From a virus: a DNA stretch of 64,000 nucleotides. The stretch is from the IMG/VR virus record IMGVR_UViG_3300032893_000010, positions 52,131 through 116,130 of that record. One strand, given 5' to 3'. The position numbers and the translations under genes were made by a program. A model generated the notes under the pieces. The model did not search any database. It was not told the DNA's origin and saw nothing but the letters and a program-made list of their open reading frames with translations. Positions 1 to 64,000 of this stretch are shown in pieces; within the stretch, counting starts at the first letter, position 1, and each line of letters begins with the position of its first letter.

Positions 1-226
1 TGCGGTATTAACCCTGTAGAAGAAGAATCTAACTTCTGTACAGCGTGTCTTGCTGCGAAGATAATAAATAAAAGAAGGAACGGGCACAAGAAGTAATGAG
101 CACGAATCCGTATGAGTGCCCAGAATGCGGTTCTAATGAAACGTATAAAAAAGAAAGAGATAAGCGTGTCTGTACTAAGTGCGGTACTGTGTTTACCTTC
201 ACAGGCAGCCCGGACAGGAATTACTG

Positions 227-556
227 ATGATCATGACAGATAAGATAAATGAGGTTTACTGGGAAAGAAATCAGCTAGTAGCAGTATTGTCCAAATTATT
301 TCCTTCTCATTTATCACGTCATCCTGACGACGACAAGGACTGGGAAGATGATTGGAGAACTATAGTATGTATCCATACCCCAGTTGGCCAGGCTACGTGG
401 CATGTTCACGATGATGAGAAGAATGATTTCTCTCATCTAGAGGAAAAATCAAACGACTGGGATGGTCATTCTACAGAGGAAAAATACAAGAGACTGAGTA
501 TGCTTCCTTATAATAGCGTCAGAAAGGGATTTCATGCCGGACTTCTGGGCACGTAA
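227..556 (+). CDS. WDGH-domain phage protein
   Basis: TPVGQATWH and WDGHSTEEKYKRL motifs; start moved to ATG 227. Confidence 0.55.
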   Translation: MIMTDKINEVYWERNQLVAVLSKLFPSHLSRHPDDDKDWEDDWRTIVCIHTPVGQATWHVHDDEKNDFSHLEEKSNDWDGHSTEEKYKRLSMLPYNSVRKGFHAGLLGT

Positions 557-986
557 GAAACAGGAGTTACAAAAAGAGGGAAAACTTCCTGTCCCCAGGC
601 CGTCTGTAATGGCTTCTGACGGTCCCTGGTGGCAAGACCCTAGGGAGACTACCAGACAGGCCCCGAAAGAGCCTCAGGGACCGTCTCAGGGCCGTGCGCA
701 GGCACCTAGGCCGGGAGAGTACGGTCAGGTTTCATGTCCTCACTGCCGCTCTGGGAATTACAGTAAGCCTAGTCCGTCAACAGCATCTAGATGTTTTGAG
801 TGCGGTTATGTTGACGGAAGGCAGCTTAATGAGCCTAATCTTCCTGGTATAGCTGTGACAGATGCTCCTTCGGTGAAGACAAGGCAGCTATCGTCACAAG
901 GTCATTTCGGGAGATCAGCAGCGGAGATCGCAGAAAATAACGCTGTGCTGGAACAGTCAGCACAGGGAAGGGCTAAACTTGGCTAG
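534..986 (+). CDS. hypothetical Zn-ribbon protein
   Basis: CPHC and CFEC pairs, 150 aa. Confidence 0.6.
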   Translation: MPDFWARKKQELQKEGKLPVPRPSVMASDGPWWQDPRETTRQAPKEPQGPSQGRAQAPRPGEYGQVSCPHCRSGNYSKPSPSTASRCFECGYVDGRQLNEPNLPGIAVTDAPSVKTRQLSSQGHFGRSAAEIAENNAVLEQSAQGRAKLG

Positions 987-1051
987 TAATCCTGCGGTAT
1001 GGGCTATTGCAGAAGTATTAAAAGAAATAAGAGACGAACTAAAGAAGATCA

Positions 1052-2116
1052 ATGAATCAGTTCATAAACAAGACAAATAGGCAATTCGGCGTAGGGACTG
1101 CTATTAAAGCAGCGGAAATAAAACCGCCTCCTAGACTTACATCAGGATCGCTGTCTTTAGATGTCATCTTAGGAGGCGGCTGGCCAGCGAACGGGCAGTG
1201 GGTGGAAGTGAGAGGCAAGGAATCTGCCGGTAAGACTGCCATCGCATACAAGACTATAGCAGCGAACCAGAAAAATCCTGATTTCAATGCTTTGTGGATA
1301 GCGGCAGAGCCTTATGATGTGGACCAGGCACATGCTCTAGGTGTTGATAATTCAAGAGTGACGGTCATAGCGACTCAGAAGATGGAGTTCGCTTTCGAGA
1401 TGGCCGTAGATGCTGCATCGTCTCAGGAGTTCGATGTGATAGTAATCGATTCTTATCCTGCTCTCGTACCAGATGAGGAAGCTGATAAGGCCATGGATGA
1501 GTTCACTACAGCTACTGGCGCTCGTAATTTCAATAAGTTCATACGTAAGGCTGGACTCGCGTCCAGGAGAGCTGCTGACGGAACTGACAGGCCATTGACA
1601 GGAATAATAATCAACCAGTACAGGGATAAGATAGGAGGATTCGCCAGGTATGGTGTTCCTCAGACTACTCCTGGAGGGCACGGCAAGGATTATTTCTACT
1701 ATACGATTGTAAAGGTAGCAAGAGATGACTGGATCATGGAGAAAAGATCTGGTAATCCAGATCCCGTTGCCGTGGGCCAGACGATTAAGCTTACTACTGA
1801 GAAGAACAAGGCAAATGCGCCCAGGCAGACCATTTCTCTTGATTTCTATTTCAGGGAAGCACCTGTCCTCGGTTTTCACAGGGGAGATTATGACACAGCG
1901 AAAGACTTCTTCACTATGGGAGTTCTATTTGGTGTCATCAGGAAATCAGGAGTATGGTACTACTATCAGGAAGAGAAGTGGCAGGGCAAGGAAAAGGCCC
2001 TCGAAGCTTTAAGACAAGACAAGACATTACAAGAAGACATGGCGGCTGATGTTCTTAGCGCAGCCACCAGACCAGAATTGGCTGATCAGCTAATAGTGAC
2101 AACTGAAGAGGATTAA
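1052..2116 (+). CDS. recA: RecA/UvsX-like recombinase
   Basis: SGSLSLDVILGGGWP, Walker A GKESAGKT, Walker B VIVIDS, INQYRDKIG, TTPGG. Confidence 0.93.
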   Translation: MNQFINKTNRQFGVGTAIKAAEIKPPPRLTSGSLSLDVILGGGWPANGQWVEVRGKESAGKTAIAYKTIAANQKNPDFNALWIAAEPYDVDQAHALGVDNSRVTVIATQKMEFAFEMAVDAASSQEFDVIVIDSYPALVPDEEADKAMDEFTTATGARNFNKFIRKAGLASRRAADGTDRPLTGIIINQYRDKIGGFARYGVPQTTPGGHGKDYFYYTIVKVARDDWIMEKRSGNPDPVAVGQTIKLTTEKNKANAPRQTISLDFYFREAPVLGFHRGDYDTAKDFFTMGVLFGVIRKSGVWYYYQEEKWQGKEKALEALRQDKTLQEDMAADVLSAATRPELADQLIVTTEED

Positions 2117-2358
2117 TGGAATCAACAGCTTTAGGTCTGCCCTTATTGATAGATTCGGGTACGGGTACGGAATTTTCTCCCATATCTACCTTTGTAGTAT
2201 CTAAGGGAATGGACACTGAGGGAAATATAGTTTACGCTTTGGCGTTTAGTGAGGGAATGGATATAATAGATGCCCTGGCTCTGGTGCAGTATGCATTGCT
2301 CGATGTAAATGAGAGAGTGAAGAGACTTGTTACGTCAGGATCACAAGAGACGGAGTAA
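2116..2358 (+). CDS. hypothetical protein
   Basis: start overlaps recA stop. Confidence 0.6.
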   Translation: MESTALGLPLLIDSGTGTEFSPISTFVVSKGMDTEGNIVYALAFSEGMDIIDALALVQYALLDVNERVKRLVTSGSQETE

Positions 2359-2677
2359 ACTCCAGGAGGCAAGAACAGCAAAGGATTTCAGAGGCAGGGT
2401 AACTCCTGCCTCTGGCTCCCAGTGGCATAGCAAGGGTGACGTGAAAACAAAAAACTGGCTTATAGAATGCAAGACGACCACTAAGCAATCTTATTCATTG
2501 AAGGTCCAGACTTGGCATAAGATATGGAAAGAGGCAATGTCAGAGGGTAGAGATCCTCTTATGGTTATAGACTTTGCTGAGGATGATACATCTTTAGTGG
2601 TAATCGATAAAGAAGATTTTCTTGCAATTCTCTCTCAGCCTATATACAGAGAGCTGAACAAGGAAATTGGTACTTAG
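2327..2677 (+). CDS. PD-(D/E)XK nuclease, Holliday junction resolvase-like
   Basis: SGS..KGDV..LIECKTT. Confidence 0.75.
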   Translation: MLRQDHKRRSKLQEARTAKDFRGRVTPASGSQWHSKGDVKTKNWLIECKTTTKQSYSLKVQTWHKIWKEAMSEGRDPLMVIDFAEDDTSLVVIDKEDFLAILSQPIYRELNKEIGT

Positions 2678-3050
2678 ACTGAGGAAAGCTGCCCCAGGCC
2701 AGTGGGATGATGCCAAGTGCAGGATCATAAGGGTAACTGAGGATTATGATCCTTTCTTCGAGGATGAGCACATGGATGATGCCCTGGATTTCTGTAACGG
2801 CCTTCATGATGATACGGTATGCCCGATAAGGCACAAATGCCTTCTGTTCGCCCTCTCTAATAATGAGAAGTTCGGTGTGTGGGGAGGCATGAGTGAGCTT
2901 GGAAGGAAAGCTATCAGGAAGAAAATGCCTGCTAGGGGAGGAAAACCTAATTATGACTGGCAGTGGATGAATGAGGAAACTGCGTTGTCAGGTCTTGATG
3001 CTGACAGATTGAGAAGAGAGCTAGATGAGGAAAAGAACTACCAAGACTGA
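2667..3050 (+). CDS. whiB: WhiB family transcription factor
   Basis: four Cys (C..FC..CP..C) and FGVWGG motif. Confidence 0.88.
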   Translation: MVLRLRKAAPGQWDDAKCRIIRVTEDYDPFFEDEHMDDALDFCNGLHDDTVCPIRHKCLLFALSNNEKFGVWGGMSELGRKAIRKKMPARGGKPNYDWQWMNEETALSGLDADRLRRELDEEKNYQD

Positions 3051-4038
3051 CGGTAGGAGAAGAGTTACAAAGACTGATGGCCGGTTAGCTGATTATTCGT
3101 CTCTGAGAACTGCTACGGGGATAGTAATCCCTGAAGTGCGGAGAGTACTACTGGACAGGGCAAGAAGAGACGATGAGATAACCAGGCACAGGAACAACAT
3201 CATATATCCTTCTGAGATGGCTAAGAATGACTGGTGCCCGAGAGCTACATATCACAGGATGACATCTGGTCACATGCCAGCTTCTAAATCATCGTTCACT
3301 TTAGAGAACGTGTTCAGTGAAGGTAACAGGATTCACGATAAATGGCAGTCGTGGATGGCTGAGACTGGAAAGCTCTGGGGCGACTGGAGATGCTCCAGAT
3401 GCTCTGAGTATGTATCGAATAGCGTTAAGCCTGGATCGTACTTCTCTGGTTCCTGCGTAGGAACAGGATGGGTGAAACTAGAAACTATAGGTGGCACTTC
3501 ATACGGGGTTTCTAAAGATCTGACTACTGATTTTTCTCATGACTGGAGATACAGGGAAGTTACGCTGAAGTCAGCATCTCTTCCGGTATCAGGCCACGCT
3601 GATGGTGCTCTCACGGAATATAATATTCTGGTTGAGCTTAAATCTCTCGGCGCTGGAGGTTTGAGGTTTGAAGCTCCTAATATGATAAAGCAGCACACCC
3701 ATGAGTCAAAGACCACATCTAAAAGCATACTCGACATTGACGGGCTCTGGAAAGATTTCCATCGTCCGCTGTCCGGCCATATCCGCCAGGGAAATATTTA
3801 CTTGTGGATGTGCCAGGAGAACAGACTGCCCTTTGACAGGATCTCATTCGTGTACGAATTCAAGGCTAACCAGCAGGCGAAAGAGTTTGTGGTTCCGTAC
3901 TCATATAGCATTGTCGAGCCTTTACTGGAAACTGCTGAGAATATCGTAGACTGCATAGCTAAGGGAACACCGCCTGACTGCTATTCGGGTAAGGGTGGCT
4001 GCTCTCAGTGCAGAGCATTCGAGAAAAAGGAGGAATGA
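3025..4038 (+). CDS. Cas4-like PD-(D/E)XK exonuclease
   Basis: PSEM..WCPR, GHADG..VELKS, QGNIY, C-terminal CSQC. Confidence 0.8.
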   Translation: MRKRTTKTDGRRRVTKTDGRLADYSSLRTATGIVIPEVRRVLLDRARRDDEITRHRNNIIYPSEMAKNDWCPRATYHRMTSGHMPASKSSFTLENVFSEGNRIHDKWQSWMAETGKLWGDWRCSRCSEYVSNSVKPGSYFSGSCVGTGWVKLETIGGTSYGVSKDLTTDFSHDWRYREVTLKSASLPVSGHADGALTEYNILVELKSLGAGGLRFEAPNMIKQHTHESKTTSKSILDIDGLWKDFHRPLSGHIRQGNIYLWMCQENRLPFDRISFVYEFKANQQAKEFVVPYSYSIVEPLLETAENIVDCIAKGTPPDCYSGKGGCSQCRAFEKKEE

Positions 4039-4343
4039 TGCCTTGCATCAGATGCGACGGGCTTGAAAAAGAAGTAGAGACCGGGTTCTTTGATGAAGTT
4101 CTCTGTACTTTCTGTGGTCAGCATCATCTGAAGTCCACGAATCATTCTGGTCCTTGGAAAGTCTACGTTGTAACAGATTGTGATTGCAGGAATGCTCTTG
4201 CTGACGTAAAAACTGATAAATACAGAAGCAACATAGCAGGTATCACTCATGAATACAGATGCATGAAATGCATGACAAGATATGTATGGTCAGGTTTCAC
4301 AGGCTGGGAACTTTCTCTTGAGCACATCATGGAAATGCTATGA
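4035..4343 (+). CDS. Cys-rich hypothetical protein
   Basis: several CxxC; AGGAGG RBS before ATG 4035. Confidence 0.5.
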   Translation: MMPCIRCDGLEKEVETGFFDEVLCTFCGQHHLKSTNHSGPWKVYVVTDCDCRNALADVKTDKYRSNIAGITHEYRCMKCMTRYVWSGFTGWELSLEHIMEML

Positions 4344-4702
4344 GTAAATCAAAAGCTAAGGGAACTGCTGCTGAGACTGCTATTGTCAATTACCTGAACG
4401 AGAGAAAATGGGAAGTAAAACGCAGACCACCTCAGGGAGCTAATGATAAAGGTGACATAGACTGCGGAAACTATCCTTTCATCTTGGAAGTCAAGAACTG
4501 CAAGCAGATGAAGCTGAGTGAATGGGTAGATGAAGCTGAGGTAGAAGCTGGCAGGGCAGCAGTTGACTATCCATGGCTAGACAACCCTCCAGCGGGCATT
4601 GTAGTACATAAAAGAGTCAGGAGAGGCCAGCCTAAAGACTGGTATGTGACCATGAGCGTTGATTCTTTCGTAAGGCTTGTAGAGGCTTGCTGGAAAGAAT
4701 AA
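4340..4702 (+). CDS. Holliday junction resolvase (phage PD-(D/E)XK type)
   Basis: SKSKAKGTAAE, DKGDI, LEVKN. Confidence 0.82.
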   Translation: MSKSKAKGTAAETAIVNYLNERKWEVKRRPPQGANDKGDIDCGNYPFILEVKNCKQMKLSEWVDEAEVEAGRAAVDYPWLDNPPAGIVVHKRVRRGQPKDWYVTMSVDSFVRLVEACWKE

Positions 4703-4748
4703 TCCGGTATACTGATAAGGTAAATATATCAGTAAACAGGAGTATCAA

Positions 4749-5015
4749 ATGGAAGAAACGCTATTAAAGGTCAAGGGCTCAAGCTCAGCACCTTCTCTAG
4801 CCAGCGTAATAGCACACGGAGTATACGAGAACAAGAAGCTGTGTCTTCGTGCCATAGGAGCATCAGCAGTTAATCAGGCAATGAAAGCAGTTGCCATAGC
4901 TCAATCATATGTTGGAGCTAAGGGAATGAGATTGCTTGTCATACCTGGTTTCACTGATGTTGAAATGGATGACGCTACTGTCACAGCTCTTGTATTCAGG
5001 ATAAGAACGGAATAG
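4749..5015 (+). CDS. spoVS: SpoVS family (Alba-fold) protein
   Basis: LKVKGSS..LAS.IA..RAIGASAVNQAMKAVAIA. Confidence 0.85.
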   Translation: MEETLLKVKGSSSAPSLASVIAHGVYENKKLCLRAIGASAVNQAMKAVAIAQSYVGAKGMRLLVIPGFTDVEMDDATVTALVFRIRTE

Positions 5016-5016
5016 C

Positions 5017-5292
5017 ATGTCACGTTCAGGAGAATTTGCGGCAGGTGCTAACTCAGGGCCTACAGAGCCTGCATCGTTACAGCAACGGGCGGCAAGGTTC
5101 AACGAGCAGATACCTGGGAAGTTCAAGCCTAATGGCATCAATCAGCAGATAATGCCGTCAGCTGACGGCATGTCATCTAAGGATGCGCAGAGACAGACTC
5201 CGAGTGGCATGCTTCCCGATTTCCTGAATGGTTCATCTCGGAGTACAGTTAATAAGCTTGTGCCTTCATACGGCATGAACCTGGCAATATAG
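5017..5292 (+). CDS. hypothetical protein
   Basis: ORF in compact operon. Confidence 0.55.
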   Translation: MSRSGEFAAGANSGPTEPASLQQRAARFNEQIPGKFKPNGINQQIMPSADGMSSKDAQRQTPSGMLPDFLNGSSRSTVNKLVPSYGMNLAI

Positions 5293-5301
5293 GAGTAAAA
5301 A

Positions 5302-5613
5302 ATGAGTTCGGAATTCCCCGCAGTTGGTGATGCAGTCCTGAAGTATGTAGGCGGCGGCAGGACATCTAAGCCTAGAGGCAAGATGGCAGCTAAGAATACA
5401 ATGGGCAGAGGATCTTCACCAACGGGAACAACAGGTAAGAGACCTGGATATAAGATTCAGGAAGCAAACGGTCCCAGATGCTATGTGTCGGCTACTCTTT
5501 ATAGGCCGAATGCAGCAGAAGCATCAGCACAGCAGCGTAATGTGAGAATAGTTCCCTCTGCCACTGGTTATGGTGATTTCTGGAAGAAGCGTCAGTTTGG
5601 ATCAGTGTATTAA
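5302..5613 (+). CDS. basic hypothetical protein
   Basis: AGGAG RBS; K/R/G-rich. Confidence 0.6.
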   Translation: MSSEFPAVGDAVLKYVGGGRTSKPRGKMAAKNTMGRGSSPTGTTGKRPGYKIQEANGPRCYVSATLYRPNAAEASAQQRNVRIVPSATGYGDFWKKRQFGSVY

Positions 5614-5825
5614 ATGAAGCATCAGGAAGATCCAGATTACGATGTACAGTTAGGTCGTTCGGGATCATTTAAAATGTCCGCTGACGCATGGGGTCACTAT
5701 AGCAGACTTCATTCTGCTATCCGCACTCCAGGTTCTAAGTCTCAAGCATCTAGAGCTATAGTTGGACAGGAAACATCAAGAGGCGGACTATCTATGAGAG
5801 GGCATAGTCGCAGAGGGTTAAATTA

Positions 5826-6362
5826 GTGTCTGCCTCAGTTTTAAGTTCACAGTTCACATCTAAAAAAGCTGTAGGAGCAAAGACTGCAAAAGTCTTCAAG
5901 AAGAATCCTCCTAAGACTATAGCTGATGCTGTTTATGACCAGTTGACTGAAGATTATCCTAAAGATGCGCTTAACTGGGTTCATGACATAAAATGGAAAG
6001 GCCCAATGGAGGTTCCCTCTACTAAGATTGACATGGCTGACAGGGATAGCTGGAAAGCATCTCATGAGCCAGAAGTAGTTGATCAATGGAAAAAGAGAAT
6101 ATCCTCTGCTGAGAAAAAAGGCGAACACGTAAAGCCAGTGGTTTTGATTCAGCGAAAAGGTAAGAAGATATTTCCTACAGACGGACACCATAGAACTTTA
6201 GCCTACTATGAAGAGAACAAGCCAGTGTATGCATGGGTAGGTATGCCAACTAGGACTAAAGGGCCATGGCTGTCACTTCATGACAAGCAATTCAAGAAAG
6301 AATCAGGGCCGCGAAAAGGCGGAAATCCAGGACTTTATCATTACGGAAGAGAACCTAGATGA
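5826..6362 (+). CDS. ParB/sulfiredoxin-like nuclease-domain protein
   Basis: PVVLI..DGHHRTLA. Confidence 0.7.
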   Translation: MSASVLSSQFTSKKAVGAKTAKVFKKNPPKTIADAVYDQLTEDYPKDALNWVHDIKWKGPMEVPSTKIDMADRDSWKASHEPEVVDQWKKRISSAEKKGEHVKPVVLIQRKGKKIFPTDGHHRTLAYYEENKPVYAWVGMPTRTKGPWLSLHDKQFKKESGPRKGGNPGLYHYGREPR

Positions 6363-6589
6363 ATTCACAATTAGGAAGATTAAGTCATTTTCATGAGGCT
6401 GCCACAGCTCATATGTCTAAGCACAGGTCTCAGGGTCCTCCAGGATCTATGGTTTATAATCCTACAAAACCTAAAACTGGTGCTCCTGGGAAGCATGCAA
6501 GAAACTATGGTGATGCTCAGGTAAGGACTTATGCTGGCCCTGGAAAGCATTCCGCTGGTTATACGGGTAAGAGAAGAAACCTGAGCTGA
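6359..6589 (+). CDS. small basic GKH-repeat protein
   Basis: PGKH twice, YTGKRR. Confidence 0.55.
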   Translation: MNSQLGRLSHFHEAATAHMSKHRSQGPPGSMVYNPTKPKTGAPGKHARNYGDAQVRTYAGPGKHSAGYTGKRRNLS

Positions 6590-6697
6590 TGTCTCTTTAT
6601 GATGTGCTGGCCACTCTTATAATAACTGCGGGAGTGGTATTGTCCGTGGCTATCATAGTGTACGGCTGCGTTTACTACAACCTGAAAGCTAGGGGAA

Positions 6698-7270
6698 ATG
6701 GCTAATACTAGCAATTGGTGGGTTCCGTCTCAGCCTTATAATGGTTCTCCAGGCCAGGCTACATATGGTGGCGGTGGCTCATATAAGTCTGACGTAATAC
6801 AGTACAGGTCTAATCTAGATGCTGCTAGAGCTGGTCACGGTCAGGTTCCTTTTGCTCAGTATCCTGATGGTTATCTCGGTTCGCTGTCTCAGGACAGGCG
6901 TCAGGATAAGCTCTTAGATGCTGTTCAGAAACAGCTTAACAAGAAGTCATATCAGCGCGGTGTTCATAAAGGCGAGAAGATTGACAGGTCAGACTATTTC
7001 TGGCCAGCAGATTTCAAACCTGACAGGGGGCTTGCCAGGGAAGCCAGGACAGCAGTATTCAACGGGAATACCATATCAGTACAGAGGTTTACTCCAAGGG
7101 GAAATCCAGTCGAAAGACTGGCTCATCTAGGAAAAACAGCAGGATTGACGCCTCCAGAACAGGAAAACCTGTATAAGCAGTATGGTGTGAGCATTGCTAA
7201 GAATCCTGTGGTTATCTCTGATCCTGACGCTAAAGCCAGGATGCAGAAGATGAGACCGTCATGGGTTTGA
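6698..7270 (+). CDS. hypothetical phage protein
   Basis: RBS; YPDGYLG and YQRGVHKGE motifs. Confidence 0.65.
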   Translation: MANTSNWWVPSQPYNGSPGQATYGGGGSYKSDVIQYRSNLDAARAGHGQVPFAQYPDGYLGSLSQDRRQDKLLDAVQKQLNKKSYQRGVHKGEKIDRSDYFWPADFKPDRGLAREARTAVFNGNTISVQRFTPRGNPVERLAHLGKTAGLTPPEQENLYKQYGVSIAKNPVVISDPDAKARMQKMRPSWV

Positions 7271-7314
7271 CGGTAGAATAGAAGAGTAAATATGCTATTC
7301 AGAGAGGTTTTAAC

Positions 7315-7623
7315 ATGTCAAGATCACAAGAGTTCAATCTTGGGACTTTCAATGCTGGTCATGCTATGCGTGATTATCACTATCAGGCCATGTCTGGAAT
7401 ACATGCTGACATCTCTCAAAGCCACAGAGACAGAGCGAGGCCATACAGATCAGGTAATCCCAAAGGAAATGAACATCTAGCGAAAGCAAAGGCTAGTGAA
7501 AAGCAATCTCTAAAATCCGGCAGGAAAAGAGATAAGATAAATGCCAAGTCTCGTAAGATAAAGCCAGCAATAATGGAATCACTTCCAAGACCAACTCATC
7601 GTAATCTTGCCAATGAAAGTTAA
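7315..7623 (+). CDS. basic hypothetical protein
   Basis: GAGG RBS; K/R/H-rich. Confidence 0.55.
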   Translation: MSRSQEFNLGTFNAGHAMRDYHYQAMSGIHADISQSHRDRARPYRSGNPKGNEHLAKAKASEKQSLKSGRKRDKINAKSRKIKPAIMESLPRPTHRNLANES

Positions 7624-7632
7624 GGTAACACA

Positions 7633-7983
7633 ATGTCAGCAGCACATAAAAGAGTAGCCAGGGCTCTTAAGAAGGGTGCGAATCCTATTGCAGGTTTCGG
7701 CGCCGTTTCCAGGAGAGCATTAGCTACAAGAAACGGTCCTAAGGCATCTGAGAAGGATCATCTGAGTCCAGATCTTTTCGGAAAGCACCATGCCTCATCG
7801 TACCAGAGTGCACGTAAGAACAATTACGGGTCTATGAGCGATCCATCTACTGGCCGTCATTCGCTGAATAACGGACAGGTAGGGAGAAGAGGATCATATT
7901 CCAGGGAAAAAGATGTGGCAGGCGCTTACAAGGATATGGTGGGCAGCGGATACACAGGAAAACACCGTAAGCCAGGTGCGTAA
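7633..7983 (+). CDS. basic GKH-motif protein
   Basis: FGKHH, TGRHS, YTGKHRK. Confidence 0.55.
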   Translation: MSAAHKRVARALKKGANPIAGFGAVSRRALATRNGPKASEKDHLSPDLFGKHHASSYQSARKNNYGSMSDPSTGRHSLNNGQVGRRGSYSREKDVAGAYKDMVGSGYTGKHRKPGA

Positions 7984-8675
7984 TGACTGTTCCCGATTTC
8001 AAGGTTGAAACCAGCCAGGTTATCAAGAAGTCACGTAAGCCAGGTGCCAGGTTCAACGTTTCTGGTAAAGGCCCGCTGCTTGTTGATTCTTTTTCTGATA
8101 AGTCTTCCGGGAAACCTAGATATAGTGTAAGCAGGCACGGAGATACTTTAGGGACTTCTGGGGCGGCATACACACCTGAGCATCGTGGCACGCCTCAGAC
8201 GAGATCAGCAAATGAAAGCACCCAGCCTAAGCAATTCGGAAAGCACAGAGCTTCTGCCGCCGCGAAACCATCATATGATTCTTCCAGGGCTAGAGGTCGT
8301 CACGCTAAAGGGGCTCACGCTAAGGATTACAACTTTGATGAGGATATGAGTAAGTCCAGAGCGAATACTGAGTATTCGGGAGCCCACGCTGAGAGAACGC
8401 CGAAACCTGAGGGTAAGCACGGGAGGGCGTATAATGCCAGTGCTGAGATATCAAGACATCAGGCAGAGAAGAGATCTGGTAAGACTTATATCCCCAAGCA
8501 TACAGCCGAAGGGCAGGCCCAGAGAGCTGAGATAGCAAAGCAGGCAGCAAGACAGGCTTCTATGGGCAAGCTTCATAAAGGTGTCCACTCATCAGTTCAC
8601 AAATTTACTCACGTTATCCATGCAGTTCACGGAAAGCACTGGTCTGAGCACATGAGATTGCAGGAGCAGAAATGA
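7983..8675 (+). CDS. basic His-rich GKH/GRH/GAH-repeat protein
   Basis: repeated G[KRA]H motifs, 230 aa. Confidence 0.6.
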   Translation: MTVPDFKVETSQVIKKSRKPGARFNVSGKGPLLVDSFSDKSSGKPRYSVSRHGDTLGTSGAAYTPEHRGTPQTRSANESTQPKQFGKHRASAAAKPSYDSSRARGRHAKGAHAKDYNFDEDMSKSRANTEYSGAHAERTPKPEGKHGRAYNASAEISRHQAEKRSGKTYIPKHTAEGQAQRAEIAKQAARQASMGKLHKGVHSSVHKFTHVIHAVHGKHWSEHMRLQEQK

Positions 8676-9091
8676 CAGCATCACCATATCTGGGATCAGC
8701 TAGTTCTGGAATCAGTGATGCTAAAGTAAAAAGAGCTGGGTCATTGCCGGAAACAAGATATGGTTTCGATGTTTATCCATGGTGGAATAACCTCAATGAT
8801 AAAGTGGCTTATGAGAGGATGTTCGCTGAGGGTCTTCCGCAGAAGATGAGGATCGCTCAGGCTATGATCTCCCAGAATCCCTTAACACCCAATGATGAGA
8901 TAAGACAGAATATGACTGTCCGTGGGACAACACCTAAGCAGGGATACCCTATCTCAGAGTTGACAATATCGCAAGTACTGAACCAGGAGTATCCTGGTCC
9001 TCAGGACAGAGTTAATACAACGTTGTGGAATGATTTCTCTGATTCTAACGGGGAGACTAATGCCACAGAACGACCAGGAATATTCTTTTAA
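8672..9091 (+). CDS. hypothetical protein
   Basis: overlapping start/stop. Confidence 0.6.
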   Translation: MTASPYLGSASSGISDAKVKRAGSLPETRYGFDVYPWWNNLNDKVAYERMFAEGLPQKMRIAQAMISQNPLTPNDEIRQNMTVRGTTPKQGYPISELTISQVLNQEYPGPQDRVNTTLWNDFSDSNGETNATERPGIFF

Positions 9092-9345
9092 GGATTAGCT
9101 ATGGCATATCCAGGACACAGATCATGCAACAGTGACATGCGCGCTGGCATGACAGATGGATCGTATAAGAAGGCCGCTCCTAACAGAGGCGGCGTGGTAG
9201 AATCTACTACGTTTGAGATAAGAAGGCAGATGTGCGGAATCTGGCATGGATTCAACGATACACCGATGAAGGTTCTTCCTGATGGAAGAACTGATCACCC
9301 TCCGTATTATGCAGATGTAGCATCAGAAGATGGAAGAGATAATTA

Positions 9346-9660
9346 ATGAGCGTTATAACAGATTTAGAGCTAGAATTTGAAGCTTTATACGATAAAGCTA
9401 AGGTTGCAGTAGAAGAGGAGCTGGCCAGCCTTCACGTAGAGGCTCAGGCACTTGAGGCTAAGGTTAAGACAGAACTTGTGCTGTTGCGTCAGAGAGCTGC
9501 TAACCTGGCATCTGATGCAGAAGTGGAAGCTGAGAAACTCGTTATCGAGGCCAAGCTGTTCCTTGACAAGGTAGTCAAGTGGATAGATGAAATCGAGGGA
9601 AAGCTTTCCACGAGAGTCAAGGATTACAATACGGGAGCGAAGTTCGAAGATGAAAGGTAA
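9346..9660 (+). CDS. coiled-coil hypothetical protein
   Basis: E/A/L-rich heptad pattern. Confidence 0.55.
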   Translation: MSVITDLELEFEALYDKAKVAVEEELASLHVEAQALEAKVKTELVLLRQRAANLASDAEVEAEKLVIEAKLFLDKVVKWIDEIEGKLSTRVKDYNTGAKFEDER

Positions 9661-10000
9661 TCCGGTAAGATTGGGTGTTACGATAGGAACAGTCGTTACC
9701 CTTATATCTTCAGTGTTCATGTTCATTTTTCACAAGCAGTTGCCATCAGAAGTAGTGGCATTCCTGCCAGCAATCGTAGCTTTCGTAGGTCACTATCTTG
9801 GCGTAAACTTTGCCATGACAAGAGCGGCAAAGCAGCTTATAGAAGAAGATGCTAACTAAAGAAATAGTAGAAAAAGCATTAGAGGAATTGTGGAATCCTA
9901 CTCCACCTTGGCCCGGCAGACCATGTAAACATGTGGTGCTTGGGCCATGTCCTTTATGTAACGAAGAATATCGGGAAAATAAAAAATAAAGGAGCATTAA

Positions 10001-10225
10001 ATGACTAAAGAAGATTTAGATAACAGGTTCAAGTTTCATCCTGCTGTTACTGAGGAGAGAAAGACAGCTCATGAGACTGTAAGGGAACTAGTAGGAGATT
10101 TAGCTTCAGAGCTTAATGATTACCTTCCTGAGGGCAGGGAGAAAGCACTAGTAATTACTAAGCTGGAAGAGGCAATGTTCTGGTCTAATGCAGCGATTGC
10201 AAGACAGGCTGATGAGAGAGTATAA
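10001..10225 (+). CDS. Acb2/Tad1-like helical hairpin protein (candidate nucleotide-signal sponge)
   Basis: NRFKFH..PEGREKALVITKLEEAMFWSNAAIAR. Confidence 0.7.
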   Translation: MTKEDLDNRFKFHPAVTEERKTAHETVRELVGDLASELNDYLPEGREKALVITKLEEAMFWSNAAIARQADERV

Positions 10226-10392
10226 AGAGATAGACATCGTTCTACCAGATGACATTAAGCAGCAAATAAGAGAGTGGCATGATTCTGATACAGTAGTAGG
10301 ACTGTGCTGTAATGCTCACGGCGAAGGGCTTAATTGCTGTGTTGATTTCTTACTTGGTGATGCTAGCTGGAGGAAGGATTTCCTGAAGCAGG

Positions 10393-10908
10393 ATGGATAA
10401 CAAGGTAAGGTTGCTGATCTGCACTGGCTGTGGTGCCATTGAGGAAATGCCTTCATACGAAGGTCCGTGGCAGCATGACACATGGCTCAATGAGAAACTT
10501 AAGAATCATATGCTGCCATCAGGTGAGAAAACTCACGGCGATGTTCACATAGGCCATGCCGAGCAGAATAAGTGGATTAACCACAGGGAATCCATAGTTG
10601 CCCAGGCAGCTAATGAGTTCACCATGCCAGGGCAAGGAGCAGGACTTGGACAATCATTCTATGACACAAAATCAAATTTCTCAGTTGACGCACATAGATG
10701 CTGGAAAGATCACGGAAGAACATCAAACTGTGACGATTACAGATCAGATAAGAAACGACTATTACCTGACACAAGGCAGGAAAGAAGAGAACTTGGTATT
10801 GATCCGAAGCATAGGCCCAATATATTTCTATGCGACTTCTGCCCCTACAACTCAGTAGTAATGCAACGCCAGAGACGGGATAAGTTTGATTACGACTATA
10901 CTACGTGA
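10393..10908 (+). CDS. Cys/His-rich hypothetical protein
   Basis: CTGC and LCDFCP. Confidence 0.65.
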   Translation: MDNKVRLLICTGCGAIEEMPSYEGPWQHDTWLNEKLKNHMLPSGEKTHGDVHIGHAEQNKWINHRESIVAQAANEFTMPGQGAGLGQSFYDTKSNFSVDAHRCWKDHGRTSNCDDYRSDKKRLLPDTRQERRELGIDPKHRPNIFLCDFCPYNSVVMQRQRRDKFDYDYTT

Positions 10909-11060
10909 TCCGAAGCAAATAGAAAAATATTTAGAAGAATCAAGGAAAAAGCGCATTGCTAGCGGTCAGTACGAGCCAGAGCCATATTCAGATTGCAGAT
11001 TTGAATATTGCAGTTACCCGCCAGGCAAGTGTCCTCATCCAGAATAAGGAGAATTAACAG

Positions 11061-11426
11061 ATGCCAGCAGTACTTTTAGGCGAGAAAGACGTTACAGAGA
11101 ACCCTAAGCCAGGATCGGTTGAGTATGAATCGACTACGGTAGACCCTAAGTCACATACTCACAGGTCTGCTTTCATGATCTTAGTTGACAAGGATGGTAA
11201 TTACATCCTGGAGACAAATATAAACGTTCCTGTGATACCGGAGAGGAGTCCGACAGGTTCAGAGATCAAAGGTGCCTTGTCAACTATCCTCATGGATATA
11301 CAGACACAGGAAACAGCTATCTTGTCTGCTAATGCTGTAGTTGCAGGCATGGAGCAGAGAGCAAGGCAGGCGTTTGAGCAGCAGCAGAATCAGCAGATTC
11401 TACAGCAGATGAGAATGTCTAAGTAA
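11061..11426 (+). CDS. hypothetical protein
   Basis: ORF with RBS, Gln-rich end. Confidence 0.55.
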   Translation: MPAVLLGEKDVTENPKPGSVEYESTTVDPKSHTHRSAFMILVDKDGNYILETNINVPVIPERSPTGSEIKGALSTILMDIQTQETAILSANAVVAGMEQRARQAFEQQQNQQILQQMRMSK

Positions 11427-11566
11427 GTGTCGGACAAGAAAAAATCTGAAAAAACCGATAAAGATCAGGATACTGCTAAAGAAGAAAATAAGGTAGTTAC
11501 TGTTGGTCCTTACCCGCCAGAAGATTATCCTGAAAACTGGCCTTCTGAGAGAGATGGAAACTCTAA

Positions 11567-12070
11567 GTGGCGGTATCGTCGGTAGTCATTACCGTGGAAG
11601 GGGTATTGAAGAAGCATGTTGCTGACGCCCCTATCCCAGTCGGCATAGCTTTATATCACGGACTGGCTAATACTTTCAATGTGCTGCTAGCTGCTGATAT
11701 GGAAAAGAAAGAACTTGACAGATGGTGTGCTCTGGAGGGATTGAACAAGCACGCCGCAGTTGAGCATAATGAGGGAATAATAAAGAGCTTTGATCCTGAT
11801 TTCAGAAGGTTACAGCAGGTCAAGAATCTCAGGCAGCGAGGGTATAGCATAGATCTTGTTATAGAGCCGAATCCTTCTATAGTGGTTAAGCTGCTGGAGC
11901 ATGGTTTCAGTTGCATGACGTATACGCATGCAAGCTATTCCATGCCTCAGTGGCGCCCTGACTATCAGCATAAGATCAGGCCGTGGGATGACATTCTGGA
12001 CTACGAGATAAAAATGGCTGAGCTGAGGGCTATAGAAGAGATTTCCAAGGAGGACAAGGATAATCGATGA
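11567..12070 (+). CDS. HAD-like fold protein (degenerate)
   Basis: N-terminal VVITVEGVL resembles HAD motif I without the Asp. Confidence 0.45.
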   Translation: MAVSSVVITVEGVLKKHVADAPIPVGIALYHGLANTFNVLLAADMEKKELDRWCALEGLNKHAAVEHNEGIIKSFDPDFRRLQQVKNLRQRGYSIDLVIEPNPSIVVKLLEHGFSCMTYTHASYSMPQWRPDYQHKIRPWDDILDYEIKMAELRAIEEISKEDKDNR

Positions 12071-13527
12071 AGCTCTATTTCAGCGGGGCAGAGATACCAG
12101 CATGGAAGAAACTGCTGGAAAATCAGAAGATTCCGTGTGTGTCTCTGTCCTACCTTGGTCTTAGCAGGAGAACTAAGCAATCTCTCAAGGGAATGTTCTC
12201 TGCCCAGGAAGTATTCCTGGATTCTGGAGGATACAGCTATAACAAAGGAGAAGAGAAGTATGCTTTCGAGGATGCCCTTGAGTTTGCGGCACAATACATG
12301 GATTTCGTTAAAGAGAATATCGATTCCGTGTCTCTTGTATCTGAGTTTGATGCTGTTCAGCTTGGCGATGACTTTATCCAGAAGTTCAGGGAAGATTTTT
12401 ATTCTCGGCTACCACCTGAGAAGTTCATGCCAGTGTGGCATGAACGGGATGGAAGAGAAGCTCTGGAAGCGCTTTGCTCATCTTATTCCGTAGTAGGGGT
12501 AAGCCAGAATGATATTCACGGTAATCTGGATGATGTTCCTCTTCTTAATTCATTCTCAAGAAGATACGGGACAAGACTTCATGGTGTTGGTATCACATCC
12601 ATGAGGCTTATGGAGGCAGTAAAATGGGATTCGGTCTCTTCTACATCGTGGCTTACACCGTCTAAGTACGGAGATACTTTCGTATGGGATAAACGTAAGC
12701 TGCACAGATATCCTAGAGATTACAAGAATAAGAGGAAGCAGCACAGAAGCTTGTTCATGGACAACGGCTTTGACTATGAGAAGATAGAAAATGACGACTC
12801 ACAGGAATTGTTAAGGTTATCTTTGTGGTCGTGGCAGAACTACGTCAACCATATTTCAGGAGTTACTACTCAAGTGAGGAACGAACCAGCGGAGTCTGAG
12901 GAAATGCTTTCAGGTGAAGTTGATATCCAGCAAGAATCAACAGGAAAAGAAGTTCTGGTATCTAGGGCTCATCAGCCTATTCCTGTCATGTCTACTATGT
13001 GGAAAGAGGAGACGAATCTTGAAGATGACGCTGTAACTGCGATACCTCATCTCATAGTACGATCGGAATCTATGAGGGTGTGCGACAACTGTTTCATAAG
13101 AGATAAGTGTCCTGGAGCGCAGGAGAATTCAACTTGCCTTTATAACATCCCAGTAGAGGTGAAAACCAAGGATCAGCTAAGATCTTTGCATGATGCACTC
13201 ATAGAAATACAATCTCAGAGGGTTCTTTTCATGAAAATGGCTGAAGATATGAGCGGAGGGTACGCAGATCCTAACCTATCGTCAGAAATTGACAGGCTTA
13301 ACCGGATGATAAAGACTAAGATAGAGGGAGATAAGTCTACATTCGCAATGACTGTGACTGCATCGGAATCGTCATCAGGACCAGGGATATTTGATAAGAT
13401 GTTCGGCCCAGCAGCAGGGGAGAAGCTTCGTCAGCTTGATACACCTCAAGATCCTGACTGTATTATCGCTGAGGTTCTTGACGAGAAAACTGATTATTCA
13501 CCTGTCCCTCCAAGAAGAGGGGAGTAA
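12067..13527 (+). CDS. TGT/DpdA-like TIM-barrel protein with C-terminal Cys cluster
   Basis: FLDSGGYS, PVWH, RLHGVG, DSVSSTSW; CDNC..C..C. Confidence 0.5.
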   Translation: MKLYFSGAEIPAWKKLLENQKIPCVSLSYLGLSRRTKQSLKGMFSAQEVFLDSGGYSYNKGEEKYAFEDALEFAAQYMDFVKENIDSVSLVSEFDAVQLGDDFIQKFREDFYSRLPPEKFMPVWHERDGREALEALCSSYSVVGVSQNDIHGNLDDVPLLNSFSRRYGTRLHGVGITSMRLMEAVKWDSVSSTSWLTPSKYGDTFVWDKRKLHRYPRDYKNKRKQHRSLFMDNGFDYEKIENDDSQELLRLSLWSWQNYVNHISGVTTQVRNEPAESEEMLSGEVDIQQESTGKEVLVSRAHQPIPVMSTMWKEETNLEDDAVTAIPHLIVRSESMRVCDNCFIRDKCPGAQENSTCLYNIPVEVKTKDQLRSLHDALIEIQSQRVLFMKMAEDMSGGYADPNLSSEIDRLNRMIKTKIEGDKSTFAMTVTASESSSGPGIFDKMFGPAAGEKLRQLDTPQDPDCIIAEVLDEKTDYSPVPPRRGE

Positions 13528-15430
13528 GTGGGCAGAGTATGATTACAGGTGAAACTACTCTATCTAATTATTCATCTTTTTACGAAGAATGGGATGAAGA
13601 TGACGAATGGGAAGAGTGTACTTCTTGTTACGGAACTGGCATGGACAGAGATGAGATCTACGATTGTCCTGCCTGTTACGGTGAAGGGGAAGTAAGAATA
13701 TACAGCTCAAGAATAACCCCGGAAATTTCTGTCCCTCAGCCCTTGACAACCTAGGTGGCGCGTGATAATCTCCTTGCATGACACAAGGAGGACAGATGGA
13801 ACTGTCAGACATACCGCAGAAGATCATCGATGGGATTCTCGATTTTACTGATGAAAGGCCACAGTTTACCTCTGTGGCAGTAAGAACAGATGGTATCGGA
13901 GGATGGCATCTTCAGTACTGCAAATCTGTACACGGAGCAGAACAGATCACTGGCGGCCAGAATAATACTCTGGTAATCAATGTTACGGAGGAATCATGAG
14001 CGAAGAGATGTCAAACTCAAGATTCGGTCAGGTAATAGGTGGCGCAATAGCTATCATGACCACAGGTTTCCTGGGATTGCACTTCGGCCTGGGACTAGGA
14101 TATAACAACGGTAACCAGCAAGACACGCAGCCTGATGCTTATCCAGCTAACATATGCGGCAATTCAGGTCCAGGATGGATTTACTTTCCTGATGTCGATG
14201 GAAGCCTGGTTGGCGGTCACCGTGTCAGGAATGTGGAATCATGCTCGGGAGAATATTACGCTTACGTTTTCCTGACTTCCAGTACTCCTGTTGTTCTCAG
14301 CGGAGAATACATGTTCTGCAAGACAAAGAACTGCAAGGGGAATTAGATGTCATTCGTAGTGACTCAGAAAATGAAGGATGAGGCGAAGCAGGCTCTTCAT
14401 CATCGTAAGTACCCTCTTCCTACTCACGTCCTGTTCTATCAGTATGAGGGACAAGACTGGGAATACGTGTTCTGCAAGAACTATACTCAGGCACAAGATG
14501 TCAGAGACAAGTCAGATCTTAACGCTGAGAATTCATCTATCATCAGCGTGTATACGCTCTAAGGAGGGTGTATAGTGAAACATTACCTGCAATTGACGTA
14601 TGACGAGCATCGCTCATGCAAGACCATACGGCAGACTATTCAGGATGCCAGGAATGAGGCGGTAGAGTTTTTCATGCCTGACTATCCTGATAGTTCTCTT
14701 GAGCTGCAAGTCAGCGTCAGCAAGACCTGGACTATTGCTGACGGCAAAAGGATATCCAGGCAGATAGCTAATGTATCAGTTACTTACGACACAGAGAAGG
14801 ATGTTATAGGACGTGTTAAGACCGGCGGAAAGAGCATCCCAGTACCATCTTACTAGCTGCATGGTGTGCAGTAGCCCGAGGATAAAAGAGTTATCCTCGG
14901 GAAGGTTCAGGTGCAAGGATTGCGGAGCCGTATCTACAGTTTAGGGAGCGTAATGAAGAAACTAGCAGAACTTCTCTTGTCGAAGATTGACAAGAGAAAA
15001 TGGAAGAAGTTCAAGGGGATCTGATGAAACCAGATCCAGATCTCATGTAAGAAACAGGAGTTAACATGAATACCAGTCGCGGCAGATACCTGGCTGAGTT
15101 GAGGAGGTCTAACGCGGCTGGTATCCATTCATCAGTACGTTGCAGGTCGTCTATTGAGGAAAATGCTATCAAGGAGGAAATAATGTCTTATCTTGACGAG
15201 GATTACTCTAACGTCACTTTTGCTGACTTCGGCATGGGCAGAGAGCCCACCGAGGACGAACTTGACGATATCGAGGCTGAAGAGTATGAGCCTGATGACC
15301 CGACAAGTTATAATGATCCTGCTCTCATCTATGACGAAGAGGATCTTTATCCCTATGATAGTGAATACGATCGTTACTGACGTATACTTGTAATAAGCTT
15401 CCGCATCGAGGTTGCTCGGAAAGGAAGCAA

Positions 15431-16087
15431 ATGATAAAACTGAAAACGATATTCCAGAGTATGGCAATAGTAGTATGTACAGTTCTTATGTGCGTTCCTG
15501 GCCCTGCTCATGCCGCTACTTTAGCGGCATTTGATGGTCCTGGGGTGTCAGTCAATATTGAATCGGTTTATCCTGCATATGTGGTGAGGTCCGGTGATAC
15601 ATTGACTGGGATAGCACGTAAGTATGATCTTCCCTGGCAGGGAGTATGGTGCGCCAACTACAAGGTAATAGGATCTGATCCTGATATCTTGAGAATCGGT
15701 GAATTGCTGGTAATGAAATCGGCATCATGCTCAGCCTATCAGGGGTATGCGAATGCATCTAATACTATAGCAGCATCGGAATACAACACGACAGGCACAC
15801 CACAGCATATAGCGTGGGTACTTCTGGCTAGTTACGGAGGGAACAGGCCGGTACAATATGCCTGTCTTAACTATATAATCATGGCTGAGTCAAGCTGGAG
15901 AGTTGAAGCAGAAAACGCCTCTGGTGCTTACGGGATACCTCAGGCACTACCAGGGTATAAGATGGGGCCAGGGTGGGAATATTCTGCGTACGTTCAGCTT
16001 CACTGGATGGTAAAAGAGTACATACCTGCGGTTTACGGGACACCATGCCACGCATGGTCATTTCACCTAGCCCATGGGTATTACTGA
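15431..16087 (+). CDS. secreted LysM plus lytic transglycosylase
   Basis: signal peptide (AHA), YVVRSGDTLTGIA, ESSW..SGAYGIPQALPG. Confidence 0.88.
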   Translation: MIKLKTIFQSMAIVVCTVLMCVPGPAHAATLAAFDGPGVSVNIESVYPAYVVRSGDTLTGIARKYDLPWQGVWCANYKVIGSDPDILRIGELLVMKSASCSAYQGYANASNTIAASEYNTTGTPQHIAWVLLASYGGNRPVQYACLNYIIMAESSWRVEAENASGAYGIPQALPGYKMGPGWEYSAYVQLHWMVKEYIPAVYGTPCHAWSFHLAHGYY

Positions 16088-16819
16088 TCCAGTAAGCCAT
16101 TAATCCAAAGAGCAACCAAAGATGACTCACACCGCAGCATACATATTTGATGCTGGGAAGATCACCCCCCAGGATAATCCTGGGGGGTGTTTGATTTTAA
16201 GGAGAGATAATGTTAAAGAAGTTTGAGGTTGTGGTTTGCTTCGATGGCAGTACTATCGACACGCAAGATGATATGTACTTTTTTTATAAGAATGCGAAGA
16301 GGGCAGCAGACAGGATAAACGGAAGTTACAGGGATCTTCCCTATCCCGTGGCACAGATCAGGAAAAACGGACATTTCAGTCATCGCGGCGCAAAGAAGGC
16401 ATAGGCCCCATCCTGCCCCGTGACTGATCTGTTACACCTCCCCTCTTGACAGGCCCCACCGGGCACGATATCTTACCGTAGTCACGTTCGATTTAGCGGT
16501 TACATTCCCGCTTGTATCACGCTAACTTAATAATGGGAGGAAAAATGGGTATCAGAGTCAAGCCTTCATTCCATGGTTTTCCTGAGATTCCCGGAACCTA
16601 TTCCGCTGTCATCGATGACAAAGAGGATCTCACTCAGGATGAAAACGGAATCTACAGGCTTCCTTATATTTACGATCCCTCTGGTAATAGCCCTTTTACC
16701 GTAAATGTAGGGATTTTCTCTTAGTCTCATAAGCTTCAATACGGGGATGGGGTTATTTTCTGCCTCATCCCCGTATTTATTTCTCCTGACTTTTACTTGT
16801 TTCCGCAGGTCAGGGCATG

Positions 16820-16833
16820 CGAACAGGCGTTCG
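16820..16833. promoter_or_regulatory. actinobacterial-type LexA (SOS) box
   Basis: CGAAC-AGGC-GTTCG palindrome. Confidence 0.55.
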
Positions 16834-16849
16834 TGTGACGGGCGTCACA
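16834..16849. promoter_or_regulatory. CRP/GlxR-type site
   Basis: TGTGA-N6-TCACA, 11 nt upstream of TTGACA at 16861. Confidence 0.55.
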
Positions 16850-16942
16850 CTTAGGTCCGCTTGACATGGTGTGTCACGACGGGTTAACTGTGCGGGCCAG
16901 GAACATCACAACTTAATATGGCTCTCAAGGAAGGAGACAAAT

Positions 16943-17332
16943 ATGTCTTCTGTCATGGATCAGATAGGTGAACTACTAGATCAGTTCTATCTGGCCAAAA
17001 GCCGGACTAAGAACAGGTTCACTGACCGGGAGAGAAAGAACCTTCTCTCTAAACTGGAGCCCCTCATCATCGAAGCAACATCAGCAGCGGAGATGGAAGA
17101 GGAGGAACAAGAGCCACAGTGGATAGCGGTGGACAAGGCAAGAGAAATGGAGATTCAGGGAGACACGCGAGATTCTGTAGTCTCAGCATGGGCAGAGTCC
17201 CTGGAGCTAGAGAAAGACAAGATCATCTCAACTCAGGTGGGAAATGCGTACTTCTACGCATACCCATCTACGGACGAGCAAACAGATCTCTGGGTTGCTC
17301 GTATCGAGCACAGAGAAGAAATCGCAGCTTAA
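16943..17332 (+). CDS. hypothetical protein
   Basis: AAGGAG RBS before ATG 16943. Confidence 0.6.
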   Translation: MSSVMDQIGELLDQFYLAKSRTKNRFTDRERKNLLSKLEPLIIEATSAAEMEEEEQEPQWIAVDKAREMEIQGDTRDSVVSAWAESLELEKDKIISTQVGNAYFYAYPSTDEQTDLWVARIEHREEIAA

Positions 17333-17688
17333 GCAGAAGGATCGAATGATAAGGGGAGTCATCTCCCCTTATCATCCTATGTCCCAGACCCTGACATAAG
17401 GAGATAGACGGCGGTGTTCCATCCACATCACTACACTAACAACGAAAACAGATACGGAATAATAAGTAACGAGGACAAGTCTCGATGGTGTGTCTGGAGC
17501 ATCAGCAACGACAACAAAGTCCTGACCTGGAATGATCCGTTCGAGCAGGCGTTTCATCTTACCGAACAAGAGCTTAACGTGGCTCTTGTGTGGATCACAG
17601 GTCAGCTTCTCAGAAGCCTAGTGTGAGCTTATATAAGATTCCCGCCCGTTTTGTCCGTTTCCCCGCGTTTCCGCAGGTAGATCGGGGG

Positions 17689-17717
17689 TTGACAGGCGGC
17701 CGGGGATCTTATATAGT
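17689..17717 (+). promoter_or_regulatory. housekeeping-sigma promoter
   Basis: TTGACA-N17-TATAGT. Confidence 0.7.
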
Positions 17718-17922
17718 TCTTCTCGTAGGCGGCGACGTCAATAAGTCCGCAGAAAAGAACTGAAAACTAAACAAGGGAGATTAAAAATGCTCACTTTAAG
17801 TTAGTCAGAGAGTTCTTTCAAGAGCTAAACCTCTAGGGATTGACTGAAGACTAGAGTGAAAAAACTCAAAACGGGCCAGGTATCGCAATCCTGCCTGGCC
17901 CACATGAAAAAGGATACAGAAT

Positions 17923-18038
17923 AAATCCTGAGTAAGGCGAAAAGGTTCGAATCCTTCTCACGCTGATCGAGACTGGAATGAGCTAGTTAACAGCTCTATC
18001 AAAGCGTATGGTGTAACAAGGGCATATGCTCAGGATTT
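17923..18038 (+). ncRNA. circularly permuted tRNA-like RNA
   Basis: closing stem AAATCCTGAGTA/TGCTCAGGATTT, T arm AAGG-TTCGAAT-CCTT, ACGCT/AGCGT stem, then D-like TGGTGTAACAAGGGCAT. Confidence 0.55.
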
Positions 18039-18596
18039 CAAGCTTTCCCGTATCATTCATGTCAGGTAGCTTAATTCTTCAAGTACCGTGATGATCTCTA
18101 TTACCTGGAGTCTGAGGGAAAGCCGGAATGGGCTCCAGGATGGCAGATGTACCTGTCTCAGGCATTCTGCTTTGGCATCGTCATGAGGTACAAGAATGAT
18201 GATGATGATGATGATGTCCTGGAAGTAGGAAGCTATTTCATCTCATGAAAGACACTAGTACTCCAAAAAAACGTTAGCTGTATCAAGTCTTACGCAAATG
18301 GATGAGCAAAAACTGACAGGATGACTATACTGTCTCTAACCATAGCCGCTGCTCCTGATCATACGTGACAGGAATGCTGCAACGGACAGTCAGTCATCAG
18401 TTCAGTAAGCTTCATCAGCCTCTCAGGTTAAGAAAAAGACGAGATACAGGGCTAGCAGGATTTAACATCCGTGGCTAGGTCAGCTAAAAGTGGGAAAGCC
18501 GTGAAAAGGTACTAGGATAAGGACCTACGGGATGATCGGCAAGCGGGATATGGGGTGAGGCCCGCATCACTTACATTTAATTAACAGGAGGAAAAT

Positions 18597-18887
18597 ATGG
18601 CTGGTCGTAATGTCGAGAAGACTGTAACCCTCAGGTTTGTTGCACCGTTCAACTCGGGCACTCCTGATAGAATCGCTCTTAATGATGATAAGAATACTGT
18701 TCTGGCTCTGCTGTCTGCTATCGCTCTTGCTGACCTGGATCTGGTCAGCGTGGTCAGCGTGGTCAGCAGGGAGCTTACAGGAGAAGAATCCGACAAGGTA
18801 GATGCATACTGGGTTGCTGAAGTGAAAAAGGCGAAGTCCCAAAATCCGCATGATCCTTTTGAGGATATTCTCTATTCTATGCTCTGA
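18597..18887 (+). CDS. hypothetical protein
   Basis: AGGAGG RBS. Confidence 0.6.
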   Translation: MAGRNVEKTVTLRFVAPFNSGTPDRIALNDDKNTVLALLSAIALADLDLVSVVSVVSRELTGEESDKVDAYWVAEVKKAKSQNPHDPFEDILYSML

Positions 18888-20130
18888 CTTTAACAGAAGA
18901 TGAATAGTACCCTGACATTGGCCTATTGCCGGGGCATAGGCAATGTTAGAAGGCTGGGATGAGAAATGATCCGTGAGTCGTCCTTCTAGTCAGGAGAACA
19001 TCATTCATAATGAATGAAAAAGATAACTGGGATATCCAGCATGAGAGGTACAAAAGACAATCAGGTCCCTGGTATGGTTCAGTAGAACCAGCAACTATCA
19101 TGGGAATGGAACATTTCATCTCTATGATGAGACGAAAAGAAGAGCCGCTGCATCCTGAATGGGCTTTTGCCGCATGGGTTTACAGTGAGGAAATGGCATT
19201 CATCAGGAGTATTACTCAAGGAGAATAATGAATTTCCTTATCAGGCTTATTATAGGACCAGTCCTGCTAGTGGTATTTACAGCATTCGGTGTTCTTATGA
19301 CTATCTATGCTGGGCTCGGCTGGATGTTCACTGGTTCTGCCTACGTTAAAATAGTGTGGCCACGCTGGAAATAACTTGAACTACAGGTCTTGACATCATC
19401 GAGATTACCGTGATAGGGTGTTCACATGACATCGAAAATCACTCACAAGGAGTCAGATAACGTCCATCCTCCGCTAGCTGTGGAAATAATCGCAACAAGT
19501 TACGGTTCATTCACCGTGCATGAGAAGTCATGTAACATCATAGACAGAGACTGGAACATGCATGGTGTCTGCCAGTATTCTATGGCTGGTGTAAGGTCAG
19601 TCCAGGAAATAGCAGAAGAGATGATAAATCAGGGTGAGGCAAGACAAGATGCCAGTAAGCTAATCAATACTGGTCATAGTCTCCTGGGTATCACCATGAA
19701 GCGGGTTATCTGCCATACCTGCGCAAGACATCTAGAAGGAAGCGGTATAAAGTTGTCATGAGTGTTACATCATATCAGGTCTATTCTGTCGATACAGAAG
19801 AAAACATCCACGCTGAGAGATGGACGAACGACATAAATATCGCTTTCGGAGCAGCTAGGGAAATCCTGGACAAGGAAGATGTCTTCAAGGTAATCATAGA
19901 AAAGGACAAGTACTGATGAGAAGCCTGTACCACAAAGAACTAGAAGAACTAGTACGCTGGTTTCTTCATAACATATCTCAGGAAACAAGAGGGAAGCTCA
20001 TGGGTGAGCTACCAGTACATTACAAGCTTCTTTACCCTGATGTGGATACTGAAATTATCACACGCAAGGTAGAGGAAAGAATCAATCAGGTAGCGGCACA
20101 GCCAGATCCGATTCCAGTGGGCAGGTACTA

Positions 20131-20433
20131 ATGTATGATGTAAAGAATCGTGAAGTGAATTACGAAACCTACATCGTCTCTATGTTCATCAACCATACCA
20201 GTAGTAATCTGACTACGGTCAAGTTCATGGCGCGGGCGAAGTTCGGTGCTCTTAGTAATCCATGTGAGGAAGGCTTGGCGGCTTTCTGCACGTGGCTGAG
20301 GGAATTCGTGGAAGGTCATCTAGAGCCAGAATACAAGCCAGATTTCATATCCAGCCTGATCAATCACGCAATCTCTAGCGTAGACTGGTATGAGCTGGCA
20401 AAGGAACTATACGAAGGGGCTAAGGAAAAGTAA
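20131..20433 (+). CDS. hypothetical phage protein
   Basis: NYETY..VDWYELA pattern. Confidence 0.55.
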   Translation: MYDVKNREVNYETYIVSMFINHTSSNLTTVKFMARAKFGALSNPCEEGLAAFCTWLREFVEGHLEPEYKPDFISSLINHAISSVDWYELAKELYEGAKEK

Positions 20434-21145
20434 TGTCTAAGACATTCACTAATGAAGATGGCAGATGGTACGAGCAAGCGGCTAGGCATATCAGGAAGCG
20501 AGTACAATCCAAGTACTATATGGAAACCGGTATCGTAGACCTGAATGAAGGTCTGGAAGATTCTCCAGTTCAGATAACGGGAAACATTAGGATCAGGATC
20601 TTATGAAAGCGCACGTAAAACTCGTGAAAGCAGGAGATGCTTTCACTTCAGAAAGCCATGTTACAGACATCTATAACATAGAGGCTAACACCATCTACTA
20701 TCCCAAGCCAGGCTACCAAGTCTCTATGATCGAATTCAAGGAGAATTAAAATGAGTGTCTTGTGGTGGGCTCTCCCGATAGAATTCATAGTGGTAGGAAT
20801 TCTCATCTGTATTTCTTTCATGTTCTGGGGAGGCTCACGGTCTGAGGATGAAGATCCAAGATAGGTATTGACACGTCTAGTCTTGGTGTGCTACCGTGTG
20901 GGTAGTCAGGGTTCGATTCCCGCTAGGCGTACAAAGAGAGTAAAAAAGGAAGACACAGGAGAAATAAGATGTGGCTTAACGCAGAAGAAGAAGAAGAAGA
21001 AGGAATCCCTATGGTTCGCCGCACATGCAAATGCGGTAGAGCATACTGGGTTATCGAAGAAGAAGATGATGGCATGTGCAATGAGTGCTACTACGCCAAT
21101 GAGCCGTGGTACTACCTGAATCTCCTGAAAGAAGGCTAGACAATC

Positions 21146-21835
21146 ATGGCCAGAGATTACGAAAGCATCGTAAAAGGTCTATTCGCCAAGGCTAACGCTG
21201 AAGGTGTAACTCCAGACGAAAAAGAAGCCCTGGAGACTAAGGCTTTTGAGCTTATGGCAAGATACGGTGTAAGTAGGGTAACTGAGGAAGATAAGAACAA
21301 GACAGCTACTCATTTCCCTGTATCCTTCTCAGGTCAGTGGACTACCAGGCAAGTGTCTTTGTTCAATCAGATAGCAAGGCATTTCAACTGCACTGTCGTA
21401 GACGCCACTAACAGCAAGAAGCACGGTACATACTATGTCTTCGGATTCGAATCTGACATAGACAGCACTGCTTTCCTGTATTCTATCCTGGAAAATCAGA
21501 TGTTCGCTGAACTAGCCTGGGTAAGCGTTCCTGAAGGTAAGAGCACTAAATCTTACAGGAATGCATGGCTGCTGGGATATACCTCTCGTATCAAGGAAAG
21601 ACTAGATGAGACTAAGAGAACAGCAGAACAAGAATCTGCTCCTGGATATGCTCTAGCTCTCAGAGACAGGTCACTAGCAGTGAAAGATGAGATTGCCAAG
21701 ATTATAGGCAAGACTCGCGGGACTAAGAGTACCTATCGTGGTCGTGATGCATTCACATCGGGAAGAGAGGCAGGAGATAGGGCACAATTCAACCTCAGAG
21801 ATAGTGTAGGAGGAAGAAAAGAGCTAGGAAAGTAA
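21146..21835 (+). CDS. DUF2786-like protein
   Basis: LFAKA..EKEA..KAFELMARYGV, FG..DID, FTSGREAG. Confidence 0.75.
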   Translation: MARDYESIVKGLFAKANAEGVTPDEKEALETKAFELMARYGVSRVTEEDKNKTATHFPVSFSGQWTTRQVSLFNQIARHFNCTVVDATNSKKHGTYYVFGFESDIDSTAFLYSILENQMFAELAWVSVPEGKSTKSYRNAWLLGYTSRIKERLDETKRTAEQESAPGYALALRDRSLAVKDEIAKIIGKTRGTKSTYRGRDAFTSGREAGDRAQFNLRDSVGGRKELGK

Positions 21836-21987
21836 ACTGCAAGAAAACACCTTGCTACTGGGAAGCAGAACTAGCCGAGATCGTAGAAGATGAGTAAAAA
21901 TTTCTGAACGCACCTCATTGACAAGTGGCTCCCTGTCTGGTAGTGTCCTGAGTGTTAGGTCACAGACCCAAGCAGGGAGTCACCTTC

Positions 21988-23544
21988 ATGTCTACTACAT
22001 ATAAGCCAACACTAGAACAAATCGATATATGCAATGCATTTCAGGAGATGATGGAGTCCTTTGACAGGACTAACCGTAAAGTAGTAATAAATGCCGGTGC
22101 CGGTACTGGCAAGACCAGTACTCTGGTCTTGCTGGCTGACATAGCTAAGAAGCTGGGCAAGAAGGGCCGTTTCATGGCCTTTAACAAAGCTATAGTAACA
22201 GCGGCATCGAAGAAGATGCCTGATAACGTGAAATGCTCTACATTTCACGCATACTTCTACGGCACTGTTGGTCAGTTCTACAAGCATCGCAGTGACAGGG
22301 TATCAGCAGACTTTACAGCTCGTCATCTGGGCATCAAAGATGATTTGGAGCTAAGTGACAAGAAGCTCACTCCTGTAATGCAGGCGCGCATCCTGTACAG
22401 GGCTATCAATAAGTTCTCCATGTCAGATGACATGGAGATAAGCAGATTTCACATTCCATTCGTCAAAGGGGTGACGAATGAGGATATGGATCTCATCAGG
22501 GCTACTCTAAGTCCTTATCTTAAGCCTATGTGGCAGGACATAGCTTCTAAAGAGGGAGTTCTCAGGTTCAAGCCTGAGAACTATATCAAGATAGGCGCCC
22601 TGAGTAATCCTAAGATAGCGGCATCGTTCGTGATGATCGATGAAGCACAGGACACTTTCCCTGTGTTCCTGGGATGGCTTAAGAGGCAGCCTCATATAAG
22701 GCTAGTGGTCGTAGGCGACCGCGCGCAGGCCATTAATGAGTGGACCGGCGCAATCGATGCGATGGATAAATTCGAATCCATCGACAGGGAAACAGGTCTG
22801 TCTAAGAACGACGTAACTTACCTGACTCTCAGTAAGTCATTCAGGTTCGGCCCAGAACTAGCCGACGAAGCCAACCGCTGGCTGTACCTTCATAATGAAG
22901 GTACGTTCATGCTAGAGGGTAATGAAAGCAAGTCTACGGTCGTCACAGATATAGATGATGGCGGTATCTATGATGCCATCATCTGCCGGACGAATGCAGG
23001 AGTATTCGAATCGGCGATGAGTCTCGTGGAATCTGGTATCAAAGTCTCTATGAGTAAGAGAAACCAAGATGAGCTGGAAGACATAGCTAAGGCTGCTCTT
23101 CAGCTTATGGCGGGGACCTCATGTGACTACGAAGCATTCCAGGCATTCGACAACTGGCATGAAGTTAAGGATGCAGTAGAAAACGATCCTGGCTTCTCTG
23201 ATCTGAAGACCCTGGTAAACATCATAGAGAAGTATGGCGCTAATGCCCTGCTGGATCTTTCCAGCAGGCTAGTTCCTTCAGATATGGCGCAGACTATGAT
23301 AATAACAGCTCATACTTCAAAGGGCCTGGAGTTTAACAGGGTAAAAATCTGGAATGACTTCTTCGTCCCAGAGGACACGTCAGACGGTGAACCTGGAGAG
23401 ATTCCTAAGAGTGAGGTAATGCTTCACTACGTAGCTATCACTAGGGCCAAGGAATATCTTTACCGTGGATCTCTCGACATGATCGATCTCTACGTGAACT
23501 ATGATGACGAAGAGTCAGACGACATGGAGGATGAAGATTCGTGA
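21988..23544 (+). CDS. UvrD/Rep-like SF1 helicase
   Basis: AGAGTGKTS, IDEAQD, VGDRAQAI, TAHTSKGLEF, YVAITRAK. Confidence 0.92.
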   Translation: MSTTYKPTLEQIDICNAFQEMMESFDRTNRKVVINAGAGTGKTSTLVLLADIAKKLGKKGRFMAFNKAIVTAASKKMPDNVKCSTFHAYFYGTVGQFYKHRSDRVSADFTARHLGIKDDLELSDKKLTPVMQARILYRAINKFSMSDDMEISRFHIPFVKGVTNEDMDLIRATLSPYLKPMWQDIASKEGVLRFKPENYIKIGALSNPKIAASFVMIDEAQDTFPVFLGWLKRQPHIRLVVVGDRAQAINEWTGAIDAMDKFESIDRETGLSKNDVTYLTLSKSFRFGPELADEANRWLYLHNEGTFMLEGNESKSTVVTDIDDGGIYDAIICRTNAGVFESAMSLVESGIKVSMSKRNQDELEDIAKAALQLMAGTSCDYEAFQAFDNWHEVKDAVENDPGFSDLKTLVNIIEKYGANALLDLSSRLVPSDMAQTMIITAHTSKGLEFNRVKIWNDFFVPEDTSDGEPGEIPKSEVMLHYVAITRAKEYLYRGSLDMIDLYVNYDDEESDDMEDEDS

Positions 23545-23580
23545 TCTACAAATAGTAACAACTCCCTTGGCACAGTCTGT

Positions 23581-23841
23581 ATGGATGTAGCCGCAAAGGC
23601 AGTCAAGGGAGCGGAGGTAAAGATAATGTATTCTTACCGCGGCGGCCAGCCATTCACAGAAGAACAGAGGCTAATCAGTAAGAACTCTAGTGATAGAACA
23701 AAGAAAGCGCTATCAGCTAAAGGATACAGAGAGCCATGGAATAAAGGAATGACTGGCCTGAAATACAGTTGTACTATCTGTAGAGAGCCAGGACACTACC
23801 AGCAATGCTGCCCGACACTAGTTACAGTGAGGGTTATCTGA
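23581..23841 (+). CDS. NUMOD3-like / zinc-knuckle small protein
   Basis: FTEEQRLIS, PWNKG, CTICREPGH. Confidence 0.45.
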   Translation: MDVAAKAVKGAEVKIMYSYRGGQPFTEEQRLISKNSSDRTKKALSAKGYREPWNKGMTGLKYSCTICREPGHYQQCCPTLVTVRVI

Positions 23842-24754
23842 TATGCAAGATGAAAGAGATATGAATGTTGTAGGCATAGCTTTCGCTGTAGCATCGCTGG
23901 CTACGATAGAGGCCACTACATGGTGGGAGATGGTACTAGGATTTCTTATCATGATATGGTGCATAGGATATTCATTGTACAGATCTAAGAAGGACAAATG
24001 ACTAGATGGAAAGCTGAGGTCTCGTATCAAGACCAGTACGGGAAGATAATAGTTGAAACTAAGGAGTATGAAACAGGTAAGAAGCCTAGCAGTTCCGTAG
24101 TGATAAGTGACCTGGTGCCTAGAGGATGTGAAACTGTATCAATTAGCATAGTTAAATCTAAGTGAGGAACTGAACGAGTATTTCACGAAATTTCAAACGA
24201 GGAAAATACGAAAAACCAAATGAAGTCCTGGGGAATCACGACGCAGGTAATAGTGACGTTCAATGTAGTGAACATACAACACGCATACATAGTGATGTGT
24301 GAACTTCAGGAACTTCTGGAAGACAATGAATACTATGAGGATGCGATGATGTCTGTAACAGACAGACATCATGATCATGATGAAGGCAGATGTCCGGTAT
24401 GCCTCTGTCCGCAGTCACAACATACATACCGGGCACTAAATAAGACATATTGCCTGTACCATCAGAAAATATGTGAAACTTTGACAAACACTGACAAAAC
24501 ATCATAAACTCTGTCATAGCTACATGAAACAGGCAAGCAGGACATAGGCTGCGTCTTGCTCGCAACCATGGGACGTTGGTCCCTAGGCTCATGAGCTAGA
24601 CTCACGTGTGAGTCTGCGCAGGTCAAAGCACAAATCAGGGATTTTTCAAGATCTGAGTTGACAACCATGCTGGTGCCTGGTTAACTGTAGCTATCGCAAG
24701 GACGACGGGAACAAGATCCCGTGACAGACGATTCCGAAAACGGAGGTAATCAAA

Positions 24755-25315
24755 ATGACTGCTACCATCACGCGGTCCCGTAGGTCTGATGCCCACACCC
24801 CGGTGACTCCTGCGGAGACTCCTGCCGATCGTGCGCCTAGGGTTACGCCTAGCCAGCCTCAGGCCACCGACACACCGACTCAGGGTAACCTGGGGAATAT
24901 GATGTTCTCGGTAGTGACGAGCGAAGTCATCGAACCCAAGCGCGGTCTCGGTCGCGCAAAGGTAGACATCCCTGTTCATATCAAGAACGCTTTTCAGCAC
25001 ATGTTCCTGACGAACCCGTCCGGTGGCTCAGACAAGATGGAGGTTGTTCGCGCCACGATGACCAACAGCGATATCAACCGCTATCTGAAGATGGGTGGCC
25101 TCAAGAAGCTTACGGAAACTCTGCCGTACCCTGATCGCAAGTATGTCAAGTCCAGTGTCGTCACGATTCCTGGCTCCCCCAATCCTCAGAGCGTGGCTAA
25201 GGAGGACGCAGGCAAGCCGGTTAACATTCAGTGGGTCGTTTACCGGCTGTCTGAGGACCAGCTAGCTGAGCGCGAAGGACGCAGGGCCGAACGGCAGGCC
25301 AATCGCACTAGCTAA
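24755..25315 (+). CDS. hypothetical protein with high-GC codon usage
   Basis: own TTGACA promoter at 24658, GGAGG RBS, downstream hairpin. Confidence 0.7.
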   Translation: MTATITRSRRSDAHTPVTPAETPADRAPRVTPSQPQATDTPTQGNLGNMMFSVVTSEVIEPKRGLGRAKVDIPVHIKNAFQHMFLTNPSGGSDKMEVVRATMTNSDINRYLKMGGLKKLTETLPYPDRKYVKSSVVTIPGSPNPQSVAKEDAGKPVNIQWVVYRLSEDQLAEREGRRAERQANRTS

Positions 25316-26831
25316 CCTCACACAGCACCAAGTTAGGGGCCGACCTTCCAGTCGGCCCCTAAAGCCGTTTCTAGGGCAATTCCCGGACGAAGTTTGAAAC
25401 GAACATCTCACAAGCTGAAAACTAGGCGTAAACCTGCTCAAATCAGACATAACACGCAGATAGGTCTGACCTGGCCGACTGTCGGCCAGGTCAGACCTGT
25501 TTATGCAGGTCAGAGCACGCATGGTCATATACGGCCCTGAGATCAACGCTAAGGCACTCTACATAGCTCTTAGCTGTGATGACCTTAACCCGTACCTGCG
25601 GCATCCCAGGGACACGTACAGAGCCATACAGGACCAATGCAGGCCAGCGCCGCCACCTTGGGAGGCAGGCCAGGAACACCACGACCTGGCTTTATATACA
25701 AGAGATAACAATATCTTCTGATTTACTTCTTTTTTCTTGACATGGTGTGCCAGTACAAGAGATATTGAGCATGCTACATAAAAATTACATCGATTCGTTC
25801 CCGTACTAGTTCAAAACGGACAGAACGGGCGATATGGGCGAATCTGAGCACGGACCTTGACATGTTAACAGCGGACGGGCCATATGGTGACACGCATAGC
25901 CATATGCGCCTAGATGTACGTACATACATCGTTAATGCTACGATTGAGGACATTTTGCCCATTGTCGGGGTGATGCCAGTAGGTAGGTCCCCACTGGCAT
26001 TGCTCACATTGGACAAAACAGCCAAACCGGACAAGATAGGACAAATCATATGAGATGGAATTTTATTATCAATAACATGATATTCCGCTCAGATGACAAG
26101 GAAGAATGCCGAACGGTAATGAGCATAGCAAGAGAGAATAATCTGCACATTAAGATCATCTCTTCTGAAGAGGCACAGAAGTTGCTTAAAATGGGCTATC
26201 CGGCTCTTTAGTACGTATTTAGTCGTATTGACACTCATTACTGACAATACGGCCATGCACGTGCTAAACCGGACAAAAGGGGTTAATCATGACGGACTCG
26301 ACATCTGGCGTTATCCCTGACGAGAACACGCCAGCCGGCACCAAACTACGCAATATCCACACAGAGATAATCGGAAGTCTCACAAGCTACCACAAAGGTT
26401 CAAATCCGGCATATGACTCAGTTGGGTGGGATGCCTTCGGAAAGGAATCTTTCGGTCATCCTGCCTCTTTCCGCATTTATGACCCAGCTTACTACGATGA
26501 CGACAAGTAGGCACTAGTCGTCAGTTTTAGGGTCATACTGGACAATCAGGCCAGTGTGGCTCAATTCTGGCGAATAGGACATAACAACGCAGGAGAGGAC
26601 AAACCTTGACAAACTGGATTATCACGGCCAAACTGCCTGAGGATGGCAAAAACGCCCAGCCATTCACGATGTACGTAGAAGCGGACAATCTGGTCAAAGC
26701 CGCACAAAAGGCACAAAGCTACTGCAAGCGTGCCAACTTCGACATTCTCAGTCTTTCGAGGATAGACGGGGACATCCCGGCCAAAGCCGATAACATAACT
26801 CGTAAGTAGGCAAGAGAGGACAAAACAGACA

Positions 26832-27104
26832 ATGACTAGCATACGGCATGAAGACATGATGAACTTGCCGGAAATACGAGATAATGTGAAATTCACCACA
26901 AACATGTCCACATCGGGCAGTGGCGTGTATCTCGCGTTTTATCAGTCAAAAACCGACACAGATGGCAACGAGGTAAGTTCGTCGCATATCATGCTATTTC
27001 CGGAACAACTGGACAAAATCATGGAATGGCTACCTAAAGCCTACGAAAGGGCCAAGAAGAGCGATAGTTTCATAAAGGCAGTCAAGGCAGGACATCTAAC
27101 CTGA
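26832..27104 (+). CDS. hypothetical protein
   Basis: ORF with GAGG RBS. Confidence 0.5.
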   Translation: MTSIRHEDMMNLPEIRDNVKFTTNMSTSGSGVYLAFYQSKTDTDGNEVSSSHIMLFPEQLDKIMEWLPKAYERAKKSDSFIKAVKAGHLT

Positions 27105-28350
27105 TAGCTCGTATTTGCTGGTATATGGTCATATAGCGGGCTAGATACCAGCATTTATGTACATATCAGTATAGATGTGTGCAAACCGGGCAAACAAGGA
27201 GGAAACATCATGTCTCTGACAGACCTTCGCAAAATGTCCACTACTGCTCTTCTGGCCATAATCTACCAGGAAGAGCACACGGGTATCGTCGTCTACTCAG
27301 GCGATGCCGAAGATATCGTCCGGTCCCGTTTCAGCTCATTCAAGTCAGCTAGGGGTTAGTCGCCATACAGCACGTGTCAGGTCATATCACTGCTCATTAC
27401 CAGTGATATGGCCTAATCCGTACTAGATGCGGCAGATCAAGGCAAAAGGGACATAATATGACTTCTGGAGGCACGGCAGTCATCTCGGGCATAGAGTACG
27501 ATATCTGCCATACGTGCGGTTACCCTAAGAAAGTGACCGATAAGGACGATATACACATCGGTCACGTGGCAGACGGGTATCTCCTCCTGCCCTACTTCAG
27601 ATAGCCCGTAACAAGATCAAGTATCCCGCCCAACCGACTACACCAACCTGACCCCCAACTTGGCTTTGCGTGGCCCTGAGGGCCACGCAAAGCCAACTGT
27701 GTTCCGATGCCCCCTCCGGGGCCAGCCAGGGAAACGGACATAACATGACAAAACAGGAAACAACAGGCATGCTGGTGCTTCTGGGCATAGACGAGTACGT
27801 AGCAGCATGCATGGTAATATGCGCGCGCAATGAGGGTAAGTACATAGCAAAAGTCCTGAATAACGGCAATTACCGGACATACACGATACATCACGGCATG
27901 ATCGGCAATATCACCCATACTTACTCAATCGAGATAAGTTAGGACTAATCACCCCTGGTGCGGCCTAAACTACTCATCTAGGTCGTATGATCACGAAAAG
28001 GACATATCATGCTAGTGTGCCCTAAGAAAGGCAAGTGCCCCATCTGCGGCCAAGAACACAACAAGTCAGATAATAACACAAACTAGACATCTCGGGTCAT
28101 ATCAGTACGTACAAGACAAGAAAGGGTAAACAGCATGGAATGCACTCATTGCGGGCATACGCACATAAATCCCGCAGAAGGCACAATCGACATAAACAAG
28201 TGCTTCATGCTCATACAAGACGAGGGAGAACAATTCCCTCGTCCCTGCCCATGTCAGGATTTTGACCACTAAACTGAATAAATCGGGTCATACTGAGACA
28301 ATCAATACCAAAGCGCTCAGTGTGGCTCAATCTATCCAGTTCAAGTAGTC

Positions 28351-28534
28351 AGTACTCATAAGGAGACAATAGCCTAATTCGCATCAAACAGGCAGTTAGT
28401 AGTCAAAAGGTAAAACTGGACTAATTCCTCTCATAACGTGAGCTAGTACTCATAAGCAATGAAACAGCCTAATTCCCTCTCAAACCAGTAGTTAGTACTC
28501 ATAAGCGATAAACAGGCTAATTCCTGGTCAGAAC
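28351..28534. repeat. four degenerate 47-49 bp tandem repeats
   Basis: AGTACTCATAAG..CTAATTC units at 28351, 28398, 28445, 28494. Confidence 0.8.
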
Positions 28535-30657
28535 CTACCAAAAGATATCAAATCATCACAATCAGTATCAAAGTACTTGAAAACAGGAGAAATAATGACA
28601 AATCGTAATGAATCAGACACTAAGAACAATATATCTGAGACCCCCATCATTAAGTCAAAACGGATAAAACGGACAGGGCCAGGAAAATATTGTGTATATT
28701 CAGGTTTATATCTGTGACAGTATCATTGCTTACTGTATTTTCCTGACCCTTTTCATCTTATCCTGATTACAGTTTACCGGGTATCCGGTTACAGATGTAT
28801 GAACTTTCTTGTTATAGCTGCCTTTCTGCGTTTACCCTGCTGGATACCGTGGTCATGATTATCCTGTTACCGTCTGATTCCAGGCTTTCTATCCACTGGT
28901 TTTCCAGTCCTAGTAGTTGCATCAGGTCTTTATGCGAGATGATATGCGTATACCTCATTGTTGTCTTTATTACTGGCATCTCAGTAGTCGCCACTCCTTG
29001 TTTTTGATCACTCTCTGTATATAAAAATAGGTGAAAACAGGTCGAAGTACAGCCTTTTCACCTATATGAATGAACGATTTTCGTGACTTAGAGTGATTTT
29101 ATCTCCCTTTTCGCCTCTTCCCGGTGCAGTAAGGGGCACCGCAGTCTTCACTGCATATGCAGCTTCCTCTTACGGGGTTCTTCCATCTGCATGACGGGGC
29201 AGTTGTTGTTCACGATATATCACTCCCATCCGGAGAACATGGTTACCATGACCAGGTATATTATGTATCCCAGCAGTCCGGCACCTGCGAGGGCGGCTAT
29301 TATCTCATATAGCATTCATCCTCCTGCTTATGCTCCTGTTCTCTGCATCGCACCACTTGTTATGTGCCTTGATAGTACATGGGGTCACCAGGTACTTGGC
29401 TTCGGGGAACAGGTAGTGATTCCAGTATCTTATGTGCTTAAGGTAGTTTTTCCTTGCTTTCCTTCTGCTCACTGTATTCCTCTGAGTCTCTTGCGTCTCT
29501 TTTCATGATTTTCCGTCCATGAGAGATGGAGATCACCGACAAGATCACAATTCTCGTGCCACATATCGTTTTCGCCAGGTTTGAGATACATCAGTTTAAT
29601 TAAACCTGATTCAAGGTGACTGCTTAGGATTTCTATCTCAGGGTTAGTCAGAACAGTCAGCCACGGATATTCGTCGTTTCCCATCATTCTCCCCGCATCA
29701 TGGTTATGTCAATCCTGTATTCCTCGAATCCGTCAGGATCGTTCTGTATTAGCTGGTACTTAGCTCCTGGTTCGTCTTTTTCCATCATGGCAGCGAAAGA
29801 GCTGTTATCTACTTCTATGATGAGTTTCATCTACGCTCCCTATCTGCGCTTTCACTCTCATGTTGCCGTGTCTGTCCATGTGATGTCTCAGGTTTCTCAT
29901 CTCATGGTCCTTATCAGTATCAGTACGGCGAGTACGACGAAGAACGCCGCATTCCCGCACCACAGGATGAGAAACTGGACCAGGATCTGATGGGATATTG
30001 CAGCATTGGTCACCATCTACCAGAACACCTGTCCCCTTACAAGATCACACCATCCCGCGTGCATCCCAGGATGGTTACTGTTCCTGTCGCAGATCACTGT
30101 CTCTTCCTTGTCCTGTATCTCGAATGTCTTCTTATTCCCGCATAATGCCATCAGTACACCACCCATGCGTCTATGATGTCTTCTCGCTTGTCAAGCTCTG
30201 ACACTTTCAGCAGGGCTTCATCCATGCTGCTGAACGTATCAGGCCAGTACTTATATTCACCATCATCGGTCTGGTATCCTACCGTGAAGCTTGACCTGGC
30301 CATGTTTTTCCTCCTAGGAAAGGGATTTGGCCAATGATGCAAAAGCGGTCGCTGCCATGGACCAGAACACCCATAGCATGGGCGTGTTAGTCCCGTAACC
30401 CGTGAAGCACAGGCTTACGACTGCTGTTATGGTCGCTAGCACGAATATCACTGCGGCAGCGACATGCCTGCGCATCCTGTGAAGTGCCCAGTTAAGTACT
30501 GAAGAAGCTACGTAAACCTCTGCCGCTTTCTCCAGTATCGAACTGTCTTCGTCCCTGGTGTAGGGGACGTGGTTATCTCCGATATCCATTGTTCCTCCCT
30601 TGGCTGGTTCCCCCCACGATACCACGGGAGAGAACCGATGTCAAGGGGTTTCCGTGA

Positions 30658-31047
30658 CTATTCTGAGAGGATGCGACCATATTTTTCAGTGAGGAGAAGA
30701 TCCTTCACAGTTAGCCTTTTACCGGCAGGATGCCTTTCCATGGCTTTTGCCCTGTTAAATTCTTCCCACTCTTCCCTTGTCCTGTAATTGACGGCTTCTT
30801 TCGCTTTCTTATCATTTACCTCGATGATCCTGCGAGTTTTAGCGCCGAGAGATTCAACAAGGTTTTCCAGTGCCCTCTTTGATGCAAGTAGCCTTCCTAG
30901 TTCAGGATCATTGATATCATCAGGCATCCTCGATGAAGAACCGCTGCCATAGAGGGTGAACTCTTCAGATTCATAGCGGACCTTGGCAACTGTCCTGGTT
31001 CCGTCAGACAGGGTTTCAACATGAATTTCAATAGGATGGTAGCTCAT
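30658..31047 (-). CDS. DUF1876/Rv2632c-like dsRBD-fold protein
   Basis: GSGSSSRMPDD..PELGRLLASKRAL. Confidence 0.65.
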   Translation of the reverse strand: MSYHPIEIHVETLSDGTRTVAKVRYESEEFTLYGSGSSSRMPDDINDPELGRLLASKRALENLVESLGAKTRRIIEVNDKKAKEAVNYRTREEWEEFNRAKAMERHPAGKRLTVKDLLLTEKYGRILSE

Positions 31048-31510
31048 TTTATTTCTCCTTTATGCTTCTACCAGCATAGCGTTAAACGGGTCTTCTGGCT
31101 TCCTTGGCCGGATGTGGTAGAAGACGCTTACGACATTTCCTGTCTTCTCATCCTTGTCTGCTTGCTTCACTACGATCCACTTCTCCCCGAAATCAGCCAT
31201 ATCATCAGGGAACATGGACAGCCATACATCAACGAAAGCCTGTACTTGTACTTGTACTTTCTCAGCACCGAACTGAGCGTGCGGCATCTAGCCTCCTTTC
31301 GGGTGAATCCCTTTTCTCAGGTAAAGACGAGCGCCAGGATGAAACTGCCTGAACTGGTCTCTTGTCAGCAACCTGAGAGTCTTGTCAAGATACCGGACCA
31401 TCCTGACTCCCATATAGGATAAACCTATTTCTTCGTCATCTGTGGTCTGGATTATCTTGGCGAACCAGTGTATCCCGTTCTCGTCAATCCAGCAATCTTC
31501 CAGTTCTATG

Positions 31511-31927
31511 TCAGAGACCTTCATCTGCTTCTATCACATCCGCGATTTCAGGCAAGGATAGCGGACCTTCGCCAGTAAGACCTTCATCATTCAGGTAGGT
31601 AAGACGGAAAAGACCGTCCCTGTACCTGACTTCTGGATCATTCTGGCCTATCCCCGCGTAGGCCATGGCTGCCTCCGTGAGCACTGTCACCTGATAACCG
31701 TCTTCCAGGATGTCAGACTTAGCGCTAGGGTCTGCATAACCATATATCTCACTGTTATCAACCAGCACAGGCTGAGGCTGGCAACCAGCATCTGAGCATT
31801 GCTGGTTGAGCACGTCAAGACAGCACTGTCTTCCTTTGCTGTCTCTCAGTATCCCGTGACCCTGAACCAGGTCAGGGTTCCTCAGGTTCTCTATCCAGAG
31901 TTTCTTCACTTCAGGAATCATAGGCAT
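31511..31927 (-). CDS. hypothetical phage protein
   Basis: WIENLR..QG.G.L..CCL.V; LND..EIADVIE. Confidence 0.65.
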   Translation of the reverse strand: MPMIPEVKKLWIENLRNPDLVQGHGILRDSKGRQCCLDVLNQQCSDAGCQPQPVLVDNSEIYGYADPSAKSDILEDGYQVTVLTEAAMAYAGIGQNDPEVRYRDGLFRLTYLNDEGLTGEGPLSLPEIADVIEADEGL

Positions 31928-31938
31928 TGTTTACCTCC

Positions 31939-32526
31939 TTACTTCAGGTTGTTACCTTTGCGGTATACGAGAACAGGGGTTTTTGTCTTGACTTCATCAA
32001 GATAATAAATATCATTGTTATCATCACGAGACATAGTTATCTTGGTGAAGTAGTATTCTTTTCCGTTTTTATCCCTCCACACGTCTCCTCGCTGTGGCGG
32101 CCAATGCTCAGGATTCTCCTGTACTGGCCTGGTTACAGAATCGATAAGATACGCAAATCGCTCGTTCGGGAAACGAGCGAAATCGGAGTTCCAATCTCCG
32201 TTAGTGTCATAAAAACCTACGCTAACTCTTCTTACAACCTGGTCGACTATGACATCTCTGTAGATGCGAACCTTATCTCCAGGCTTCAGGTCATGGAAAC
32301 CAATAGTCTTTGAAACTTGAGTAGCAGTCTTTTCTTTCGTCTCATCAATCTTGGTAGTAACGAATCCTGGGAGACCATCAGGATTCGTGTCAAGACGGTA
32401 AGTCCTGTTATCCTTAGTCGTATATGTTCCGACCCACGGATTAACGGAGTATACTTCCACATCTCTTGTGATCCGCAGCTTATCACCCTTCTTCAGTCGC
32501 CTTATATCAGTAACCTTAGTATCCAT
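31939..32526 (-). CDS. hypothetical protein with tandem SH3/KOW-like repeats
   Basis: LKKGDKLRI, LKPGDKVRI, WPPQRGDVWRD. Confidence 0.65.
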   Translation of the reverse strand: MDTKVTDIRRLKKGDKLRITRDVEVYSVNPWVGTYTTKDNRTYRLDTNPDGLPGFVTTKIDETKEKTATQVSKTIGFHDLKPGDKVRIYRDVIVDQVVRRVSVGFYDTNGDWNSDFARFPNERFAYLIDSVTRPVQENPEHWPPQRGDVWRDKNGKEYYFTKITMSRDDNNDIYYLDEVKTKTPVLVYRKGNNLK

Positions 32527-32616
32527 ATCCCTCTCTCCTATCTTCTTGAAGACCCATCTTGAGCCTCCGTATTTGTAGCCATTATCAGTTATGATAACTG
32601 GAAAGCCTGTGATTCT

Positions 32617-32653
<37 letters not shown>

Positions 32654-32780
32654 TATCATCGACTGTTACCTGTTTCGAGACTTCTATGATATCTCCGGGT
32701 TCAGGACATTCCAGTATCGTATCTGCTATTATATGGTTCACATGCATACCTCCTGAGTCGCAAGCATGGAGTATACGTGC

Positions 32781-32875
32781 ATCATATACCCGCCGCCGCC
32801 CTGGTGTCAAGACCCTGGAGAGATTTAGATTTTTCCGTCGTCCCTCTTGACAGCCGGGCACCCCCATGGTAACGT
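32781..32875. promoter_or_regulatory. divergent promoter pair
   Basis: minus strand TTGACA (32810-32805)..TATGAT; plus strand TTGACA (32847)..TAACGT; located at the strand switch. Confidence 0.65.
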
Positions 32876-33696
32876 CTTACCACAGTGATACCGGCGGTTA
32901 TATACGTCGTATATTCAGATATTGATATTCAGTTACTACGATATAACTACATGATAAGGAATAATAATGAGTAATAAGAAAGCAGGACCTGTTATCTTCG
33001 CAGTAATGCTGGTACTACTGCTAGTACTAACCTGCCTATTCAGTTAGGAAATAAATATGGTATTCGTACTTGAGTTCATACTAGCTCCTATACTATGGTT
33101 GTTCAAGAAGTTTCCTAAAGCTGCACTGGGAATACTGATGATAGTAGCTTTCGGTGGCACTGGCGGTATCTTGATGGTGCATGATATCGGGGCGAATATA
33201 GTAAGAGACGTGTGCATAGCTATCTCAGGTCATCCTGGCTGCATTCACATGCCTTTGAGGAAGTAGGAGGAAACATGCCTTATTGCCGTGCTCATGCAGA
33301 TCTCGTCACAGGAGGAGAACTGAATTGCCATCTTGATGAAGGTCATGAAACTCTCCTGGAGTTTCATTACGATAAGATTGAGGATAAAGAGTGGAGAGAG
33401 GGAAGAGTTCCTGCTCCCGTTCCTTACACTCCTACTGGTCCAATACCTAAGATTAAGGTTGAGAAAACCTGGAAGCTTGCTGGTCAGGCAGATAAAGTCA
33501 CTTTGTGAGGCGAATATGCTTAATCCGTTTAAGAAAAAGTGGGAAGTGTACGGATATACCGGAGCTGTAGCTAACAGCAAAGGGGAGGTTTACGGGAGGT
33601 TCAGGAGATATCAGAACGCCATTTCCTTTGCAAAGGAAATGAATGCTTTCAGTTCTGATTTCTTCGAGGGCAGGCATTTCATGGTAAGGAGGATAC

Positions 33697-34167
33697 ATGG
33701 TGCATAAAAGACCTGAAGCTTTCATCTGCGACATCGATGGCACTATCGCAGATCACGGAGATGAGGAAAGCGGTCTCATCAGAGGTCACTATGAGTATGA
33801 CAAGGTGAAGTTCGACCGTCCGAAGCCTGAGGTTATCAGGGTCGTCAGGATTCTGTCGAAGGAACTTCAGCCTATCTTCGTATCAGGAAGGATGGATGAA
33901 TCTGCTAATCCGGTGAGGATCGATACAGTTCACTGGATCAAGAGTAATGTGTGGCCGTACGACATCAATCCTCAGTGGCCTTTGTTCATGAGAGCTGACG
34001 GTGATTACAGAGCAGATTACGTGATAAAGGAAGAGATCTTCACTAAGCTGATTGAGCCTCGGTGGAATGTGAGGTTCGCTATTGATGACAGGCTTCAGGT
34101 ATGCCGGATGTGGCATAGGATAGGAGTCCCTGTGTTCAGGGTGGGAGATCCTGATGCAGTCTTTTAA
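33697..34167 (+). CDS. PNKP-type 3'-phosphatase (HAD)
   Basis: DIDGTIA, VSGR, MRADGD.R.D..IKEE, IDDR. Confidence 0.85.
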   Translation: MVHKRPEAFICDIDGTIADHGDEESGLIRGHYEYDKVKFDRPKPEVIRVVRILSKELQPIFVSGRMDESANPVRIDTVHWIKSNVWPYDINPQWPLFMRADGDYRADYVIKEEIFTKLIEPRWNVRFAIDDRLQVCRMWHRIGVPVFRVGDPDAVF

Positions 34168-34337
34168 GTCAGTTAAGTTATCTCTGCTTCAGGTCAGGTC
34201 TGACCTGAATGACATAATAGAGGAGCTGAGCAGTATAGACAAGTACGACCTGTCTGACGCAGAGATATACGTATCTGATGCTGTTGACATGATAGAAATG
34301 GCACTTGACGTGCTTTAACCTGGCATAAGGAGGGAGA

Positions 34338-34742
34338 ATGAGGAAGCTGGGAGGGTGGCTCATGCTCATATTCATAGGATACGGGTTCGCCCAGAATCCT
34401 GGAGCGTTCCACCAGCTCATGAGCAGTATGGGAAAAGCCGCTAAATCTCATGGCATATCAGAAGCATATGTGACGATCTCTTCTTTCCAGCAGTGTGTTA
34501 TCTCCAGGGAATCTGGGGGTGACTCTACTGTGTGGAACAATCAGGGTTATCCCTATTGGGGCTTGTATCAGTTCGGTAAGCCTTTGTGGGTGGGTAATGG
34601 GGGTAACCCTGATGACTGGGGTAAATCATCTACGTCAGCAGCAGAGCAGACAAGGATATTCGATAACGTAATGAGTCATTACGGAGGGTGCAAGAACTGG
34701 ACTCCTTCTGATGGCTGTCCAGATCCTTCGAATGGATGCTAA
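34338..34742 (+). CDS. Rpf-like transglycosylase
   Basis: CVISRESGG, GLYQF..W, AAEQ; N-terminal hydrophobic segment. Confidence 0.75.
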   Translation: MRKLGGWLMLIFIGYGFAQNPGAFHQLMSSMGKAAKSHGISEAYVTISSFQQCVISRESGGDSTVWNNQGYPYWGLYQFGKPLWVGNGGNPDDWGKSSTSAAEQTRIFDNVMSHYGGCKNWTPSDGCPDPSNGC

Positions 34743-34795
34743 GACTCCTATGCTATGCTAGTATCAGATTTCAAATGGCATAGCATAGGAGAAAC

Positions 34796-35602
34796 ATGAC
34801 AGCAGAACACATTCAGTACATACCTGAGATCGTAATACCGGAGATGAGGCTAGGCCGTCATATTCACTTAGAAGCGAATAGGATGGCTGTTCCTCATGCT
34901 GGTCCGGCTCAGGCAGTAACAAGCAAGACATGGGCAAGAGATATCCCTATCTTAAACCAGGGCAATGTAGGCTCATGCACAGGTAATGCGATGGATGGAG
35001 CGCTGGGAACAACACCAGTATTCCAGACTTTGCCATCAAACCATCCTGCATTAGATGAAAACGAAGCACTTAACCTTTATTCAGCAGCGGAAGTTATCGA
35101 CGGTGACGGTCCTTATCCTCCTAACGATAACGGTTCTACAGGTCCGTCAGTAGCTCAGGCGGCTCAGAATGCCGGACTTATCAAGGGATATAACCATTAC
35201 AAAGACTTAAATTCTACGTTACAGTCGCTGATGAACGGCCCAGTAATAATAGGAATGAACTGGTATTCATCGTTTGATACACCTGCTGCGGATGGAACGG
35301 TTGCCATCACAGCAGATGCTTATGTAAGAGGCGGTCACGAGGTTCTTGCTCGTGTGGTTGATGTAACTAACCAGATGATCGGTTTTGATAATTCGTGGGG
35401 AACAAGCTGGGGAGTTAACGGTTCTTTCAAGATGAGTTATGCGACTCTGACTCAGCTTCTCTCGGAAGGAGGAGATTGTACTTCTTTCATTCCTCTAGCA
35501 GCACCATCACCGACTCCTAATCCTCCGAAGCCTAAGCCAAAGCCTAATAAGCCATCGTGGTTCGATGAGTTCATCAAATGGATTGAATCGTTTTTCGCTT
35601 AA
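34796..35602 (+). CDS. papain-family (C1) cysteine peptidase
   Basis: NQGNVGSCTG, GGHEV, NSWGTSWG. Confidence 0.88.
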   Translation: MTAEHIQYIPEIVIPEMRLGRHIHLEANRMAVPHAGPAQAVTSKTWARDIPILNQGNVGSCTGNAMDGALGTTPVFQTLPSNHPALDENEALNLYSAAEVIDGDGPYPPNDNGSTGPSVAQAAQNAGLIKGYNHYKDLNSTLQSLMNGPVIIGMNWYSSFDTPAADGTVAITADAYVRGGHEVLARVVDVTNQMIGFDNSWGTSWGVNGSFKMSYATLTQLLSEGGDCTSFIPLAAPSPTPNPPKPKPKPNKPSWFDEFIKWIESFFA

Positions 35603-35722
35603 GATTATCAACTCAGTCAAGCCCTGGTATGAAAGCCAAGGCTTCACTTTTAAGGAGGGTATACATGAGTGTTATGGCAGAACCAGAACCGGTAAGTAAG
35701 ACTTATACTTAAGGAGGAGTAA

Positions 35723-36559
35723 ATGAAGTTTCAGGCGAGTAATACAACAGCCATAAACCCCATTATGGCTAGAGAAATTCTCTCAAATGCTATTAGGAAC
35801 AGACCAATCAAGAAGAAGAAGGTTGAGGAATTTCGTTCATTTATGGAAGGCAGGAAGTTCGGAACCTCTCTGCTCGTTTTCAATAGTTCGGATCAGCTAG
35901 TATCTGGTTTTCATAGGATGACTGCTTTGTCGGAACTTCCAGAGGATGTTTTCGTAAACTTTGCTATCGCTTATGACGATGATGACCTGGCTAGCATCAG
36001 GCAGAATTCCGGTTCTCCAGAAACAGCAAGAGAGCAGGCTAAGAGGAATGAGCTTCCATACGCAAACGAAAGGGCTGCGATTGCCAGAAAGCTCATCATC
36101 CTAGAACATAAGCTAGAGGGTAGGACTTATACCCCAGGCGCAGAGGAAATTTACACTGTAAGCCGTGATGAACCTTATATGGAAAGAGCTATTGAACATC
36201 TTAATGACTTCGATGGTCTTATTCCTTCACCTTCTATAGCATCTTATATAATTCTGGCAAGAGAGAACGAGGAAAAGACCGATCTTTTCTATTCTAGCTT
36301 GTCTACTGGTGCTGGTTTGGAGCTAGGTTCCCCAATTCTTGCAGTTAAAAACGGCCTGCCCGGAGTTAGGACAAAGTTGCAAGGGACGTATAGGGACGCT
36401 CAATGCGGACAAATGATACTTAGGGGTTTCAGTGATTGGGTTTCTTCTAAGCAAGGACCAACCAGATATAATGTTAAAGATGGTGTTTCCATTGCTGACG
36501 AAGTGAAGTTGCTGAGTAAGGTACTGAGTGTTCCGTGGACTAATATCTTAAGACCCTGA
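35723..36559 (+). CDS. ParB-like domain protein
   Basis: AREILS..NRPI, QLVSGFHRMTA. Confidence 0.55.
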   Translation: MKFQASNTTAINPIMAREILSNAIRNRPIKKKKVEEFRSFMEGRKFGTSLLVFNSSDQLVSGFHRMTALSELPEDVFVNFAIAYDDDDLASIRQNSGSPETAREQAKRNELPYANERAAIARKLIILEHKLEGRTYTPGAEEIYTVSRDEPYMERAIEHLNDFDGLIPSPSIASYIILARENEEKTDLFYSSLSTGAGLELGSPILAVKNGLPGVRTKLQGTYRDAQCGQMILRGFSDWVSSKQGPTRYNVKDGVSIADEVKLLSKVLSVPWTNILRP

Positions 36560-36817
36560 TGTTATACTTAAGGAGGAAATATATGAGACATGAAAATTGC
36601 GGCTCTGGCTGCACGGATAATAAGTAAAAATTTCTGAATACAAGGTATTGACTTTCCTTACCGGCTATGGTACTATGTATCCTAGCCGGTTGGGAGAGAA
36701 CACCGGCTTTAGCTCTAGAGAAAAACTCCAAGGTGGCGAGCGACAGGAAATATTGCAATATTTCCTGAGGTTGACCCTTAATCCGCTCTTGTGTCAAGGG
36801 AATGGGCACCAAAACAT

Positions 36818-36888
36818 TCTAGCGTCCGTTAACGGTAAACGAGCAGACTGTTAATCTGTCCCTCCTGGTTCGAATCCAGGTGCTAGAG
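36818..36888 (+). tRNA. tRNA-Asn(GTT)
   Basis: cloverleaf, loop CTGTTAA. Confidence 0.88.
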
Positions 36889-37037
36889 CCCTGCCACGCC
36901 GGCTTCATATTAAGGAGGTAATATGATAAGTGATTATTTCATATTGGGAATATTTGCAGCATCAGTAGTTGTCTGGGTTGTAATATACATAATGAATAAC
37001 AGGAATTCTCCCGGCCCTCCTCCCGAAGATAAGAGCG

Positions 37038-37274
37038 GTGGTTGGCGTGGTTAGATATGTGTATAAATGTACTAACAAGCAATGCGATAATATAGAAGAG
37101 CGAGAATTCCCTATGGGAAAAGCGCCAGAAGAAGCGGATATCTGCCTTGACTGTGCCGCTGGTGCTCTGATAAGAGCCTATGTTCCTGTAGCAGTTTCGT
37201 TCAAGGGCTCTGGTTTCTACAGGACAGACAATCCGAAGACGAAACATGTAAGTACTCAGATGGAAGTGATATAA
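37038..37274 (+). CDS. FmdB-type zinc ribbon protein
   Basis: YVYKC..C, CLDC, FKGSGFYRTD. Confidence 0.8.
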   Translation: MVGVVRYVYKCTNKQCDNIEEREFPMGKAPEEADICLDCAAGALIRAYVPVAVSFKGSGFYRTDNPKTKHVSTQMEVI

Positions 37275-37295
37275 GCTGTTCAACAGCTTATACGT

Positions 37296-37371
37296 GCCGC
37301 ATTAACTCAGTCAGGCCAGAGTAGCGCTCTTGTAAAGCGAAAGTCGGTGGGTTCAAATCCCTCATGCGGCT
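37296..37371 (+). tRNA. tRNA-Thr(TGT)
   Basis: cloverleaf, loop CTTGTAA. Confidence 0.88.
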
Positions 37372-38202
37372 CTGTTTCTAGTTTGCCATTAATTGAAATA
37401 AGGTGGAAGACCATGGACTTATTGAAAAATAGGGATAACGAGGATAAGCCACGTCGGGGCGACCGTGGGTACAAGAAACTGAAGGAAGCGGCTGCGAGGC
37501 AGAATGAGATCAGGGATAACTACCTTGAGGAGCTGAAAAGGAAGGCTGGTAATCCTTCAAGATACGGCAGGCTGACAAGAGCCGAGCTTAAATATCTTAA
37601 AGAGCATGAATAGGAGTTCCTATGTCTAGTGCTAAAAGGGGTGATAAGCGTCCGTGCAGATCTGCTTATCACAGTGAGGGAAGGCGAGCTGTGAACAAGG
37701 CTCGTCGTATTACAAGATGCAACGGGGAAGGATACCTGAATTGGTGGAGAAGCAAGGGATACGCCGAGAGGGCGTAGCTGAAACGATAGCTGCTTTCATA
37801 TGCGTCTGCCTGATCGTGGCAGGGTTGCTTTACCTGATAACCCATAATATTTCTTATCCCACTTAGGACTGTCATGAGTATTTTCTCTTCCCCTCAGAGA
37901 AGGGGAGCAATGCGTATTCATCGTAATAAGAAACGCAGGGAGGCGGAATTAAGGAATGCAAGGAAGCAGAAAAGAGCAGATAGCGCGCCAGAGAAGAGTT
38001 CACCGCAGGAAGCAGCAGAATAAGACAATCGCGCTTCTGATCCTGTCTATCCTGTTTATAGCAATTATCGTCTTTGGTTATCTTATCACCCATAACCTGA
38101 ATTACGCCCCTCGCATTGTTTACGTCCCTCATTTTATTCACAAATACTAAAAAGAAGCTATTGACATGTGACGACTTCGCCTGGTAGGATCAGGAGGTGC
38201 TG

Positions 38203-38364
38203 ATGAGAAAGATCAAGATCATACTCGCCGGGCTTATTGCCGCAGTAGCTATCACTGCCTGTTCAGGTGGTTACAACGGGTATGTAGTCCACCATCACTA
38301 TTATCATCGGATTGTGCATGTGGTTCACGTAACTCATGTGCATCTGCATATTCACAAGCGTTAG
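38203..38364 (+). CDS. 53-aa His-rich lipoprotein
   Basis: promoter at 38161, AGGAGG RBS, lipobox ITAC, His/Val-rich tail. Confidence 0.65.
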   Translation: MRKIKIILAGLIAAVAITACSGGYNGYVVHHHYYHRIVHVVHVTHVHLHIHKR

Positions 38365-38375
38365 CTTGTGAATGG

Positions 38376-38448
38376 TGCCGTATAGCTCAACTGGCAGGGC
38401 ACAAGTCTTTGGTACTTGCGATTCTAGGTTCGAATCCTAGTGCGGCAG
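38376..38448 (+). tRNA. tRNA-Gln(TTG)
   Basis: cloverleaf, loop CTTTGGT. Confidence 0.88.
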
Positions 38449-38701
38449 CTCCGGTAAATTTAAGGAGGTCATCATGACAGAGAAAATTATCAGCTTCTTG
38501 ATATGTGCGGGTATACTTATCTTTATATGGCTCCTCTGCGGAGGATGGATTCCTGTTTACGGATGGGGATGGAAAATGAGTGAAGAACAAGAGGAATATG
38601 TTACCTGTACTGTATGCAAAGGCACTACGTTCTCTCCCTATGAGAACGGGAAGAAGTGCACTGCCTGCGGGTGGACAGGAAAGGTAAAGCGTAAGTAGCA
38701 T

Positions 38702-38785
38702 TCCCGTATAGTGTAATTGGCAACACACCTGGCTCTGAACCAGGAGACGGTCACGCTTGTTTTAGTTCGAATCTAGATGCGGGAG
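38702..38785 (+). tRNA. tRNA-Gln(CTG) with expanded variable region
   Basis: cloverleaf, loop CTCTGAA, 16-nt variable region. Confidence 0.8.
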
Positions 38786-39059
38786 CAAAAGGAAGGATGA
38801 CATGGATGTTAAAGGAGTCATCGTCCTGGCTAATCTTATGGCCAGGCACAGGGAACATCTCGCTATCACAGCGGAGAATGACCCTAATCCTCGGATTAGG
38901 TGGGCTACCGTAAAGGCCAGGGCTCTCCAGGCCAGCAGTTCAGTGCAGAATCCTGTTCCTACTCTCCTTAAAAACAGGCAGGAAATTTCTGAATAAGGGA
39001 TCTTGACATTCGGGGGTCCCTGTGATATTCTTATATCAGATCGGCAATCAAAAGTAAAT

Positions 39060-39198
39060 AGGGAGCTGGCCAGGGTTTCCGTAGTGAGTCGGGTCACTAA
39101 AGGATGGTTGGTGTGACGCAGCTAATATAATCTGCTTAGGGGAAGGGCAGTAGTACTAAGGGTCGGTCGATGTTAAGGCGTCAGGTAGCTAGCTCCCT
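39060..39198 (+). ncRNA. structured ncRNA of unknown family
   Basis: closing stem AGGGAGCTGGC/GCTAGCTCCCT just after promoter TTGACA at 39003. Confidence 0.45.
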
Positions 39199-39214
39199 CT
39201 CAATTAAATAACAT

Positions 39215-39293
39215 ACGGATAGAGCTTAAATCCAGCCGGGCTGGAGATGGATTCCAAACCCATTAGCAATGCGTTCGACTCGTACTAGCCGTG
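39215..39293 (+). tRNA. degenerate tRNA-Trp(CCA)
   Basis: loop TTCCAAA, T loop TTCGACT, atypical D arm. Confidence 0.55.
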
Positions 39294-39437
39294 CGATGAT
39301 GTTGCGTAGGCACATCAGACTGCTGAACCATAGCTGTGAATATGGTAACTGCGAGAACAGTATAAACTACAGGCATGATAAACGAGCCTTGACAGTTACC
39401 TATCTTGCCGTAGGTGGCCAGAAAAACTGTCAACTAT

Positions 39438-39511
39438 GGCGTTCGTGGCAGATAGGTAATGCAACGGTTTGTGGGACCGTGCAATGTGGGTTCGAATCCC
39501 ATCGTTCGCCC
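39438..39511 (+). tRNA. tRNA-His(GTG)
   Basis: loop TTGTGGG, G-1, acceptor mismatches. Confidence 0.8.
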
Positions 39512-39514
39512 CGG

Positions 39515-39583
39515 TGTGATCTTGTATGTTCTAACTGCCACGCAGAGAGAACATGGCAAAGACTACAGCAAAAGAAAAATGAC
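39515..39583 (+). pseudogene. C-terminal remnant of HNH endonuclease
   Basis: CDLVCSNCHAERTW matches the ends of the HNHs at 49498 and 55325. Confidence 0.75.
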
Positions 39584-39585
39584 AT

Positions 39586-39709
39586 GCTTATATGTGAGAT
39601 AGCAACGGAACCAACAGAAAGCTGAAGTACAAGGCAATCTGGCCGGTCTATGGCACAGTTTCAGAGTATGGCCAAACTTGAGACACTGGTTCGAGTCCAG
39701 TTATAAGTG
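39586..39709 (+). ncRNA. expanded tRNA-like RNA
   Basis: acceptor GCTTATA/TATAAGT plus T arm ACTGG-TTCGAGT-CCAGT around a non-canonical body. Confidence 0.55.
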
Positions 39710-40021
39710 CTAAGGGTTGAATGGTTATCCCGAACAAGAGAATCAAATACTATAAACAGTCTCTTCGTCAAAAACCATCGTAAATTTAATTTACTTAGAT
39801 CGGAGGTAGTCTTAATGGCCAAGTTCCACGCACGTCCATCTCTCCAGTATCGTTACGAACACTACGACCCACGTTTCTAAGTTAGTTTCAAGTGCACCCA
39901 TACTTCTTGGGTGCACCCATATTATCTCAGGGAAGGTGCTTGAGCCAGGGTTGGTGAGGGACTAAAGGGTCTTGAAGCGCATGAGGGCCGGATAGTTGTG
40001 TACTCTGAGATAATATTACAT

Positions 40022-40094
40022 GCGGCTATAGCTCAGTGGATAGAGCGATAGACTACGGATCTATAGGTCGGGAGTTCAAGTCTCTCTAGCTGCG
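40022..40094 (+). tRNA. tRNA-Arg(ACG)
   Basis: cloverleaf. Confidence 0.9.
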
Positions 40095-40195
40095 CGGGGA
40101 ATGTTGGTCTTTATGGCGCATACGGTTTGGAAGCAACCCCATAAAAGCACAGTAAACCGTTCCACTGAGCCGGACAGTATATTCCGGTATTTTGC

Positions 40196-40269
40196 TGGCT
40201 CTTAATTCAGTCGGTTAGAATGCTTGCCTGATATGCAAGATGTCACAGGTTCAAATCCTGTAGAGCCAA
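40196..40269 (+). tRNA. tRNA-Ile(GAT)
   Basis: cloverleaf. Confidence 0.88.
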
Positions 40270-40746
40270 CGGAATCTGATTCCTTCCAGTTCATCGGAGG
40301 TAATTATGTGTGAACATTTAGAGGCGAGAGTAATAGCGTGGGAAGTAATACAAGGACATAAATACCTCTACATGTACTGCTACGCCTGTGATAAGGCATG
40401 GACAGAAACTGAACCAGTAGTGAGGAGGGAACACGAACCAGAGTAGGATGCAGGATGAAAAAGAATATTAGCTGGAGGAGAGAATGGCTGTGAATCCTGA
40501 ATGCTGCCCCCATACTAATGCTCATGAAACAGGCAGGACTACGAAGAACGGCATGACAGTAATTTTCATGCATTGCGATACTTGCGGAAAGAACTTCAAA
40601 GAACAAGAATAATGTCTAAGTCATGTAACCACGCAGACAGAACGTATCAATGTTCTGTTGTTAACCCGAAAAAAAGTATTCGCACTACGTACTGGTATTG
40701 TAATGACTGCCACAAGTTCTTTACTGAAGAAGAAGACATGGATTAG

Positions 40747-40819
40747 GCTCTGTTAGCTCAGAGGAAAGAGCACAAGTTTCCTAAACTTGGTGCCGCTGGT
40801 TCGAGTCCAGCACAGAGCG
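40747..40819 (+). tRNA. tRNA-Arg(CCT)
   Basis: cloverleaf. Confidence 0.9.
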
Positions 40820-41128
40820 CGATCCCGCCTATTCATGAAAGCGCTGAAAGTACGAATAGGAAATGGAAGATCGAAACCGTCTTGAGTCCTTGACGGTGCG
40901 GATCGAAAAGTCAGGCATGACTTATTGGACTTGACGTAAACTGGTATTAACCTAGGATAAAGCCAGAGTGTGTAAACATGCAAAATGCTCCGACTGGTGC
41001 AGGGTACAGTGTCCGAAATGCCATAGGCTAAGTGTGTCGGTCCAGTAAGGAGAAAAACCTCTGCAACAATGGTGCTTATGTATTCGCGGACGATATACCG
41101 ATGCCGAGATTCACAGAACACCATTTCA

Positions 41129-41200
41129 GCCTCTATAGTACAAGGGAGAGTGCAAGGGTCTTCTAAGCCCTTAATCCGGGTTCGAATCCTGGTGGAGGCG
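41129..41200 (+). tRNA. tRNA-Arg(TCT)
   Basis: cloverleaf. Confidence 0.88.
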
Positions 41201-41526
41201 CAGCCTGGGTGAGTACGTTTAACTATCCCGGCAATTGGCCAACTGCGGAAGATAGTATGTAAAACCCTGTCAGTCATGGAAAGTAATGGTTCCTGTGCTA
41301 TAGACTGACTGTGAAGCAGGACGCTGACAATAAGTGATAGGCTAACGAGTGACCATTACCTTATAAGGTTAGCTGGAATCCGCCTGCAACGTACACTTAA
41401 TTTTCGGGAGGTAACATGAAATGGGAAGGTTGTACTAGAAGCACTACTGGTGGCCATTATTTTGTTAAGATAAATGGTAACTGGGTTTGCAAATTGTGCG
41501 GAGAACCTAAATAATGCACATTTTTA

Positions 41527-41598
41527 GCTCCCGTAGCTCAATGGCAGAGCAGGAGACTTTTAATCTCTTGGTTCCGGGTTCAAGTCCTGGTGGGAGTA
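41527..41598 (+). tRNA. tRNA-Lys(TTT)
   Basis: cloverleaf. Confidence 0.92.
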
Positions 41599-42065
41599 CG
41601 GCTACTATTTGCACGTAGCAACTGGGCCGCAGTTTTGCATGTTCTGAGGTGAATGAGACAAAACATGCAGAGGAGCTAATATGGATATAAAGCCTGTTCT
41701 TTACGATCTTACATGTACTCAGTGCGGAGTAAGGTTCAGTATGATGAGTCCTACGGGGCCTAGTAATATCTGCGATGAGTGCGCTGGTATACTGATGGAA
41801 GTGCTGTGGGGACCAGATTTCAGGTCTGTTAAGAACTAAGTAACATTCTGCGGAGGATGTATGCCTTTAAGAGAGGGACCGCCCTGTAATACCTGCAATG
41901 GTCCTACATTCATAAGCACTAACGCGAATAAGATTTCTACTACTTACTGTGCCGGATGCACTCGACTACCGGACAAATGTACTTGTAAATAAACTGTACT
42001 GGAGTAATTAACCAGGAAAGTAAGGTGCAGTAAGGTTCGATTCCTTGCAGGATTGCACCTTATGG

Positions 42066-42141
42066 TGGGCGGTATACCCTCTGTCTTATAAACAGTAGAA
42101 AGGTTAGTAGGTACACGTGGGTTCAAGCCCCACTCGCCCAA
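42066..42141 (+). ncRNA. rearranged tRNA-like RNA with TAT anticodon
   Basis: acceptor TGGGCGG/TCGCCCA, T arm, CTGT-CTTATAA-ACAG; no 5' D arm. Confidence 0.6.
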
Positions 42142-42506
42142 CTAAGGAGTTTTGATACATGAAACAACCTGAAGAAGTCTATCTGGTGACACAGTATGAC
42201 AGTAAGCCTGATTTCTATCATCCCGCTAAGTCAGTTAAGCTTATGAGCAGGAAAGCGATGCAGATGAAGATTGCATCCTGGCCATCTGACAGGATGAGCT
42301 TTACTATATTGCGTGCTCATATAACTGACTGGGAAGATGTAACAGAAGAACTAATAGGAGGTTAACATGACATTTCATTATGGACACAGTTGGCTGATTT
42401 TCTCTGATATAATCTTAAATATCCCACCTCAAACATAAGACAGGTAATGATCTGCCTGTAGTGGTTAAACTGTGAGTGGATGCGGGACCACTTAAAAACA
42501 CTAAAT

Positions 42507-42579
42507 GGGGTTTTAGCTCAGTTGGTAGAGCGCTAGTTTTGCACACTAGAGGTGAAGAGTTCGATTCTCTTAAGCTCCA
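42507..42579 (+). tRNA. tRNA-Ala(TGC)
   Basis: cloverleaf, G3:U70. Confidence 0.92.
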
Positions 42580-42644
42580 CAAGCAAGCTTGACATAGAGT
42601 AGTGCCTGTGTGCCCTTGCGAGTCAGATCACAACTGACACTTAA

Positions 42645-42720
42645 CGGAATATGGCCAAGTTTGGTTTAAGGCGCGTGCTTTGGGAGCACGAGAGCGAAGG
42701 TTCGAATCCTTCTATTCCGA
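42645..42720 (+). tRNA. tRNA-Pro(TGG)
   Basis: cloverleaf. Confidence 0.9.
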
Positions 42721-42760
42721 CGGTTCAAGTCTTGTACGGCAGAAACGAAACTATTGATAC

Positions 42761-43372
42761 ATGAGGAAAATAATGAAGGTAAGAGTATTAGCCGCTTCTG
42801 CGGCACTGGCTGTGACATCATTTTTTGGTCTTGCTGTTTCCGGGCATACTCCGGTTGCTTCTGCTTCGCAGATTCAGATATGCGGGCAGGACGGTTCTGG
42901 TTATTGCATGAACGACTGGAACAACGGAGGTTCCGGTAATGATGTCAAGATGAATAACGGCGGCACAGGTAACGAGTATTTTGAGGTAGAGCCTATCGAC
43001 AGGTGTAGTGGCTCAGATAACACTACTTCTACTTGTCCAGACAGCTACACAGGCCCGGCAGGTGATTATACCGCGCAGATCGTTTATTTCGGGATCTCAG
43101 GTCATGTTTACTGCATAGGCACAGGAGGTCTTGGACAGGGAGTGCTGACTACATGTAATAATGTCGGTACTGGAACTGGCGGCGGCACTGGGACGGTGAT
43201 AACAGTCGGAGGAGCTAATCTTGACAAGTTCTATGACAGTTATGAATCCCGCACTAACGGGGCTCTGGAATGCGTAGAGTCTGGTGGCAATGTCGGTGTT
43301 GACCTGGCGATGAACCAGCTAGCATCTAATGGGTGCACGGGCTGGGGATATACTCTTACTAACACCTGGTAA
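42761..43372 (+). CDS. secreted Gly/Cys-rich protein (paralog 1)
   Basis: signal peptide; ICGQDGSGYCMNDW. Confidence 0.7.
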   Translation: MRKIMKVRVLAASAALAVTSFFGLAVSGHTPVASASQIQICGQDGSGYCMNDWNNGGSGNDVKMNNGGTGNEYFEVEPIDRCSGSDNTTSTCPDSYTGPAGDYTAQIVYFGISGHVYCIGTGGLGQGVLTTCNNVGTGTGGGTGTVITVGGANLDKFYDSYESRTNGALECVESGGNVGVDLAMNQLASNGCTGWGYTLTNTW

Positions 43373-43406
43373 TACTGTAAGTATCATATAATTAAAGGAA
43401 ATTCTC

Positions 43407-43994
43407 ATGAAATTCAAGGCTATACTGGTCGCGCTTACGATAGCAGCAGTATCGTGTTTTGGTGCGGTGTCATCGGCTTCTGCTTCTTCTCAGGAAATAT
43501 GCGGTAACGGAGGCAGCGGATACTGCCTTAACGACTGGGGAGGAGCTGACCGGGCAGGCGATGCTGTAAAGATGGAGTATGGTAACGGGACTAATGAGAA
43601 TTTCCTTGATTATGCTTTGCTGAAGATGTGCGGATCGGGTAAGGTAACATCAACATGTCCTAATCTCGGCTTGGCCCAGAATGAACTTAAAGGTTTCAAT
43701 CTTGTCGAGATAGTATATGGACCTGGAGGATGCGTAGCTGACAATGGAAGCGGTTACGCTGATCTGGGTACGTGTCCCGATCAGTACGGTAACGGTGGTT
43801 CTAACGGAACCATATACATAGCATATCCAGAGAGCCCAGGATATTGCATTTATTACAACAGGTACTGGACAGGATATTATGGTAGTCTCGCTGGCCTGGA
43901 GTCAGGGGGAAGCGTAGGAGCACAGGCTACGGATGACGCCACAGGTACTATAACTGAGTGGGGTGGCGGCGGGTCTTACTGCGGCCTGTACTAA
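43407..43994 (+). CDS. secreted Gly/Cys-rich protein (paralog 2)
   Basis: signal peptide; ICGNGGSGYCLNDW. Confidence 0.7.
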   Translation: MKFKAILVALTIAAVSCFGAVSSASASSQEICGNGGSGYCLNDWGGADRAGDAVKMEYGNGTNENFLDYALLKMCGSGKVTSTCPNLGLAQNELKGFNLVEIVYGPGGCVADNGSGYADLGTCPDQYGNGGSNGTIYIAYPESPGYCIYYNRYWTGYYGSLAGLESGGSVGAQATDDATGTITEWGGGGSYCGLY

Positions 43995-44059
43995 GTATGA
44001 GGTGCGTACCCATACTGGCTCGGATTTCGAGCAATAGGAGGAAGTGAGGAAGCTGTCTC

Positions 44060-44530
44060 GTGGTTAAGTATATTTTCGTAGACGTTGATGGGGTAGTAAA
44101 TCCTGTTGTCTTAAGAGAAGGAGGGGAGAAATTGTTGGCCCTTCCACATGGAACGGACACACAAGGCTACTACCTGCGCTTACATAAAGATTACGGCAGG
44201 TGGCTAAAGCAGCTATCAGAAGATACTGAATCTTTCCTGGTATGGGGTTCAACCTGGCAAATACATGCTAACAGATGGGTGGGAGAATATCTTGAGTTAC
44301 CTCATTTGTCACATCTTGACCTTTCTCAGGGAAGGTTTTCTGAGTCTTTAGGTTCTATTAAGGCTGATGCTGCTAATAAATATGCGGATGGCAACAGGTT
44401 CGTCTTCTTTGATGATGAGCCTGATCTAGGTAGCCGCCTGGCTGATAATGGCTTGCATATCCGTATAGATTACAGGTCAGGACTAGAGGAATATCATATA
44501 GAAGAGGCAAGAAACTACCTGCTTTCATGA
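44060..44530 (+). CDS. HAD-domain phosphatase (RNA-repair-associated type)
   Basis: FVDVDGVVN, VWGSTW, FFDD. Confidence 0.78.
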   Translation: MVKYIFVDVDGVVNPVVLREGGEKLLALPHGTDTQGYYLRLHKDYGRWLKQLSEDTESFLVWGSTWQIHANRWVGEYLELPHLSHLDLSQGRFSESLGSIKADAANKYADGNRFVFFDDEPDLGSRLADNGLHIRIDYRSGLEEYHIEEARNYLLS

Positions 44531-44574
44531 TAGAATGATAAGGTAAATTACTTTCATGAAAGGAGCCATTTCTA

Positions 44575-44949
44575 ATGGCAGCAGGACTATCAATTTACTA
44601 CCTGTACGGTTACCCAGGCAATGTGGCATCAAGTTCTCTGGTAGATTCTTCTTCGTTTACCTACACTTCTGGTGTTTCCACAACACATGCTGGTGCTTAC
44701 ATAGCTGGTTATCTTGACGGTGAGAACAGAGCTAAGATGTTCTACACAGATGGTTCGTCTATCGCTCTTCCGACTCTGGTATCAGTTACTCAGGTGTCTA
44801 TGACAGATGCTTCTGGCACATCTAAGACTGGCGGATACTATGTAGTTCTTTCATTTGCAGCAGGTTCACCGGATGCTACATCAGCAAACTCAGAGATTTA
44901 CCTTGATCAGAATGGTCTGCTTATCGTAGCTGGAACGGCTTACGGATAA
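44575..44949 (+). CDS. putative virion protein (paralog of 47330)
   Basis: S/T/G/A-rich; LPTLVSVTQVS. Confidence 0.5.
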   Translation: MAAGLSIYYLYGYPGNVASSSLVDSSSFTYTSGVSTTHAGAYIAGYLDGENRAKMFYTDGSSIALPTLVSVTQVSMTDASGTSKTGGYYVVLSFAAGSPDATSANSEIYLDQNGLLIVAGTAYG

Positions 44950-45132
44950 TATGTGGACTAGGAAGCACATGCTCAGGCCAGTAGCTAGGTGCGAGTCTGG
45001 AGCTTGAAAAATTTCAGTTCAAAAGGTATTGACATTCAGGTCATAACCTGTTAGAATGTACTTGTTACAGCTACGGTGGGGACGCGCCGGCGCGTCCCCA
45101 CCGTATCAAACATCAGGAGGGAGGGAAGTAAT

Positions 45133-45252
45133 ATGCTGCATGCTTACTATTTTGCGTGTCATCCTCATTTCTTTGAGTTCGTAAGAGGATGTCACCTGCA
45201 TCACCATTGTTTTGATCTGTTCAGGCATTTCCATCACTGTTTCAGGCGATAA
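45133..45252 (+). CDS. 39-aa His/Cys/Phe-rich peptide
   Basis: promoter at 45029, strong RBS, MLHAYYFACHPHFFEFVRGCHLHHHCFDLFRHFHHCFRR. Confidence 0.55.
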   Translation: MLHAYYFACHPHFFEFVRGCHLHHHCFDLFRHFHHCFRR

Positions 45253-45299
45253 ACAATTTCGTGAGGCTCCGAGGGTAACCTTGGATTACCTCACATCAT

Positions 45300-45382
45300 G
45301 CCAGTATATCCAAGCGGCTCAAAGGGCGCGGTCTGTAAAACCGTTGGTTATACCTTCCTAGGTTCGAATCCTAGTGCTGGCA
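45300..45382 (+). tRNA. tRNA-Tyr(GTA)
   Basis: cloverleaf with long variable arm. Confidence 0.9.
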
Positions 45383-45481
45383 CGTGTTCCATAGGATCAC
45401 ATTGCGACTATCAATAGTTCAATTTAATCCTTCATTAAGTAGGAGCTGACAATAGGTGACCGAAAACAATGAAGGTATCGT

Positions 45482-45555
45482 GGCGCTCTAGCCCAACGGC
45501 AGGAGGCACATGCCTTAGGAGCATGACAGTGTGAGTTCGAATCTCACGGGCGCTA
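45482..45555 (+). tRNA. tRNA-Leu(TAG)
   Basis: cloverleaf, short variable arm. Confidence 0.88.
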
Positions 45556-45793
45556 CTTTGAGAATATGGCTGAACGCCTCATAAAAGGGCGGCAGTAGGG
45601 AAGAAAGGTTCAAGAATCTGACTTCCTGACACCGTTGAGGCAAAAATCGACTAGTCTTATGTCCGCTATTCTCAATACCACTAGATACTGCTGATGAGAG
45701 GGTGATCCTCTTACATATACGGAATCCGAGGAAGCATAGTTCCGGGGGGATTATAAGCCTAAGTATGTCTATGCTCAGCAAGTCTAGTATCAA

Positions 45794-45865
45794 GGTTCTT
45801 TAGTGAAACTGGAATCACGATTGGTTGAAGCCCAGTAGTTGTCAGTTCGAGCCTGGCGGGAACCA
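45794..45865 (+). tRNA. tRNA-Phe(GAA)
   Basis: cloverleaf. Confidence 0.85.
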
Positions 45866-46521
45866 CTAAAGATTACCAGAACAGAAGGCTACTGGTTCGA
45901 ATCCAGTACTTCCCACGAAAGCATCTTAAAAGGAGGATAAGATGGATATAATTCGTGACATAGATTCAGCAGAAAACGGTAAAGATGCTGAGAAGAAGAG
46001 AAAGTTCTGGGCATCTAAGATAACAAATCTAGGAGCAGAGAAGATAGCCGGTGCCAGCATCAGGCGTGTTAATAAGAATGACTGGCGTGTTGACCTGTTC
46101 CTGTACGTAGACAGGAATTCGTCAGAATTCAAGGACTTCATGAGAAGGTTCAGATGACGGCTATAGGTGGCTACGTAAAACGTAAGGATAGGGTAAAACA
46201 GGAAGTATATGACAGGTTTTATGACGGGACGCATTGTCCTAATTGCGGGGCTAACTACAAATACGTAGCAATGTGGCCGCATATATGCAAGGAAATCCTT
46301 TACCAGTCTATGCCTATACTTAATTTTGTGCCGTTTGAAGTTGATAATAAGGAGTAGACGTGTCTGCAAACAACCATTGCTCTGCGTGTTCAGGATCAGG
46401 CAAGGTTGACTGTCCTTTCTGCAAAAAAGAGGATGCTTCATGTGTGACGCTAAAGGTGAGGCAGCTTGCCCTGACTGTAATGGCACTGGTAAAAGATAAC
46501 AGTATTCAGGGCCGTAATAGA

Positions 46522-46595
46522 GGCCGCTTAGACCAATAGGCAGAGTCGCCACTCTCAAAAAGTGGATGTTATCGGTTCGAATCCGATAGTGGCTA
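46522..46595 (+). tRNA. tRNA-Leu(CAA)
   Basis: cloverleaf. Confidence 0.88.
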
Positions 46596-46599
46596 CCGT

Positions 46600-46674
46600 G
46601 GCCCTATAGTTCCAATTGGCAGAGATCGTTGACTTAAAATCAATACAGTGAGGGTTCGACTCCCTCTAGGGCTA
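46600..46674 (+). tRNA. tRNA-Leu(TAA)
   Basis: cloverleaf, loop CTTAAAA. Confidence 0.85.
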
Positions 46675-46698
46675 CATAAGGGGAGAAATCCCCATCTC

Positions 46699-46769
46699 GC
46701 GTCAGTAGTTTAGTGGTAAAACTTCAGACTTCCAATCTGACATCGGGGGTTCAATTCCCCCTTGACGCT
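46699..46769 (+). tRNA. tRNA-Gly(TCC)
   Basis: cloverleaf. Confidence 0.9.
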
Positions 46770-46795
46770 CGTAGTATATAGATAAGGAGGGAAAA

Positions 46796-47272
46796 ATGAA
46801 CATCGAAGTTTTTGAAAGACTGGTCAATAACATCAAAAGTGACAGGATTAGTCATCATCAAAGTCAGTGGATGAAAGACCACACTAATACGTTTGTATTC
46901 ACGGAAGAGACTAGATGGTCTTGTGCAACTTCAGCTTGCGCTGCTGGTTTTGTATGGCTGGAAGAAGCGGAACCGGGAACTGTATTTGACTTGGATTCTG
47001 AACTGGTGATGACTCCAGCAGGGTATGAGAAATACCAGATGCTGCATGATCGCATTGAAGAGGCTTACGACAATGGTGATTATGATGAAGCGTCTGTTGC
47101 TGAAAAGGAAAGAAGCAGTGCAGGTGTCAAGATCGCTGACTGGGCGGCTGAGAAACTGGGAATCGATGACTACGACGCAAACTTCCTGTTCTACAACTTT
47201 GATAGCACCGAGGAAACATTGAGGCGCATCTATCATCTCATGGACGGCGGCCATTTTGATGATTATGAATAA
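46796..47272 (+). CDS. hypothetical phage protein
   Basis: QSQW..CATSACAAG motif; RBS. Confidence 0.65.
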   Translation: MNIEVFERLVNNIKSDRISHHQSQWMKDHTNTFVFTEETRWSCATSACAAGFVWLEEAEPGTVFDLDSELVMTPAGYEKYQMLHDRIEEAYDNGDYDEASVAEKERSSAGVKIADWAAEKLGIDDYDANFLFYNFDSTEETLRRIYHLMDGGHFDDYE

Positions 47273-47329
47273 CTAGCTGATGCGCTATACTGATAGAGTA
47301 AATATTTAATCTCAGATAGGACAGCTAAA

Positions 47330-47896
47330 ATGGCTCTATCAGTTGCTACATTAGCGGGTTATCCTGCTATCAACACGACGTTCCAGCGTTCTGCTGGTAC
47401 TCCCACTGACGCAGCAACATACTCTTTTACTAACGGAGTATATACTGCGAGTACTGTATATGTCGCAGGAATCTTAGATCAGCAGGGAATGAATCCTTCA
47501 AGAATCTTCGAGTGTGACAATAATACAGGTGGTGCTACTAAGGGAACCAAGACCTTGCCGAAGCTGGTAACTATTACTCAGGTTTCAGCCACAGGTTCTT
47601 CTCTTCAGGAGCTGCCATCTAACTATTCTAACGGCGTAAGTTACGTAGAATCAGCGAATGCTACTGGTTATTCTGGATTCCTGATTGTCCTGAATGCAGT
47701 TCAGGGTCAGCAGGATTCAGGTTTGTATCCTCTAGGGTATAACAACGCGACTCTGGCTAGCTCAGATGTCCCTGGCTGGACTTCTCAGGGCGGAAACTAT
47801 CCTAACACAGTCACAGTAGGATATCCTTATCCTCAAATGCGCTTTTTCGTAAGCATGAGCGCTCTTCTTATCATCGCTTCCACATCTACAGGGTGA
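47330..47896 (+). CDS. putative virion protein
   Basis: S/T/G-rich; LPKLVTITQVS shared with 44575. Confidence 0.5.
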   Translation: MALSVATLAGYPAINTTFQRSAGTPTDAATYSFTNGVYTASTVYVAGILDQQGMNPSRIFECDNNTGGATKGTKTLPKLVTITQVSATGSSLQELPSNYSNGVSYVESANATGYSGFLIVLNAVQGQQDSGLYPLGYNNATLASSDVPGWTSQGGNYPNTVTVGYPYPQMRFFVSMSALLIIASTSTG

Positions 47897-48108
47897 TGTT
47901 CTAATGAATATCTCAGTTCATGAGCATAATAATGCTTTTTATTGCGGATCAGGAACGCCCTGGGCTCACGCCTGGTCCGCTCAGAAGCTCGTTTCAGCGG
48001 CAGTAGTAGCTGCTACAGGCGGTACATACGAGGTTTCAGCTCCTGTAGAGGAAGAAAAAACTAAGAAAACAGCAAAATCTAAGAAATAACCTTAAACAAG
48101 GAGGGAAA

Positions 48109-49188
48109 ATGGCTTTATATAGTCTTGAGCAAGAGCCTCAGAACCATGTTACGTTCGTTTTTGATGAATCGTACAGCATGTATCCCCATTCTGTGGCTCT
48201 TGTCAAGCTTTTTGACAACGAAGTTCGCTATCTGGCTAAGAGAAGCCTGGAAATGAACCAGGAAACTCGTGTTTCCGTGTATCTTTTCAGCAATCCTGGC
48301 ACTGCTAGATGCGTTTTGTACGACTCTGACGTGCTCAGAGCGCAAGAATCCTTCACTTTGAAGGGAAAATACAGCCCTGAGGGCAATACAGCCCTGTGTG
48401 ATGCTGCTGTTCTTGCTGTCGAAGACCTGAAAATGGTTCCTACTAAGTACGGACAGCACTCCCACTGGCTTATGATCTTTACTGATGGCATAGAGAACAG
48501 CAGTTCTTTCAATAACAGGCGGAAAATCAAGACTTTGATTCCGTCTCTGACCGATGAGTGGACTGTTTCTATCTTCGTCCCAGATCAGATTGCTAAGAAG
48601 CAGGTTACCGACTGGGGTTTCCCCAAAGATAATGTAGCTATCTGGGATACGACCTCTGAAAGAGGCATGGATGAGGTTGTAAACACAGTACGTAAGGCTT
48701 CTGAATCGTATTTCACGCTGAGGTCTACCGGCGCTAAGGGCTCTAAGAGCCTATTCTCACTGAATTCTCTCACCCGAGCTCAGATCAGGAGTGAGCTTAA
48801 GCCTCTCCCGTATGGTTATTACCAGATTTTGCAGCATCCTAAGGATGTGAAGACGACTATCTGGATCAGGGACCTGGTTAATAACAAGCTTCCCCTGACA
48901 TATAAGAGAGGGTATGGCTACTATGAACTGGTAAAGAATGAGCATATCAAGGGTCATAAGGGTGTTATCATCGAGCAGGGCGGACAGTTCTATGCTGGTA
49001 ACGCAAGGGATCTTCTAGGGCTGCCGGATGATGAGGTAAAGGTCGGCCCAGATCACTCCACGGAGTATAAGATCTTCGTGCAGAGTGATAGCCACAACAG
49101 GAATATCATTCCTGGCCAGCGTGTCTTGTACCTGACAGGTAATGGGTTGACTCACTGGCCGCAATTTCCGCTGAAAATTTCTGAATAA
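48109..49188 (+). CDS. vWA-domain protein
   Basis: MIDAS DESYSM, GNTALCDA, FTDGIENSS. Confidence 0.82.
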   Translation: MALYSLEQEPQNHVTFVFDESYSMYPHSVALVKLFDNEVRYLAKRSLEMNQETRVSVYLFSNPGTARCVLYDSDVLRAQESFTLKGKYSPEGNTALCDAAVLAVEDLKMVPTKYGQHSHWLMIFTDGIENSSSFNNRRKIKTLIPSLTDEWTVSIFVPDQIAKKQVTDWGFPKDNVAIWDTTSERGMDEVVNTVRKASESYFTLRSTGAKGSKSLFSLNSLTRAQIRSELKPLPYGYYQILQHPKDVKTTIWIRDLVNNKLPLTYKRGYGYYELVKNEHIKGHKGVIIEQGGQFYAGNARDLLGLPDDEVKVGPDHSTEYKIFVQSDSHNRNIIPGQRVLYLTGNGLTHWPQFPLKISE

Positions 49189-49193
49189 AATCC

Positions 49194-49222
49194 TTGACAT
49201 CATGTCCCGAACGTGGTATCAT
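49194..49222 (+). promoter_or_regulatory. promoter for the tRNA/Y RNA/Ro60 operon
   Basis: TTGACA-N17-TATCAT with upstream AAATTTCTGAAT. Confidence 0.7.
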
Positions 49223-49286
49223 GGTACATGTGAGGTTGAGAGCTAGGGATGCATACCTAGTCTCTTATCAAAAACCCCACTCCAAT

Positions 49287-49358
49287 GGCCCTATCGTCTA
49301 GTGGATAGGACAAGAGACTTTCAATCTCTAAAGCGGAGTTCAATTCTCCGTAGGGCTA
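49287..49358 (+). tRNA. tRNA-Glu(TTC)
   Basis: cloverleaf. Confidence 0.9.
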
Positions 49359-49363
49359 CTATG

Positions 49364-49451
49364 TCCAGGTGTGAAGAATACGGTTGCTTCAAACAAACAG
49401 TTAGAAAAACTGTTAAGTTACCAGGACACCGTATTCGATTGATTCTCTGGG
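49364..49451 (+). ncRNA. Y-RNA-like 1 (stem-loop cargo)
   Basis: CCAGGTG..GAATACGGT/ACCGTATTC..GATTCTCTGG. Confidence 0.7.
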
Positions 49452-49497
49452 TCTAGCTAGTGGTCTACCCACCCATATCATATCTAACTATCAAGTT

Positions 49498-49857
49498 ATG
49501 ATATACTTAGATATGGCAAAAAGCAAGGAAGCTCAATCTAAAGCGTCTCGTAAACATTACGAGAACAACCGTCAGGCAATGATAGCTCGTGCAATGAAGT
49601 TTAAAGACGAGTTAAAGAAAAGCATAAGACAGTACATACAAGATCTGAAATCCTCAACACCTTGCAAGGACTGTGAGGTTCAGTATCCATATTATGTTAT
49701 GCATTTCGACCATTTACCTGAGTTTGAAAAAAAGTTTGATATTGGGAACTCTTCTAAGTGGACAAGCATGAAGAAGGTTCTTGATGAGATGGAAAAATGT
49801 GAGATAGTTTGCGCTAACTGTCACGCAGAAAGAACACATCGACGCGCGGTGGTGTAA
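49498..49857 (+). CDS. HNH endonuclease
   Basis: CKDC, FDH, CEIVCANCH. Confidence 0.88.
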   Translation: MIYLDMAKSKEAQSKASRKHYENNRQAMIARAMKFKDELKKSIRQYIQDLKSSTPCKDCEVQYPYYVMHFDHLPEFEKKFDIGNSSKWTSMKKVLDEMEKCEIVCANCHAERTHRRAVV

Positions 49858-49914
49858 AGGGAACACGCTGGTCTCATAAGCCAGATAATGCCAGTTCGAG
49901 TCTGGTCTGCGCTA
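49843..49914 (+). tRNA. tRNA-Met(CAT), 1:72 mismatch (initiator-like)
   Basis: cloverleaf; overlaps the HNH stop. Confidence 0.85.
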
Positions 49915-49950
49915 CGAACTAGGATTGATTTATCTAGGATAAAGTTTAAT

Positions 49951-50074
49951 GCCAGGTGCATTGAGTACAGATACTTCATTAGCAGAGCCAATATTTGCTA
50001 TAGCTCAAGATAAGAGCGCCGACTTCATACGTCGGAGGTTATGACATTTCTCTGTTCTCGCCCGATTCTCTGGC
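49951..50074 (+). ncRNA. Y-RNA-like 2 (tRNA-CAT opened at T loop)
   Basis: scaffold plus TAGCAGA-GCCA-ATA-TTTGCTA, D arm, CCGAC-TTCATAC-GTCGG. Confidence 0.75.
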
Positions 50075-50314
50075 GCTAATTTTAACTTAGGAGGAAGAAA
50101 GTGTACGTAACAGGTAAAGAACTTATATCTGAACTTCAGAGATTACCTGAAGAAGCCCAGAATCTGGCAGTTTACTTCAAGTGCAGAGAGAATAATCTTG
50201 AGGGAATGCTGGAAGTGTTTGATTTGAAAGTCGTTCCTGCTGGATACGGGCAGGTTATTCTTCTTCTTCCTGCTTAATTAAGTTTGTCCATACTGTACCT
50301 CCTTCCGTATGGAT

Positions 50315-50468
50315 ATCCCTGGTGTGCTTGTCCAGAGTTACTTCAATAATGGTAAAACATACATTTGAAACATGTAAATTGTTAGTTCGAATCTAACCAC
50401 GGGCACCAGATCATGCCCGTGAAGTTTATAACTTTGAAAAACACCTCTGACCGTTTATTCTCAGGGAT
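50315..50468 (+). ncRNA. Y-RNA-like 3 (tRNA-GAA opened at D loop)
   Basis: scaffold plus TACAT-TTGAAAC-ATGTA, T arm, CACGGGC-ACCA..GCCCGTG. Confidence 0.75.
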
Positions 50469-50529
50469 TGTCATTTTATTTGTTTTACCTCTGCGCCGAA
50501 CATCTTTGAATGCTCAGGGCAGAGTTCAT

Positions 50530-50601
50530 GGGCCTGTGGCTGAATGGCTTAGGCAGATGATTGCAACCCATCTTTATCCGGTTCAAATCCGGCATGGCCC
50601 T
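50530..50601 (+). tRNA. tRNA-Cys(GCA)
   Basis: cloverleaf, U73. Confidence 0.85.
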
Positions 50602-50605
50602 CTGT

Positions 50606-50748
50606 AAATCCAGGTGCAATTGCGAGAGTTACTTCATACAAATGATCAAATCGGAAAAGATAATTCTCTGTAAAAGAATAAATTGCAGGTTCAAGTCCTG
50701 CTTTGTATAGCAAAGCTAATAAACTCTTGCTTCCTATTCTCTGGATTT
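50606..50748 (+). ncRNA. Y-RNA-like 4 (linear tRNA-GTA embedded)
   Basis: scaffold around a cloverleaf at 50636-50709. Confidence 0.75.
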
Positions 50749-50763
50749 TCTGAAATTTAACAT

Positions 50764-50897
50764 AGCCTGGTGCGAGGACTTCAGCTACTTCACTTTTTAA
50801 TCTGCGTGCGATGGTTCGAATCCATTCCCCATGGCGGGTAGCTCAGCGGAAGAGCAGCAGAATACGGTAAAAGCTGGTGTCAGTTAACCCTCAGGCT
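50764..50897 (+). ncRNA. Y-RNA-like 5 (YrlA-type topology)
   Basis: T arm, closed acceptor, D arm, TCTGC/GCAGA stem. Confidence 0.8.
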
Positions 50898-50910
50898 GCG
50901 ACAAAACTTA

Positions 50911-51072
50911 ATAGCCAGGTGCAAAGAGACTCGGTTACTTCTAAATATGACATGCGGAGTCCGAGGGCAGGTTCGATTCCTGAAGCCCGACCAATCAACG
51001 GGTGGTAGCTCACAGTGGGAGAGCGCGAAAAAAATACGAAATTACACCGCGTTTCGAATATTCTCTGGCTAT
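50911..51072 (+). ncRNA. Y-RNA-like 6 (YrlA-type topology)
   Basis: CAGG-TTCGATT-CCTG, GCCCG-ACCA..CGGGT, D arm GCTC/GAGC. Confidence 0.78.
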
Positions 51073-51090
51073 TTCATCATGGGAGGTCAA

Positions 51091-51201
51091 ATGGCAGCTA
51101 AACTATGCGGGTGTACTTGTCCCTCATGCCAGGAGATTAACTTCTTCGGCAGAGGCAGTCACTGCGGCAGCAAGAAATGCACGAGTACTATGGAAAAATA
51201 A
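51091..51201 (+). CDS. 36-aa Cys-rich peptide
   Basis: GGAGG RBS; CGCTCPSC..HC..C. Confidence 0.5.
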   Translation: MAAKLCGCTCPSCQEINFFGRGSHCGSKKCTSTMEK

Positions 51202-51210
51202 TTTAATATT

Positions 51211-51309
51211 ACCTGGTGCGAAAGAAACAGTTACTTCATGGTTCGATCCCACGTATTTCTGTTAGAAATAGCTAAAGGCAGCTAACACTGTTTCACATTA
51301 TTCTCAGGT
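51211..51309 (+). ncRNA. Y-RNA-like 7 (minimal T/acceptor/D module)
   Basis: TGG-TTCGATC-CCA, TATTTCT/AGAAATA, TAGCT/AGCTA. Confidence 0.72.
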
Positions 51310-51325
51310 TCAGTACGTATTACCC

Positions 51326-51420
51326 AATGCCCAGGTGCGTTGACAACGGTTACTTCAGCAATTGTCTATCAAACAATAGTAGCTAAAAATTATGCCGTTG
51401 TCTCTGATTCTCTGGGCATT
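51326..51420 (+). ncRNA. Y-RNA-like 8 (lone anticodon stem-loop)
   Basis: GACAACGGT/GCCGTTGTC, ATTGT-CTATCAA-ACAAT. Confidence 0.72.
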
Positions 51421-51461
51421 TTTTATTCTCTATCCAGATATAGGTGCAGTAGGAGGCACAA

Positions 51462-53141
51462 ATGGCACGACAGAACACAGTACGTCTGACTTCAAGGACA
51501 ACTCCCCTGAAGTCAGAGTACTCATCAACAGCTAGAACAGCTACAGGTGGCCAGGGTTTCGTTTCTGATTCTAACTCTGAGCTGTTCAGGCTCGGAGTAA
51601 ACGGCTTGTTAGGTAAGGAAGAAACTTACCATGAAAGCGGTAAGTCCAGGGACAGCAGGTTCACTGATCTTGTTTCTGAGCTTGCTGTAAATGATCCTGG
51701 CTGGACAGCAGGATTTCTTACATGGCTTCGTGGTCCGGAGGCTAATATCAGGACAGCATCTCTTATTGGTGCTGCTGATTATGTGCATGCAAGACTAGCT
51801 GCTGGTGTTAAGGAATCCGGTAAGTCTAAGGGTTTCAACAGGACAGTAGTCGATGGTGTATGCCAGAGAGCTGATGAGCCTGGTGAACTTGCAAGCATTT
51901 ATCTTTCTGAATACGGTAAGCTTCCTAAGCCAGTGAAGAGAGGTCTGGGGGATGCTGCTTCTAGGCTGTGGAATCCTTATGCCACGATGAAGTACGATAC
52001 TGCTTCTCATGGCCTGAGGTTTGCTGATGTTATGAACCTTTCCCATTTCACGCTTGCTGACAATGAACTAGCAGCTCATATTATCAACCGCAGGTACGGT
52101 AATGATGAGGATTGGGCTTCTCTTCCTGAGATGGTGAAGAACAATATTTCCCTGAGGAAGGAAGTTGCCAAGGGCAACTACGACATTCTGACCAATTCCA
52201 GGGTTCTCAAGTCTGCTGGCATGACATGGGAAGACGCTTTGTCTCTTGCCGGAAATCATGTTCCTAAGGACAAGCTGTGGAACGCTCTTATCCTTGGCGG
52301 TCAGGTTCCTATCTTCGCTGCACTGAGAAACCTCAGGAATTTCACTGAGGCTGGGATCTCTCAGCAGGCCAAGGAATATATTCATGATCAGCTAACTAAT
52401 GAAATAATAATCGCTAAGTCGAGAATCTTGCCATTCAGATTCCTGTCAGCGCTTGAGGCTCAGGATTCATATGAGTGGTACAGTGACCTTGAGACCGCTG
52501 TTCAGATTGCCACTAGGAACGTTCCAAGGCTTGAAGGCAAGACTATCGTCCTTGTTGATACTTCAGGTTCAATGGATTCTCCGGTGAGCAATAAGTCCAA
52601 GATGACACGTTCTGGTCTTGCTGCTTTCTTCGGCGGCGCTTTTGCGGCGCATAACTCAGATGATGTAGCTTTGTACATTTATGCTGACGGTGTTAAGAGA
52701 ATTCCTGTGAAGAAGGGACATTCTGTGCTGAAGCTGGCTGAGGAAATGCATCGCAGGACTGGTGAGGTCGGGCATGGTACTCAGACAGGAAGGGCCATGA
52801 GGCAGGCTTGTTCTGAGAATCCGGATGCTAAGAGGCTTATCGACAATACTGACATGCAGTCTTTTGCTCATGGTTCAAGAGCACATGTTTTAAGTTACAG
52901 CGGCTTTGGTTTCAGTTCATACAACAGTAATGGTTATTCAAGGCAAGGTACTGCTGCTGACGTTCCTGATAGTGTGTTCTTGTATTCTAACGACCTGTCA
53001 GGATATAAGACAGCTAACGTCCAGACTGGTGATGGTTCCCGTACTCATCAGCTATCAGGTATGATGGGTGATTCTACTTACAAGTGGATGAAGGCTATCG
53101 AAGCTGGCACGAATGCTGACTGGCCATGGCTGAAGAAGTAA
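51462..53141 (+). CDS. Ro60/TROVE-domain RNA-binding protein (Rsr homolog)
   Basis: QRADEPGE, KYD, MTWE, ALRNLRNF, SRILPFRF, vWA VDTSGSM. Confidence 0.9.
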   Translation: MARQNTVRLTSRTTPLKSEYSSTARTATGGQGFVSDSNSELFRLGVNGLLGKEETYHESGKSRDSRFTDLVSELAVNDPGWTAGFLTWLRGPEANIRTASLIGAADYVHARLAAGVKESGKSKGFNRTVVDGVCQRADEPGELASIYLSEYGKLPKPVKRGLGDAASRLWNPYATMKYDTASHGLRFADVMNLSHFTLADNELAAHIINRRYGNDEDWASLPEMVKNNISLRKEVAKGNYDILTNSRVLKSAGMTWEDALSLAGNHVPKDKLWNALILGGQVPIFAALRNLRNFTEAGISQQAKEYIHDQLTNEIIIAKSRILPFRFLSALEAQDSYEWYSDLETAVQIATRNVPRLEGKTIVLVDTSGSMDSPVSNKSKMTRSGLAAFFGGAFAAHNSDDVALYIYADGVKRIPVKKGHSVLKLAEEMHRRTGEVGHGTQTGRAMRQACSENPDAKRLIDNTDMQSFAHGSRAHVLSYSGFGFSSYNSNGYSRQGTAADVPDSVFLYSNDLSGYKTANVQTGDGSRTHQLSGMMGDSTYKWMKAIEAGTNADWPWLKK

Positions 53142-53751
53142 AATACAGAGAGGGTGACGAAATCCAGGTCACCCTCTCTGGCATTGTCAAGACAGTAGAC
53201 CCTAACGGTTTCCCTCTGAGGGTAGTTGTCGGCAGTCCAGTTGGCCATAGTTATAATAATGTGAGTTTCTCTCTTGAAAGAACCATGAATCCTGAGATTA
53301 AGCTCATTAAGAGAGCCATAAAGACTGGCGTGATGTACTATGATCCTTGGGATAATACAACATGGTGGAAAATAGATGATATCAGTTGCACCTGGTATAG
53401 TATACGCCCAGGTATGTGTCCTTTTCCTGTATCAGAAAAAGATATCCTTCCTGAAAGATTCGCAAGATTTAAGGAAATGATACCTGAGGAATAGCGAGGT
53501 AATATATGCTGGAAATTCTTTCGGTAATTGTATTGACAGTATCCTCCGCCTGTGGTATCATCTTCATGTTCGTCAAGTCAAGACAGCCTAAGATCACATA
53601 TCTTTCAGCAGAAGCTCTGGATATAAAACATAAAGAAATTGAAAGCATAAGACTTGATTCTATATCAAGAGCTTATACTCAGGAAGATGTAGACAGGGCT
53701 AATGCTCAATGTGATGAGCTGTATAAGCTATATAAAATAAGGAGGAAATAA

Positions 53752-54237
53752 GTGGGGAATGGTTTCTGGACTCCAGCGAAGATCATTGTTGTTAGTGTTT
53801 TTTCTCTGGTATTCCTGACAGGAGGTTTGCTGGTTCTCCCTCTTGCTACTAATTCCTGGTGGGCTGCTACTGCACCAGCTATCAGCAAGATGCAAGAGAC
53901 ACAGCAAGTTTATACGGCGCAGAACAGGATTACTCAGTACAACAAGTTCTACGACGAGTACAGTACTTACCAGACGGATCTACAGACAGTAAAGGATAAT
54001 GAGAAGCAGCTAGCAACTTTTAATAAGGAACATACAGCATCTCAGGTTGCAAATGATCCGACTGGTAATCTGACCCAGCTTCAGGGACAGTATGAGTCAT
54101 CTGTGACTGGCGCTCAGGAGATCTGCACTGAAGCTGCTAATGCTTTCAATAATGATTCAAGGAAGGTTCAGACCGGCGCTCAGTTCAAGGGCGTTGATCT
54201 TTCACAGCAAGTTGATGTCAAAGCTTGTAATAAGTAA
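53752..54237 (+). CDS. membrane-anchored hypothetical protein
   Basis: N-terminal transmembrane segment, coiled coil. Confidence 0.6.
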   Translation: MGNGFWTPAKIIVVSVFSLVFLTGGLLVLPLATNSWWAATAPAISKMQETQQVYTAQNRITQYNKFYDEYSTYQTDLQTVKDNEKQLATFNKEHTASQVANDPTGNLTQLQGQYESSVTGAQEICTEAANAFNNDSRKVQTGAQFKGVDLSQQVDVKACNK

Positions 54238-54257
54238 GTAAAAGCAGGAGGTACAAA

Positions 54258-54959
54258 TTGAAGATCAATTTTAAGCACGCTATTATTTCGGCTGCTTCTG
54301 CCGTTGTGCTGGTTCTCGGGATCTCGGCTTGCGCAGGTAATAACGTGGATGCAAGTGCATCGGCTCCTGATCCTACCAGTTCAGATAATGTAGCTGGCGG
54401 CTCAGTCCTTGGAGGAAGCGAGAGTAACACAGCTCAGCTTTTCTATAACCTGGGAGTTAAGACTTTCGACTCTGGTATTTTCTCTCAGATGAACGGCCCA
54501 TCTATGGAGATGGTCAATGATGGCAGGCGAGATCTCACCCTGAATAACCCTAACCATATCGGTTATGTTTATGTTTACAGTCAGACTGGTACTCTTATAA
54601 CTTTCTATACCATCAAGGGCAAGGTGAGTTCTACCCAGTCTCAGCTTACTGAGACTCAGGATATCGTTGATGACAAGAATTGCGTATCAGGTGATGATTC
54701 AGGACAAGGTGGAGGAACTATCGGGGCCTGCTCTAACGTCGTAGACAGTATTGGCGATGATGGTACTTATGGTGGTGAGGAAGGCGGTCCTTCTGGTGTT
54801 TTCTTCTTCACTACTGCTGGTGCCCTGGTAGAGCTTGGAGGAAACACTAACTGGTTTTACAGTGACGCTCCTCTGGCATTGACCAGCAAGCCTGTCATGA
54901 TCTACAACAACAATGCGCCTACTTCTGGTGCTGTGACTCTACCGAAGGGTAACAAGTAA
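54258..54959 (+). CDS. lipoprotein
   Basis: lipobox ISAC; GKVSS and DDGTYG motifs. Confidence 0.7.
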   Translation: MKINFKHAIISAASAVVLVLGISACAGNNVDASASAPDPTSSDNVAGGSVLGGSESNTAQLFYNLGVKTFDSGIFSQMNGPSMEMVNDGRRDLTLNNPNHIGYVYVYSQTGTLITFYTIKGKVSSTQSQLTETQDIVDDKNCVSGDDSGQGGGTIGACSNVVDSIGDDGTYGGEEGGPSGVFFFTTAGALVELGGNTNWFYSDAPLALTSKPVMIYNNNAPTSGAVTLPKGNK

Positions 54960-55220
54960 TGGCTAATGTAGAAAGAAAGATAGTTGAGACTGTGTCGTAT
55001 TTCCTGACTCTTGATGACAGAGAGGCTAGGACTCTCAGGGATATCCTTTCTCATTGTTCATCCGATAATGGAGAAGAGAGTTCGAGAATCTGGAATATGA
55101 TTGACGCTTTCGATTCTGCTGGATTTGGATACGAGAGATCAAATCTGATTGCGGGAAGTACGGGAATCAGATTTCATAGGTAGTAGTACAATATTAAAGT
55201 GGAGAGAAATCTCCACGCAC

Positions 55221-55294
55221 GGGAGCATAGCTCAGTTGGTTAGAGCACTACCCTGTCAAGGTAGGGGTCACGGGTTCAAGTCCCGTTGTTCTCG
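55221..55294 (+). tRNA. tRNA-Asp(GTC)
   Basis: cloverleaf. Confidence 0.92.
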
Positions 55295-55324
55295 CTTTTG
55301 ATTCGAACCGTGGTAAACTTAAGT

Positions 55325-55729
55325 ATGGCAACATTACATGACGATATACTTAAACTGCGGGACGATGGTTTTACATACAACCAGATAGTAAACAACCTAG
55401 GTTGCTCAAAAGGAACAGTCTCTTACTACCTAGGTAAGGACCAGAAGCTAAAGACTTTAATACGTACTAGAAATCGACGGAATTTTATTTCTAGATATAT
55501 CAAAGAGTTAAAAGATAACAAATGCTGTATGGATTGCGGTCAGCAATTTCCTCATTTCATCCTGGACTTTGACCACAGGCCGGGGGAAGAGAAACTATTT
55601 TGTATAAGTGCAGCAAGAAGTAATAGAACAAAAGAAGAGATAGACGCAGAAGTTGCTAAGTGCGATTTAGTTTGTGCTAATTGTCACAGATTTAGAACGT
55701 GGAACAGGTCAATAAAATCGCATTATTAA
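55325..55729 (+). CDS. HTH-HNH endonuclease
   Basis: N-terminal HTH (YNQI..LGCSKGTVSYY), CMDC, FDH, CDLVCANCH. Confidence 0.88.
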   Translation: MATLHDDILKLRDDGFTYNQIVNNLGCSKGTVSYYLGKDQKLKTLIRTRNRRNFISRYIKELKDNKCCMDCGQQFPHFILDFDHRPGEEKLFCISAARSNRTKEEIDAEVAKCDLVCANCHRFRTWNRSIKSHY

Positions 55730-55937
55730 GGGAGATTCATTCAACGGTAATGACACCTTTATAGTCCGACCCGCATGTTAACTGACTATAAACTTCAGCG
55801 TGCGGCTCTTGCCTAGGGAGATGCTCAGGTCCGGTCTGGTACTAACCGGCAAAATAAAGTATCAAAAGATATGGGGTCGGTACTGAAGCGGTCGTCATAT
55901 ACAGAGAGAAGGGAAACCGTCTCTGTCCATATCACTT

Positions 55938-56009
55938 GTGATTATAGTGAAAGGGTTATCACAATAGCTTGCCATGCTATTAGTCCGGGTTCGAATCCCG
56001 GTAGTCACT
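55938..56009 (+). tRNA. tRNA-Gly(GCC)
   Basis: cloverleaf. Confidence 0.88.
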
Positions 56010-56074
56010 CGCAATTGCCCATTGGGAGTGTGCCCTGTGCTCGCAAACGGAAACTAAATTGGAACAGGGAGTAT

Positions 56075-56155
56075 GGAATCGTGGCAGAGTGGTAATGCAG
56101 CAGTTTGCTACACTGTAATACTTCGGTATCATAGGTTCGAATCCTATCGATTCCG
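56075..56155 (+). tRNA. tRNA-Ser(GCT)
   Basis: cloverleaf with variable arm. Confidence 0.9.
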
Positions 56156-56226
56156 CGTAGCCCGTGATCACTGGAATCTAGTGCAGTACCTAGACCGGGC
56201 AAGGTGATCTTGAAAACTGCACACTA

Positions 56227-56310
56227 GGAGTCGCTAACATCGGTGGCGTGGAACTGTCTTGAAAACAGTACGGGGTAACTCCCGTGTGAGTTCGAATCTC
56301 ACCGGCTCCT
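56227..56310 (+). tRNA. tRNA-Ser(TGA)
   Basis: cloverleaf with variable arm, weak D arm. Confidence 0.8.
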
Positions 56311-56324
56311 CTGGAATTAATGAT

Positions 56325-56397
56325 GCTCCATTAACTCAGCGGCTAGAGTAGTTGACTCTTAATCAACCGGTCATTGGTTCGAATCCAATATGGAGTA
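56325..56397 (+). tRNA. tRNA-Lys(CTT)
   Basis: cloverleaf. Confidence 0.9.
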
Positions 56398-56435
56398 CTT
56401 ATCTTGAGAAAATAAAACCAATTGAAAGGAAAGTT

Positions 56436-57074
56436 ATGTTCAGAAAGTTTATAGCGACTGCTGTTGTAGCGTTAAGTCTGGGGGTCAGCGCCACATCAGC
56501 GAGTGCCGCTGTAACTCCGGTACTTCCTACTTATAGTGAAGTCAACGCGGTAGCGTATGGTCCTCACTGGATTCTCAATAATTTCAAAGATTATTCGTAC
56601 CAGAACAATCTAGCGTCAGTATTCAATGACCTTGGTGCTGATCGCACATGGTTCAGGATTTCAGCGGTGAATGTGTCGCTGCCTTCTTCTTACGGTGAAG
56701 ATCTAGTTGTCACTATCAAGAATGACAAGGGGCAGTATCTGTCACAGTGGAGTAACCAGAATCCGGCAGTTAACGGCTGGCGTGCAAGATGGGACTGGGT
56801 AAACGGCAACGTAATCGATGTTCCTGCTGTTCAGTGGATTTTAGTTCCTAATGGTAGCTATTACAATCTGGTTGATGTGTCGTCAATCAACAACTCTGAC
56901 GGTCCTTATGCCCTGACAATCGCTCAGGGCGGAAGCACTAAGGAGACAAACGGCGTTCCTGACTGGAGTGACCTGGTTCTGCTGCCTCTGTCTCAGACAG
57001 ATAAGTTCCAGCTATTCAATTTCGTGAATCCTTCAGCTCAGTTCCCGGCTCCTACAGGAACATCTTCTGACTAG
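56436..57074 (+). CDS. secreted protein, possibly beta-trefoil lectin-like
   Basis: signal peptide (ASA), QW/YNLV patterns. Confidence 0.55.
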   Translation: MFRKFIATAVVALSLGVSATSASAAVTPVLPTYSEVNAVAYGPHWILNNFKDYSYQNNLASVFNDLGADRTWFRISAVNVSLPSSYGEDLVVTIKNDKGQYLSQWSNQNPAVNGWRARWDWVNGNVIDVPAVQWILVPNGSYYNLVDVSSINNSDGPYALTIAQGGSTKETNGVPDWSDLVLLPLSQTDKFQLFNFVNPSAQFPAPTGTSSD

Positions 57075-57165
57075 TGAAACAGCATATATGCCTGTTCTGT
57101 AACGGATACGGCATGATTAAAGGGAAACCCTGTCCTTTATGTCATGGGACAGGGAAACCTCCCAG

Positions 57166-57236
57166 GTCCCCATAGTTTAATGGGAGAACGTCACCCTCTC
57201 AAGGTGATGATGCGAGTTCGATCCTCGCTGGGGATA
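57166..57236 (+). tRNA. tRNA-Glu(CTC)
   Basis: cloverleaf. Confidence 0.88.
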
Positions 57237-57548
57237 CCCTGAGCATCAAGGAGGTAATATGGGAAATGTTCTTATACTGGTTTTCAGTGCCATAGGAGTG
57301 TACGCAGGAATGCACCTGGGATTGACCTTGATTCAGTCAATCATATTGTTCATAATATCTGTGGCAATCGTGGTGCCTGTCATATCAGCGGTAAGGCATA
57401 TGAATCATTAGGAGGATAAAATGGGTTTCTGTCCTGAGACATGGGGGAAGAAGTGCCCTCACTCAGCAGATGGCAGGGGAGAGCACGCTTGCGACAGGTC
57501 ACGTCACCACCTGGGCATCCGCCATAGGTGCAGTTGCGGAGTGACAAA

Positions 57549-57620
57549 GGGCGATTAGCTCAGTGGAAGAGCGCTTCTCTTACAAAGAAGAGGCCGAAAG
57601 TTCAATCCTTTCATTGCCCA
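57549..57620 (+). tRNA. tRNA-Val(TAC)
   Basis: cloverleaf. Confidence 0.9.
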
Positions 57621-58443
57621 CGAAACAAGGCATATGGGTGTCTTAAGCAGAAGGAAATTCCTGAATACCGGCAGGGAAAGGGTAAGTACTGAAGCGACAG
57701 CCTTAGACAAGCTGGCCCATATATTTCTCAGTAAGCCAGTATCCTGCCTTGGGATACTGGCTATCTTCATTTCTGGAGGAAAATATGGCTTGTAAGCATT
57801 CTCCTTTATGTTTCTGTAATTGCAGGGGATGCAAGAGAGAGTTTCACTGCAATAATCATAAGGCTGGCCTGAGGGGATGTCACTATGACTGTGAGTAGGG
57901 CGGCTCTGAGATCGATTCTGCCGGGTCTACATAGGGAGGCCAGCCCCATCCACCGACCCTGCCCTGAAAAGCCGCCTCCGTGGCTCTCAGGCTGTTCTAG
58001 GGCCACCTGATGAGCTGGCTGCCTGATCCGTTCCAGCTAGCGGAGGCACCTAGCATAGCAGAGCCTGAAATAGATGTGGAAGAACCTCCGTCTAATGAGG
58101 AGATCTTCTATGGTTCTATAAGGCACTATCCTGACACGGCAGGCAGTGAGCTGGGCATTCATGTGGATGCGTGCAGGTTCGATGAGGATGGCAACCATGT
58201 ACAGATGGCAAAGCGTTGCCCTCACTATGATGCAGAGGATGAGCAGGGAAGAAGGATAGCGCCGGGGTGGACAGTGCAAAGCAGGAATAGATGAGAAGAA
58301 AATGCGAGAAATGGGGTAGATGCTACTGCAACTGCCACGCTTGCGCGAACGCCAGGAAAGCAGGAAACATGTGGCGGTATCATTGCGGGAAGCATGATCA
58401 GGGATGTCATAGCCTATGTACTAAAAACTGATACCCTTATTAC

Positions 58444-58920
58444 ATGACAAATAAGCATATAACACCAGCGCATACGCAAGTATCAGCACATAGGTATATA
58501 GTTCATTTCCCTCCTCATCCGGCCAGGAAGGATGATCCTCACTATGTTGACTTCAATCACTACCACAAGAAGACACGTCCGGCTGCGAGATGTTATGTCG
58601 GGTCCATAATCGGATTTGACGAATGCCGCGACGAGCATGGAGAGACTGTCACTATCGACTCCCGTGGTGAGCAGTCAGGACTTGAGCTTCATCATGCCCA
58701 CGTTGAATTCTCGCTCCAGCAGGGAATATCTCTTGAAGCTCTAGAGAAAGTATACCCAGGTATATCCGATAAGGAAGATCTTGGTGCATGGGTAGAATCC
58801 GGGGATAACTTCATGTGGCTCTGCACGTTCCATCATAGAGGACCAGGAGGTGCCCATACAGCTACAGCCAGCGATTGGGAGGCAGAGAAATTCGTAAAAG
58901 GATTAATTACTAAGGAATAG
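58444..58920 (+). CDS. His-rich HNH-like protein
   Basis: LELHHAHVE, WLCTFHHRG. Confidence 0.5.
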   Translation: MTNKHITPAHTQVSAHRYIVHFPPHPARKDDPHYVDFNHYHKKTRPAARCYVGSIIGFDECRDEHGETVTIDSRGEQSGLELHHAHVEFSLQQGISLEALEKVYPGISDKEDLGAWVESGDNFMWLCTFHHRGPGGAHTATASDWEAEKFVKGLITKE

Positions 58921-58922
58921 TT

Positions 58923-59594
58923 TTGATTAAAGTATTATCAGGGGCAGATGCAACGCACTCTAACATATCGTCTTTGCCTCATACTGTTAGCGTGGTGGCA
59001 GGGTATACTACGGGTACTGCGGATATTAAATGGACATCTGCTGACTGGGCAAGGTATCCAGCAGCTATAAGAATATGCCAGGATCATGGATCAGACACGT
59101 CTGCTGATGTTCTTGACGTGGAGAACGGGGCTGCGACATTTGAGGATGCAGTGACATGGTATCCGAAAGCGGTAGAAAATTTTTATTCAGGTCAGAGGCC
59201 AGGTCAGAGATTCCCGGCAATTTACCTGAGCTTGAGCAATATCCAGGATCTTCAGGCAGCGTTGAAAGCTGGAGGGATCACAAGAGCTAATTTGTGGATA
59301 GCTGACTGGACTAATTCCCAGAGCACGGCTGTAAGCCAGTTGATAAATGCGTCCGGGAATTACCCGGCGGTGGCGATCCAGTATGCTAATGCCGGAAGTT
59401 ATGATAAAGACGTATTTAACAAGAGTTGGGTGAATACAGTGTCAGAGAAGACGCCTAAATTTGATGTTGCCACAGCACCTCCGGGACTATGGCAAGATTT
59501 CATGGTAGCAGTGGGAAGAGGACTAGACGGAAATCTGTGGTACGCAACCTATTCCCCGGACACAGGACAATGGTCTGAGCCAGTGAAGATGTAA
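58923..59594 (+). CDS. GH25-like glycoside hydrolase (candidate endolysin)
   Basis: LDVENG, AIY.S, LWIADW, IQY..YDKD. Confidence 0.6.
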   Translation: MIKVLSGADATHSNISSLPHTVSVVAGYTTGTADIKWTSADWARYPAAIRICQDHGSDTSADVLDVENGAATFEDAVTWYPKAVENFYSGQRPGQRFPAIYLSLSNIQDLQAALKAGGITRANLWIADWTNSQSTAVSQLINASGNYPAVAIQYANAGSYDKDVFNKSWVNTVSEKTPKFDVATAPPGLWQDFMVAVGRGLDGNLWYATYSPDTGQWSEPVKM

Positions 59595-60044
59595 ATGGCC
59601 AAGAGAAGAAAGCCTGCTACCTGGAATGTAAGAAGAGAGGTAGCTAAGTACACTGACAGGATGGCCCGTCCTGGTAAGATGGGCACGCCATCTCGGTTTC
59701 CTGATGATGGCTCTTATTCTGCTGAATCAGATGTAGCAAGACTGCAAGAATCAGAAAGGTTCATGCAGGAGACAGGTCAGGGCGATTTCATTCCCCTGAC
59801 CTACTATCCTACTAAGTCATCGTGGCCTGCTAACGGATGGGATCACAGGAGAACTGTAGCAGCAGGTTATGACAGGAACAGAGGACTCCTCAGAGTCCAG
59901 TTCTTCACGGATGGTGCTATCTATGATTACGGCACTGCAACTCCTGTTCCTCCTTACATCGCGTATCAGTTCAGGCAGACGCAATCACCTGGAAGATTCA
60001 TCAATTCTACTCTTGAGGCTTTCGGCTATGAAAGAATCGGATAA
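59595..60044 (+). CDS. KTSC-like domain protein
   Basis: AGYD..LRVQF..G.IYDY..VP..SPGRFIN. Confidence 0.72.
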   Translation: MAKRRKPATWNVRREVAKYTDRMARPGKMGTPSRFPDDGSYSAESDVARLQESERFMQETGQGDFIPLTYYPTKSSWPANGWDHRRTVAAGYDRNRGLLRVQFFTDGAIYDYGTATPVPPYIAYQFRQTQSPGRFINSTLEAFGYERIG

Positions 60045-60691
60045 TCTTTACACTCCAAGGCACGGGAAGAAAAAGAAGCCCCTGTTTTACATCCCAGTTA
60101 ATGCCTGGGGCTGGGTAGAGCAGGGAATACAGGCGCTGTTCATAATAGTTTTCGTTGCCATGGTAATACTCGTGTTAATAGGAGGACTCAGGTAGTGGCA
60201 CAGATGCACGGTAAGTATCTCTTCATAGGTCTTGAGAATGTCAGGGGATTATTTCTTGTAGATGTTGCTAGCGTTTATGAGACAGAGCATCCTTACCGCT
60301 CATGCAATCACGCATGGTTCATACACGTGTGGCCAGGAAAGGCGGTAGTCGTAGGCTTGTGGAGGAAAAAATACGGTGAGATGGAAAACCTGTTCAGGGC
60401 AGTTAAAGGAGGAAGGGATCTGGATGTTCAGGAAAAAGATACCCTCAGGGTTCTGGGAAGCCCATTACCAGAAAGCGCATCGAAGACTGAAGCGGACGAG
60501 TTTTCGTGAGCTTCTGAATTACGGAGACACAAGCCTTAATGAGTTCATAGCAGCATATCAGTCCCATTGTAAATGTCCTAGTGAAGTAAGCATTCATGAG
60601 ATGAAACGAAATCTTGCTCATCTTCAGGCTGTAGTGGACGAGCTTCAGGAAGATTTTCAGTCTGATCTGGTATAGTGAAATAAGTAAGGTT

Positions 60692-60931
60692 TTGCAGAAT
60701 TTAGGAAGAACAATGACTAACGCGACTATAGTCCTGGCTGCTGTGACAGCATTAGGTGTCGTGGGAACAGGGATATGGGGGTTGCTGAGAGTCGTATTCA
60801 AGCTAGGACAGGTTTCTGAAACTATAAACGAAACTTCGAAGACACTTCAGCAGGTAACTAATACTGTGGCCAACATTAACGATACCATGTCAGATCATGA
60901 GCTTAGGATTGCTAAACTTGAGGTGAAATGA
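60692..60931 (+). CDS. small membrane protein (holin-like candidate)
   Basis: one transmembrane segment plus coiled coil ending HELRIAKLE. Confidence 0.45.
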   Translation: MQNLGRTMTNATIVLAAVTALGVVGTGIWGLLRVVFKLGQVSETINETSKTLQQVTNTVANINDTMSDHELRIAKLEVK

Positions 60932-61152
60932 TGGCAGAGAAGAAAAGACCTGCTAGGAAGAGGAGCCCCGGAAGCTCTAGCGGGATTCACATAAAGCCTT
61001 CAAAGAAAGGCTCATTCAAGAGGATGGCTAAGAAGGCTGGAAAGTCTGTTCAGGCTGAGGCGACTGCTGTACTGAAGAATCCTGATGCCTCCCCGGCAGC
61101 TAAGAAAAAGGCAAACTTCGCACGTAATGCTTCCAGGTGGAGGAAGGGCTGA
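60928..61152 (+). CDS. small basic protein
   Basis: IHIKPSKKG, ANFARNA. Confidence 0.6.
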   Translation: MMAEKKRPARKRSPGSSSGIHIKPSKKGSFKRMAKKAGKSVQAEATAVLKNPDASPAAKKKANFARNASRWRKG

Positions 61153-61682
61153 TGAATCTTGTGAACCCTGAAATAGGAGATTTCTGCTGTGTTCCCGTCT
61201 CCGGGCCAGTTGGAAAACTGATCTCATTTGGTGAGTGGCTTAATGGTGACGGATTCAGCAGGTATGATCATGCTGAGATCTATGTAGGGAATCCTATAGG
61301 AGGCTATGCCAGGTACGGGTACACTTTCAGTGCCTACCCAGATGGCGCTACATACAAGCCTCTGGATGATGAGACCAGGAAAAATGCCTTGTGGTCCACG
61401 GGACATTTCGATCTCACGGTAAATCAGCGTAATAATATAGTTGAGATCTGCAAGAGCCTGGAAGGTACTCCTTACAGCGTCCTTGACTATTTCGCGCTGG
61501 CCGAGCACAGATTCCATTTTCCTGTCCCGTTCCTGAAAGATTATGTTTCGTCTACCAAGCACATGATATGCTCTCAGCTAGTTGACCTGGTGTATAAGGA
61601 GAGTGGTGTCTATCTTTTCAACGACGGCAGGTGGCCAGGATATGTGACGCCTGCTGATCTTGCTAGCCTGCTTGGGGGGTAA
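61152..61682 (+). CDS. permuted NlpC/P60 (YiiX-like) hydrolase
   Basis: GD, HAEIY, GTPY, ICSQLV, TPADL. Confidence 0.8.
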   Translation: MNLVNPEIGDFCCVPVSGPVGKLISFGEWLNGDGFSRYDHAEIYVGNPIGGYARYGYTFSAYPDGATYKPLDDETRKNALWSTGHFDLTVNQRNNIVEICKSLEGTPYSVLDYFALAEHRFHFPVPFLKDYVSSTKHMICSQLVDLVYKESGVYLFNDGRWPGYVTPADLASLLGG

Positions 61683-61876
61683 CATGCCAGGTAAATCACC
61701 TGGACCTTCTATAAAGAAGCCTGAAGTTTACGAGGCCCTGAAAAAAGAAGGTTACAGTAAGACTTCGGCGGCTAAGATATCTAACGCCAAGGCCAGGAGA
61801 AAACCTAAAAAGAAGTCCAGGAAAAAGTGATACCCTAGATACATAATGTATCTAGGGTATTTTTATTTGGGGACAA

Positions 61877-63472
61877 ATGGAACAAGAAACAGAAGTACAG
61901 GATAAGTTCGATGAGGTAGTCCTGAAAGAGGATGACAAGAGATTCGTTGATGATCTCATCGGCAGGCTGATACTATTATGCAATGAGCTGTTACCTGAAG
62001 GTGATTCTCTCAGACCTTACCAGGTTGAGTTCGCCAGGAGGATTTTCGAGTCCTTGATCATAGATGATGGTGCTACTGTAACGGGTTGTTTCGCACGTCA
62101 GAGCGGAAAATCTGAGACTTTATCTCTTGTGACTGTGGTCTGCTGTATTTTCTTTCCCAGGCTGGCTAAGATATTCCCTCAGTGGCTGGGTAAGTTCAAG
62201 AACGGATTCTGGGTTGGCGCTTTCGCTCCTGTGGATGAGCAGGCCGACAACCTTTTCGGCAGGATAACTGAGAGGGCTACGTCAGAAAGAGCTATGGCCA
62301 TAATGGCCGACTCTGATATAGGAGAGTCACCCGTGTCAAGGGGAAGGCTGCTTAAGTTCCCTGTCTGCAATTCTCTGGTACGTAAGACCACCTGTCATCC
62401 CAAAGCTACTATCGAGGGGCGTACCTATCACTTTATATTAATCGATGAGGCGCAGGGAGCAGACAAGCTAGTAGTAGACAAGAAGATAGCGCCTATGGGC
62501 GCGTCTACTAATGCTTCCATGGTGATGACTGGTACCCCAGCCTATAATAAGGGAGTGTTCTACGATACTATCAGGGAGAACAAGAGACAGGAAGCAAGAG
62601 GGGCTAAGAGGAATAATTTCGAGTACGACTGGAAATCTGTTGCCAAGCATAACCCTCAGTACAAGAAGAAGATAGAAGGCCCTTACGGGGAGAAGAACAG
62701 GCTGGGGGAAGACTCAGATGAGTTCAGGCTATCGTACAGGATTCAGTGGATTCTGGAAAAGGGAATGTTCACGACCTCAGAACGTCTCGATGCTCTGGGT
62801 GACACTTCCATGCAGAGTGTTGTACATGCTTATCACAGGACTCCTATCGTTGCAGGCATTGACGTGGGACGTAAGCAGGACAAGACTGTCGTCACAGCAG
62901 TTTACGTTGACTGGGATAACCCTGATCCTTTCGGTTTGTACTATCATCAGGTACTTAACTGGCTTGATCTCGAAGGAATGGACTGGGAAGAGCAGTATTT
63001 CAGGATAGCTGAGTTCCTGTCTAACTATAACGTGTGGAAGATAGGAATTGACGTCGGCGGCCTGGGTGATGTCGTAGCTCAGAGAATGCAGATTATCATG
63101 CCTCAGACTGAGGTTGTTCCTCTCGGGTCGTCTAATACAGATCAGTCACAGAGATGGAAATACCTGAAACAGCTTCTGGATCACGGCCAGATATCCTGGC
63201 CCGCAGGGGCTAAAGTAAGAAGGCTGAAGAATTACAAGAGATTCAGGACTGAGATGGAAGACCTTGAGATTCATTTCAAGGGACCTTATGTTCTTGCTGA
63301 AGCACCTAAAGTCTCTGACGCACACGACGACTACCCTGATAGTCTTTCTATGGCATGCATACTTTCTCATCTTGAAGGTTCAGAGGAGACAGGAGTAGTC
63401 GAGGTCAGCTCTAACATTCTTTATTCCAAGCCGCAGAAAACCGGAGGTGGCTATCTTCATTCTATGAGGTAG
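61877..63472 (+). CDS. terminase large subunit
   Basis: RPYQ, ARQSGKS, LIDEAQ, GIDVG, HDDYPDS. Confidence 0.93.
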   Translation: MEQETEVQDKFDEVVLKEDDKRFVDDLIGRLILLCNELLPEGDSLRPYQVEFARRIFESLIIDDGATVTGCFARQSGKSETLSLVTVVCCIFFPRLAKIFPQWLGKFKNGFWVGAFAPVDEQADNLFGRITERATSERAMAIMADSDIGESPVSRGRLLKFPVCNSLVRKTTCHPKATIEGRTYHFILIDEAQGADKLVVDKKIAPMGASTNASMVMTGTPAYNKGVFYDTIRENKRQEARGAKRNNFEYDWKSVAKHNPQYKKKIEGPYGEKNRLGEDSDEFRLSYRIQWILEKGMFTTSERLDALGDTSMQSVVHAYHRTPIVAGIDVGRKQDKTVVTAVYVDWDNPDPFGLYYHQVLNWLDLEGMDWEEQYFRIAEFLSNYNVWKIGIDVGGLGDVVAQRMQIIMPQTEVVPLGSSNTDQSQRWKYLKQLLDHGQISWPAGAKVRRLKNYKRFRTEMEDLEIHFKGPYVLAEAPKVSDAHDDYPDSLSMACILSHLEGSEETGVVEVSSNILYSKPQKTGGGYLHSMR

Positions 63473-63532
63473 AATATATGTTAGTAAATTAACACATAAG
63501 CAGATGTGAGAATATAAGCACGAGGATTATAC

Positions 63533-64000
63533 GTGGCCGGAAATTTATGGAGCTGGGGCATTGACTATCAAGGTCAGCCTCTATTAGACGCATGGTGGAC
63601 ACCAGGATGGTCAGCTCAGAATAAAGACTATCCTCAGGTGCCTTTGAATCAGAACGCACCTCAGGGTTTTCCTCAGAATCTTAATTACGTAACTGTCATA
63701 GGAAACTATTTTGATACTCAGGCTAATCCGCTTTCCGGTTACCTGACGTTCTGGCCGTCTTCATCTCTCACTTTCATTCAGAACGGCATAGTAACCTACA
63801 TGCCTCAAAGATTTTCCGGTATCAACCAGACTGTCATCGGCATGAATCAGCTAGGCAGCGAGAGAATATACTTGTGGTATGGCGCTTTGTCGGTATCTCT
63901 TCTGGCGACAGACAACCTTAACATGACTCCTTCCTCTTTTACTTATCACGTAAAAGAAAATTTCAAGGGCGGGAATCAGTATGACATTATCGTTCCCGGA
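63533..64000 (+). CDS. hypothetical (possibly structural) protein, truncated by window end
   Basis: GAGG RBS, GTG start, open to the end of the window. Confidence 0.55.
   Translation, partial: MAGNLWSWGIDYQGQPLLDAWWTPGWSAQNKDYPQVPLNQNAPQGFPQNLNYVTVIGNYFDTQANPLSGYLTFWPSSSLTFIQNGIVTYMPQRFSGINQTVIGMNQLGSERIYLWYGALSVSLLATDNLNMTPSSFTYHVKENFKGGNQYDIIVPG

What the first reader, a model, noticed from the sequence alone, without database searches (positions are those of the whole stretch)
49364..53141. Ro60 gene preceded by eight Y-RNA-like genes: one conserved scaffold, eight different tRNA-derived cargoes
Seen: eight elements start at 49364, 49951, 50315, 50606, 50764, 50911, 51211 and 51326, between a TTGACA promoter (49194) and the TROVE/Ro60 gene. 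They share CC(A/T)GGTGY, an 8-10 bp stem, T(A/G)CTTC, a variable module, the complementary strand and usually (G/T)ATTCTC(T/A)GG. The outer helix covaries: CCAGG pairs with CTCTGG in copies 1, 2, 4, 6 and 8, and CCTGG pairs with CTCAGG in copies 3, 5 and 7. The inner stems differ in sequence but mostly stay paired. Known: Ro60/Rsr binds the terminal helix of Y RNAs, and bacterial YrlA RNAs carry a tRNA-like module, usually as one or two RNAs per locus. Inference: a modular RNP system in which one phage Ro60 displays a panel of tRNA mimics, for example as decoys for host anticodon nucleases or toxins, or as adaptors recruiting tRNA-handling enzymes.
Basis: partly seen in the sequence, partly recalled or inferred. 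Interest (0 to 1): 0.96.

Follow-up and report, generated by a model that had tools for sequence, protein, structure and literature searches.

The report
Phage Ro60 with eight Y RNAs
An uncultured 116-kb phage carries, just in front of its Ro60 gene, eight small-RNA genes that share the Ro60-binding handle of bacterial Y RNAs but each display a different tRNA look-alike, a larger and more varied set than I found described for any Ro60 system.

Summary
Eight elements (49363-51417, + strand) share one handle: a 7-bp outer helix, GGUG(C/U), an 8-10-bp inner helix, U(A/G)CUUC, and AUUCUC(U/A)GG at the 3' end (AACCCUCAGG in copy 5). They lie between a promoter-like site and a true Ro60 gene (TROVE + vWA; the predicted fold matches solved Ro60 rings).

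The handle is not special to this phage. A covariance model built from it finds 221 copies beside Ro60 in 80 viral contigs and 188 copies beside rsr in 80 actinobacterial genomes. Every copy is on the Ro60 strand and the helices covary strongly. These are therefore Y RNAs of the actinobacterial type.

What is unusual is the number and the cargo. Bacterial loci have 2-4 copies and cultured actinophages 1-2, against 8 here and 6-10 in four relatives. The handle joins a tRNA body at the T loop (copy 2), the D loop (3), the acceptor ends (4) or the anticodon loop (5 and 6, the known YrlA wiring). Copy 7 is a mini-YrlA and copies 1 and 8 are short hairpins. Order and wiring are kept in relatives whose Ro60 is 44-70% identical.

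The function (adaptor panel or decoys) is untested, and no RNA data exist. This scan has noted similar arrays with other handles in other phages. I found no paper describing them.

The parts
49194..49222 (+). sigma-70-like promoter candidate for the tRNA / Y RNA / Ro60 operon
   Evidence: TTGACA-17-TATCAT with TG before the -10, 11 of 12 matches. A consensus match only; the region as a whole has no excess of such sites.
49287..49359 (+). tRNA-Glu(UUC); its 3' end lies 3 nt before copy 1
   Evidence: ARAGORN and Rfam, 60.5 bits.
49363..49452 (+). Y RNA copy 1: handle plus a short hairpin cargo (YrlB-like short class)
   Evidence: Model R1 47.7 bits, E 2.8e-9. It was one of the 46 sequences used to build the model. 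No tRNA call after re-joining.
49498..49857 (+). HNH endonuclease ORF inserted in the array (probably a mobile gene)
   Evidence: PHROG HNH endonuclease, E 3.7e-23. tblastn found no homologue in the 80 IMG/VR viral loci, including relatives L002-L004. L172 (70% Ro60 identity) has only 25 nt between its second short RNA and tRNA-Met where this ORF lies in the window.
49843..49915 (+). tRNA-Met(CAU)
49950..50075 (+). Y RNA copy 2: the handle replaces the T loop of a tRNA body. The acceptor stem is closed by a loop holding GCCA; the D arm and a CAU anticodon arm are intact.
   Evidence: R1 31.2 bits, E 2.6e-5; not in the training set. ARAGORN draws a tRNA-Met cloverleaf once the module is re-joined with a T loop; 0 of 30 shuffles do so. 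Four orthologues keep the arms, with 11 of 23 pairs compensated.
50101..50277 (+). 58-aa ORF with a strong ribosome-binding site, lying between copies 2 and 3
   Evidence: A similar ORF sits at the same place in L172, judged by eye. No Pfam or PHROG match.
50316..50467 (+). Y RNA copy 3: the handle is inserted in the D loop of a complete tRNA-Phe(GAA)-like body. The acceptor stem is closed by a loop starting ACCA.
   Evidence: R1 31.4 bits, E 2.3e-5. ARAGORN calls tRNA-Phe in 429 re-joined variants, with the junction at about tRNA nt 9. Rfam tRNA partial match, model positions 8-63, 24.4 bits. Orthologues show 11 of 24 pairs compensated.
50530..50602 (+). tRNA-Cys(GCA); its 3' end lies 5 nt before copy 4
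   Evidence: 33.9 bits. The same tRNA precedes the copy-4 orthologue in L003 and L172.
50608..50746 (+). Y RNA copy 4: the handle encloses an unpermuted cloverleaf (50636-50709, anticodon GUA, short variable loop, 30% G+C)
   Evidence: Rfam tRNA 63.4 bits. The 5' half of the handle is found by R1. Outer helix 7/7 paired. Orthologues in L003 and L172 show 10 of 28 pairs compensated.
50764..50897 (+). Y RNA copy 5: YrlA wiring (T arm, closed acceptor hairpin, D arm; the handle takes the place of the anticodon loop). Its 3' motif is divergent (AACCCUCAGG).
   Evidence: Rfam YrlA 23.6 bits, E 0.09, full model length but below the gathering score of 69. ARAGORN places the junction at the anticodon loop. 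R1 missed it; it was found by motif and 7/7 helix pairing.
50913..51070 (+). Y RNA copy 6: YrlA wiring, with ACCA in the loop that closes the acceptor stem
   Evidence: ARAGORN places the junction at the anticodon loop. Orthologues exist in L003 and L172.
51092..51201 (+). 36-aa Cys-rich ORF between copies 6 and 7
   Evidence: Seen in the sequence. No family match. It may not be a gene.
51210..51310 (+). Y RNA copy 7: a miniature YrlA-like cargo (3-bp T arm with UUCGAUC loop, a hairpin, a short D-like arm)
   Evidence: R1 38.7 bits, E 4.2e-7; not in the training set. Read by eye. ARAGORN does not call it.
51329..51417 (+). Y RNA copy 8: short class, with a 5-bp stem and a 7-nt loop CUAUCAA
   Evidence: R1 44.8 bits; it was in the training set. 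Fold -30.2 kcal/mol.
51462..53141 (+). Ro60 / Rsr orthologue (TROVE HEAT-repeat ring plus vWA domain with a MIDAS DxSxS motif)
   Evidence: Pfam TROVE 63.6 bits and VWA_2. D366, S368 and S370 are invariant in 27 homologues. AlphaFold model pLDDT 85; Foldseek 9KOP E 2.6e-15, 1YVP TM 0.71-0.76, 2NVO.
48109..49188 (+). 359-aa stand-alone vWA protein just upstream; a possible accessory component
   Evidence: PHROG 26613, E 8.7e-76. MIDAS motif intact. Homologues were found only in five other loci, all array-rich: L002, L003, L004, L014 and L036. The fold is a generic vWA plus a beta-rich C-terminal part. Its link to the system is by association only.

Best explanation
The eight elements are genes for Y RNAs, the small RNAs that partner with Ro60.

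**Handle.** The paired 5' and 3' ends of each RNA form the handle that the phage's own Ro60 ring binds. It consists of the outer helix, the GGUG(C/U) / AUUCUC internal loop, the inner helix and an invariant UACUUC.

**Transcription and processing.** The RNAs are probably made as one transcript together with three tRNAs and the Ro60 mRNA. They would then be cut out by the host's tRNA-processing enzymes; two copies start 3-5 nt after a tRNA 3' end.

**Cargo.** Each RNA holds out a different module from the ring.
- Five are tRNA bodies joined to the handle at a different exit of the cloverleaf: the T loop, the D loop, the acceptor ends, and the anticodon loop (twice).
- One is a miniature of the anticodon-loop type.
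- Two are short hairpins.

**Function.** My best reading is an adaptor panel. As in the known Ro60-Y RNA-PNPase machine, the module decides which protein or RNA the Ro60 ring is brought to. The phage would have multiplied the modules so that its Ro60 can dock on several host tRNA-handling proteins or nucleases during infection, in a genome that also invests in 28 conventional tRNA genes.

**Shown and inferred.** Shown here: the handle, its link to Ro60, its covariation, the wiring of the modules and their conservation. Inferred: Ro60 binding, processing and the adaptor role.
For: **The handle is a conserved structured RNA tied to Ro60.**
- In 46 short members, 86% of cells are paired against 68.6% in shuffles. 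No shuffle out of 500 reaches any of the five measures, and slid controls give at most 50%.
- Model R1 finds 221 hits in 80 viral loci plus the window. All are on the Ro60 strand and nearly all lie within 2 kb upstream.
- R1 finds 188 hits in 80 actinobacterial rsr loci, all on the same strand within about 700 nt upstream.
- There are no other hits in the 116-kb genome.

**The handle resembles known Ro60-binding sequence.** Its consensus 5' strand, GGUGCGAAG, differs by one base from the GGUCCGA that X. laevis Ro60 contacts. It resembles the GNCGAAN0-1G motif of YrlA (PMC4201824).

**The protein is a real Ro60**.

**The modules are tRNA-like.**
- ARAGORN calls on re-joined modules give 39-429 calls per module; 0 of 30 shuffles give any.
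- Rfam tRNA scores 63.4 bits in copy 4.
- Rfam YrlA matches copy 5 over its full length. It matches relatives at E down to 2.7e-5.

**Wiring types and their order are kept in relatives.** This holds in L172, L002, L003 and L004 (Ro60 70%, 45%, 45% and 44% identical), with compensatory changes in the arms.

**Precedents.**
- D. radiodurans makes Yrn2-tRNA-Asp-Yrn1 as one precursor, and M. smegmatis YrlA is cut by RNase P (PMC4201824).
- Thermus phage phiLo Ro60 binds two phage Y-like RNAs and host PNPase (PMC12135203).
Against: - There is no expression, processing or binding evidence. The only public run that holds the sequence is the source DNA metagenome.
- None of the eight reaches Rfam's YrlA gathering score.
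- The exact CGAA of the published motif is present only in copy 7.
- Nothing in the data identifies any partner protein. The phage lacks RtcB, Rnl-type RNA ligase and a CCA-adding enzyme, so no RNA-repair partner is encoded nearby, apart from a HAD domain of the RNA-repair 'Swiss Army Knife' type about 5 kb upstream.
- The variety of wirings would also fit a model in which the tRNA fold is only a stable cap.
Confidence: 0.6

Rival explanations
1. Decoy panel. The Ro60-bound RNAs are stable tRNA look-alikes that soak up or misdirect host enzymes that attack tRNAs as a defence against phage (anticodon nucleases and similar). This would protect the phage's and the host's real tRNAs.
For: - Copies 2, 3 and 4 expose intact 7-nt anticodon loops (CAU, GAA, GUA).
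- The phage carries 28 conventional tRNA genes (29 ARAGORN calls, one of which is the tRNA-like insert of copy 4), a sign of conflict over tRNA supply.
- A Ro60-like protein of phage Bas63 was reported to counter the Ppl defence system (PMC11482910).
- Some modules encode NCCA in the acceptor loop, whereas 0 of 29 real tRNA genes encode CCA.
Against: - Anticodons are not kept between orthologous copies. The T-loop type has CAU, CAU, CAU, CAA and, in L003, a tetraloop. The D-loop type has GAA, GAA, GUA and AUC. The nested type has GUA, CUA and UUA.
- Four of the eight copies have no anticodon loop at all.
- The same handle with 2-4 RNAs sits beside rsr in 80 bacterial chromosomes, where a counter-defence role is not expected.
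- No PADLOC family matches the neighbouring proteins.
Confidence: 0.18
2. Stable caps. The tRNA fold only protects the Y RNA from exonucleases (one of the two ideas in Chen et al. 2014). The different wirings are by-products of recombination between Y RNA genes and the surrounding tRNA genes, and each has no role of its own.
For: - The array lies inside a tRNA island.
- Any wiring seems tolerated, and short copies (1, 8) do without a tRNA body.
- The hypothesis is stated in PMC4201824.
Against: - Each wiring type and its place in the array is kept in relatives whose Ro60 is only 44-70% identical, with compensatory changes.
- The D-arm sequence UAGCUCA...GAGC is invariant in all five T-loop-type orthologues.
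- The modules are no closer to the phage's own tRNA-Met, -Phe or -Tyr than unrelated tRNAs are to one another (about 0.6 identity, the background level), so they are not recent recombinants.
Confidence: 0.14
3. tRNA precursors. Some copies, above all copy 4, are unusual precursors from which working tRNAs are released. The handle would then be a processing or stabilising signal rather than a lasting Ro60 partner.
For: - The copy 4 insert scores 63.4 bits as a tRNA, higher than many real tRNAs of the phage.
- M. smegmatis YrlA is cut by RNase P and receives CCA (PMC4201824).
- Orthologues of copy 4 carry CUA and UUA anticodons, like suppressor tRNAs.
Against: - Permuted copies would need re-joining, and the phage has no RtcB or Rnl ligase.
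- The copy 4 insert has 30% G+C and a short variable loop, unlike bacterial tRNA-Tyr.
- Normal tRNA-Tyr, -Phe and -Met genes are present.
- The window's ORFs read normally under table 11.
Confidence: 0.06
4. The repeats are not RNA genes tied to Ro60. They would be dispersed repeats, terminators or processing stems of the tRNA operon.
For: None beyond their position among tRNA genes.
Against: - All 409 model hits in 160 independent loci are on the Ro60 strand and next to the gene.
- Covariation is strong.
- No copies lie elsewhere in the genome.
Confidence: 0.02

Closest known systems
Bacterial and phage YrlA / YrlB Y RNAs with Rsr (Ro60): S. Typhimurium, M. smegmatis, mycobacteriophages (Chen et al. 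2014, PMC4201824; YrlA crystal structure 6CU1, bioRxiv 10.1101/312249; Rfam RF02553)
   Same: - The genes lie next to Ro60 on the same strand.
- The paired ends carry a G-rich 5' motif (GGUGCGAAG here, against GNCGAAN0-1G).
- A second, variable module is present.
- Copies 5 and 6, and copy 7 in miniature, have the YrlA order of T arm, closed acceptor hairpin and D arm, with the handle in place of the anticodon loop.
- Short hairpin-type partners (YrlB-like) accompany them.
   Different: - There are eight genes, against the one or two RNAs characterised per bacterial species.
- Three further wirings occur: the handle at the T loop, at the D loop and at the acceptor ends. A variable-loop wiring occurs in relatives L002 and L003.
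- None reaches the Rfam YrlA threshold.
- An invariant UACUUC and a conserved 3' strand are not part of the published description.
Thermus phage phiLo Ro60 with Yrl1 and Yrl2 (PMC12135203; PDB 9KOP, 9L5Y)
   Same: - A phage-encoded Ro60 with phage-encoded Y-like RNAs upstream of the gene.
- It is the best sequence and fold match in the PDB.
- It shows that a phage Ro60-Y RNP can engage host PNPase.
   Different: - It has two RNAs with a plain stem-bulge-stem shape and no reported tRNA-like cargo.
- The proteins share only about 20% identity.
D. radiodurans Rsr with Yrn1 / Yrn2 and PNPase (the RYPER machine)
   Same: - Several Y RNAs are made with a tRNA in one precursor.
- The Y RNA tethers Ro60 to an effector.
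- Yrn1 has T- and D-like arms in a different order from YrlA, so more than one wiring was already suspected across species.
   Different: The different wirings there lie in different organisms, not side by side in one operon. No nested or T/D-loop insertions have been described.
Circularly permuted tRNA genes (the red alga Cyanidioschyzon merolae and some other algae; from my own knowledge, not checked here)
   Same: The 3' half of a tRNA is encoded before the 5' half, with the acceptor ends joined by a short linker.
   Different: Those are matured into normal tRNAs through a circular intermediate. Here the break point is occupied by a long conserved Ro60-type handle, and no ligase is encoded.
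Handle-tagged tRNA-mimic arrays next to Ro60-like genes noted earlier in this scan in other phages (notes e1-272486, e1-5935525, e1-5922176, e1-5369457, e1-5645188)
   Same: Arrays of 4-7 small RNAs share one handle, carry differently wired tRNA look-alikes and lie beside a Ro60-like gene.
   Different: Those handles (for example a helix plus ACAGCAA) and proteins are far from canonical TROVE Ro60. Here the handle is the same one found beside rsr in actinobacterial chromosomes, and the protein is a plain TROVE + vWA Ro60. This locus therefore ties such arrays directly to classical Y RNAs. These are unpublished AI notes that I did not check.

Membership tests
Ro60 / Rsr protein | TROVE (HEAT-repeat) domain | tested here: met
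   Pfam PF05731, 63.6 bits against a cut-off of 23.
Ro60 / Rsr protein | C-terminal vWA domain with a MIDAS motif | tested here: met
   PF13519, 29.7 bits against a cut-off of 27. DxSxS (D366, S368, S370) is invariant in 27 homologues.
Ro60 / Rsr protein | Whole-chain fold like solved Ro60 rings | tested here: met
   Model pLDDT 85, pTM 0.83. Foldseek 9KOP E 2.6e-15; 1YVP and 9NF8 TM 0.71-0.76; 2NVO E 5.6e-11.
Ro60 / Rsr protein | Binds Y RNA and misfolded RNA | not testable with these tools
   Needs biochemistry.
Bacterial Y RNA (sensu Chen et al. 2014) | Encoded within 4 kb of the Ro60 gene on the same strand | tested here: met
   All eight lie 45-2100 nt upstream on the + strand.
Bacterial Y RNA (sensu Chen et al. 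2014) | 5' and 3' ends pair into a stem | tested here: met
   55 of 56 outer-helix positions pair in the window. The family alignment shows covariation, with 0 of 500 shuffles reaching it.
Bacterial Y RNA (sensu Chen et al. 2014) | GNCGAAN0-1G motif near the 5' end (the Ro60 contact, related to metazoan GGUCCGA) | tested here: inconclusive
   The consensus of 46 relatives is GGUGCGAAG. This is one base from GGUCCGA and one position off the published pattern. In the window only copy 7 has CGAA; the others read GGUG(C/U)(G/A)NNNG.
Bacterial Y RNA (sensu Chen et al. 2014) | Bound and stabilised by Ro60 in vivo | not testable with these tools
   No RNA run holds the sequence.
YrlA (Rfam RF02553) | Score at or above the gathering threshold (69 bits) | tested here: not met
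   The best score is copy 5 at 23.6 bits, E 0.09. Relatives reach 28-40 bits.
YrlA (Rfam RF02553) | Module order T arm, closed acceptor-like hairpin, D arm, joined to the handle through the anticodon-stem equivalent | tested here: met
   Met for copies 5 and 6: the cmscan alignment covers the full model and ARAGORN places the junction at the anticodon loop. Copy 7 fits by eye only. Not met for copies 1-4 and 8.
tRNA (RF00005), for the insert of copy 4 only | Cloverleaf scoring above the gathering threshold | tested here: met
   63.4 bits against 29. Whether it is ever released or charged was not tested. It is enclosed by the handle.
Circularly permuted tRNA genes | The 3' half precedes the 5' half, and re-joining restores a cloverleaf | tested here: met
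   Copies 2, 3, 5 and 6.
Circularly permuted tRNA genes | Matured into a working linear tRNA | not tested
   No ligase gene is present in the phage, which makes this unlikely.

The most novel reading that the evidence does not exclude
This phage clade uses Ro60 as a universal chassis that shows the host every face of a tRNA. The handle takes the place, in turn, of each exit of the cloverleaf: the acceptor end, D loop, anticodon loop, T loop and, in relatives, the variable arm. The resulting RNPs would intercept several different tRNA-directed host factors at once, defence nucleases included. The copies with a 7-bp acceptor stem and an encoded NCCA (2 and 3) would be opened by RNase P into two-piece RNAs with a real, possibly chargeable, 3' end.
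Probability: 0.15. Interest if true: 0.88.

Novelty: new variant of a known kind. Interest (0 to 1): 0.72.

Why it matters
What the tRNA-like half of bacterial Y RNAs binds has been an open question since 2014.

A natural set of eight RNAs with one handle, in which the tRNA body is attached through a different arm each time, works like a ready-made mutational series. Whichever partners are pulled down by some wirings and not by others will show which face of the tRNA shape matters.

The locus also shows three further things:
- The Rfam YrlA model misses most Y RNAs of actinobacteria and their phages.
- Loci with 2-4 Y RNAs are normal in actinobacteria.
- Some phages have expanded the system to 6-10 RNAs. 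This suggests that Ro60 particles play a larger part in phage infection than the few published cases indicate.

In GenBank records of cultured actinophages these RNAs are unannotated or covered by 'hypothetical protein' ORFs.

Tried and rejected
- **Nucleotide and single-protein searches.** A megablast of the locus against phages found nothing. A single-protein scan of viral contigs also found nothing.
- **Rfam.** At gathering thresholds it gives only tRNAs in the window and in 12 related loci.
- **Sequencing runs.** No RNA holder is listed; the only run is the source wetland DNA metagenome. I therefore did not use read laying.
- **Tie to the validated M. smegmatis and mycobacteriophage Y RNAs.** I tried to compare the handle with them directly. 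The supplements of Chen 2014 are not held, two review papers are not held, and no Mycobacterium phage appeared among the listed tblastn hits. The link rests on position, motif and sub-threshold YrlA matches.
- **Orthologue assignment by identity.** A pairwise-identity matrix was too noisy to assign orthologues. I used wiring type and gene order instead.
- **Bulk wiring classification.** My classification of wiring in all 165 motif-defined elements is crude. Several 'unpermuted' and 'D-loop' calls in high-G+C loci are probably YrlA-type. I rely on it only for the low-G+C clade, and where Rfam tRNA agrees (window, L003, L036).
- **Repair and defence genes.** Searches for RtcB, Rnl-type ligase and CCA-adding enzyme in the genome were negative. 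PADLOC found nothing for five neighbouring proteins.
- **The stand-alone vWA protein** gave only generic vWA fold matches.

Full report
**What is there.** The window is the last 64 kb of a 116,130-bp IMG/VR virus record rated complete by CheckV. The sequence comes from a wetland metagenome. ARAGORN tRNAs in the window, one of which is the insert of copy 4. The window also holds a large terminase and a helicase.

Each has the same parts in the same order:
- a 7-nt 5' strand ending in GG;
- UG(C/U);
- a variable 8-10-nt strand;
- U(A/G)CUUC;
- a cargo of 25-110 nt;
- the complement of the variable strand;
- (G/U)AUUC, or AACC in copy 5;
- UC plus the complement of the 5' strand.

The two motifs are far more frequent than chance: 10 against 0.69 expected, and 8 against 2.1 expected. 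In the outer helix 55 of 56 positions pair. Only 3 of 40,320 re-pairings of the strands do as well. The inner helices differ in sequence but pair with their own partners.

**The handle is a family-wide, Ro60-linked RNA structure.**
- A simple search for the 5' motif hit the region just upstream of Ro60 in about 60 of 80 viral contigs fetched with a Ro60 profile.
- An alignment of 46 short members gave an outer helix, a 2-bp step and an inner helix. In these, 86% of cells pair against 68.6% in shuffles, and no shuffle out of 500 reaches any of the five measures. Slid controls give at most 50%.
- The covariance model R1 built from that alignment finds five of the eight window copies full-length. 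Three of those five were not in the training set. It finds two more in part and nothing else convincing in the window or in the whole genome.
- R1 gives 221 hits in the viral loci and the window, and 188 hits in 80 actinobacterial chromosomal rsr loci. Every hit is on the Ro60 strand and next to the gene.
- The consensus 5' strand GGUGCGAAG is one base from the GGUCCGA contacted by frog Ro60. It is close to the GNCGAAN0-1G motif of YrlA and YrlB (PMC4201824).
- In relatives L002 and L004 the closing G·U of the outer helix becomes A-U. This supports that pair.

**The protein.** ORF 51462-53141 has TROVE and vWA domains with an intact MIDAS motif. Its best PDB sequence match is the Ro60 of Thermus phage phiLo. 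The predicted structure (pLDDT 85) aligns over its whole length with frog, human, Deinococcus and phiLo Ro60. Its nearest cellular relatives are all Actinomycetota, at 36-40% identity. Its nearest cultured-phage relatives are Streptomyces and Gordonia phages, at 30-37%.

**The cargoes.** I cut out each module, re-joined its ends (with or without a short loop) and ran ARAGORN.

| Copy | Result after re-joining | Position of the handle |
|---|---|---|
| 2 | tRNA-Met(CAU) cloverleaf | replaces the T loop |
| 3 | tRNA-Phe(GAA) | D loop |
| 4 | already a cloverleaf (GUA), Rfam tRNA 63.4 bits | encloses it at the acceptor ends |
| 5, 6 | tRNA whose 'anticodon' is simply the junction | anticodon loop (the YrlA wiring) |
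| 1, 7, 8 | no call | not applicable |

None of 30 dinucleotide shuffles of any module gave a call. Rfam's YrlA model aligns copy 5 end to end, but at 23.6 bits against a threshold of 69. It reaches 28-40 bits on the matching modules of relatives.

Copy 7 reads by eye as a shrunken T arm, hairpin and D-like arm. Copies 1 and 8 belong to the short, YrlB-like class that forms one of the usual two RNAs in most loci.

Copies 2, 3 and 6 have GCCA or ACCA directly after the acceptor 3' strand, inside the closing loop. None of the 29 ordinary tRNA genes encodes CCA. The modules are no more similar to the phage's own tRNA-Met, -Phe or -Tyr than unrelated tRNAs are to each other.

**Conservation.** Four relatives were compared.

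| Locus | Ro60 identity | Contig | Handle RNAs |
|---|---|---|---|
| L172 | 70% | 5.9 kb | 8 |
| L002 | 45% | 115.6 kb | 9 |
| L003 | 45% | 116.6 kb | 10 |
| L004 | 44% | 55.3 kb | 6 |

- The order is largely shared: tRNA, short copies, tRNA, T-loop type, D-loop type, tRNA-Cys, nested type, YrlA types, small types, Ro60.
- Alignments of orthologues keep the arms, with compensated pairs in 11 of 23, 11 of 24, 10 of 28 and 9 of 33 predicted pairs.
- L002 and L003 also hold a fifth wiring absent from the window, with the handle at the variable-loop position of a complete four-arm body.
- Anticodons are not kept: CAU, CAU, CAU, CAA and a tetraloop; GAA, GAA, GUA and AUC; GUA, CUA and UUA.

Elsewhere the usual number is 2-4. 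Other arrays of 5-8 occur in a few high-G+C viral contigs: L081, L036, L074, L006, L069 and L042. Cultured actinophages checked (Satis, Rabbitrun, LuckySocke) have 1-2 hits. These are unannotated or overlapped by 'hypothetical protein' ORFs.

**Context and expression.**
- A strong promoter-like site lies at 49194.
- tRNA-Glu ends 3 nt before copy 1, and tRNA-Cys ends 5 nt before copy 4. tRNA 3' processing would therefore set those 5' ends, as in the Deinococcus Yrn2-tRNA-Yrn1 precursor.
- An HNH gene interrupts the array. tblastn found it in none of the 80 IMG/VR loci, including L002-L004. L172 has no room for it at that position.
- A 359-aa vWA protein just upstream recurs only in five other loci, all array-rich.
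- The phage encodes no RtcB, Rnl ligase or CCA-adding enzyme.
- No RNA data exist.

**How it most likely works.** Shown here: a conserved handle tied to Ro60, and modular tRNA-derived cargoes that are conserved.

Inferred: Ro60 binds the handle; the RNAs are cut from one precursor; each module directs the ring to a different partner. By analogy, Y RNA tethers Rsr to PNPase in Deinococcus, and phiLo Ro60-Yrl binds host PNPase.

I put about 0.9 on 'these are Ro60-partner Y RNAs' and about 0.4 on the adaptor-panel role. The combined statement gets 0.6.

Two rivals stay open, along with a small chance that copy 4 yields a working tRNA:
- The decoy reading is weakened by the drifting anticodons and by the presence of the same system in bacterial chromosomes.
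- The plain stable-cap reading is weakened by the conservation of each wiring.

**Comparison and novelty.** Ro60 with Y RNAs in phages, and YrlA as a circularly permuted tRNA mimic, are both published. I could not find the following in five full-text searches:
- an operon of eight such RNAs, or 6-10 in relatives;
- the T-loop, D-loop, acceptor-end and variable-loop wirings;
- the invariant UACUUC and the conserved 3' strand of this handle.

Earlier notes of this scan report similar arrays with other handles next to more distant Ro60-like genes in other phages. This locus links that pattern to the classical TROVE Ro60 and to the actinobacterial Y RNA handle. I class it as a new variant of a known kind.

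Noticed in passing
window 48109-49188: A 359-aa stand-alone vWA protein with an intact MIDAS motif (PHROG 26613) lies directly upstream of the array. Among 80 viral loci its homologues occur only in L002, L003, L004, L014 and L036, which hold 4-10 handle RNAs each. It may be a further component. The fold search gave only generic vWA matches.
   Followed up: partly
window 50636-50709; L172 2814-2887; L003 4161-4227: The nested tRNA-like inserts of the three orthologous copy-4 elements have anticodons GUA, CUA and UUA. Only position 34 (and position 38) of the loop differs. The last two would read stop codons if the RNAs were ever used in translation.
   Followed up: partly
window 51350-51366; L002 about 4860-4880; L003 about 3950-3970: The 7-nt loop CUAUCAA recurs in otherwise different cargoes: copy 8 here, the last short copy of L002, and the 'anticodon' loop of the D-loop-type copy of L003.
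   Followed up: no
window, all 29 tRNA genes against 49990-49993, 50407-50410, 50992-50995: None of the 29 tRNA genes encodes a 3' CCA. Copies 2, 3 and 6 carry GCCA or ACCA right after the acceptor 3' strand, inside the closing loop. Some orthologues keep it (L172: GCCA in both), others do not.
   Followed up: partly
L002 4680-4810; L003 4720-4845: A fifth wiring is absent from the window. It has a T arm, a closed acceptor hairpin (with GCCA or ACCA), a D arm and an anticodon arm in that order, so the handle sits where a long variable arm would be.
   Followed up: partly
window 49498-49857: An HNH endonuclease gene sits between copy 1 and tRNA-Met and overlaps the start of the tRNA by 15 nt. 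tblastn found no homologue in the 80 IMG/VR loci, including L002-L004. L172 has no room for it at that position.
   Followed up: partly
window 44060-44530: An ORF with a HAD domain of the 'Swiss Army Knife' RNA-repair type (PF18143, E 3.2e-8) lies in the tRNA island about 5 kb upstream of the array.
   Followed up: no
window 53533-53561: A second promoter-like site with the same hexamers and spacing as the one at 49194 (TTGACA-17-TG-TATCAT) lies downstream of Ro60.
   Followed up: no
window 12067-13527: A 486-aa queuine tRNA-ribosyltransferase-like gene (PHROG 887, E 1.6e-76). It could act on tRNA or, as in some phages, on DNA.
   Followed up: no
L170 (Gordonia phage Rabbitrun NC_060133) 3604-3676 and 3895-3973; L169 (Streptomyces phage Satis) 3524-3595: In published actinophage records the handle RNAs upstream of the 'Ro-like RNA binding protein' are unannotated. 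In Rabbitrun they lie under small 'hypothetical protein' ORFs (gp93, gp94).
   Followed up: partly
window 50941-50960 and orthologues (alignment A10, columns 26-29 with 46-49): In the copy-6 type the CUUC of the invariant UACUUC can pair with a conserved GGAG in all three orthologues. This hints that the motif is not always single-stranded.
   Followed up: no
window 17231-17295: A weak lone hit of the handle model (15.8 bits, E 0.13) lies far from the array. It is probably chance.
   Followed up: no

What the first reader, a model, noticed from the sequence alone, without database searches (positions are those of the whole stretch)
49951..50074. Y-like 2: a tRNA(CAT) circularly permuted at the T loop
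Order inside the scaffold: TCAT (T-stem 3' strand), TAGCAGA (acceptor 3'), GCCA, linker ATA, TTTGCTA (acceptor 5'), TA, D arm GCTC..GAGC, anticodon arm CCGAC-TTCATAC-GTCGG, AGGTT, ATGA (T-stem 5' strand). The Ro scaffold replaces the T loop and leaves an intact CAU anticodon loop exposed. Known YrlA topology replaces the anticodon arm instead.
Basis: partly seen in the sequence, partly recalled or inferred. Interest (0 to 1): 0.85.

Follow-up and report, generated by a model that had tools for sequence, protein, structure and literature searches.

The report
Phage Y RNA with T-armless tRNA mimic
A 116-kb phage from a wetland metagenome encodes, just upstream of its Ro60 gene, a 124-base RNA that combines the shared Y-RNA docking stem with a tRNA look-alike that keeps the acceptor, D and anticodon arms but has no T arm; this layout is conserved in six phages and differs from every Y RNA module described in the papers I could read.

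Summary

**Structure.** The element folds as a Y-RNA-type stem (P1, internal loop, P2) that leads into a four-way junction. The junction carries:
- a loop-closed 7-bp acceptor stem with GCCA in its loop;
- U8-A9 and a D arm;
- a 5-bp arm with a 7-nt loop displaying CAU;
- a 5-nt variable loop.

The helix to the scaffold sits where a tRNA has its T stem.

**Conservation.** Five orthologs exist in other Ro60-encoding phages. Helices covary (83-88% of cells paired, against 38-45% in slid controls; 0 of 500 shuffles reach the observed values). The tRNA core tertiary positions are invariant. The 15:48 pair covaries, and the D-loop GG that docks a T loop is missing in all six.

**Identity.** It is one of eight scaffold-sharing RNAs upstream of a TROVE+VWA (Ro60) gene, so it is most likely a Y RNA paralog. 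Published YrlA puts the scaffold at the anticodon stem and Yrn1 at the acceptor. This one puts it at the T stem and shows an anticodon loop without an elbow.

**Limits.** CAU is kept in only 3 of 6 orthologs. No expression, Ro60-binding or function data exist. This scan has noted related Ro60-partner RNA arrays on other phage DNA.

**Verdict:** a new variant of a known kind.

The parts
49951..49955 (+). P1 5' strand (outer helix of the Y-RNA-type scaffold); pairs with 50070-50074
   Evidence: 5 pairs, 97% of cells paired; 3 of the 5 pairs change on both sides across six orthologs. The third pair flips A-U to U-A among the eight paralogs in the window.
49956..49962 (+). 5' side of the large internal loop (GTGCATT), at the place of the CGAA-type Ro60-binding motif of Y RNAs
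   Evidence: GGTG is shared by all eight paralogs. Paralog Y7 has GCGAA here. The CGAA motif in a bulge is the published hallmark (PMC12135203). In this copy the motif is degenerate.
49963..49971 (+). P2 5' strand; pairs with 50051-50059 (one U-U mismatch)
   Evidence: 9 pairs, 7 of them changed on both sides, 91% of cells paired. RNAalifold predicts the helix independently on the MFFT alignment A2 made by MAFFT.
49972..49977 (+). TACTTC motif, conserved in nearly all scaffolds of this RNA family; its last bases enter P3
   Evidence: Invariant in all six orthologs. Present in seven of the eight window paralogs, with TGCTTC in Y1, and in distant high-GC phage scaffolds.
49976..49979 (+). P3 5' strand (TCAT), in the T-stem 3'-strand position; pairs with 50041-50044
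   Evidence: A 3-4 bp helix is present in all six orthologs (TCAT/ATGA, TTC/GAA or CTTC/GAAG). It is contiguous with the acceptor strand and the variable loop (read by hand).
49980..50000 (+). Loop-closed 7-bp acceptor-like stem (49980-49986 with 49994-50000); loop GCCAATA begins with discriminator-like G plus CCA
   Evidence: Forms in the MFE fold. A 7-bp stem abutting U8-A9 is present in all six orthologs, with compensatory changes between the window and L173. The first loop base is G in five and A in one. NCCA is present in the window, L173 and L004.
50001..50018 (+). U8-A9, D arm (GCTC, 7-nt loop, GAGC) and G26; the D loop lacks the GG of tRNA positions 18-19
   Evidence: The D stem is invariant in all six. 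GG is absent in 6 of 6 T-armless copies and present in 6 of 6 relatives that keep a T arm.
50019..50035 (+). Anticodon-like arm: 5-bp stem and 7-nt loop TTCATAC, with CAT at 50026-50028
   Evidence: 4 of the 5 stem pairs change on both sides, 97% of cells paired. Rfam's tRNA model aligns it to the anticodon arm. Ortholog loops are TTCATAG (twice), CTCAAAA, TTTGTAA and CGCGGG.
50036..50040 (+). Variable loop AGGTT (positions 44-48)
   Evidence: AGGT(T/C) in all six orthologs. The last base covaries with D-loop base 15: A:U in four and G:C in two.
50041..50044 (+). P3 3' strand (ATGA), in the T-stem 5'-strand position
   Evidence: See P3 5' strand.
50045..50074 (+). Scaffold 3' half: linker 50045-50050, P2 3' strand 50051-50059, internal loop 50060-50069 (contains ATTCT), P1 3' strand 50070-50074
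   Evidence: ATTCTC(T/A)GG ends seven of the eight paralogs. Covariation is shown.
51462..53141 (+). Ro60/Rsr ortholog (559 aa, TROVE + VWA), the presumed protein partner
   Evidence: Pfam TROVE E 2.5e-17 and VWA_2 E 1e-6. PDB match to Thermus phage phiLo Ro60 9KOP/9L5Y at E 6e-15.
49194..49222 (+). Candidate sigma-70-type promoter (TTGACA, 17 nt, TATCAT with TG) upstream of tRNA-Glu and the whole tRNA/Y-RNA array
   Evidence: 11 of 12 consensus matches. This is a consensus match only, and the scan found no more sites than shuffles give.
49843..49915 (+). tRNA-Met(cat), 36 nt upstream of the element
   Evidence: A tRNA(cat) also directly precedes the ortholog in L173, L002 and L003.

Best explanation
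The element is a non-coding Y RNA, one of eight paralogs encoded upstream of the phage's Ro60 gene.

Its two ends pair into the family's shared scaffold (P1, a large internal loop with the GGTG... motif, and P2). By analogy with solved Ro60-Y RNA complexes, this scaffold docks on the Ro60 ring (inferred).

The inner end of the scaffold continues through a 4-bp helix into a four-way junction that is a tRNA core without a T arm. The 4-bp helix takes the T-stem position and stacks under a loop-closed 7-bp acceptor stem. The D stem stacks on a 5-bp anticodon-like arm. The usual core contacts (8:14, 15:48, 26:44 and the D-stem triples) can form.

There is no T loop and no G18-G19, so there is no tRNA elbow. 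The RNA therefore presents an anticodon-type loop (CAU here) and an acceptor end, but not the elbow that YrlA presents.

The most likely role (inferred, not shown) is as an adaptor or decoy. It would bring to Ro60, or hold away from real tRNAs, a factor that reads the anticodon arm and acceptor rather than the elbow. This would fit a contest over tRNA integrity in a phage that carries 29 tRNA genes and RNA-repair domains.
For: **Position and family**
- The element lies 1.39 kb upstream of a TROVE+VWA gene on the same strand.
- It shares CC(A/T)GGTG...TACTTC and ATTCTC(T/A)GG with seven neighbours. The 5' pattern occurs 4 times against 0.06 expected.
- A model built on the element finds scaffold-only matches just upstream of the Ro60 gene in at least 30 of the 80 IMG/VR loci searched, and in many metagenome loci.

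**Orthologs**
- L173 (Ro60 70% identical), L002, L003 and L004 (44-46%) and L158 score 95-119 bits; the next-best hits score 44 bits or less.
- All four relatives' records tested (those of L158, L002, L003 and L004) encode TROVE.
- In the 67-kb phage of L158 it is the Ro60-proximal RNA, about 0.4 kb upstream.

**Structure**
- 88% of cells are paired (83.5% on the plain MAFFT alignment), against 38-45% in slid controls.
- 17 pairs (15 on MAFFT) change on both sides, and 0 of 500 shuffles reach the observed values.
- RNAalifold independently returns P1, P2, the acceptor hairpin, the D arm and the anticodon-like arm.

**tRNA core**
- U8-A9, the D stem, G26 and AGGTY are invariant.
- The 15:48 pair covaries, A:U in four and G:C in two.
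- D-loop GG is absent in 6 of 6 T-armless copies and present in 6 of 6 relatives with a T arm.
- Rearranged modules are called tRNA in 6 of 6 cases, against 0 of 300 shuffles.

**Context**
- The phage encodes a PNKP phosphatase and a HAD_SAK_2 RNA-repair domain.
- Published phage Ro60 binds Y-like RNAs of stem-bulge-stem form (PMC12135203).
Against: - No RNA-level evidence exists. No transcript ends, abundance, Ro60 binding or probing data are available, and no RNA run is listed.
- The Rfam YrlA model does not match this element at all. It matches the clearest paralogs only weakly (23.6 and 15.7 bits against a cut-off of 69).
- The CGAA-type motif is degenerate in this copy (GCATT).
- P3 is short (3-4 bp), differs in register between orthologs, and is not in the RNAalifold consensus.
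- The loop triplet is not conserved (CAU 3, CAA 1, UGU 1, one 6-nt loop). A CAU-specific function therefore cannot be general.
- Only six sequences support the covariation, and related sequences can exceed shuffles without structure. The slid-partner control is the stronger one here.
Confidence: 0.72

Rival explanations
1. It is a processed, chargeable split tRNA. RNase P cuts in the acceptor loop 5' of 49994, as it does in M. smegmatis YrlA. The upstream piece is trimmed to ...GCCA. The result would be a two-piece T-armless tRNA(CAU) that is aminoacylated or otherwise used in translation while held by the scaffold.
For: [quoted passage not shown] NCCA directly follows the stem in the window, L173 and L004. 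The first loop base is always a purine. The window and L173 have only one conventional tRNA(cat), whereas L002 and L003 have two.
Against: Three orthologs encode no CCA. The anticodon triplet varies and one loop has 6 nt. There is no elbow, which RNase P, the CCA-adding enzyme and the ribosome normally use (established knowledge; Wang 2018). L002 keeps CAU although it has two tRNA(cat) genes.
Confidence: 0.07
2. It is not a Ro60 partner. It would instead be a structured spacer or processing element of the polycistronic tRNA transcript (for example an RNase entry or stop site), or a leader of the small ORF at 50101-50277, and it only happens to lie near the Ro60 gene.
For: It sits 36 nt after tRNA-Met and 27 nt before a strong ribosome-binding site and ORF. 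A similar ORF follows the L173 copy. No binding data exist.
Against: L003 keeps the RNA without that ORF. In the 67-kb phage G001 it lies next to the Ro60 gene with no tRNA gene nearby. The scaffold is found beside Ro60 genes in dozens of otherwise unrelated phage loci. The invariant tRNA-core bases are not needed for a mere spacer.
Confidence: 0.1
3. The 50019-50035 hairpin is a T-arm mimic (its loop TTCATAC resembles TTCRANN), so the module would be an ordinary elbow-forming YrlA-like domain with shuffled arms.
For: A 5-bp stem and a 7-nt loop starting TTC fit both arm types.
Against: Loop position 5 is T where a T loop needs A58. Orthologs have CTCAAAA, TTTGTAA and CGCGGG, which lose U54, C56 or the loop length. 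All six D loops lack the GG partner. The hairpin follows G26 and precedes AGGTY, which is the anticodon-arm slot, and Rfam's tRNA model aligns it there.
Confidence: 0.03
4. It is a decaying remnant of a tRNA or Y RNA gene with no function.
For: The Ro-motif is degenerate in this copy. The phage has seven other paralogs that could cover the function.
Against: It is conserved in six phages whose Ro60 proteins are only 44-70% identical, with compensatory changes in four helices and invariant core bases.
Confidence: 0.03

Closest known systems
YrlA (Y RNA-like A; Rfam RF02553; Chen et al. 2014, PMC4201824; structure in Wang et al. 2018, bioRxiv 10.1101/312249)
   Same: Both are encoded next to a Ro60 gene. 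In both, the 5' and 3' ends form a stem-internal loop-stem scaffold. The inner module is a tRNA-like four-way junction with a loop-closed acceptor stem and a D arm, uses the same core contacts, and shows the same 15:48 covariation.
   Different: YrlA joins the scaffold at the anticodon stem, keeps the T arm and the T-loop/D-loop elbow, and has no anticodon loop. This RNA joins at the T stem, has no T loop and no G18-G19, and displays an anticodon-type loop. The Rfam model gives no match for it.
Deinococcus radiodurans Yrn1 (Chen et al. 2014)
   Same: It is a Y RNA whose module contains a 5-bp anticodon-like arm (with a 6-nt loop, like the L003 ortholog).
   Different: In Yrn1 the scaffold takes the acceptor position, a T arm is present and the variable arm is absent. 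Here the acceptor is present and closed, the T arm is absent and the variable loop is canonical.
Thermus phage phiLo Yrl1/Yrl2 with phage Ro60 (NAR 2025, PMC12135203; PDB 9KOP, 9L5Y)
   Same: The system is a phage-encoded Ro60 with several Y-like RNAs just upstream, of stem-bulge-stem form with a CGAA-type motif. The window's Ro60 matches that protein at E 6e-15.
   Different: In the passages I read, the phiLo RNAs are not described as carrying tRNA-like modules. That paper reports binding to host PNPase, and nothing comparable is known here.
Relatives in this RNA family with other joining points
   Same: They have the same scaffold and TACTTC motif, the same D-arm sequence, and they lie beside Ro60 genes.
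   Different: All of these keep a T arm and D-loop GG. Only the six copies described here lack both.
T-armless mitochondrial tRNAs of nematodes and permuted tRNA genes of Cyanidioschyzon merolae (from my own knowledge, not checked here)
   Same: The nematode tRNAs are tRNA cores that work without a T arm. The C. merolae genes place the 3' half before the 5' half, joined across the acceptor ends.
   Different: Those are real tRNAs with free ends after processing. The permuted genes keep the T-loop bases and use an archaeal-type splicing endonuclease. Here a long protein-docking helix replaces the T loop and the acceptor is closed.

Membership tests
Y RNA (Ro60/Rsr partner RNAs) | Encoded adjacent to a Ro60/TROVE gene | tested here: met
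   The element lies 1.39 kb upstream of the gene on the same strand, within an array of eight such RNAs. The records of L158, L002, L003 and L004 all encode TROVE. In G001 the element lies about 0.4 kb upstream.
Y RNA (Ro60/Rsr partner RNAs) | 5' and 3' ends pair into a long stem interrupted by a bulge or internal loop | tested here: met
   P1 and P2 are 97% and 91% paired, with 3 and 7 pairs changed on both sides. RNAalifold predicts both helices.
Y RNA (Ro60/Rsr partner RNAs) | Conserved CGAA-type motif in the internal loop (GNCGAA in Chen 2014; CGAA in PMC12135203) | tested here: inconclusive
   This copy has GTGCATT, the L173 ortholog has GCAAA, and paralog Y7 has GCGAA. The place is conserved but the letters are only partly conserved.
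Y RNA (Ro60/Rsr partner RNAs) | Bound and stabilised by Ro60 | not testable with these tools
   No RNA-protein binding tool is available and no RNA run was listed.
YrlA (Rfam RF02553) | Reaches the family's gathering score | tested here: not met
   There is no match for 49951-50074 even at E up to 10. Paralogs Y5 and Y6 reach 23.6 and 15.7 bits against a cut-off of 69.
YrlA (Rfam RF02553) | Module order T arm, closed acceptor, D arm, with the scaffold continuing the anticodon stem; T-loop/D-loop elbow | tested here: not met
   The order here is closed acceptor, D arm, anticodon-like arm, variable loop. There is no T loop and no D-loop GG.
tRNA (Rfam RF00005) | Complete cloverleaf with free acceptor ends, detected by tRNA finders | tested here: not met
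   ARAGORN finds nothing in the native order. Rfam gives a partial match of 21.3 bits, below the 29-bit cut-off, with the T loop deleted.
tRNA (Rfam RF00005) | Core bases for tertiary contacts (U8, A14, R15:Y48, G26, A44, G45, G46, 7-bp acceptor, 4-bp D stem, 5-bp anticodon stem) | tested here: met
   All are present in all six orthologs. The 15:48 pair covaries A:U to G:C.
tRNA (Rfam RF00005) | 7-nt anticodon loop with U33 and purine 37 | tested here: met
   Met in the window and in 5 of 6 orthologs overall. L003 has a 6-nt loop.
tRNA (Rfam RF00005) | T arm with T loop, and G18-G19 in the D loop | tested here: not met
   Both are absent in all six.
Yrn1-type Y RNA (D. radiodurans) | Scaffold in the acceptor position with a T arm retained | tested here: not met
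   The acceptor is present as a closed hairpin and the T arm is absent. The Yrn1 description comes from Chen 2014.

The most novel reading that the evidence does not exclude
These six RNAs define a class of phage Y RNA that hands Ro60 a bare anticodon arm plus acceptor end instead of a tRNA elbow. Under this reading the loop triplet (CAU, CAA, UGU) sets which anticodon-reading enzyme is captured, decoyed or delivered to Ro60-linked nucleases. Candidates are a synthetase, a wobble-base modifier such as TilS, or a host anticodon nuclease. A further possibility is that RNase P opens the acceptor loop to give a Ro60-tethered, chargeable T-armless tRNA.
Probability: 0.15. Interest if true: 0.85.

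Novelty: new variant of a known kind. Interest (0 to 1): 0.6.

Why it matters
What the tRNA-like domain of bacterial Y RNAs does is still an open question. The published expectation is an effector that reads the elbow (Wang 2018). This phage family offers natural variants of one scaffold that present different parts of a tRNA, and this variant presents the opposite set: anticodon arm and acceptor, with no elbow. That gives a clean comparative handle. Pull-downs with module-swapped RNAs could show which tRNA-binding proteins Ro60 particles engage, and whether phages use them in the fight over tRNA cleavage and repair. It also shows that a tRNA core can be held together with a long helix in place of the T arm.

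Tried and rejected
The contigs of the closest Ro60 relatives (P0002-P0010, 55-70% identical) could therefore not be fetched. Only L173 came in, through the one metagenome scan.
- **A single-protein scan of IMG/VR** found no relative. The alignment-based scan worked.
- **Three DNA-pattern scans of IMG/VR** gave mostly ordinary tRNAs or chance hits. Only L158 and the truncated L083 were added.
- **The blastn search of isolated phages** matched only the flanking tRNAs.
- **Sequencing runs:** no RNA holder was listed, and the only holder is a wetland metagenome DNA run that may be the source.
- **My scripted census of scaffold types** was both too loose and too strict, so I draw no frequencies from it.
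- **The T-arm reading of the 50019-50035 hairpin** was considered and rejected (see rivals).
- **Origin by duplication of the adjacent tRNA-Met:** the neighbouring tRNAs are not similar to the module. L003's second tRNA(cat) shares the D arm and a TTCATA loop, but this is too little to decide.
- **RNA ligase families** RtcB, RNA_ligase and RNA_lig_T4_1 were not found in the phage genome. The control for RNA_lig_T4_1 rang nowhere, so that answer is empty.
- **Papers not held:** the reviews PMC10870794 and PMC6047535. The id I recalled from memory for Burroughs and Aravind 2016 was also not held, and a title-phrase search found only papers that cite it. I cannot exclude that one of these mentions such a layout.

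Full report
**Where it is**

The window is the right-hand 64 kb of a 116,130-bp IMG/VR virus record rated complete. It carries 29 tRNA genes. It also carries a 559-aa TROVE+VWA protein at 51462-53141. By sequence that protein matches the solved Ro60 of Thermus phage phiLo (9KOP/9L5Y, E 6e-15) and RO60 itself.

Between a good promoter-like site at 49194-49222 and this gene lie three tRNAs, two small ORFs, an HNH endonuclease gene and eight RNA elements. The eight share a 5' CC(A/T)GGTG...TACTTC and a 3' ATTCTC(T/A)GG. The 5' pattern alone occurs four times, against 0.06 expected by chance. The finding concerns the second element, 49951-50074.

**The observation**

The minimum-energy fold of the single sequence already forms the three inner hairpins.

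Rfam's tRNA model aligns 50000-50048 to positions 7-64 with the T loop deleted, and it puts the 50019-50035 hairpin on the anticodon arm. The score is 21.3 bits, under the 29-bit cut-off.

I re-ordered the module as 49994-50044, then a generic T loop, then 49976-49990. ARAGORN then calls tRNA-Met(cat), and it calls nothing in the native order. The inserted loop could drive that result, so I repeated the test on all six orthologs and on 300 shuffles of the natural parts. It gave 6 of 6 calls against 0 of 300.

**Relatives**

Ro60 homologs are common in uncultured phages. There were 2,502 hits in the protein search and 489 confirmed IMG/VR loci.

Orthologs of the element turned up by pattern and then by a covariance model (R1):
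- L173, whose Ro60 is 70% identical;
- L002, L003 and L004, at 44-46% identity;
- L158, which lies in a complete 67-kb phage.

They score 95-119 bits, while nothing else exceeds 44 bits. The weaker matches are the shared scaffold alone. They lie just upstream of the Ro60 gene in at least 30 of the 80 IMG/VR loci and in many metagenome loci. This ties the scaffold to Ro60 far beyond this phage.

The records of L158, L002, L003 and L004 all encode TROVE. In the 67-kb phage the ortholog is the Ro60-proximal RNA, about 0.4 kb upstream, with no tRNA gene nearby.

**Structure support**

| Measure | Structure-fitted alignment | Plain MAFFT alignment |
|---|---|---|
| Cells paired | 88% | 83.5% |
| Cells paired with 3' partners slid 1-3 columns | 38-45% | 38-45% |
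| Pairs changed on both sides | 17 | 15 |
| Shuffles reaching the observed values | 0 of 500 | 0 of 500 on four of five measures (14 of 500 for further pair types) |

- P1, P2 and the anticodon-like stem carry most of the compensatory changes.
- The D stem never varies.
- RNAalifold, with no input from me, returns P1, P2, the acceptor hairpin, the D arm and the anticodon-like arm.
- The acceptor hairpin aligns badly because its loop length varies. Read by hand, all six copies have a 7-bp stem that ends exactly at U8-A9 (at most one mismatch). The window and L173 differ by two compensatory pairs.
- The closing helix P3 is TCAT/ATGA in three copies, TTC/GAA in two and CTTC/GAAG in one. In every copy it abuts the acceptor strand on one side and the variable loop on the other, as a T stem does.

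**The tRNA core without an elbow**

U8, A9, the D stem GCTC/GAGC, A14, G26 and the variable loop AGGTY are the same in all six copies. D-loop base 15 and the last variable-loop base covary: A with U in four copies and G with C in two. Chen et al. used the same Levitt-pair covariation for YrlA.

In contrast, the D loops of all six lack GG. Six relatives carry the same D stem inside the same scaffold but keep a T arm after the variable loop (L035, L067, L119, L127, L157, L166), and all of these have GG. A 0 of 6 against 6 of 6 split has a two-sided Fisher probability of 2/924.

So the absence of the T loop is matched by the absence of its docking partner. That is what a truly elbow-less fold predicts.

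**The loop**

The 7-nt loop reads TTCATAC in the window, TTCATAG in L173 and L002, CTCAAAA in L004 and TTTGTAA in L158. L003 has a 6-nt CGCGGG.

- Five of the six have pyrimidine-32, U33 and A37, the signature of an anticodon loop.
- None keeps the U54/C56/A58 set of a T loop.
- The three CAU copies differ in all stem pairs but one, yet share six of seven loop bases. The loop is therefore constrained in that lineage, but CAU is not a family feature.

**What it is**

Three lines of evidence point to a Y RNA paralog:
- the position beside Ro60;
- a covarying stem-loop-stem scaffold, with a GGTG(C)... motif where Y RNAs carry their CGAA-type motif (PMC12135203; Chen 2014);
- seven sister RNAs, two of which weakly match Rfam's YrlA over its full length.

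Published modules join the scaffold at the anticodon stem (YrlA; Rfam consensus; Wang 2018: 'YrlA lacks the anticodon loop') or at the acceptor (Yrn1). This one joins at the T stem.

Relatives show still other joining points on the same scaffold. The family has evidently explored many ways of mounting tRNA parts. The T-armless form may have arisen from the acceptor-D-anticodon-variable-T form by loss of the T hairpin, rather than by a fresh permutation.

**How it may work**

- Shown: sequence, conserved fold and genomic association.
- Inferred: Ro60 docks on P1/P2, and the acceptor stacks on P3 while the D stem stacks on the anticodon-like arm.
- Inferred further: the RNA presents an anticodon-type loop and a closed acceptor end to some factor that does not need the elbow, acting as tether or decoy.

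The phage's 29 tRNAs, a PNKP-type phosphatase (33697-34167) and a HAD_SAK_2 RNA-repair domain (44060-44530) fit a tRNA damage and repair setting. No RNA ligase family was found.

A bolder reading rests on the 7-bp stem and the encoded GCCA, with the M. smegmatis YrlA precedent. In it, RNase P opens the acceptor loop and yields a chargeable two-piece RNA. I rate it low because three orthologs lack CCA and the elbow is missing.

**Limits**

- Only six sequences support the fold.
- There are no RNA data.
- Two reviews could not be read, and the Burroughs and Aravind 2016 paper was not found in the library under the id I recalled or by a title-phrase search.
- This scan's earlier notes describe kindred Ro60-partner RNA arrays with tRNA pieces in other phages. 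I treat them as leads that agree with this reading, not as evidence for it.

Noticed in passing
window 50636-50709; L173 2814-2887; L003 5159-5231: The whole tRNA nested in scaffold Y4 changes only its anticodon between phages. It is GTA (Tyr) in the window, CTA (amber-reading) in L173 and TTA (ochre-reading) in L003 by ARAGORN. All lie inside scaffold matches of model R1. The variable loop is short, unlike bacterial tRNA-Tyr.
   Followed up: partly
window 49498-49857: An HNH endonuclease gene (PHROG E 4e-23) sits between Y1 and tRNA-Met, and its end overlaps the first 15 bases of the tRNA. L173 has a second short Y-like RNA at that place instead, so this is probably a mobile insertion.
   Followed up: partly
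window 50287-50313; L173 about 2468-2500; L003 about 4872-4900: A conserved motif CCATACTGTACCTCC, forming a hairpin whose loop holds CCTCC, precedes the third Y-like RNA in three phages. Its role is unknown (processing site, terminator or anti-Shine-Dalgarno-like element).
   Followed up: no
window 33697-34167 and 44060-44530: A PNKP-type phosphatase domain protein and a HAD_SAK_2 ('Swiss Army Knife' RNA repair) domain protein lie within and beside the tRNA cluster. No RtcB or Rnl-type ligase family was found in the genome.
   Followed up: partly
L007 5769-5905, L002 5533-5668, L004 5578-5711; L035 10353-10471, L157 about 4420-4560; L242 5428-5551: The same scaffold carries tRNA-like modules joined at other points: between the D and anticodon arms (a five-way junction with all arms), between the T stem and the acceptor, and in place of the acceptor. 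I found none of these layouts in the papers I could read.
   Followed up: partly
L491 1501-1620 (minus strand) = G001:50476-50595: A complete 67-kb phage with terminal repeats has only two scaffold RNAs next to a shorter (456-aa frame) TROVE gene, and the proximal one is of the T-armless type. No tRNA genes lie in the 3 kb around it.
   Followed up: partly
window 48109-49188: A 359-aa protein (phrog_26613, with a weak VWA match below the Pfam cut-off) ends just before the array's promoter. The same gene precedes the array in L173. A second VWA-type protein beside Ro60 may belong to the module.
   Followed up: no
window 50101-50277 and 51093-51206: Small ORFs with strong ribosome-binding sites are interleaved with the Y-like RNAs.
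   Followed up: no

Follow-up and report, generated by a model that had tools for sequence, protein, structure and literature searches.

A candidate Y RNA from a phage Ro60 locus that carries a tRNA-like module permuted at the D loop

Does a DNA segment that holds the parts of a tRNA in permuted order, enclosed by the two strands of a helix that does not belong to a tRNA, encode a working tRNA or an RNA of another kind? This question is raised by positions 50315-50468 (+ strand) of the 64,000-nucleotide stretch analysed here, referred to below as the window, which forms the final 64 kb of a 116,130-bp phage record in IMG/VR. An earlier note on the locus had described a complete tRNA(GAA) permuted at the D loop and had proposed that processing could convert it into a two-piece, chargeable tRNA tethered to Ro60. 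The data presented below suggest that the segment is likely to encode a Y RNA that partners the phage Ro60 protein, with ends formed by a scaffold helix and with a full tRNA-shaped cargo; an elbow fold, binding by Ro60, opening by RNase P and a role as bait would be the further attributes of this RNA. It is probably a YrlA-type Y RNA with a novel wiring, and not a working tRNA-Phe.

The Ro60 gene and its array of Y-RNA scaffolds

The presumed protein partner is encoded approximately 1 kb downstream of the RNA and on the same strand by an open reading frame of 559 aa (51462-53141, +), which matches the Pfam families TROVE (E = 2.5e-17) and VWA_2 (E = 1e-6) and for which 2502 homologues were found. 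The 1.5 kb situated 5' of this gene holds a series of elements, each combining a 5' GGTGYR...(A/T)ACTTC block with a 3' strand of complementary sequence. Written as GGTG-N9-18-WACTTC, the block is present in seven + strand copies within 49955-51356; the window as a whole contains 12 matches vs 2 expected, and most of ~160 related loci carry 2-10 copies just 5' of Ro60. The Rfam model of YrlA (RF02553) finds weak matches on two neighbouring elements, at 50781-50880 and 50951-51056 (23.6 and 15.7 bits vs a gathering score of 69), and returns no match on 50315-50468 even at E values up to 10. Because the scaffold motif repeats and the neighbours match YrlA, albeit weakly, the RNA is assigned to this Ro60-adjacent array, in which at least seven Y-RNA scaffolds, its own among them, lie immediately 5' of the TROVE/Ro60 gene.

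Other features of the region include a good sigma-70-like promoter (TTGACA-17-TATCAT, with TG; 11/12 consensus positions) at 49194-49222 and two HNH endonuclease ORFs of the array at 49498-49857 and 55286-55729; no convincing terminator was found inside the array. The ORFs neighbouring the array offer no clue to RNA repair or to a tRNA enzyme, and the genome points to no specific partner. A Pfam search of the phage gave no match to RtcB (PF01139), to the RNA_ligase family PF09414 or to a CCA-adding enzyme, and any processing activity or partner would therefore have to be supplied by the host.

The phage is well provided with tRNA genes. ARAGORN reports 29 in the window, one of which (50636-50709) lies inside a Y scaffold, leaving 28 ordinary genes. 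None of these 28 encodes CCA, which bears out the contrast that the earlier note had drawn between them and the RNA under study. An ordinary tRNA-Phe(GAA) gene is among them (45794-45866), and it differs from the module described below (50347-50427) in all four stems.

Anatomy of the RNA and its tRNA-like module

At its 5' end, the RNA begins with a strand of the outer scaffold helix, ATCCCTG (50315-50321, +), which pairs with positions 50462-50468 in both the minimum free energy (MFE) fold and a fold constrained to the cloverleaf. The conserved GGTGYR block, GGTGTGCTT (50321-50329), is the predicted strand of contact with Ro60; it deviates from the published motif GNCGAAN0-1G, though the outer and inner helices are both present. 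The inner helix pairs GTCCAGAG (50330-50337, with C50333 bulged) with CTCTGAC (50445-50451), and the 3' strand of the scaffold (50445-50468) continues from there through the internal loop CGTTTATTCT to the outer-helix strand CAGGGAT. Scaffold and module meet on the 5' side at TTACTTC plus AA (50338-50346), a junction in which ACTTC is invariant in all five members of the family introduced below.

The tRNA-like module follows on the same strand with the D loop, TAATGGTA (50347-50354), in which G18 and G19 correspond to 50351-52 and GGTA is invariant in 5/5 members. It continues with the 3' strand of the D stem (AAAC, 50355-50358), which pairs in trans with GTTT at 50424-50427, and then with A26 (50359), an anticodon arm TACAT-TTGAAAC-ATGTA (50360-50376) with the anticodon GAA at 50367-50369, a variable loop AATT (50377-50380) and a T arm GTTAG-TTCGAAT-CTAAC (50381-50397). 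An acceptor hairpin (50398-50421) comes next, consisting of CACGGGC (50398-404), ACCA (50405-08), the linker GATCAT (50409-14) and GCCCGTG (50415-21). Nucleotides 8-9 (AA, 50422-23) and the 5' strand of the D stem (GTTT, 50424-27) complete the module at 50422-50427, after which a connector (50428-50444) leads back to the scaffold. Within this connector, TTGAA (50434-38) can pair with TTCAA (50342-46) in the constrained fold, and AAAC (50439-42) is a rival local partner of GTTT (50424-27). The point at which the scaffold exits the cloverleaf is where the D loop starts, between positions 13 and 14 in tRNA numbering. Each of the elements listed by the earlier note for a complete tRNA(GAA) permuted at this loop was recovered at these positions, the encoded ACCA among them.

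The note had also suggested de-permutation in silico. When 50415-50427 was joined to 50347-50408, the resulting 75-mer was called as tRNA-Phe(gaa) by ARAGORN with Watson-Crick pairing throughout (7/7, 4/4, 5/5 and 5/5, or 21/21 pairs). Its four helices have canonical lengths and spacers, and its conserved tertiary nucleotides are in place with the exception of A8. Position 8 of tRNAs is near-universally U; it is A in three members of the family, that of the window included. The assertion that every tRNA-Phe element is present stands as far as the parts of the cloverleaf are concerned, but is too strong in view of the absence from the module of G44, U45 and U59, which we take to belong to the identity set of E. 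coli PheRS. Cellular tRNAs that share the T loop together with CACGGGC and ACCA are tRNAs for Leu, Arg and Lys from many phyla, and never for Phe; they offer no pointer to the host.

In its native order, 50315-50468 elicits no tRNA call from ARAGORN, which reports no tmRNA in the window either, and the Rfam tRNA model (RF00005) gives a partial match restricted to positions 8-63 at 24.4 bits (threshold 29). The RNA is overlooked by the Rfam tRNA model, the Rfam YrlA model and ARAGORN alike, a point of relevance to annotation pipelines. A strict descriptor of the D-loop-permuted wiring had no matches in five shuffles of 2.27 Mb, both strands included; on the real loci it recovers the window RNA and three orthologues, together with two ordinary YrlAs that fit it loosely.

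Relatives in other phages and conservation of the cloverleaf

Related loci around Ro60 were drawn from IMG/VR (80 loci) and from metagenomes (80 loci), a set that covers, of the closest Ro60 relatives (P0003-P0010, 55-70% identity), L082 and L083, both from the metagenomes. A covariance model built from the sequence of the window RNA alone (R1) finds orthologues in L082, L002 and L003. The first of these scores 96.6 bits and accompanies a Ro60 that is 70% identical to that of the window, and the Ro60 proteins of the other two loci are 45-46% identical. All three orthologues keep their syntenic position directly 5' of tRNA-Cys. A second model, R2, was built from the four members (window, L082, L002 and L003) and scores them at 87-103 bits, with all other Ro60-locus sequences, including ordinary YrlAs and tRNAs, at or below 38 bits. 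A fifth member (L321, 2316-2398; 44.1 bits with R2) came from pattern scans of IMG/VR and has a TROVE ORF downstream on its contig; no non-member in the pattern loci exceeds 41 bits with R2 (~2.9 Mb of fetched loci in all). The wiring is the same in the five phages, namely Y scaffold, D loop with D 3' strand, anticodon arm, T arm, closed acceptor, D 5' strand and Y scaffold. Scans of IMG/VR with exact motifs and single proteins found nothing. A loose IMG/VR pattern gave mostly ordinary tRNAs among the matches listed, and three of its candidates (L340, L342 and L343) were set aside as normal tRNAs in which the D stem reads CTTC/GAAG by chance. In an annotated phage collection, the array had no megablast or blastn match, and tblastn with Ro60 returned only distant phage Ro60s of 37.5% identity or less.

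Pairing was assessed in A8, a model-guided alignment of five rows that, together with A7, replaces the MAFFT alignments A2 and A5, where the acceptor region was misaligned. Standard pairs are formed in 97.1% of cells, and 17 of the 21 pairs are changed on both sides and are thus compensatory, including all pairs of the acceptor (7/7) and anticodon (5/5) helices and 4/5 pairs of the T helix. None of 500 shuffles equals any of these measures, and slid registers are 29-41% paired. In the trans D helix, G10-C25 and U11-A24 are invariant, 12-23 covaries between U-A and G-C, and 13-22 is lost in three members, leaving three pairs in the more distant relatives. All members keep GGTA, U33, A37, T54-T55-C56, A58, G53-C61 and a pair compatible with A15/U48. 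The spacing is exactly that of a tRNA, with 2 nt following the acceptor strand, 1 nt preceding the hairpin and a variable loop of 4-5 nt. The cloverleaf architecture is conserved in five phages with covariation. A tertiary covariation of positions 8 and 14 was also considered (A8/U14 in the window and L082 vs U8/A14 in L002 and L003) and was dropped because L321 departs from it by combining A8 with A or C at position 14.

Energy calculations give a different ranking of the folds, in that the unconstrained MFE beats the cloverleaf-constrained fold by 2.0-4.2 kcal/mol in the four orthologues folded; the local pairings that rival it in these MFE folds differ among the four. The trans D stem is A/U-rich and consists of 3-4 pairs.

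Several features that would be expected to identify a particular tRNA vary among the five members. Their anticodon loops are TTGAAAC, CTGAAAA, CTGTAAA, CTATCAA and TTCCAAA, corresponding to GAA, GAA, GTA, ATC and CCA. GAA is limited to the two closest relatives (window and L082), CCA is found in L321, and ATC is, to our knowledge, not a normal bacterial anticodon. The acceptor loops, in the same order, are ACCAGATCAT, GCCAAACAT, GCAA, CTCTTAAA and ACCAT. NCCA is found in 3/5 members, as ACCA in the window, GCCA in L082 and ACCA in L321, and the acceptors of L002 and L003 are closed by GCAA or CTCTTAAA without CCA. The discriminator base, in the same order, is A, G, absent, absent and A, such that GAA is accompanied by A in the window and by G in L082; the combination of A with a CCA anticodon in L321 is one that we take to be wrong for bacteria under the identity rules. 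Where NCCA is present (three members), the acceptor stem is 7 bp long with G1-C72 and U(-1); where it is absent (two members), C1-G72 and A(-1) are found. When all Ro60 loci are considered, NCCA opens the loop in 17 of 130 distinct hairpins that combine a T arm with a 7-bp acceptor, vs ~2 expected, and on account of this count an encoded CCA is seen as a recurrent minority state of phage YrlA-like RNAs that is not unique to the RNA studied here. NCCA is modestly linked to G1-C72 (13/18 vs 46/114, p = 0.02), and its association with U(-1) over 132 acceptor hairpins is not significant (p = 0.29).

An un-permuted counterpart is found at L252 (9543-9681) and is identical in L322 and L323. It has an open acceptor with a free GCCA end and a scaffold capped inside the D loop, in the order GGGGAGA-AA-GTTT, a 64-nt insert, GAAGGTA-AAAC-G, the anticodon arm, ATTT, the T arm and TCTCCCC-GCCA. 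Within the insert, the 3' strand of the scaffold (...GAAAAAACACTCT...) comes first, followed by a GTAA cap and the scaffold's 5' strand (...GAAGAGTTACTTC); the sequences at the junctions are those of the window RNA. The anticodon loop, TTTGAAAT, has 8 nt, and removal of the insert leads ARAGORN to call a tRNA with a 4-base anticodon. The tRNA genes of the array in which this element lies encode CCA; on the contigs of L252, L322 and L323, which are fragments 11-15% complete, no TROVE gene was found. Judged by its sequence, the same RNA object exists in both circular permutations, with its ends either at the scaffold or at the acceptor. Since the ends of L252 are at the acceptor, it becomes likelier that a free acceptor end is of consequence and that RNase P opens the permuted forms that bear NCCA.

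Known RNAs, alternative explanations and proposed role

The earlier note had drawn an analogy with two-piece tmRNA, in which a permuted gene likewise gives a two-piece RNA with a tRNA-like acceptor end; the window RNA differs in having no mRNA-like tag and no tmRNA call by ARAGORN. tmRNA has no anticodon arm, and its partner is SmpB. A closer precedent for the processing route proposed here is the YrlA of M. smegmatis. With an acceptor stem of 7 bp, this RNA is an RNase P substrate both in vivo and in vitro; it is nibbled at its 3' end and ends in CCA, and its two halves remain bound to Ro60, aminoacylation being offered as speculation only (PMC4201824). Unlike the window RNA, which encodes the full ACCA, it acquires CA after the cut; it also has no anticodon loop, and its permutation is at the anticodon stem. 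YrlA RNAs in general combine a T arm, a closed acceptor stem and a D arm with a scaffold attached at the anticodon stem, and a variable 'V' hairpin has been noted in them (Chen et al. 2014, PMC4201824). They have been described as circularly permuted tRNA look-alikes without an anticodon loop or a free CCA end and compared with the permuted tRNA genes of algae (Wang et al. 2018, 10.1101/312249). The window RNA shares with YrlA (RF02553) the link to Ro60, a canonical T arm, a GG-containing D loop and a loop-closed acceptor, and its ends are predicted to pair into a stem. The YrlA scaffold, however, extends the anticodon stem and leaves no anticodon loop; in the window RNA, the scaffold's point of entry is the D loop (13/14), the two strands of the D stem pair in trans and there is a complete anticodon arm. 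A further likeness is seen in Yrn1 of Deinococcus radiodurans, modelled with a T arm and a possible anticodon arm that has a 5-bp stem (PMC4201824); unlike the window RNA, Yrn1 is not so permuted, has a 6-nt loop and is without a full D arm or a closed acceptor hairpin.

The RNA could be read as a true tRNA in two ways. It is unlikely that, once cut by RNase P and trimmed, it becomes a genuine two-piece tRNA-Phe that is charged by PheRS on Ro60 and perhaps used in translation. The GAA anticodon with U33 and A37, the A73-CCA end and the 7-bp acceptor with G1-C72 and U(-1) would all suit such a function, as would the retention of GAA and NCCA in the nearest orthologue (L082), the naturally free GCCA end of L252 and the possibility of aminoacylation floated for M. 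smegmatis YrlA (Chen 2014, PMC4201824). As a function of the group, however, the chargeable tRNA-Phe of the earlier note is not borne out. The anticodons (GAA, GAA, GTA, ATC, CCA) and discriminators (G in L082 despite GAA) vary, L002 and L003 are without CCA, the loop of L252 has 8 nt, A8 replaces U8, the acceptor stem resembles those of Leu, Arg and Lys tRNAs, and the phage has a separate tRNA-Phe(GAA) with four different stems, all of which argues against a decoding tRNA-Phe. In addition, a scaffold of ~70 nt with a bound Ro60 ring, placed in the core at the D loop, would probably be sterically incompatible with EF-Tu or the ribosome. Very improbable, in our view, is a precursor of the type encoded by the permuted tRNA genes of C. 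merolae, from which the scaffold would be excised, the D loop religated and the acceptor opened by RNase P to yield a conventional tRNA. Those genes (Soma et al. 2007, as summarised in 10.1101/312249) do place the 3' half before the 5' half, with an acceptor-spanning linker opened by RNase P or RNase Z, which is the order of the window RNA. L252 resembles a tRNA gene whose D loop holds an intron-like insert, and in Salmonella the genes for Ro60 and YrlA are placed in an RtcB ligase operon (PMC7790460). Against this, the algal route uses cutting at a bulge-helix-bulge and ligation to make a normal tRNA, whereas the window RNA has Ro60-scaffold ends, a bacterial host and an unconserved anticodon. 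The ~25-nt-per-strand scaffold that forms its termini is common to eight array members and also encloses non-tRNA cargoes, and no bulge-helix-bulge is present. The splicing endonuclease is not known in bacteria (10.1101/312249), neither RtcB (PF01139) nor PF09414 is matched in the phage, the anticodons vary and are partly non-natural, and two members have no CCA.

Were the RNA an ordinary YrlA, the hairpin at 50360-76 would be the 'V' stem-loop found in many YrlAs, GTTT would pair with AAAC at 50439-42 in a degenerate D arm and GGTAAAAC would be a mere linker, a reading that we regard as decidedly unlikely. A less conserved V stem-loop does lie 5' of the T arm in the YrlAs of Chen 2014 (PMC4201824), the MFE favours local pairings, and a local complement to the D 5' strand is found beside the scaffold 3' strand in the window, L082, L002 and L252. 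Because the D 5' strand has this local partner as well, the covariation at 12-23 taken alone is compatible with a local hairpin. The local loops contain no GG, however, so only the trans pairing can build a tRNA elbow; moreover, the upstream GGTA and its complement are invariant with exact tRNA spacing, L003 has no local complement, and RF02553 gives no match. A chance resemblance, or a dead tRNA gene rearranged by the homing endonucleases of the array, could be suspected from the two HNH ORFs, but is scarcely credible for an architecture that is found in five phages with compensatory change in 17/21 pairs, is matched by none of the shuffles and is set in a conserved scaffold beside Ro60.

The preferred reading, a Y RNA held by the phage Ro60, can be set out as follows. 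Ro60 would bind the scaffold, and the module would take on the L-shape of a tRNA through an elbow between G18G19 and the T loop. In members bearing NCCA, host RNase P would cut 5' of G50415 (between 50414 and 50415), a site that we infer because M. smegmatis YrlA is cleaved in this manner (PMC4201824), and trimming of the 3' tail to CCA would then produce a two-piece RNP whose tRNA-like acceptor end is free, as is the case for that RNA. By this analogy, and in view of the 7-bp acceptor with G1-C72 and U(-1) in the three NCCA members, we lean slightly towards the opening and trimming of the RNAs of the window, L082 and L321 into such an RNP. As to function, we tentatively suggest, with less than even confidence, that the RNA may serve as a Ro60-held tRNA look-alike, acting as bait or as a docking site for host tRNA-recognising proteins, and not as a decoder in translation. 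Candidate targets would be processing, modification or repair enzymes and tRNA-directed defence nucleases, and the RNA would be one of ~8 different tRNA-derived cargoes in the array. A more specific version, in which the RNase P-opened two-piece RNA of NCCA members is recognised by an aminoacyl-tRNA synthetase (PheRS in this case) and becomes either an aminoacylated Y RNA or an anticodon-specific bait that titrates the synthetase or a tRNA-directed defence enzyme, seems to us rather unlikely.

The mimicry of tRNA by YrlA is itself known; what is probably novel here is a Ro60 scaffold grafted into the D loop, with the anticodon arm and the acceptor end left intact. In the searchable literature, we encountered neither a scaffold that enters through the D loop nor a Y RNA whose anticodon arm is complete. 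The bacterial and phage Y RNAs described to date have no anticodon loop and mostly no free CCA, which has obscured the identity of the tRNA-binding factors they target. The window RNA and its kin provide a handle on whether Ro60 RNPs engage proteins that read the anticodon or the CCA end, such as synthetases, modification enzymes, anticodon nucleases and acceptor-end toxins, and they may help to explain why tRNA-rich phages carry Ro60.

Un-permuted counterpart of Y-like 3

The wiring of Y-like 3, the Y RNA at window positions 50315-50468 that carries a D-loop-permuted tRNA(GAA) module, has an un-permuted counterpart at positions 9543-9681 of fragment L252, with identical copies in L322 (3283-3421) and L323 (6261-6399). 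This gene is tRNA-ordered, and its capped Y scaffold, an insert of 64 nt, separates nucleotide 13 of the D stem from the D loop; the two wirings are circular permutations of each other. The counterpart, whose anticodon loop (TTTGAAAT) is 8 nt long and whose GCCA is encoded, lies within a tRNA array, and it is followed by a short free-standing Y-like RNA at ~9686-9760 of L252.

The Y-RNA array and its surroundings

Approximately eight Y-like RNAs, including Y-like 3, occupy window positions 49364-51420, sharing a common scaffold and differing in their tRNA-derived cargoes. The RNA at 49951-50074 combines a GCCA-looped acceptor hairpin with a D arm and an anticodon arm bearing CAT; it has no T arm, and the scaffold occupies the place of that arm. 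Downstream of Y-like 3, the RNA at 50606-50748 encloses an entire tRNA(GTA) in un-permuted order and with a class I shape (63.4 bits), followed by three YrlA-type copies (50764-51309), one of which (50911-51070) has ACCA within its acceptor loop, and by an RNA whose cargo consists of small hairpins only (51326-51420).

A block, CCATACTGTACCTCCT, is conserved 10-25 nt 5' of Y-like 3 or its orthologues in three phages (window 50288-50303; L082 ~2469-2484; L003 ~2871-2886), and is missing from the orthologous locus L002. It partly overlaps a hairpin (TCCATAC...GTATGGA in the window) and contains ACCTCCT, which resembles the 16S rRNA 3' end.

Between Y-like 2 and Y-like 3 lies a small ORF (58 aa in the window, 50101-50277; L082 ~2299-2457) that is preceded by a strong AGGAGG ribosome-binding site; at its 3' end, a hairpin with a T-rich tail (50236-50254) resembles a terminator. 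The ORF is conserved in L082, absent from L003 and had no Pfam matches. HNH endonuclease ORFs (49498-49857 and 55286-55729; PHROG 3106, E ~1e-23) are scattered among the tRNA/Y-RNA array. Immediately 5' of the Y array, a gene at 48109-49188 encodes a protein of 359 aa with a VWA domain (PHROG 26613, E = 9e-76), a second VWA protein near the VWA-bearing Ro60.

Recurring loops in phage YrlA-like RNAs

Ordinary YrlA-like RNAs in these phages carry, on the 5' side of their T arm, the hairpin that Chen 2014 called 'V'; its loop is 7 nt long and comes in two recurring types (examples at L026:3530-3570, L060:880-925 and L002:3555-3580). The first, CTNNTAA, resembles an anticodon loop with U36-A37-A38; the second is (A/C)TTTGGA or ATTGGGA.

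The acceptor-closing loops of YrlA-like RNAs in the Ro60 loci L002-L161 often have CAT at their end. Upstream of Ro60 in these loci, NCCA (mostly ACCA) opens the acceptor-closing loop in 17 of 130 distinct cases, versus ~2 expected. Judging from these loop sequences, this excess suggests that free CCA ends following RNase P cutting may be common among phage Y RNAs.

What the first reader, a model, noticed from the sequence alone, without database searches (positions are those of the whole stretch)
50606..50748. Y-like 4: an unpermuted tRNA(GTA) nested in the scaffold through its acceptor ends
50636-50709 folds as ATACAAA/TTTGTAT acceptor, ATC..GAT D arm, ATTCT-CTGTAAA-AGAAT and GCAGG-TTCAAGT-CCTGC. 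Its variable loop is short, unlike bacterial class II tRNA-Tyr, and a normal tRNA-Tyr exists at 45300. This points to mimicry rather than translation. A tRNA finder would probably mislabel it as a weak tRNA.
Basis: partly seen in the sequence, partly recalled or inferred. Interest (0 to 1): 0.75.

Follow-up and report, generated by a model that had tools for sequence, protein, structure and literature searches.

The report
Full tRNA cloverleaf inside phage Y RNA
A 116-kb soil phage carries, among eight small "Y RNA" genes just upstream of its Ro60 RNA-binding protein gene, one whose variable part is a complete tRNA-shaped fold with a tyrosine anticodon; related phages suggest it began as a tRNA look-alike rather than a working tRNA, but this copy has regained a perfect tRNA stem.

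Summary
Window 50636-50709 is a canonical class-I cloverleaf with anticodon GUA. Its flanks (50606-50635, 50710-50748) form two 9-bp helices.

That two-helix handle recurs in eight tandem elements directly upstream of a TROVE+vWA (Ro60/Rsr) gene. Its 5' motif is 27-fold enriched upstream of Rsr genes in 68 of 77 other viral loci, and it also sits in unannotated gaps of cultured Streptomyces and Gordonia phages. The element is therefore a Y RNA.

Four orthologues (Rsr 45-70% identical) keep the handle and the cloverleaf with many compensatory changes. Their acceptor, however, is only 5 bp and uses the conserved ACUUCA of the handle. Their anticodons are CUA, AAC, UUC and UUA, two of them nonsense. 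The ancestral module was therefore a mimic, not a decoder.

On the Rsr tree the window copy is nested among these orthologues. Its own 7-bp acceptor plus A73 is thus derived. Whether this copy stays in the Ro60 particle (my best guess, about 0.6), is nicked by RNase P, or is released as a tRNA could not be tested.

The topology differs from YrlA and resembles the Deinococcus Yrn1 model. This scan has already noted handle-plus-tRNA-mimic arrays beside Ro60-like genes on other DNA.

The parts
49194..49222 (+). promoter-like site (TTGACA-17-TATCAT, TG before the -10) ahead of tRNA-Glu and the Y array; a possible start of one long tRNA/Y RNA/rsr transcript
   Evidence: 11 of 12 matches. This is a consensus match only, and the number of such sites in the region is not above shuffles.
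50530..50601 (+). tRNA-Cys(GCA), ending 4 nt before the handle; its 3' processing would define the 5' end of the element
   Evidence: The same Cys-then-element order is seen in L201 and L122.
50606..50614 (+). handle helix 1, 5' strand (AAAUCCAGG)
   Evidence: pairs with 50740-50748; 4 of its 9 pairs show compensatory change among orthologues
50613..50621 (+). GGUGCA motif and internal loop, the proposed Ro60 contact; compare GGUCCGA of vertebrate Y RNAs and GNCGAA of YrlA
   Evidence: GGUG is invariant in all 5 orthologues. CCWGGUGYR is present in 8 in-window copies. The reference motifs are from PMC4201824.
50622..50630 (+). handle helix 2, 5' strand (GCGAGAGUU)
   Evidence: pairs with 50722-50730; 4 of 7 scored pairs are compensatory
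50630..50635 (+). conserved UACUUC. In orthologues ACUUCA is the 5' acceptor strand of the module. Here it is an unpaired 5' leader.
50636..50709 (+). complete class-I tRNA cloverleaf, anticodon GUA (50670-50672), 7-bp A/U-rich acceptor, A73, no encoded CCA
   Evidence: ARAGORN; Rfam tRNA 63.4 bits; G+C 0.30; cloverleaf is essentially the MFE of the isolated 74-mer: acceptor, anticodon and T arms as drawn, D stem shifted
50710..50721 (+). 3' linker GCAAAGCUAAUA. Its CAAAGC can pair with GCUUUG (50700-50705) and compete with the acceptor stem.
   Evidence: acceptor pair probability is 0.04 in the full-length context
50722..50730 (+). handle helix 2, 3' strand (AACUCUUGC)
50731..50739 (+). 3' side of the internal loop, carrying the start of the conserved AUUCUC
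50740..50748 (+). handle helix 1, 3' strand (UCUGGAUUU)
51462..53141 (+). Ro60/Rsr orthologue (TROVE + vWA, 559 aa), the presumed protein partner
   Evidence: Pfam TROVE 2.5e-17 and VWA_2 1e-6; 30-37% identical to annotated 'Ro-like RNA binding protein' genes of Streptomyces and Gordonia phages

Best explanation
The element at 50606-50748 is one of eight phage Y RNAs. Its paired 5' and 3' ends form two helices around a GGUGCA/AUUCUC internal loop. This handle is bound by the phage Ro60 (Rsr) protein encoded 0.7 kb downstream. Its variable effector module is a complete, unpermuted tRNA-shaped domain held on the handle by single-stranded linkers of 5 nt and 13 nt. The module is displayed as a tRNA mimic. 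It either brings a tRNA-recognising host factor to the Ro60 ring or sequesters that factor; it does not decode. In this lineage the module has acquired a true 7-bp acceptor stem with A73. By analogy with Mycobacterium smegmatis YrlA, this probably makes it an RNase P substrate, so the RNA may be nicked at 50635/50636 while the two halves stay paired in the particle. Shown here: the structure, its conservation and covariation, the linkage to Rsr, the non-conservation of the anticodon, and the derived state of the acceptor. Inferred: Ro60 binding, the tethering or decoy role, and RNase P nicking.
For: (1) Handle. Eight tandem copies on the + strand share the 5' motif, UACUUC and AUUCUCWGG, with different but complementary helix sequences. 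All lie within 2.1 kb upstream of a TROVE+vWA gene. (2) Link to Rsr. The 5' handle motif occurs at 1.53 per kb in the 1.5 kb upstream of Rsr in 68 of 77 viral loci, against 0.057 per kb elsewhere. It is also found in unannotated gaps upstream of the Ro-like genes of Streptomyces phage Quantum and Gordonia phage Rabbitrun. (3) Copies 5 and 6 have the YrlA order T arm, closed acceptor hairpin, D arm, and give weak Rfam YrlA hits. (4) Four orthologues of copy 4 (L201, L202, L203, L122) preserve the handle and cloverleaf. 94.8% of cells are paired, 12 pairs show compensatory change, and 0 of 500 shuffles reach this; slid controls give at most 5 such pairs. The MFE of L201 and L203 is exactly handle plus cloverleaf. 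(5) These orthologues have a 5-bp acceptor with positions 1/72 and 2/71 mismatched. Rfam tRNA aligns three of them (L201, L122, L203) only locally over positions 3-68 at 48-52 bits; L202 was not in that scan. Their anticodons are CUA, AAC, UUC and UUA, while their Rsr genes are intact under the standard code and end in TAA or TAG. (6) The window module has G+C 0.30 against 0.44-0.60 for the other 28 tRNAs. It has a class-I variable loop, whereas the phage already has a class-II tRNA-Tyr, and it is no closer to that gene than to tRNA-Val or tRNA-Leu. (7) Precedent: M. smegmatis YrlA, which has a 7-bp acceptor, is cut by RNase P and receives CCA while still bound to Rsr (PMC4201824; bioRxiv 10.1101/312249).
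Against: No RNA or protein-binding data exist for this uncultured phage, so Ro60 binding and the size of the mature RNA are inferred. This copy differs from its orthologues precisely in having a perfect 7-bp acceptor and discriminator A73 with a GUA anticodon, which is what a real tRNA-Tyr would need. Lack of an encoded CCA does not discriminate, because none of the 29 tRNAs encodes it. The single-stranded, A/U-rich linkers would allow ordinary 5' and 3' tRNA processing. The motif here reads GGUGCAA, not the GCGA seen in half of the paralogues. Nearest-neighbour folding of the full element prefers a competing hairpin over the acceptor stem, so the cloverleaf may not be the dominant fold before processing. 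Only five family members are known.
Confidence: 0.6

Rival explanations
1. It is a working extra tRNA-Tyr. A former mimic has regained a full acceptor stem and is cut out of the Y handle by RNase P and 3' nucleases, given CCA by the host enzyme and charged. The handle then serves only as a processing or Ro60-gated precursor duplex.
For: Perfect 7-bp acceptor, A73, GUA anticodon, and all tertiary-contact nucleotides (U8, A14, G18G19, A15-U48, U33, UUCAAGU T loop) in place. Rfam tRNA scores 63.4 bits full length, against 48-52 bits local for the three orthologues scanned. The acceptor is a derived, two-sided change that needs selection for pairing. All other tRNAs of the phage also need CCA addition. 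The 5- and 13-nt single-stranded linkers leave both ends accessible.
Against: The short variable loop contrasts with the long arm used by bacterial TyrRS (established knowledge of bacterial tRNA-Tyr identity). A1-U72 and six A-U pairs in the acceptor, with the lowest G+C of all tRNAs. A regular class-II tRNA-Tyr is already present. The orthologous modules clearly do not decode. The handle helices are fully maintained in this copy, which is unnecessary for a plain tRNA. The phage encodes no CCA-adding enzyme.
Confidence: 0.2
2. It is a decaying or neutral copy. One of eight redundant Y RNA paralogues is drifting, its tRNA-like look is inherited, and the GUA anticodon and acceptor stem have no present function.
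For: The anticodon is free to vary among orthologues. The composition is A/U-rich. A competing hairpin lowers the predicted acceptor probability to 0.04. The motif GCAA replaces GCGA.
Against: Every helix of the handle and cloverleaf is intact, and the tertiary-contact nucleotides are kept. A perfect complementary 7-mer pair arose on both strands in this lineage. The element type is retained across a clade whose Rsr proteins have diverged to 45% identity.
Confidence: 0.1
3. The shared flanks are not Y RNA handles. They would instead be generic spacer or processing repeats of the phage tRNA island, with the Ro60 gene nearby only by chance.
For: The array lies inside a 29-tRNA island. No element reaches the Rfam YrlA gathering score.
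Against: The handle motif is absent from the rest of the tRNA island. It tracks Rsr genes in 68 of 77 unrelated viral loci, including ones without tRNA islands. It is always on the Rsr strand, and it matches the GGUG...CUUC sequences in the M. smegmatis YrlA primers printed in PMC4201824.
Confidence: 0.04

Closest known systems
YrlA-type Y RNAs of bacteria and actinophages (Rfam RF02553; Chen et al. 2014, PMC4201824; structure in bioRxiv 10.1101/312249)
   Same: Encoded just upstream of Rsr/Ro60 on the same strand. The 5' and 3' ends pair into a handle with a G-rich CGAA-like motif. The effector module folds like tRNA with canonical D-loop/T-loop contacts. The M. smegmatis member with a 7-bp acceptor is cut by RNase P.
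   Different: YrlA is circularly permuted: T arm, closed acceptor hairpin, D arm. It has no anticodon loop, and the handle attaches at the anticodon-stem position. Here the order is the natural D, anticodon, T order with a 7-nt anticodon loop, and the handle attaches at the acceptor ends. Rfam YrlA does not match this copy; the best hit in the array is 23.6 bits against a cut-off of 69.
Deinococcus radiodurans Yrn1 as modelled in Chen et al. 2014 (PMC4201824)
   Same: The Ro-binding stem lies at the acceptor position, and an 'anticodon arm' with a 5-bp stem lies between D-like and T-like elements.
   Different: Yrn1 has a 6-nt loop, no full D arm and no variable arm, and tRNA models do not recognise it. 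The element here scores as a bona fide tRNA (63.4 bits).
Ordinary phage-encoded tRNA genes, including the class-II tRNA-Tyr at window 45300-45383
   Same: Cloverleaf, conserved tertiary nucleotides, no encoded CCA, and location in the same tRNA island.
   Different: Embedded between 18 bp of conserved Y handle. Class-I variable loop for a GUA anticodon. A1-U72 and G+C 0.30. Orthologues change the anticodon freely and lack a full acceptor.
Thermus phage phiLo Ro60 with Yrl1/Yrl2 (PMC12135203)
   Same: A phage Ro60 with two or more Y RNA-like genes upstream, of stem-bulge-stem design with a CGAA motif; binding was shown in vitro.
   Different: Judging only from the passages read, which do not mention a tRNA-like cloverleaf, the phiLo RNAs appear not to have one. 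The phiLo sequences were not compared here.

Membership tests
Y RNA (Ro60-associated ncRNA) | 5' and 3' ends pair into a long stem that encloses a variable module | tested here: met
   Two 9-bp helices with pair probabilities of 0.9-1.0 for most pairs; 8 of 16 handle pairs are compensatory among orthologues
Y RNA (Ro60-associated ncRNA) | Encoded next to a Ro60/Rsr orthologue on the same strand (within 4 kb in Chen et al. 2014) | tested here: met
   The TROVE+vWA gene starts 714 nt downstream on the + strand; the handle motif is 27-fold enriched upstream of Rsr in 68 of 77 viral loci
Y RNA (Ro60-associated ncRNA) | Ro60-binding motif in the 5' strand (GGUCCGA in vertebrates, GNCGAAN0-1G in YrlA) | tested here: inconclusive
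   GGUGCAAUU here, GGUGCGA in four paralogues and in most other phage loci. It is similar to the published consensus but not identical.
Y RNA (Ro60-associated ncRNA) | Physically bound and stabilised by Ro60 | not testable with these tools
YrlA (Rfam RF02553) | Permuted tRNA-like domain (T arm, closed acceptor hairpin, D arm) with no anticodon loop | tested here: not met
   The order here is acceptor, D, anticodon, T, acceptor, with a 7-nt anticodon loop
YrlA (Rfam RF02553) | Reaches the Rfam gathering score (69 bits) | tested here: not met
   No YrlA hit on this copy. Neighbouring copies 5 and 6 score 23.6 and 15.7 bits. No locus of 15 reached the cut-off.
tRNA (RF00005), structural membership | Cloverleaf with 7-bp acceptor, D, anticodon and T arms and conserved tertiary nucleotides | tested here: met
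   63.4 bits against a cut-off of 29, model positions 1-71; ARAGORN call
tRNA-Tyr, functional membership in a bacterial system | Class-II long variable arm; anticodon and identity conserved among orthologues | tested here: not met
   The variable loop is 5 nt. Orthologous modules carry CUA, AAC, UUC and UUA. The genuine class-II tRNA-Tyr lies at 45300.
tRNA-Tyr, functional membership in a bacterial system | Processed to about 75 nt, CCA added, aminoacylated | not testable with these tools
   No expression data could be obtained

The most novel reading that the evidence does not exclude
The anticodon-bearing cloverleaf is a Ro60-tethered bait for host enzymes that attack or inspect tRNA anticodon loops, such as anticodon nucleases used in anti-phage defence. 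The anticodon would then be swapped between phage lineages (GUA, CUA, UUA, UUC, AAC) to match the host's weapon. The regained 7-bp acceptor of this copy would make the bait indistinguishable from a real tRNA-Tyr.
Probability: 0.12. Interest if true: 0.85.

Novelty: new variant of a known kind. Interest (0 to 1): 0.55.

Why it matters
Y RNAs are thought to adapt the Ro60 ring to different partners through their variable module, and the only well-studied bacterial module is the permuted, anticodon-less YrlA. Here a phage offers a natural series on one handle: hairpins, permuted mimics and a full cloverleaf. There is also a traceable step from a 5-bp mimic to a tRNA-grade acceptor stem. This gives a direct way to ask what the tRNA shape is for: which host tRNA enzymes see it, whether RNase P nicks it, and whether a mimic can turn back into a tRNA. 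It is also a practical warning, because tRNA finders call these modules as tRNA-Tyr, suppressor, 'Pyl' or 'Stop' tRNAs. Such calls could be misread as evidence for codon reassignment in phage genomes.

Tried and rejected

A single-protein scan of viral contigs found nothing. A loose handle pattern returned only chance hits. Two patterns specific for this element type found no further members in viral contigs or in genome contigs; the best genome hit is an ordinary tRNA-Ile.

A full-length match of model R1 around tRNA-Ile at 40181-40300 is a plain tRNA with short flank pairing, not a handle.

Single ARAGORN calls just upstream of Rsr in GC-rich loci looked like further embedded tRNAs. They are misreads of handle plus mini-hairpin plus T arm of permuted YrlA-type RNAs.

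Recent duplication from the genuine tRNA-Tyr is rejected: 46 of 74 identities, the same as to tRNA-Val or tRNA-Leu.

Stop-codon reassignment as a reason for the CUA and UUA modules is rejected, because the Rsr genes are intact under code 11 and end in TAA or TAG.

The phage has no RtcB and no CCA-adding enzyme, so an rsr-rtcB repair-operon context does not apply.

Megablast against known phages found nothing.

Full report
**What is there.** The window is the 3' 64 kb of a 116-kb IMG/VR virus record. It holds UvsX-like recombinase, helicase and terminase genes and 29 ARAGORN tRNA calls.
- acceptor AUACAAA/UUUGUAU;
- U8 and G9;
- a 3-bp D stem with A14 and G18G19;
- anticodon arm AUUCU-CUGUAAA-AGAAU, with GUA at 50670-50672;
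- variable loop AAAUU;
- T arm GCAGG-UUCAAGU-CCUGC;
- discriminator A at 50709.

ARAGORN calls it tRNA-Tyr. Rfam tRNA scores it 63.4 bits over the whole model, in the middle of the window's real tRNAs. The prediction that a tRNA finder would see a weak tRNA is therefore wrong. A normal 84-nt class-II tRNA-Tyr lies at 45300-45383.

**The flanks are a Y RNA handle.**
- AAAUCCAGG (50606-14) pairs with UCUGGAUUU (50740-48), and GCGAGAGUU (50622-30) pairs with AACUCUUGC (50722-30). Most pairs have ensemble probabilities of 0.9-1.0.
- Between the helices lie GGUGCAAUU on the 5' side and a loop with AUUCUC on the 3' side. UACUUC precedes the cloverleaf.
- Eight elements on the + strand share this design with different, mutually complementary helix sequences. 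They start near 49365, 49952, 50318, 50610, 50766, 50915, 51212 and 51331.
- The gene at 51462-53141, directly downstream, is a TROVE+vWA protein. It is 30-37% identical to annotated Ro-like RNA-binding proteins of Streptomyces and Gordonia phages.
- In 77 other viral loci found through this protein, the 5' handle motif occurs at 1.53 per kb in the 1.5 kb upstream of Rsr, in 68 loci. Elsewhere it occurs at 0.057 per kb.
- The same motif, GGUGCGA followed by GGUUACUUC, sits three or four times in the gaps upstream of the Ro-like genes of phages Quantum and Rabbitrun, where no RNA is annotated.
- Copies 5 and 6 of the window have the YrlA order T arm, closed acceptor hairpin, D arm. They give weak Rfam YrlA hits of 23.6 and 15.7 bits.
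- The motif resembles the vertebrate GGUCCGA and the YrlA GNCGAA Ro60 contact (PMC4201824).

I therefore accept the array as phage Y RNAs. None reaches the Rfam cut-off.

**Orthologues of copy 4.** An alignment of Rsr relatives retrieved syntenic loci from viral and soil metagenome contigs. Four carry a positional or sequence orthologue of copy 4:

| Locus | Coordinates | Rsr identity | Anticodon |
|---|---|---|---|
| L201 | 2789-2919 | 70% | CUA |
| L202 | 217-342 | 65% | AAC |
| L203 | 2877-3004 | 55% | UUC |
| L122 | 3135-3261 | 45% | UUA |

- On the five-sequence alignment, the handle plus cloverleaf structure has 94.8% of cells paired.
- Twelve pairs show changes on both sides. None of 500 shuffles reaches this, and slid controls give at most five such pairs. 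RNAalifold finds the handle, anticodon and T helices on its own.
- The minimum-energy fold of L201 and L203 is exactly handle plus cloverleaf.
- A covariance model built from the five found no further full-length members in about 1.3 Mb of Rsr loci.

**What the orthologues say about function.**
- In all four, the 5' acceptor strand is the conserved ACUUCA of the handle, paired to UGAAG. Only 5 bp form, and positions 1/72 and 2/71 are mismatched.
- Rfam tRNA accordingly aligns the three it was run on (L201, L122, L203) only over model positions 3-68, at 48-52 bits; L202 was not in that scan.
- The anticodons CUA, AAC, UUC and UUA include two nonsense anticodons and an A34 anticodon.
- The Rsr genes of all these phages are nevertheless intact under the standard code and end in TAA or TAG.
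- L203 also has a regular tRNA-Glu(UUC) nearby.

A module with a defective acceptor and a freely drifting anticodon is a structural mimic, not a decoder.

**What is special about the window copy.**
- The Rsr tree places the window in a well-supported group with L201 and L202. L203 is sister to that group, followed by L122 and L206, with GC-rich loci as outgroup.
- Because L201, L202, L203 and L122 all have the ACUUCA/UGAAG acceptor, the window's separate 7-bp acceptor is derived.
- It arose by changes on both strands: CAAAUG inserted after AUA on the 5' side, and UUUGUAUAGC... in place of UGAAGAUU on the 3' side. ACUUC was left as a 5-nt leader.
- Such a perfect complementary pair is unlikely without selection for pairing.
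- The module is nevertheless atypical for a tRNA of this phage. Its G+C is 0.30 against 0.44-0.60 for the other 28, it has A1-U72, and six of its seven acceptor pairs are A-U.
- It is no closer to the genuine tRNA-Tyr than to tRNA-Val or tRNA-Leu.
- None of the 29 tRNAs encodes CCA and the phage has no CCA-adding enzyme. Absence of CCA is therefore uninformative.
- In the full-length element, nearest-neighbour folding prefers a hairpin GCUUUG/CAAAGC over the acceptor stem, whose pair probability is 0.04. For the isolated 74-mer the MFE forms the acceptor, anticodon and T arms, with only the D stem shifted from the canonical cloverleaf.

**Mechanism.**
- A strong promoter-like site at 49194 is followed by no terminator-like site that lies outside a tRNA arm until after rsr. 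This fits one precursor carrying tRNA-Glu, tRNA-Met, tRNA-Cys, the eight Y RNAs, small ORFs and rsr.
- tRNA-Cys ends 4 nt before the handle, so tRNA processing would release the element.
- I infer that Ro60 binds the handle and that the cloverleaf is the effector module. This follows the model in which Y RNAs tether Ro60 to other factors or gate its cavity.
- By analogy with M. smegmatis YrlA, whose 7-bp acceptor makes it an RNase P substrate that stays bound to Rsr in two halves, the window copy is probably nicked at 50635/50636.
- Release as a chargeable tRNA is possible but less likely, given the class-I shape, the composition and the behaviour of the orthologues.

I give 0.6 to the Ro60-bound mimic, 0.2 to a released tRNA-Tyr, 0.1 to a drifting copy and 0.04 to handles unrelated to Ro60.

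**Comparison with what is known.** Phage Y RNAs next to Rsr are known (Chen et al. 2014; phiLo, PMC12135203). tRNA mimicry by YrlA is also known, but YrlA is permuted, has a closed acceptor and lacks an anticodon loop. Only the modelled Yrn1 of Deinococcus places the Ro stem at the acceptor end, and it is far less tRNA-like. I found no paper describing a complete, unpermuted cloverleaf scoring as a bona fide tRNA on a Y handle. This scan's own notes list many handle-plus-tRNA-mimic arrays beside Ro60-like genes in other phages. The general theme is therefore not new to the scan. What is particular to this copy is the natural tRNA topology and the derived full acceptor.

**Limits.** There are only five family members. 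There are no expression data. Ro60 binding is inferred from linkage and motif similarity alone.

Noticed in passing
window 49365-51420: Eight tandem Y-RNA-like genes share one handle and carry different modules. Copies 1 and 8 are simple hairpins. Copy 2 has an acceptor hairpin, D arm and CAU anticodon arm. Copy 3 is an unpermuted tRNA-like fold with an extra hairpin. Copies 5-7 are YrlA-like. The same order of types recurs in L201, L203 and L122.
   Followed up: partly
window 50315-50470; L201 2503-2656; L203 3018-3173: Copy 3 also uses the handle's ACUUCA as an acceptor strand, paired to UGAAGU, and has anticodon and T arms in natural order. An 8-bp hairpin is inserted between the T stem and the acceptor 3' strand. 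Rfam tRNA gives 24-29 bits.
   Followed up: partly
window 50101-50277: A 58-aa ORF with a GGAGG ribosome-binding site sits inside the Y array between copies 2 and 3. It is conserved in L201 2298-2456 (40% identity, E 3e-14). It has no family match.
   Followed up: partly
L125, L133, L138, L143, L147, L150, L163, L164, L185, L187, L196, L197, about 100-450 nt upstream of Rsr: ARAGORN calls a single 'tRNA' with an odd anticodon in many GC-rich phage Rsr loci. These calls are misreads of handle 5' strand plus a mini hairpin with a CU-NNN-AA loop plus the T arm of a permuted YrlA-type RNA.
   Followed up: yes
L286 (Gordonia phage Rabbitrun) 1921-2278 and 2400-2453: Handle motifs lie under the annotated small hypothetical CDSs gp93 and gp94 and in the gap before the Ro-like gene. 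These CDS calls may be Y RNA genes.
   Followed up: no
window 12067-13527: A 486-aa ORF matches the PHROG family 'queuine tRNA-ribosyltransferase' (1.6e-76). In phages this family often modifies DNA (DpdA-like). It would be relevant only if it acted on G34 of GUA anticodons.
   Followed up: no
window 48109-49188: A 359-aa vWA-like protein of unknown function (phrog_26613, 8.7e-76; weak Pfam VWA) is encoded just before the promoter-like site of the Y array.
   Followed up: no
window 50700-50716: GCUUUG (end of the T stem plus acceptor 3' strand) can pair perfectly with CAAAGC in the 3' linker. CAAAUG in the new 5' acceptor strand and CAAAGC in the linker look like duplicates. This may be a relic of how the new acceptor arose, or an alternative fold.
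   Followed up: partly
window 38702-38786: The tRNA-Gln(CUG) call is 85 nt long, unusually long for a class-I tRNA.
   Followed up: no
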